Below are positions 1-14,379 of a stretch of 14,379 nucleotides of DNA, one piece after another. The DNA comes from Promethearchaeota archaeon (GTDB taxonomy: Archaea > Asgardarchaeota > Lokiarchaeia > Sigyniarchaeales > SOKP01): the NCBI GenBank assembly GCA_048938855.1, contig JBHLLT010000027.1, positions 24,438-38,816 of the forward strand, written 5' to 3'. The notes below the pieces were generated by a model, which was not told the DNA's origin, ran no database searches, and saw only the letters and a program-made list of their open reading frames with translations. The translations under genes and the position numbers were made by a program. Position 1 is the first letter of the stretch, and each line of letters opens with the position of its first letter.

Positions 1-585
1 GATAATGCTTGATGTTTTTTTTGATATCTTTTTTGTAACCGTAGAGTAAACAGCCCATAATACCGGAGTCATTAAAGAAAATATGTATCCTAAAAAATTA
101 GTTGAATGAGGAGTAAGATTATTAATATTTCCTCCTGTTATTAATAAAAATCCTCCAATTGTGGCTATTATAAATCCCACTATTTTAAATTTGTTTAACT
201 TTTCTTTGAAAATGAATAGTGCGAGAACAGTGATAATGACTGGAGTTATTAGACAAACGAATAGAGCAGGAAGTGATGGACCAATAATTTGAATTGAGGA
301 ATATTGAAAAAGAAAAAAGAATGATATCCCTGTAAAACTCGCAACTATAAGAAGGACCCATTCAATACTTGAAAATTTATGCTTGACATTATCAGATGAA
401 TTGAGATTCCTTTTCTTTTTTAATTTAAAATAGAATTCAATCAGTAAAAACGAAAGCGATGCGATTACAAATCGATATAGGGCGATAGACAGAGGAGGGA
501 TGAATTCTACAGCAATATCAACAACTACAAATGAAAAGCTCCAAATAATAACCATAAAAATTAATTGCAAATAAGTACGAAGCAT
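1..585 (-). CDS. EamA/DMT family transporter (3' end runs off the left edge)
   Basis: Not in the ORF track. My translation from the ATG at 585 is MLRTYLQLIFMVIIWSFSFVVVDIAVEFIPPLSIALYRFVIASLSFLL...TPVIITVLALFIFKEKLNKFKIVGFIIATIGGFLLITGG...LWAVYSTVTKK, open to position 1. IW..F, P..ia.yRF, P......la.f.fkE and WA.Y are EamA-repeat motifs. Confidence 0.9.
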   Translation of the reverse strand, partial: MLRTYLQLIFMVIIWSFSFVVVDIAVEFIPPLSIALYRFVIASLSFLLIEFYFKLKKKRNLNSSDNVKHKFSSIEWVLLIVASFTGISFFFLFQYSSIQIIGPSLPALFVCLITPVIITVLALFIFKEKLNKFKIVGFIIATIGGFLLITGGNINNLTPHSTNFLGYIFSLMTPVLWAVYSTVTKKISKKTSSII

Positions 586-712
586 TTAAATCCCCATTGT
601 AGGAAAATCATATTGAAAATTTGAAAAAAAAGATTCTACTAAAATAATATCTTAAAATAATTTAATGATAGAAAATTAAGTAGTATAATAATTATTTTCG
701 GAATGACATTTT

Positions 713-1297
713 TTGAAGAAGGTTAGCTACAGCTTAAGGATAGGAATTATTGGAAATCAAAACTATATAAATGCAATTTTCTATGAGAGTCTAAAAAAAA
801 TGGCTATAGAATCTAACTCTTCGAAAGATTCCTCTACTTTTTTAATTGTATTTAGACAAATTCCAATTAAAATTAAATTATTTCTTACAGAAAGCCTTGA
901 ATCTATGATATATAATTATGAAAATATAGAGAAGCTTGATATTATAATTCTTACACTTAATTTATACGATAAGAACTCATTAAATTCTTTTGATAAAGAT
1001 ATAGTAGAAGAATTTTATGATACATATATGTTTCAAGGTTTATCAGTTTTAGTTGGAATGGATATAGAACAACTTTTTAATAGTTCACCTTCAAAAAGGT
1101 ATAAGATAAGTAGATTTAAATTAGAAAAAATTACTCAAGATCTGAATTTGATATATTGTTTTGAAATTTTTAACAAAGAGAGAGATACAAATGAGATATA
1201 TAACACTCTTTTCAATGACTTCATTTTAAGATTTCAATATTCAAATCCAGAGTTATATGAAACCGCAAAAGAATATGGAAAAAGGTTAATAGACTAA
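713..1297 (+). CDS. Ras/Rab-like small GTPase-fold protein with degenerate nucleotide-binding motifs (probable pseudoGTPase)
   Basis: The element order matches the small-GTPase fold: beta1 LRIGIIG, IKLFL, LDIIILTLNLYDKNSLNSF (cf. adgiilvydit...Sf), LSVLVG (cf. pivlvGNK.D), YCFEI...TNEIYNTL (cf. ffEtSAk.g.nv.e.f..l). G1, G3, G4 and G5 are all non-consensus. TTG start. Confidence 0.65.
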   Translation: MKKVSYSLRIGIIGNQNYINAIFYESLKKMAIESNSSKDSSTFLIVFRQIPIKIKLFLTESLESMIYNYENIEKLDIIILTLNLYDKNSLNSFDKDIVEEFYDTYMFQGLSVLVGMDIEQLFNSSPSKRYKISRFKLEKITQDLNLIYCFEIFNKERDTNEIYNTLFNDFILRFQYSNPELYETAKEYGKRLID

Positions 1298-1353
1298 TAA
1301 AAAATCTTGAGTTCTAAAATACTTTCTAATTCATATAAAAAATGATAGAAAAT

Positions 1354-1368
1354 CGAAAAGTTATAAAA
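1354..1368 (+). promoter_or_regulatory. Candidate archaeal BRE-TATA promoter for the Zn-ribbon gene
   Basis: CGAAAAG immediately followed by TTATAAAA, about 100 nt upstream of the ATG at 1468. Confidence 0.5.
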
Positions 1369-1406
1369 ATAATAAGATACAATTAAAAGTATAGTTAATA
1401 ATATGA

Positions 1407-1435
1407 TGTTTTAGATGGTTTTTGCACCTAAAACA
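1407..1435. repeat. Inverted repeat/hairpin in the putative 5' UTR of the Zn-ribbon gene
   Basis: TGTTTTAG (1407-1414) pairs with CTAAAACA (1428-1435). After one mismatch the stem extends by TG/CA around a 7-nt loop. Confidence 0.55.
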
Positions 1436-1467
1436 ATATAATAAAAGATAGAGATGAATTACATAAA

Positions 1468-1662
1468 ATGGGAGAAGATTCAGAAGGATTATTAACAATT
1501 GAAAGAGAGGAAGGTCGTAGGAAATGTCCTAGTTGTTCAGAAGAAAATAAAAATATGATTCATGAATCAACAGATAAAACAAATATAATTAGTGATTATC
1601 CCCGAGTTTATGGGAAAAAGTATCGCTGTGGTCGCTGTGGTCAAGAATGGCGAGAAAAATAA
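1468..1662 (+). CDS. Small C4 zinc-ribbon protein, TFS/RPB9 C-terminal-ribbon-like
   Basis: CPSC-x30-CGRC followed by GQEWREK, which resembles the C..CG..Wre end of TFS/RPB9 ribbons. Confidence 0.8.
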   Translation: MGEDSEGLLTIEREEGRRKCPSCSEENKNMIHESTDKTNIISDYPRVYGKKYRCGRCGQEWREK

Positions 1663-1871
1663 GTTATAATTAGATAAACCAATTTTATTTCTACTATTTT
1701 TTAATAGTTGACTTTATTGAATTTTCTTTTACTTATAGCACTTAATAATTTGCCTCTAAAGAAATGTTTTTATAAGTAAGAAAAAAGCAATAATAATAAA
1801 TATAAAATGATAAATAAATACTATAACAAATTTTTATACAAATAATAATAACTACTTTTATGTGAAAGTTC

Positions 1872-2591
1872 ATGGTATTATATCAATTAACTATAACACG
1901 AATATTAACAATTTACGTTGTGCAAGGTCTCATTTGCGCGTGGTTCCTATATTTAGCATATCGGATTTTAAAGAGAGACAGAAAGAGATTAAATATAATT
2001 TTCTCGGGCTTTTATTTATCTGCGGCAATAGGATTAATTTTTAATTTTATTTATGGTCCCATTGCATATGTACCAGCAGTTTTGTTCCTAAATTATTTAA
2101 CCAATTTTGGTTCGTTTTATGCGCCAATATTCTTTGTGGTTTTTAATTTAATTCTGTTAAAATCAGAAAAAATTGTTACACCAGCGAAGCAATTGATGAT
2201 CTTCATTGGATATGGCATTTATATGTTTTGTATGATTTTTTTTGTTTTAGCAGGACCAGACTGGGGGGTTCAATTGATAAATTGGACACCTGTTTGGGCA
2301 CTTCCTTTCTTTCTTTACGTATTCTTAGGAGTAACAGTGATCGCGATTATACCATTATTATTTTTATCATTTCAAATTTATAAGAAATTTGAAGATGAAC
2401 AATTAAAAAAGAAATGGAAATTCGTTATTTATGGTTCTATCGGGTTAATTGGATTTATGTATGCTATATTCTTCTCAAATTGGCTAAACATTGACATAGT
2501 AAGGTGGATTGTTCTTCCTATTGGTATAGTATTAGCGGCAATCAGTGGCTATTGGATGTATATTGGAGTTGGAAGGCAATTAGAAAAATAA
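1872..2591 (+). CDS. Stand-alone seven-transmembrane protein (HisKA_7TM-like sensor module, no output domain)
   Basis: Seven hydrophobic segments with basic loops after TM1 (KRDRKR) and TM5 (KKFEDEQLKKKWK). The protein ends just after TM7. Confidence 0.75.
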   Translation: MVLYQLTITRILTIYVVQGLICAWFLYLAYRILKRDRKRLNIIFSGFYLSAAIGLIFNFIYGPIAYVPAVLFLNYLTNFGSFYAPIFFVVFNLILLKSEKIVTPAKQLMIFIGYGIYMFCMIFFVLAGPDWGVQLINWTPVWALPFFLYVFLGVTVIAIIPLLFLSFQIYKKFEDEQLKKKWKFVIYGSIGLIGFMYAIFFSNWLNIDIVRWIVLPIGIVLAAISGYWMYIGVGRQLEK

Positions 2592-2621
2592 ATTTTTAAT
2601 CTTTTTTTCCTTTATTTTTTT
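2592..2621 (+). terminator. Oligo-T tract, candidate archaeal terminator
   Basis: AATTTTTAATCTTTTTTTCCTTTATTTTTTT directly after the 7TM stop codon. Confidence 0.4.
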
Positions 2622-2698
2622 CAACTTAAATTTTATTTTGATTAGTTTACATTATATTATATAATTAGATTCAAAGTTAGCAGAATAATTAGATTTAG

Positions 2699-3055
2699 TT
2701 GTTAGAATCAGAATCAGAATTAATCCGTGTTCGAGGAATTGGACCAACGGCAGCTGAAAGGTTAATTAATGCCGGCATCAAGACTATAGAAGAGATTGCT
2801 AAATCTAAAGCAGAGCAATTAGCATGGATTAAAGGTATTGGTATGATCTCAGCTGAGAGAATCATTAAAAATGCTAAAGAATTAATAAATTTAGAGAAAG
2901 GAATACAAAAAGTATTAAATTCTATCAAAGAAAATTTTGCCAAAAGTTGCCCAAAATGTGGTGGAGATATGAGCGAAAGATTAATAATTCTCGGTCCTGA
3001 AAGGAGACTTAGAGCAAATCAATGTGCTTTATGTAAATTCTATATGCCCATTTAA
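2699..3055 (+). CDS. Tandem helix-hairpin-helix domain plus C-terminal C4 zinc ribbon; probable nucleic-acid-binding protein
   Basis: LIRVRGIGPTAAERL and LAWIKGIGMISAERI are HhH motifs, as in the RadA N-terminal/HHH_5 domain. They are followed by CPKC...CALC. TTG start. Confidence 0.8.
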   Translation: MLESESELIRVRGIGPTAAERLINAGIKTIEEIAKSKAEQLAWIKGIGMISAERIIKNAKELINLEKGIQKVLNSIKENFAKSCPKCGGDMSERLIILGPERRLRANQCALCKFYMPI

Positions 3056-3075
3056 ATTATTTTGAGTAGATAAAA

Positions 3076-4041
3076 TCAAGTTACTATCAAGTAGGAAAAA
3101 AGAAAGAGATAAGAAAGAAAATATAAGGCTATAAATATGATTCCGGCTTTTTTATCTAATTTTCTTCGTGCAGCAATTAAGCTAAACACAATAAAACTTG
3201 CTATTAATGTATATAAAACAGTTGGAATAGCAAACGCTGCAGTTACAACTTGTGGAAAAAGAACTTGTCCAATGCCAATTGATAAAGTAGAATCAACTAT
3301 ACAAGAACCCACAATATCACCTATTGCGATTTGGTGATGCCCCAATCTTAAAGCATTTATATCTACCGCTAGTTCTGGAAGTGAAGTACCTATGGCAACA
3401 ACAAAAAAACTTATAATATATTCATGAACATTCAAGACAGTTGAAATAAATATTACAGATTCAACGATCATAAAAGAAGCTATTGTTACCCCACCGAAAC
3501 CTATTAATGCTATCGATAAATGATATAGTTTACTTTTAGGGGCTTCCATCTTTTCAATCATTTCAACTCGTTGTAAAACGCTTTCCTTATTGGCATTGTA
3601 AATTAACCAGATGTAAATGCCTAAACTACCAACCATAAGAATTGCGTTTAATCTAGTAATATAGCCTTTCTCTACTATACTAAAAATTAAAATTAATGAT
3701 AATACTTCACTAGCTCCCAGGATAATTATGTCCTTTCTATGAATATAAATAACTCCTGTAATTAATGGCAATATACCAAACACTAATGTTAATTGCGTTA
3801 AATCTGAACCTACTGAATCACCAACATCAATATCACCATGACCTAAAGCACAGGATACAATAGAGTTAAAAATTTCCGATATATCGGTTCCTATAGAAAC
3901 TAAGGTTACTCCAATTATTAATGGTGAAACTCCTATAGCTGCTGCTATAATCGCAGAATGTTTCACTGCTTTCATACTAGAATAAATTATAAGCGAAATT
4001 CCAACAATGAGAATAAATACTGCTATAACGATTTCTGACAT
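3076..4041 (-). CDS. CaCA superfamily (YrbG/NCX_Mj-like) cation/Ca2+ exchanger
   Basis: About 10 TMs in two repeats. The alpha-2 motif is GTSLPE...GDIVGS and the variant alpha-1 motif is GTDISE...GDSVGS. Confidence 0.92.
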   Translation of the reverse strand: MSEIVIAVFILIVGISLIIYSSMKAVKHSAIIAAAIGVSPLIIGVTLVSIGTDISEIFNSIVSCALGHGDIDVGDSVGSDLTQLTLVFGILPLITGVIYIHRKDIIILGASEVLSLILIFSIVEKGYITRLNAILMVGSLGIYIWLIYNANKESVLQRVEMIEKMEAPKSKLYHLSIALIGFGGVTIASFMIVESVIFISTVLNVHEYIISFFVVAIGTSLPELAVDINALRLGHHQIAIGDIVGSCIVDSTLSIGIGQVLFPQVVTAAFAIPTVLYTLIASFIVFSLIAARRKLDKKAGIIFIALYFLSYLFLFSYLIVT

Positions 4042-4211
4042 ATTCCTTCTATTATTAATTTTTTAAATTTTGCTTCTCTCTCAAAATTATATTGTATTAG
4101 AGAACAATTGAAGCTTCTAATACCACAAGATTATAAATCTAATGCGTTTTATTGGAGTATCCTAGAAAATTTATATTATAACCTTCCACATTCTAAAATG
4201 ATAAAGTAGTA

Positions 4212-4269
4212 TTTATAATTATCCATTTTTATTCCAGATTGATCCATAAGATATCCAAAAAAAAAAAAA
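4212..4269 (+). promoter_or_regulatory. Candidate TATA box plus four helically phased TCCA boxes and an A13 run upstream of the RHH gene
   Basis: TTTATAAT at 4212-4219; TCCA starting at 4222, 4233, 4243 and 4254; poly-A at 4257-4269. Confidence 0.45.
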
Positions 4270-4300
4270 TTTATTAAAGAAAAACATCAATGATTTACTA

Positions 4301-4456
4301 ATGGAAAACGAAAAACATGAATTTCACATTTCAGTTGAGAAAGATATTTTTGATAAATTAGAATCTATCAGAGAATATCATGGAATAAAAAATATCACCG
4401 AAATTATTAGATTTTTAATTACTAAGGAATATAGAGATATAAAAAAATCTGAGTGA
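4301..4456 (+). CDS. Ribbon-helix-helix (CopG/Arc/MetJ-like) DNA-binding microprotein, 51 aa
   Basis: Absent from the ORF track (all listed ORFs are 60 aa or longer). MENEKHEFHISVEKDIFDKLESIREYHGIKNITEIIRFLITKEYRDIKKSE* has an alternating beta strand (HEFHISV), helix A ending in G, and helix B TEIIRFLI (cf. sevir.ai). Confidence 0.8.
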   Translation: MENEKHEFHISVEKDIFDKLESIREYHGIKNITEIIRFLITKEYRDIKKSE

Positions 4457-4511
4457 AATCTTATATTTATTTTGGAAAGTATTATTGCCAGTAAAATTTT
4501 AGGTATTATAT

Positions 4512-5486
4512 TTATTTACTTTTCATCACTTTTTCAATCATTCTTCGCTCTTTATTTGAACAAATCTTAGCGTACCCTTGAATAGCTTCCTTCACTCCTT
4601 CTTGCCAGGAATAAATAGGTTTCCAATTTAAAATTGATGTTAATTTATTATTTGAATAATGAGCTCCGAATCTACTATACCCTATCATTAAAAGATATTG
4701 TTTATCATCCCAATGTGAAAGGACAGTCCATAGAGGTTTTTTTTGATCAAGAACTTCTAGCTTTAATAAATGAGCATATTCAGCAATAAACTCTTTCCAA
4801 GTCATTTCAAAATCAGTACAGTTCAAAGCTGTATTGAGAGGCCCTACATCTATTAATTTAGATAAAAGTGAACCAATATTTTTTATATAAAAAGTTGAAT
4901 ATAATCGATCATTTTTCCCAGAAAAATAGAAATTACCACTTAATAATCGAGATATTATAATTGGCGAGATATATGAATCTTTTTCACCTAGAATAGCAGG
5001 AAATCTCAGAATTGTATACCCAAGTAACCCACTTCTTTCGATATACCTTTCAGCTTTTGCTTTTGCTTTACTATAAGCTATACCAAAAATCCCTTTATTC
5101 CTTTTTGTAGTTTTTTCAGTTTTATTTACACCAAGTGATCTAAATCCATAGGCTGATACTGAAGAGATTTGAATAAAATGTTCACATTTATGTTTTATTG
5201 CCCACTCAGCCATTTTACGAGTTCCTTCCGCATTAACTTCCATTATTAATTTCTTAGGAAGCGTCTGATCAACGACTCCTGCAACGTTAATAATGATACT
5301 AAAGTTTTTATTAGGGATTTTTTTAAAATCATTGTCTATACAAAAATCAACATAATATTCTTTATCTTCTGGTTCCCTTATGTTATAGACTGTTCCATGA
5401 ACATCCCATCCTTGTTGAATGAAATAGTTTCTTAAGTAACCCCCCACAAAGCCATCAGTGCCAGTTATTAGTAGCTCTCTCTTCAT
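4512..5486 (-). CDS. NAD(P)-dependent epimerase/dehydratase (extended SDR)
   Basis: LITGTDGFVG Rossmann motif, VNAEGT, ISSVSAYG and catalytic YSKAK (YxxxK). Confidence 0.92.
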   Translation of the reverse strand: MKRELLITGTDGFVGGYLRNYFIQQGWDVHGTVYNIREPEDKEYYVDFCIDNDFKKIPNKNFSIIINVAGVVDQTLPKKLIMEVNAEGTRKMAEWAIKHKCEHFIQISSVSAYGFRSLGVNKTEKTTKRNKGIFGIAYSKAKAKAERYIERSGLLGYTILRFPAILGEKDSYISPIIISRLLSGNFYFSGKNDRLYSTFYIKNIGSLLSKLIDVGPLNTALNCTDFEMTWKEFIAEYAHLLKLEVLDQKKPLWTVLSHWDDKQYLLMIGYSRFGAHYSNNKLTSILNWKPIYSWQEGVKEAIQGYAKICSNKERRMIEKVMKSK

Positions 5487-5703
5487 TATAATCCTTATAG
5501 AAGATTAGATATCCATTAAAAGTTATAAAATTTCTCCTTATCTTTTACGGTTTAAAAGTATAATTTTAATTAGAAGTAAATAAAAGATAGGATATGAAAA
5601 GAACTTTAATTTATTGTGAAACTTAGATAAAATTTTTTATTATTTTTTCTCATATAGATAATTAAATTAAAAATAATTTTTCTTAATTAAATCAAGGTAC
5701 TTT

Positions 5704-6339
5704 ATGTCTACTATAAAAAAAATTGAGGAATTAAAGTTAATTCCTGTAGCTGTAGTAGAAAAGCTCGAAAATGCATTTAAACTTGGAAATACTCTCTTAA
5801 AAGCTGGATTACCAATAGTAGAAGTTACCTTTAGGACAGAATATGCTTTAGATTCATTAAAAATTTTAAAAAGCAATTTCCCAAATATGTTAGTGGGCGC
5901 TGGAACTGTTCTCAAAATAGAGCAAGTTAAAACTGCTGCTAATGCTGGTGTAGATTTTATTGTTAGTCCTGGTTTTAATCCAAAAGTGGTTGATTATTGT
6001 CTTGAAAATAAAATTCTCATAATTCCTGGTGTCAACACTCCAACAATGGTAGAGTGGGCACTTGAAAAGGGATTAAATGTCGTGAAATTCTTTCCAGCAA
6101 ATATTTCTGGAGGTATTGAAATGCTTAAGGCTTTATATGGGCCGTATCCAGAAATGAGATTTATTCCTACCGGAGGGATAAATGATGAAAATATAATTAC
6201 TTATTTAAAGTTAAAAAATGTTGTCGCTTGTGGAGGAAGCTGGATTGTAAAAAAAGATTTGGTTAACTTAGGAAAATTTGAAACGATTTCAAGGTTGGTA
6301 ACAAATACAATTTCATTAATTAATTCAGAAATAAAATAA
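5704..6339 (+). CDS. eda: KDPG/KHG aldolase (bacterial-type Eda)
   Basis: EVTFRT, VGAGTVL, FIVSPG, PGVNTPT, VKFFPA (Schiff-base Lys) and FIPTGGI motifs. Confidence 0.95.
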   Translation: MSTIKKIEELKLIPVAVVEKLENAFKLGNTLLKAGLPIVEVTFRTEYALDSLKILKSNFPNMLVGAGTVLKIEQVKTAANAGVDFIVSPGFNPKVVDYCLENKILIIPGVNTPTMVEWALEKGLNVVKFFPANISGGIEMLKALYGPYPEMRFIPTGGINDENIITYLKLKNVVACGGSWIVKKDLVNLGKFETISRLVTNTISLINSEIK

Positions 6340-6340
6340 A

Positions 6341-7366
6341 TTACCATTTCCAATATATATCCTCAGCATGCCCTAACATATTTTCAATAGGAATTTTCTC
6401 ACCGTTATCTAAAACAATATCTCCAGTATATAGTCCATGGAGTATGGAAGAGTTTAAATAAATCAGTCCAAAATTGAGTTTTTCTCTATGCGGTATGATT
6501 GGGTTTAATATCATGTTGAACCTATTATCATTGCTAGTAAATTTCCAAGGTTTTGTAGGATCTCGATTTTGATGATGAAAAGTTACTTCATCGATTTTAT
6601 AAGCTTTTCCATCGTAAAAAATGATATTTTCTGTATGAGTTGATAAGTCTCCAAATCCATAGCCAATATTAAAAGCTACTGGCACTTCATTTACAATCCC
6701 ACAAGCAGAACCCCATAACCAGTGTGTGTGATAAGGCCAGATTCCACGACCCCAATCCATGAGACCAAAAGAAGTTTCTGGTTCAAAATTATATTTTTTT
6801 TCACCAATTTGGAATGATCCATTGGCAGGCATATAATTTATTTTATGGTTATAATAGAAAAGCTTTGGATCTTCTTTATATCCTGTCACAACTACGATAT
6901 TATCCATTTTAGGGTTATCTTCAAGTTCGATTGTTCCTTTTAATCCCTTTTTTTGAAAGTTTAGATCCTCAAAAGAAAGGATTCTTTTATTCTTATTTTT
7001 TGTTATTATTGCTTGAAATTTCTTAGTTGGAAATTCAATTATACTGTCTTTTAAAGAACTGGTAGGTAAGAGTTTAGATTTGGTGAAAAATTTGAATAGA
7101 TTCCTCCCATCTCTTACCCTATTTTCAAAATCAAGCCAAACATAACTCATCTGGGTAAGATAGCCAATATCACCAATCGTAAGTTGAAATCCAAATCGCT
7201 TATTTAAAACGGAATAATGGTCCCATTCTTTTATGCGAAACCAACCTTTTCCAATATTTTCTTTATTATAATTTATGATTGGTTTTCTTGCCCATCCTCT
7301 CTGTATAAGAGATCCATCTTTATCAAATAAATCTGAAACTTCTGTAATTTCGTTTTGTTTTCCCAT
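6341..7366 (-). CDS. DUF2804 family protein
   Basis: GWARKP, RIKEWDHY, FYYNHKIN, MDWGRGIWPY, GYGFGDLS..TEN and C-terminal AE...KW match my recollection of this family. Confidence 0.8.
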   Translation of the reverse strand: MGKQNEITEVSDLFDKDGSLIQRGWARKPIINYNKENIGKGWFRIKEWDHYSVLNKRFGFQLTIGDIGYLTQMSYVWLDFENRVRDGRNLFKFFTKSKLLPTSSLKDSIIEFPTKKFQAIITKNKNKRILSFEDLNFQKKGLKGTIELEDNPKMDNIVVVTGYKEDPKLFYYNHKINYMPANGSFQIGEKKYNFEPETSFGLMDWGRGIWPYHTHWLWGSACGIVNEVPVAFNIGYGFGDLSTHTENIIFYDGKAYKIDEVTFHHQNRDPTKPWKFTSNDNRFNMILNPIIPHREKLNFGLIYLNSSILHGLYTGDIVLDNGEKIPIENMLGHAEDIYWKW

Positions 7367-7440
7367 ATAAAATTCATCCTAATATCTAATTTCAAAAGAT
7401 TATTTTTAAAAAGAATTGAAAATAATAAAATATTTGGCTC

Positions 7441-7498
7441 TATCCAAAAAATTATGTTTGGAATGTAAGGATTTTCAATTTTTGGATAATTTTTGGAT
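7441..7498. repeat. Tandem 11-bp repeat (AATTTTTGGAT x2) with an inverted copy, in a divergent promoter region
   Basis: AATTTTTGGAT at 7477-7487 and 7488-7498. ATCCAAAAAATT at 7442-7453 is its reverse complement with one extra A. Confidence 0.65.
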
Positions 7499-7547
7499 CG
7501 ATAGCTATTAAAAGAATTGCAGCAAAATAAAACATAATTATTTTTAA

Positions 7548-8819
7548 GTGATTAATGTGTCATCAGAATTTGAAAAAAACCTAGAGAAATATGCTGAGGT
7601 AATTGTAAAAATTGGCCTTAATTTACAACCAGGGCAACGTTTACTGATTGGTGGACCTACAAGTTATAATTATGGGACACCAATTGAATTAGCTCCCTTA
7701 GTACGATTAATTACTAAAAAAGCTTATAAAATTGGAGCACGATTCGTAGAAGTATTTTGGGATGATGAAGAATTAAGAAAGATTCGATTTGAAAATGCTC
7801 CAAAAGATTCATTTGAAGAATATCCTATTTGGCGATTAGACTGTCAATATCAGTTCGGAATCGGAGGAGATGCAGTTCTACTTTTTGCTGCTTATAATCC
7901 TGATTTACTCAAAGGGAAGGATCCAGAATCGATGGCAACAGCCTTTAATACATATGCAAAATATAGAAATCCTTTTGGTGAGCTCATATCAAAAAGCGCT
8001 GTAAATTGGACTGCAATTAGCGCACCTGTTGATGGGTGGGCGGAAAAAGTGTTTTCTGATGTTCCCAAAAAAGAACTAAAATTAAAATTTTGGGATGTTA
8101 TCTTTGAGATATGCAGAATTAAGCACAAAAATCCAATCGATGTTTGGGAGAGACATATCAGCCAACTCATGGCTAGAAGCAATTATTTAAATCAAAAACA
8201 GTATGTGTCATTACACTTAGATGCTCCTGGTACTGATCTTACAATTGGATTACCTAAAGATCATAGATGGGGCAGTGCACGATTTAAAACTCAAAGTGGA
8301 ATTGATTTTGTTGGAAACATTCCAACTGAGGAAGTTTTTACTACCACGCATAAAGATCAAACAGAAGGAGTAGTAATCTCTACAAAACCACGCCATACAG
8401 ATGTTATAATTGATGAAATAAGCTTAACTTTTTCCAAAGGGCGTATAATAGAAGCATCTGCAAAAAAGGGTGAAGAAATGTTACAGAAATTACTTGATAC
8501 GGATGAAGGAGCAAGAAGATTAGGTGAAATTGCGCTTGTTCCTCATAGTTCTCCTATTTCACAATCTGAACTACTTTATTACAACACACTGATTGATGAA
8601 AATGCCTCATCTCATATTGCTATTGGACGTGGGTTTCGTTTCGCTTTGAAAAATGGTGAAAAAATGTCTAATGAAGAGTATATTAAAGCGGGGGGTAACA
8701 TAAGCAATATACATATAGATTTCATGATTGGATCAGAAAAAATGAATGTTGATGGAATAACTAAAAAAGGAGAAAAAGAGCCTATTATGAGAAATGGAGA
8801 ATGGGCTTTTAAAGTGTAG
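7548..8819 (+). CDS. M29 family metallo-aminopeptidase (AmpS/AmpT/PepS-like)
   Basis: NIPTEEVFT, LGEIALV, LIDENASSHIAIG and HIDFMIG metal-ligand motifs. GTG start at 7548 or 7557. Confidence 0.95.
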   Translation: MINVSSEFEKNLEKYAEVIVKIGLNLQPGQRLLIGGPTSYNYGTPIELAPLVRLITKKAYKIGARFVEVFWDDEELRKIRFENAPKDSFEEYPIWRLDCQYQFGIGGDAVLLFAAYNPDLLKGKDPESMATAFNTYAKYRNPFGELISKSAVNWTAISAPVDGWAEKVFSDVPKKELKLKFWDVIFEICRIKHKNPIDVWERHISQLMARSNYLNQKQYVSLHLDAPGTDLTIGLPKDHRWGSARFKTQSGIDFVGNIPTEEVFTTTHKDQTEGVVISTKPRHTDVIIDEISLTFSKGRIIEASAKKGEEMLQKLLDTDEGARRLGEIALVPHSSPISQSELLYYNTLIDENASSHIAIGRGFRFALKNGEKMSNEEYIKAGGNISNIHIDFMIGSEKMNVDGITKKGEKEPIMRNGEWAFKV

Positions 8820-8822
8820 CCC

Positions 8823-10229
8823 TCATTCAATTTTCTGACAAATATTATCTATTTTTTTAATAGTTTCGTCAATAATTTTATCAGTATGGAGCATACAAGT
8901 ATAGAACCTACTTCCTGCGACGGAAATAATCTCTTGATCAACTAATGCAGCCCCGATTTCACCCATAAAATCTTTTCTTTTAGGCAGTTCTCCTGCTTGA
9001 GTCGGATCACCTAAATCTAATCCAAAAAGGCAACTTGTATGAAAATGAACTGTTCCTCCATAATTATAAGAAAACCAGGGTAAATCATATTTTTCAAATA
9101 CTTTATTTAGTCCAGTGGATAATCTGGTACCTGCTTTTATCGCTTTCTCTGTTGCGTTAGTTTCTTCAACAAATTTGATGGCATAATATGCTGCTGCACA
9201 AGTTAAAGGATTAGCTGCAATTGTTCCACCAGAATAAGCTTTTTTACCTCCACTTACACCAGCGGCACATACACTCATTACATCAGCTCTTCCTCCTATA
9301 GCAGCTGCTGAAGGAAAACCATGTCCCACAATTTTTCCGAATACAGAAATATCAGGTTTATATCCAAAATACGCTTGTCCTCCACCCATATCTAACCTAA
9401 ATGCACAAACAACTTCATCAGAAATCATCAAAGCTTTATTTTCTTTACATAATTCCTCTATTTCTTTATTGAAACCGGGTTTTACAGGAATGCTTCCGGA
9501 TTCTCCTCCCATTGGTTCGACGATGACTGCTGCAACCTTTCGCTTTTCTTTAAACATTTGTTTTAAAGTCTCGATGTCATTTGGAGGACATGAATCGATC
9601 CATTTGAATACATTTTTTGGTATACCGTGAGATTCTAATAATTTTGTTCCAGGAACATGCATATCATAGACGAGTTGATCAGACCAACCATGATAAGAGC
9701 CCCCAATTTTAATTATCCATTTACGATTTGTAAAAGTTCGAGCAATTCTAATTGCTAACATATCTGCTTCAGTTCCAGATTGTAACCATCTAATAATTTC
9801 ACATGATGGAAAATGTTTTTGTAACTGTTCCGCAGAGAGATATTCATATTCGTTTGTAATGCCATGACAAGGGCCAAGTTCCTGAATAACCTCAATAACT
9901 TTATCTATTAATGGTTTATATTGATGTCCAAGGATAATTGGACCTCCACACATCAAATAATCTGTTAAGATTACATCATCAACAGTTTCCATATAACAAT
10001 CATAGACTCTTTTACTTGCTAAAGGAAATGGATGGTTAAAAGCTAAATTATGTTCAACACCGCCAGGTATTATTTTCCGTGCTCTCTCATATATTTCTTT
10101 TGATTTTGGATGATTTTTATGATATCTCTCAAAAATTCCTTTTAATTCATCTTGTTTGAATTTTCTAATTGGCTGATTTACAATATTATCAATCTTCTCT
10201 TTCATTTCTTCATATTTCATACTACTCAT
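8823..10229 (-). CDS. Class III PLP-dependent aminotransferase, glutamate-1-semialdehyde aminomutase (HemL)-like
   Basis: SGTEA, GSYHGW, VIVEP, SDEVVCAFR, FGKIVG.GFP (PLP Lys) and GT..ANP motifs. Confidence 0.88.
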   Translation of the reverse strand: MSSMKYEEMKEKIDNIVNQPIRKFKQDELKGIFERYHKNHPKSKEIYERARKIIPGGVEHNLAFNHPFPLASKRVYDCYMETVDDVILTDYLMCGGPIILGHQYKPLIDKVIEVIQELGPCHGITNEYEYLSAEQLQKHFPSCEIIRWLQSGTEADMLAIRIARTFTNRKWIIKIGGSYHGWSDQLVYDMHVPGTKLLESHGIPKNVFKWIDSCPPNDIETLKQMFKEKRKVAAVIVEPMGGESGSIPVKPGFNKEIEELCKENKALMISDEVVCAFRLDMGGGQAYFGYKPDISVFGKIVGHGFPSAAAIGGRADVMSVCAAGVSGGKKAYSGGTIAANPLTCAAAYYAIKFVEETNATEKAIKAGTRLSTGLNKVFEKYDLPWFSYNYGGTVHFHTSCLFGLDLGDPTQAGELPKRKDFMGEIGAALVDQEIISVAGSRFYTCMLHTDKIIDETIKKIDNICQKIE

Positions 10230-10363
10230 GATAAATCAAAATTAGAGTTATATTGGTAACTAAGTTATATACTAAATAGTTGCATCAAAAATTAAGTTTA
10301 TTTTTAATAATTAAATAATAATAACTTCTTGTCTTTTCTAAGATATCAAGAAAACAAGATAAT

Positions 10364-12556
10364 CTACATCACAATCTCAATAGAATCTGCTGGAATAAGT
10401 AATTTCTTGTTAATAAGCATTTCAATTGTATTGATGACTAAATCTTCATTTCTATAGTTAATTTTATTTAATAATGAAATTAATTTAAAGATACGATCTT
10501 CTTCTGATATTGAAAGAATTTCATTAAGAATTTTATATTCTATTTTAGATAACTTTAGATCTTTTTTGATATTTTCAAGGTCTGATTTTTCGATATTTAA
10601 TTTATAGAATATTTTGTAATCCAAATTAAAGAAATTATCAAGAAGGGGAGGAATTCCTACTTGAAATATATTTGTTTCATGATTCCAATCCTTTAATATT
10701 TCTGAATATTTTGCGTACACATTTAATCCAAAATTTAATAATTGTCTTTTTATTCTCTTAGAAGCTTTACTATTAAGAATAAGTACGGTTCTTAATTCCT
10801 CTACATCTGAGATAAGGCAATAGAAGTGCTTAAAATCTAATTCGAGAACATTATGTAGTCCATCAACTAAATTAGTTTCAATGCCTTTAGATTTAACATA
10901 ATCTTTACGAATAACTTCTTCCCCCACAATTGAGATTGCTTGAAGAAATCCCGAAAATATCGCTTTATTTCCTTCCATTAAATCTGAATAATTTCTAGAA
11001 AAAAGTGGTAATCCAGTAGGGTTATGTACTATAAGAATACCTTGAATATTTTCTGCATCCTTAAATTTTTGTGTCCTTGATAAAAGTGCTGTTCGCTTTT
11101 TAAGCTTTCTTGGTATTAATATATAAGATCTTAGACTTAAGCTGGTTAATAATGCAATTACCAATAATAAAATTAATATTATAAAAATTAAGGAATAAGG
11201 AAATGATTCATTGCTAAATTTAACATATGAAATTGTCAGATAGACATCATCAATAGAAAAATCCATAATTTGATTTAAAGCAAACGTATCTGCTAAAAAT
11301 ATAACAATTGAGAAAGTAAAATTAACATTAGTCAAAATGTAGGACTTTATTAGATCTGCTCCTAAATTTAAATCTTGAAAAGTAATTTCTATGTCTTTTA
11401 ATTTGATAGTTTTTTCAAGTTCATTATTATTTATTAGAATTCTTAATTCAGAATTAGGAGATAATGTTTCAGACCAGTTCATATTGACTTTATATTTGAA
11501 ATTGAGAGTTGCATCTAAGATTTTAATATTATCTCCGTTTATCGAATTTGCTTTCTGAATCCAAGAAATTGAAGTATATTGGTCAATCTTCTTTTCGTAT
11601 GTAAATGTAAAGTTGACAAATTTTATCATTAACTCATCAAAATTATCCAGATCCCAATAATTAACAACATTATCTTCAGTATGAATACTTATTCCTAATG
11701 AAATTGTGAAATTAGAATTATCAGTATCTAAAACCGATTCAAGATAAAAAGTCAAAACGTCCTGAGGTACCGAGATCATATAAGTATCATATAAATAATC
11801 TTTACCAGGTGGATCACCACTACCAATTTGCTCTGTTTGAAAATGAGCGATTTCATATATTTTATTTTTATCCAAATCTGAAATTGACACAAAAAATCTG
11901 ATATAATCTCCAACACTATACGTGTCGACAATGTTATTCGGCGATAATCTAGCGAGATCCCCATTTATATAATCATCTAAACGATCAAGGTTATTATCCA
12001 CTGTTGCATTGACAATAGCTTGAATAGAAACAGATTTTATAATATAGTCAGACATGTCAACATTCAGAGATATATTTTGATCCCATTGAACACTTGGATT
12101 CTGAATAGCAGTCGTATCATCAAATTCATGAGAAACCCTACAACCCTCAGATGTAATTTCGTATATATCAGGACGATTTGGAAAATTTGGATTATCTCTT
12201 TCAAACCAATTTAATGCGAGGGGTGGGTCTGCAATTAATGAATATGTTCTTTTGTCCCCTAAAATCTCATAGTGGGCTTCCCCAGAATGAATAGAAGCAT
12301 TTACGTCATTTAAATCACCCGTAAAAGAGGAGCTCCAATACTCTCCCCCAGAATTAAAATTGGGATTCTTGAGCCATTGTGTTGTATTCCTTGAAACAGC
12401 AGATATTGGATTTAGGTTTAATCCACCAGATTTTAAAGTATATGGCAGATAATTAAATGAACTTAGAAAAACCCAACTTAATGAAATTGGGATGAGAATG
12501 AGGACGATAAAAACTTTTTTTTTCAAAATTTTTCTTAAGGAAATTGGAAAATCCAT
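10364..12556 (-). CDS. Membrane protein: N-terminal signal/TM, about 400-aa beta-rich ectodomain, TM, cytoplasmic longin-like domain and probable winged helix
   Basis: Hydrophobic segments VFIVLILIPISLSWVFL and LIFIILILLLVIALLTSL (followed by RKLKKR). About nine N-x-S/T sequons lie between them. The cytoplasmic part ILIVHNPTGLPLF...IFSGFLQAISIVGEE...FYCLISD..LRTVLIL has the longin secondary-structure order. Confidence 0.75.
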   Translation of the reverse strand: MDFPISLRKILKKKVFIVLILIPISLSWVFLSSFNYLPYTLKSGGLNLNPISAVSRNTTQWLKNPNFNSGGEYWSSSFTGDLNDVNASIHSGEAHYEILGDKRTYSLIADPPLALNWFERDNPNFPNRPDIYEITSEGCRVSHEFDDTTAIQNPSVQWDQNISLNVDMSDYIIKSVSIQAIVNATVDNNLDRLDDYINGDLARLSPNNIVDTYSVGDYIRFFVSISDLDKNKIYEIAHFQTEQIGSGDPPGKDYLYDTYMISVPQDVLTFYLESVLDTDNSNFTISLGISIHTEDNVVNYWDLDNFDELMIKFVNFTFTYEKKIDQYTSISWIQKANSINGDNIKILDATLNFKYKVNMNWSETLSPNSELRILINNNELEKTIKLKDIEITFQDLNLGADLIKSYILTNVNFTFSIVIFLADTFALNQIMDFSIDDVYLTISYVKFSNESFPYSLIFIILILLLVIALLTSLSLRSYILIPRKLKKRTALLSRTQKFKDAENIQGILIVHNPTGLPLFSRNYSDLMEGNKAIFSGFLQAISIVGEEVIRKDYVKSKGIETNLVDGLHNVLELDFKHFYCLISDVEELRTVLILNSKASKRIKRQLLNFGLNVYAKYSEILKDWNHETNIFQVGIPPLLDNFFNLDYKIFYKLNIEKSDLENIKKDLKLSKIEYKILNEILSISEEDRIFKLISLLNKINYRNEDLVINTIEMLINKKLLIPADSIEIVM

Positions 12557-12716
12557 TCTAATACTAATCGAATTAAACTTATTTCTTCTTATACCTAAAT
12601 ACTTAAGGAATAAATAGTAATTTAGAGTATATAATATTTTCCAGACATGTCACTTTTAATTATATTGTAATCTGGTATAAAATGATGTCCTAATTGAATT
12701 TTACGCCAGGTTTTTT

Positions 12717-12745
12717 AAGATTTTTCTGCAGAAAATCTTTATTTA
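12717..12745 (+). promoter_or_regulatory. Palindromic candidate operator overlapping the BRE/TATA of the FGGY kinase gene
   Basis: Perfect 14-bp palindrome TTTTCTGCAGAAAA (12722-12735), extending to AAGA..TCTT (12717-12739) with one extra T. TTTATTTA at 12738-12745 lies about 24 nt before the ATG. Confidence 0.5.
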
Positions 12746-12768
12746 CTTTAACAACATTTATATAAAAT

Positions 12769-14379
12769 ATGTCTAATACACAAAGAAAATATATATTAGC
12801 GATCGACCATGGAATATGATCTACATTTAGGAGATTATACAGTACGGGCGGTCCTAAATCTGCAATTGTATCTACAACAGGAGAAGTAATTGATTGGGCA
12901 TTTCAAGAAACACCTATTTTCGCCTCTAAGGGTGGTGCTGTTGAACAAAATCCAGATGACTGGTGGAATGCTATTAAAAAAACCACTAAAGAAGTGATTG
13001 ACAGGGGACGCATACCAGTCGAAGATATAGTGGGTATTTGCAACACTAGTCAATGGAGTGGAACAGTTGCAGTCGATAAGGCTGGCAACCATCTTATGAA
13101 TTCCATTATATGGATGGATACGAGAGGAGCAAAATGGATAGAGCGATTTAATAAAGGAGTTCTCAAAGTTTCGGGATATAATATAAGAAAAATGTTAACA
13201 TTATTAAAAAGAGCATCTGGTGGTCCAACTTTACCTGGTAAAGATCCTATAGCACATATTTTAGTTATTAAAAATGAATTTCCAGAGATTTACGAGAAAA
13301 CGTTCATGTTTTTAGAGCCTCAAGATTTTATAAACATGAAATTAACAGGAAATTTCGCTGCGTCATTTGCATCTATTATTCTGCACTGGGTAACTGATAC
13401 AAGAGATCCTAACAATATCTATTATTCAAAAAAATTACTAAAGATGTTTAAAGTACCTCAGAATAAATTTCCACCTGAATTGAAAAACTCAACAGATATA
13501 TTAGGTCCAATTAAAAAAGAGTTAGCTGATGAGTTAGGATTAGAGAAAAATACTAAAGTTGTAATGGGTTCTCCAGATATACATTCTGCAACAATAGGAT
13601 CAGGTGCAGTTGGGAATTATGAAGGACACATATACATTGGGACAAGTGATTGGATTTTTCTACACATACCTCATAAAGGAGTAGACATTGCTCATAATTT
13701 GGGTACGTTACCTTCAGCCATACCTGGAAGATATCTAACAGGTAATGAACAAGAAATTGCTGGAGGTGCATTATCATTTCTAAGAGATAAAATTTTGTAT
13801 CATAAGGATGACCTATTGAAGGAAGAGGCTGTACCTGATGTATATAAAATCTTTGATCGAATTGTCGAGAATGTACCTGCTGGTTCAAATAATCTCATTT
13901 TTACCCCATGGCTTATAGGAGAACGATCACCTATCGATGATCCGACTATTCGAGGAGGTTTATATAATCTCTCTCTTGAAATGTCAAGAGAACATATAAT
14001 AAGAGCGATTTTTGAAGGTGTTGCATATAATGTAAGATGGTTATTGAATACTATTGAAAAGTTCATTAGAAAATGGGTCATAAAGGAGCGGCAATTAACT
14101 AAAAATAGTATTATCATGCCAGAATTAAACATAATTGGAGGAGGAGCTCAAAGTGATATTTGGTGCCAAATCATAGCAGATGTTCTTAACAGAAAGATTA
14201 AGCAAGTTTCAGATCCTATACAAGCAAATGCTCGAGGTGCTGCATTTATTGCTTCAGTAGGTTTAGGATACCTTAAATGGGATGAGATTCAGAAATGCTG
14301 TAAGATATCTACTACTTTTACACCAAATCCTGAGAATCGAGCAATCTATGATAAAATCTTTAAAGAATACTTAAATATC
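12769..14379 (+). CDS. FGGY family carbohydrate kinase (xylulokinase-like), interrupted by a 30-nt stop-containing insertion; 3' end runs off the right edge
   Basis: Not in the ORF track. MSNTQRKYILAIDHG-[I*STFRRLYS]-TGGPKSAIV...VEQNPDDWW...QWSGTVAVD...IIWMDTR...IGTS...PWLIGERSP...RAIFEGVAYN...IGGGAQSDIWCQIIADVL...ARGAA. A single frame whose only stop is TGA 12817-12819. Confidence 0.93.
12814..12843 (+). other. 30-nt intervening sequence (candidate mRNA intron) in the FGGY kinase DxGT motif
   Basis: Removing 12814-12843 (or 12813-12842, or 12812-12841) restores DHGTGGPK. The insert holds the in-frame TGA and an 8-bp stem (12815-12822 with 12832-12839). The insertion itself is clear; splicing is inferred. 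Confidence 0.6.

What the first reader, a model, noticed from the sequence alone, without database searches (positions are those of the whole stretch)
12801..12853. Candidate archaeal mRNA micro-intron: a 30-nt stop-containing hairpin splits the ATP-binding motif of an otherwise intact sugar kinase
Seen: the gene reads GAC CAT GGA [ATA TGA TCT ACA TTT AGG AGA TTA TAC AGT] ACG GGC GGT CCT AAA. Deleting exactly 30 nt gives ILAIDHGTGGPKSAIV, the FGGY phosphate-1 motif. The following ~510 codons have no stop or frameshift, so there is no other sign of decay. The insert folds as UAUGAUCU/AGAUUAUA (8 bp with one G-U, 9-nt loop). The flanking exons also pair with each other (GAUCGACC 12801-12808 with GGGCGGUC 12846-12853, 7 of 8 pairs). 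Between the two stems are two staggered 3-nt bulges, GAA (12812-14) and GUA (12842-44), around a UG/CA helix. Established: archaeal splicing endonuclease EndA cuts bulge-helix-bulge motifs after the second bulge nucleotide and RtcB ligates; cbf5 of some crenarchaea is the known protein-coding example. Cutting GA|A and GU|A here gives exactly the in-frame GGA|ACG junction. Caveat: the central helix is 2 bp rather than the canonical 4 bp, with an adjacent A-C mismatch, so the motif is relaxed at best. Inference: this is a spliced, possibly regulatory intron gating a metabolic gene in an Asgard archaeon.
Basis: partly seen in the sequence, partly recalled or inferred. Interest (0 to 1): 0.92.

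Follow-up and report, generated by a model that had tools for sequence, protein, structure and literature searches.

The report
tRNA-type mini-intron in Asgard sugar kinase
A 30-base, stop-containing hairpin splits the ATP-binding motif of an otherwise intact sugar-kinase gene in a Loki-type Asgard archaeon and one other species, and is very probably cut out of the messenger RNA by the tRNA-splicing enzymes, which I found published for only one archaeal coding gene (cbf5), although no spliced RNA was available to check.

Summary
The insert is real. DNA contigs from independent studies carry it. 34 orthologues lack it. One other Lokiarchaeia species (G035) has it at the same site with 5 of 30 bases changed; all five fall on paired positions, and one is half of a compensatory exon-intron pair.

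Only the two carriers have five rare G/C synonymous codons, each making a G-C pair in the exon-exon helix. The gene stays under purifying selection (dN/dS 0.07; 8 silent to 2 missense SNPs in an insert-carrying strain).

The intron is 12815-12844, with 3-nt bulges AA^U and UA^C around a 4-position helix; the spliced mRNA is the same. That helix has only 2 standard pairs here (3 in G035), so it fails the strict and the relaxed BHB definitions.

The host has a broad-specificity (alpha-beta)2 EndA and RtcB, and similar inserts in its single rnhB and rpl11 genes. Verdict: probably a spliced mRNA intron (about 0.8) that moved between allele lineages by recombination. A regulatory role is unsupported, and no RNA data were available. 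The scan noted this kind of intron earlier in many Asgard genomes.

The parts
12730..12745 (+). BRE/TATA-like promoter about 27 nt before the ATG; transcript probably leaderless (inferred)
   Evidence: sequence; conserved upstream of orthologues
12769..12814 (+). exon 1: ATG to the first base of the Thr16 codon, ending in ILAIDHG
12801..12808 (+). 5' strand of the exon-exon helix h, pairing with 12846-12853 (7 of 8 pairs, 5 G-C)
12809..12812 (+). 5' strand of the central helix H, facing 12839-12842: A.G, U-A, G-C, G.A here; A-U, C-G, G-C, G.A in G035
12813..12815 (+). 5' bulge AA^U, predicted cut between 12814 and 12815
12815..12844 (+).
12816..12838 (+). intron hairpin h' (12816-12824 with 12830-12838; 8 of 9 pairs here, 9 of 9 in G035) with a 5-nt loop
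12817..12819 (+). in-frame TGA, present in both carriers
12843..12845 (+). 3' bulge UA^C, predicted cut between 12844 and 12845
12846..12853 (+). 3' strand of the exon-exon helix h
12845..14379 (+). exon 2 of the FGGY-family carbohydrate kinase; runs off the window and ends on contig C56

Best explanation
The 30 nt at 12815-12844 are a tRNA-type intron in a pre-mRNA. The transcript folds into exon helix h, a loosened central helix, two 3-nt bulges and an intron hairpin. The host's (alpha-beta)2 EndA cuts after the second base of each bulge, and RtcB joins the exons. This restores the DHGT phosphate-binding motif of a roughly 540-aa FGGY kinase and releases a 30-nt, probably circular, RNA. The intron is a tolerated passenger in 2 of about 36 alleles, and recombination has put the same intron-plus-exon-1 patch on two unrelated gene bodies. 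Shown here: the insert, the second carrier, the geometry, selection on the gene and the presence of the enzymes. Inferred: cleavage, ligation, the exact cut sites, circularisation and the route of spread.
For: (1) G035 has the insert at the same site with 5 of 30 changes, all on paired positions, one of them half of a U-A/C-G compensatory pair with a silent exon change. (2) Exon helix: carriers have 7 of 8 pairs with 5 G-C; 34 non-carriers have at most 5 pairs and 1 G-C. All five rare synonymous bases make G-C pairs; 0 of 200,000 codon resamples reach this, and the joint probability by genome codon usage is 9e-6. (3) dN/dS is 0.066 against the nearest orthologue and 0.04-0.06 for G035, versus 0.035-0.08 among intron-free pairs. 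An insert-carrying strain differs by 8 silent and 2 missense SNPs (P 1.4e-4). (4) Two EndA subunits; the catalytic one aligns to Aeropyrum EndA including the K-P-R loop, which confers broad specificity (PMC3241643) and is reported for Asgard (PMC5829648). One RtcB. (5) The same genome's single rnhB and rpl11 genes carry BHB-shaped stop-containing inserts; the rnhB insert is in 30 of 31 loci read across the genus.
Against: The central helix has 2 standard pairs plus A.G and G.A, below even the 'relaxed' class of 3 of 4 (bioRxiv 10.64898/2026.10.13.758758). All 30 rnhB introns have 3 or 4, although this genome's own rnhB helix is three G-U pairs plus G.A. Two of the five differences from G035 are mismatches in this allele, so it may be decaying. 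The two carriers are one origin, so the covariation count has no statistical power. The gene is a mosaic, so selection measured on the body need not date from after the intron arrived.
Confidence: 0.8

Rival explanations
1. It began as a spliced intron and still works in G035, but in this lineage the A-U to A.G change has crippled the central helix. The gene is now poorly spliced or a very young pseudogene.
For: 2 of 4 standard pairs in H, the weakest among the well-placed mRNA inserts examined; two mismatches where G035 has pairs.
Against: The same base at 12842 is in an X6 contig whose differences all lie elsewhere, and in the X7 strain unless it is that contig's one unlisted difference. These strains differ mostly at silent sites. 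Both outer helices are stronger than in rnhB. No second close copy exists in this genome.
Confidence: 0.12
2. A random inactivating insertion (tiny mobile element or replication slip) in a dispensable kinase; both carriers are pseudogenes.
For: Very patchy: 2 of 154 genomes. G035 has a second intact copy.
Against: No other copy in the genome, in other GTDB species or in viral contigs. No target duplication beyond one base. It does not explain the helix-forming codons or the structure-keeping changes. There is no stop or frameshift elsewhere, where about 7 stops per gene would be expected at the divergence the inserts show (5.3% of substitutions make stops; my estimate, weakened by mosaicism).
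Confidence: 0.04
3. No splicing: the ribosome reads through the TGA (selenocysteine or Trp), hops over the hairpin, or restarts downstream.
For: The genome has a tRNA-Sec; the insert is in frame and the TGA is in both carriers.
Against: Read-through would put 10 residues into the DxGT loop, and every base change between the carriers alters that peptide (4 of 8 residues after the stop) while keeping the RNA pairs. No matching landing codon for a hop. The next in-frame start is at 12994 and drops the first 65 residues. Sister inserts in rpl11 and elsewhere shift the frame (31, 35, 37 nt).
Confidence: 0.04

Closest known systems
cbf5 pre-mRNA intron of Desulfurococcales and Sulfolobales (Yokobori 2009, PMC2738675)
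   Same: 16-44 nt insert in a coding sequence at a catalytic motif; unconventional BHB; cut between the second and third bulge base by a hetero-oligomeric EndA.
   Different: Different phylum and gene (a metabolic kinase). cbf5 is ancient and mostly vertically kept, with splicing shown by cDNA. This one is in 2 of 154 genomes, sits on two unrelated gene bodies, is one of several mRNA inserts in the genome, and has no RNA proof.
HVO_1309 5' UTR intron of Haloferax volcanii (Schwarz 2020, PMC7714728)
   Same: BHB site in an mRNA, processed by the splicing endonuclease, excised as a circle.
   Different: That intron is untranslated; this one breaks the reading frame, so splicing is needed for any full-length protein.
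Non-canonical tRNA introns of Asgard archaea (bioRxiv 10.64898/2026.10.13.758758) and this genome's own 22-45 nt tRNA introns
   Same: Same size class, AT-rich hairpin, repeated gains, same enzymes; the spliced exons form a stem with a 7-nt loop like an anticodon arm.
   Different: The host RNA is an mRNA; the central helix is weaker than that paper's relaxed class; that paper does not treat mRNA.
FGGY carbohydrate kinases (Pfam PF00370/PF02782; nearest NCBIfam XylB; nearest solved structure 3gbt gluconate kinase)
   Same: Both domains and the DxGT phosphate-1 motif once the insert is removed.
   Different: Below every equivalog cut-off (XylB 247 against 380 bits, scored on the intron-free G033 orthologue), so the sugar substrate is not known.

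Membership tests
BHB pre-mRNA intron (cbf5 type) | Short insert breaks the coding frame and its removal restores a conserved motif | tested here: met
BHB pre-mRNA intron (cbf5 type) | Two 3-nt bulges on opposite strands four positions apart, with cuts after the second bulge base at the exon borders | tested here: met
   register 12815-12844 in both carriers
Canonical BHB motif | All four central pairs standard | tested here: not met
   2 of 4 here, 3 of 4 in G035
Relaxed BHB class (3 of 4 central pairs) | At least three standard central pairs | tested here: not met
   not met in this allele (two purine-purine pairs); met in G035
BHB pre-mRNA intron (cbf5 type) | Flanking exon helix h and intron helix h' | tested here: met
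   7 of 8 and 8 of 9 pairs
BHB pre-mRNA intron (cbf5 type) | Host encodes a hetero-oligomeric EndA with the broad-specificity loop, and RtcB | tested here: met
BHB pre-mRNA intron (cbf5 type) | Spliced mRNA or EndA cleavage demonstrated | not testable with these tools
   needs RNA reads or an in vitro assay; see Tried and rejected
MITE or IS-derived insertion | Target-site duplication and other copies | tested here: not met
Selenocysteine or stop read-through | Conserved peptide across the TGA | tested here: not met
   all changes between carriers alter the read-through peptide; a SECIS element was not searched for
FGGY carbohydrate kinase | FGGY_N and FGGY_C domains with the DxGT motif | tested here: met
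Xylulokinase XylB (TIGR01312) | Equivalog score cut-off | tested here: not met
   246.7 against 380.25 bits on the G033 orthologue

The most novel reading that the evidence does not exclude
Lokiarchaeia routinely splice many mRNAs with the tRNA endonuclease, and the mini-introns are still being gained and spread. This one entered an anticodon-arm-like hairpin of exon sequence, travelled between species on a roughly 100-nt recombination patch, and is excised although its central helix has only two standard pairs. That would mean Asgard EndA accepts tandem purine-purine pairs when both outer helices are strong.
Probability: 0.5. Interest if true: 0.85.

Novelty: new variant of a known kind. Interest (0 to 1): 0.66.

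Why it matters
The papers I could search report endonuclease splicing inside an archaeal coding sequence only for cbf5. A frame-breaking intron in an ordinary metabolic gene, next to similar inserts in single-copy rnhB and rpl11, means mRNA splicing may be routine in a group close to the origin of eukaryotes. It also means gene callers truncate such genes or label them pseudogenes. This site is useful because it is rare among relatives: the intron-free alleles show what the target looked like. The two natural alleles (2 versus 3 central pairs) make a ready test of how loose a motif Asgard EndA accepts and of how such introns arrive.

Tried and rejected
No RNA holder was listed for this stretch, so splicing could not be looked at; this says nothing about expression.

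A pattern scan of metagenome contigs gave 34 hits, all chance and none in an FGGY gene. The intron pattern found only G035 in genome contigs and nothing in viral contigs. Rfam found nothing.

Ab initio genome scans for BHB plus broken frame had little power. The strict scan ranked this site second, behind one hit on a GC-rich stray contig, but its mirrored-geometry control also found it, and it missed rnhB and rpl11. The relaxed scan showed no excess over the control. No genome-wide count is claimed.

The first tRNA-intron calibration was mis-parsed and discarded. The repeat is rough: 11 of 24 with four central pairs, several boundaries uncertain. In one search a pattern mis-trimmed codons 16-25 of G013 and G015; the trees use codon 26 onward and one search used corrected sequences.

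An 18-nt match of the insert on contig C60 lies in unrelated coding sequence and is treated as chance. Literature searches for mRNA introns in Asgard found none; the library lacks most subscription papers.

Full report
OBSERVATION. The gene starts at ATG 12769 and reads MSNTQRKYILAIDHG, then ATA TGA. Removing 30 nt restores DHGTGGPKSAIV, and the frame then runs unbroken to the window end. Contig C56 overlaps the last 25 codons and adds 13 more, about 540 aa in all. The protein is an FGGY carbohydrate kinase, nearest to XylB but under every equivalog cut-off. The host is a 3.95-Mb, 30% GC genome whose congener G035 is titled Promethearchaeota archaeon, so it is a Loki-type Asgard archaeon.

NOT AN ARTEFACT. 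Logan contigs bridge the insert without a gap in X1 (0 differences, possibly the source sample) and in X7 (another study, 985 nt, 12 SNPs). Two overlapping contigs of a third study (X6) tile it.

DISTRIBUTION. Of 36 orthologous alleles read, 34 lack the insert. G035 (contig C19, 76% protein identity) has a 30-nt insert at the same site. Pattern searches found no third carrier in 135 genomes of the family or 154 of the order. G035 also has a second, intron-free copy; this genome has no second close copy.

STRUCTURE AND REGISTER. Four placements of the 30-nt deletion give the same protein here, three in G035. Only 12815-12844 gives the geometry EndA needs: exon helix h (12801-12808 with 12846-12853, 7 of 8 pairs), a four-position central helix (12809-12812 with 12839-12842), bulges AA^U and UA^C, and the intron stem h' (8 of 9 pairs, 5-nt loop). 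Because A12814 equals A12844, both registers give the same mRNA and the same circle. The central helix is A.G, U-A, G-C, G.A here and A-U, C-G, G-C, G.A in G035. By the rule of bioRxiv 10.64898/2026.10.13.758758 (four pairs canonical, three relaxed), this allele is neither and G035 is relaxed. That is the main weakness, so I do not file it as a canonical BHB member; it most likely works like one.

SELECTION ON THE RNA SHAPE. The inserts differ at 5 of 30 bases and every difference is on a paired position: G-U to G-C, an A.G mismatch to G-U (two changes), A.G to A-U, and U-A to C-G together with a silent His codon change in exon 1. Two sequences give no statistical power for covariation. The flanks are stronger evidence. 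Both carriers use GCG, ATC, GAC, ACG and GGC, and each of those third bases makes a G-C pair in h. Non-carriers reach at most 5 pairs and 1 G-C. None of 200,000 site-wise codon resamples reached 7 pairs, and genome codon usage gives 9e-6 for the five together. This is one evolutionary event, and it cannot tell whether the helix was selected after insertion or was the target for it. Neither is expected of a random knock-out.

SELECTION ON THE PROTEIN. dN/dS is 0.066 against the nearest orthologue and 0.04-0.06 for G035, within the 0.035-0.08 of intron-free pairs. The X7 contig, which carries the insert, has 8 silent and 2 conservative missense SNPs where 78% missense is expected without selection (P 1.4e-4). 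Pooled over three runs the count is 14 to 4.

MACHINERY AND CONTEXT. The genome encodes two EndA subunits and one RtcB. The subunit on C93 keeps the catalytic Tyr, His and Lys region and aligns to Aeropyrum EndA through the K-P-R loop. That loop confers cleavage of relaxed motifs (PMC3241643) and is reported for Asgard enzymes (PMC5829648). The C34 subunit lacks the His, as expected of a structural subunit (my reading). Following leads from earlier scan notes, I checked other genes myself. The single rnhB has a 30-nt stop-containing insert in its catalytic motif, present in 30 of 31 loci read across the genus with 3-4 central pairs; this genome's own has three G-U pairs plus G.A. The single rpl11 has two inserts (37 and 36 nt) that most relatives lack. 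AMP phosphorylase, a ribbon-helix-helix gene and a CaiB gene have BHB-shaped inserts with 3-4 central pairs, not compared with orthologues. So the cell very probably splices mRNAs already (inference).

HISTORY. The carriers are not sisters. On an rnhB tree this genome pairs with G007 (100/99), which lacks the kinase insert, and G035 lies further out. Downstream of the insert this allele groups with G033 and G035's with another clade; the AU test rejects joining them for codons 126-350 (p 1e-43) and 351-527 (p 5e-6), not for 26-125 (p 0.13). Yet the 97-nt patch from the promoter to codon 19 differs at only 4 positions between the carriers, against 11 or more for any other allele (6 if the helix codons are left out). 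Recombination has therefore combined the intron patch with different gene bodies. Whether the patch or the body moved is not resolved; many separate losses are possible but need five codons to revert each time.

MECHANISM. Transcription probably starts at or near the ATG (TATA-like box about 27 nt upstream; inferred). The first 85 nt fold; EndA cuts at 12814/12815 and 12844/12845; RtcB joins GGA A to CG; the intron is likely circularised (established chemistry, inferred for this site). Unspliced mRNA gives a 16-residue peptide. I put this at 0.8, a decayed and poorly spliced allele at 0.12, a random pseudogenising insert at 0.04 and recoding at 0.04. A regulatory role is not supported by anything found; rarity and the intact second copy in G035 fit a tolerated passenger better.

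COMPARISON AND NOVELTY. Closest is the cbf5 intron of Crenarchaeota, which the 2009 paper calls the only confirmed archaeal pre-mRNA splicing, with others only predicted (PMC2738675). A Haloferax 5' UTR intron was added in 2020 (PMC7714728). I found no paper on mRNA introns in Asgard archaea, in a library that lacks most subscription journals. The scan's own notes hold hundreds of similar claims in at least 97 genomes; these are leads, not support, and I used only what I re-tested. Class: new variant of a known kind. Interest 0.66: surprising and directly testable, but unproven at RNA level and with a sub-standard central helix.

Noticed in passing
L072 (G000:C81:88113-88742) and L091-L119: The single rnhB gene carries a 30-nt stop-containing BHB insert after DEAGR in 30 of 31 loci read across the genus; G106 lacks it.
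   Followed up: yes
L144 (G000:C49, rpl11 5' end); L124, L137, L125-L127, L135: rpl11 has two inserts in this genome (37 and 36 nt); each occurs separately in a few relatives.
   Followed up: yes
L123, L129, L131, L145, L146: A third frame-breaking insert site in rpl11, just after the GPTGIN motif, in five other genomes including G035.
   Followed up: no
L163 region G000:C74:52175-52204; G000:C64 and C55 minus strands; C49 minus strand near the contig end: BHB-shaped inserts in AMP phosphorylase (4 of 4 central pairs), a ribbon-helix-helix gene (4 of 4), a CaiB gene (two inserts) and probably cdhC; not compared with orthologues.
   Followed up: partly
window 12769-14379: The kinase gene is a mosaic: codons 126-350 are 77-93% identical in DNA to the G033 allele, while the promoter and exon 1 match G035 best.
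   Followed up: yes
window 12814-12838 against L116: The intron stem resembles the stems of some rnhB introns (shared ATATGATC start); may be chance among AT-rich hairpins, not tested.
   Followed up: no
G000:C49:41348-41440: tRNA-Sec is present in the genome.
   Followed up: no
G000 contigs C11, C18, C19, C29, C30, C37: Small GC-rich contigs that look like bin contamination; the window's contig is AT-rich and syntenic with relatives.
   Followed up: no
window 10364-12556 (-): 730-aa membrane protein with no Pfam hit, divergent from the kinase; a similarly placed long gene lies upstream in many relatives.
   Followed up: no
window 14305-14379 and L162:3-77: Contigs C25 and C56 overlap over the last 25 codons of the kinase and can be joined.
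   Followed up: yes
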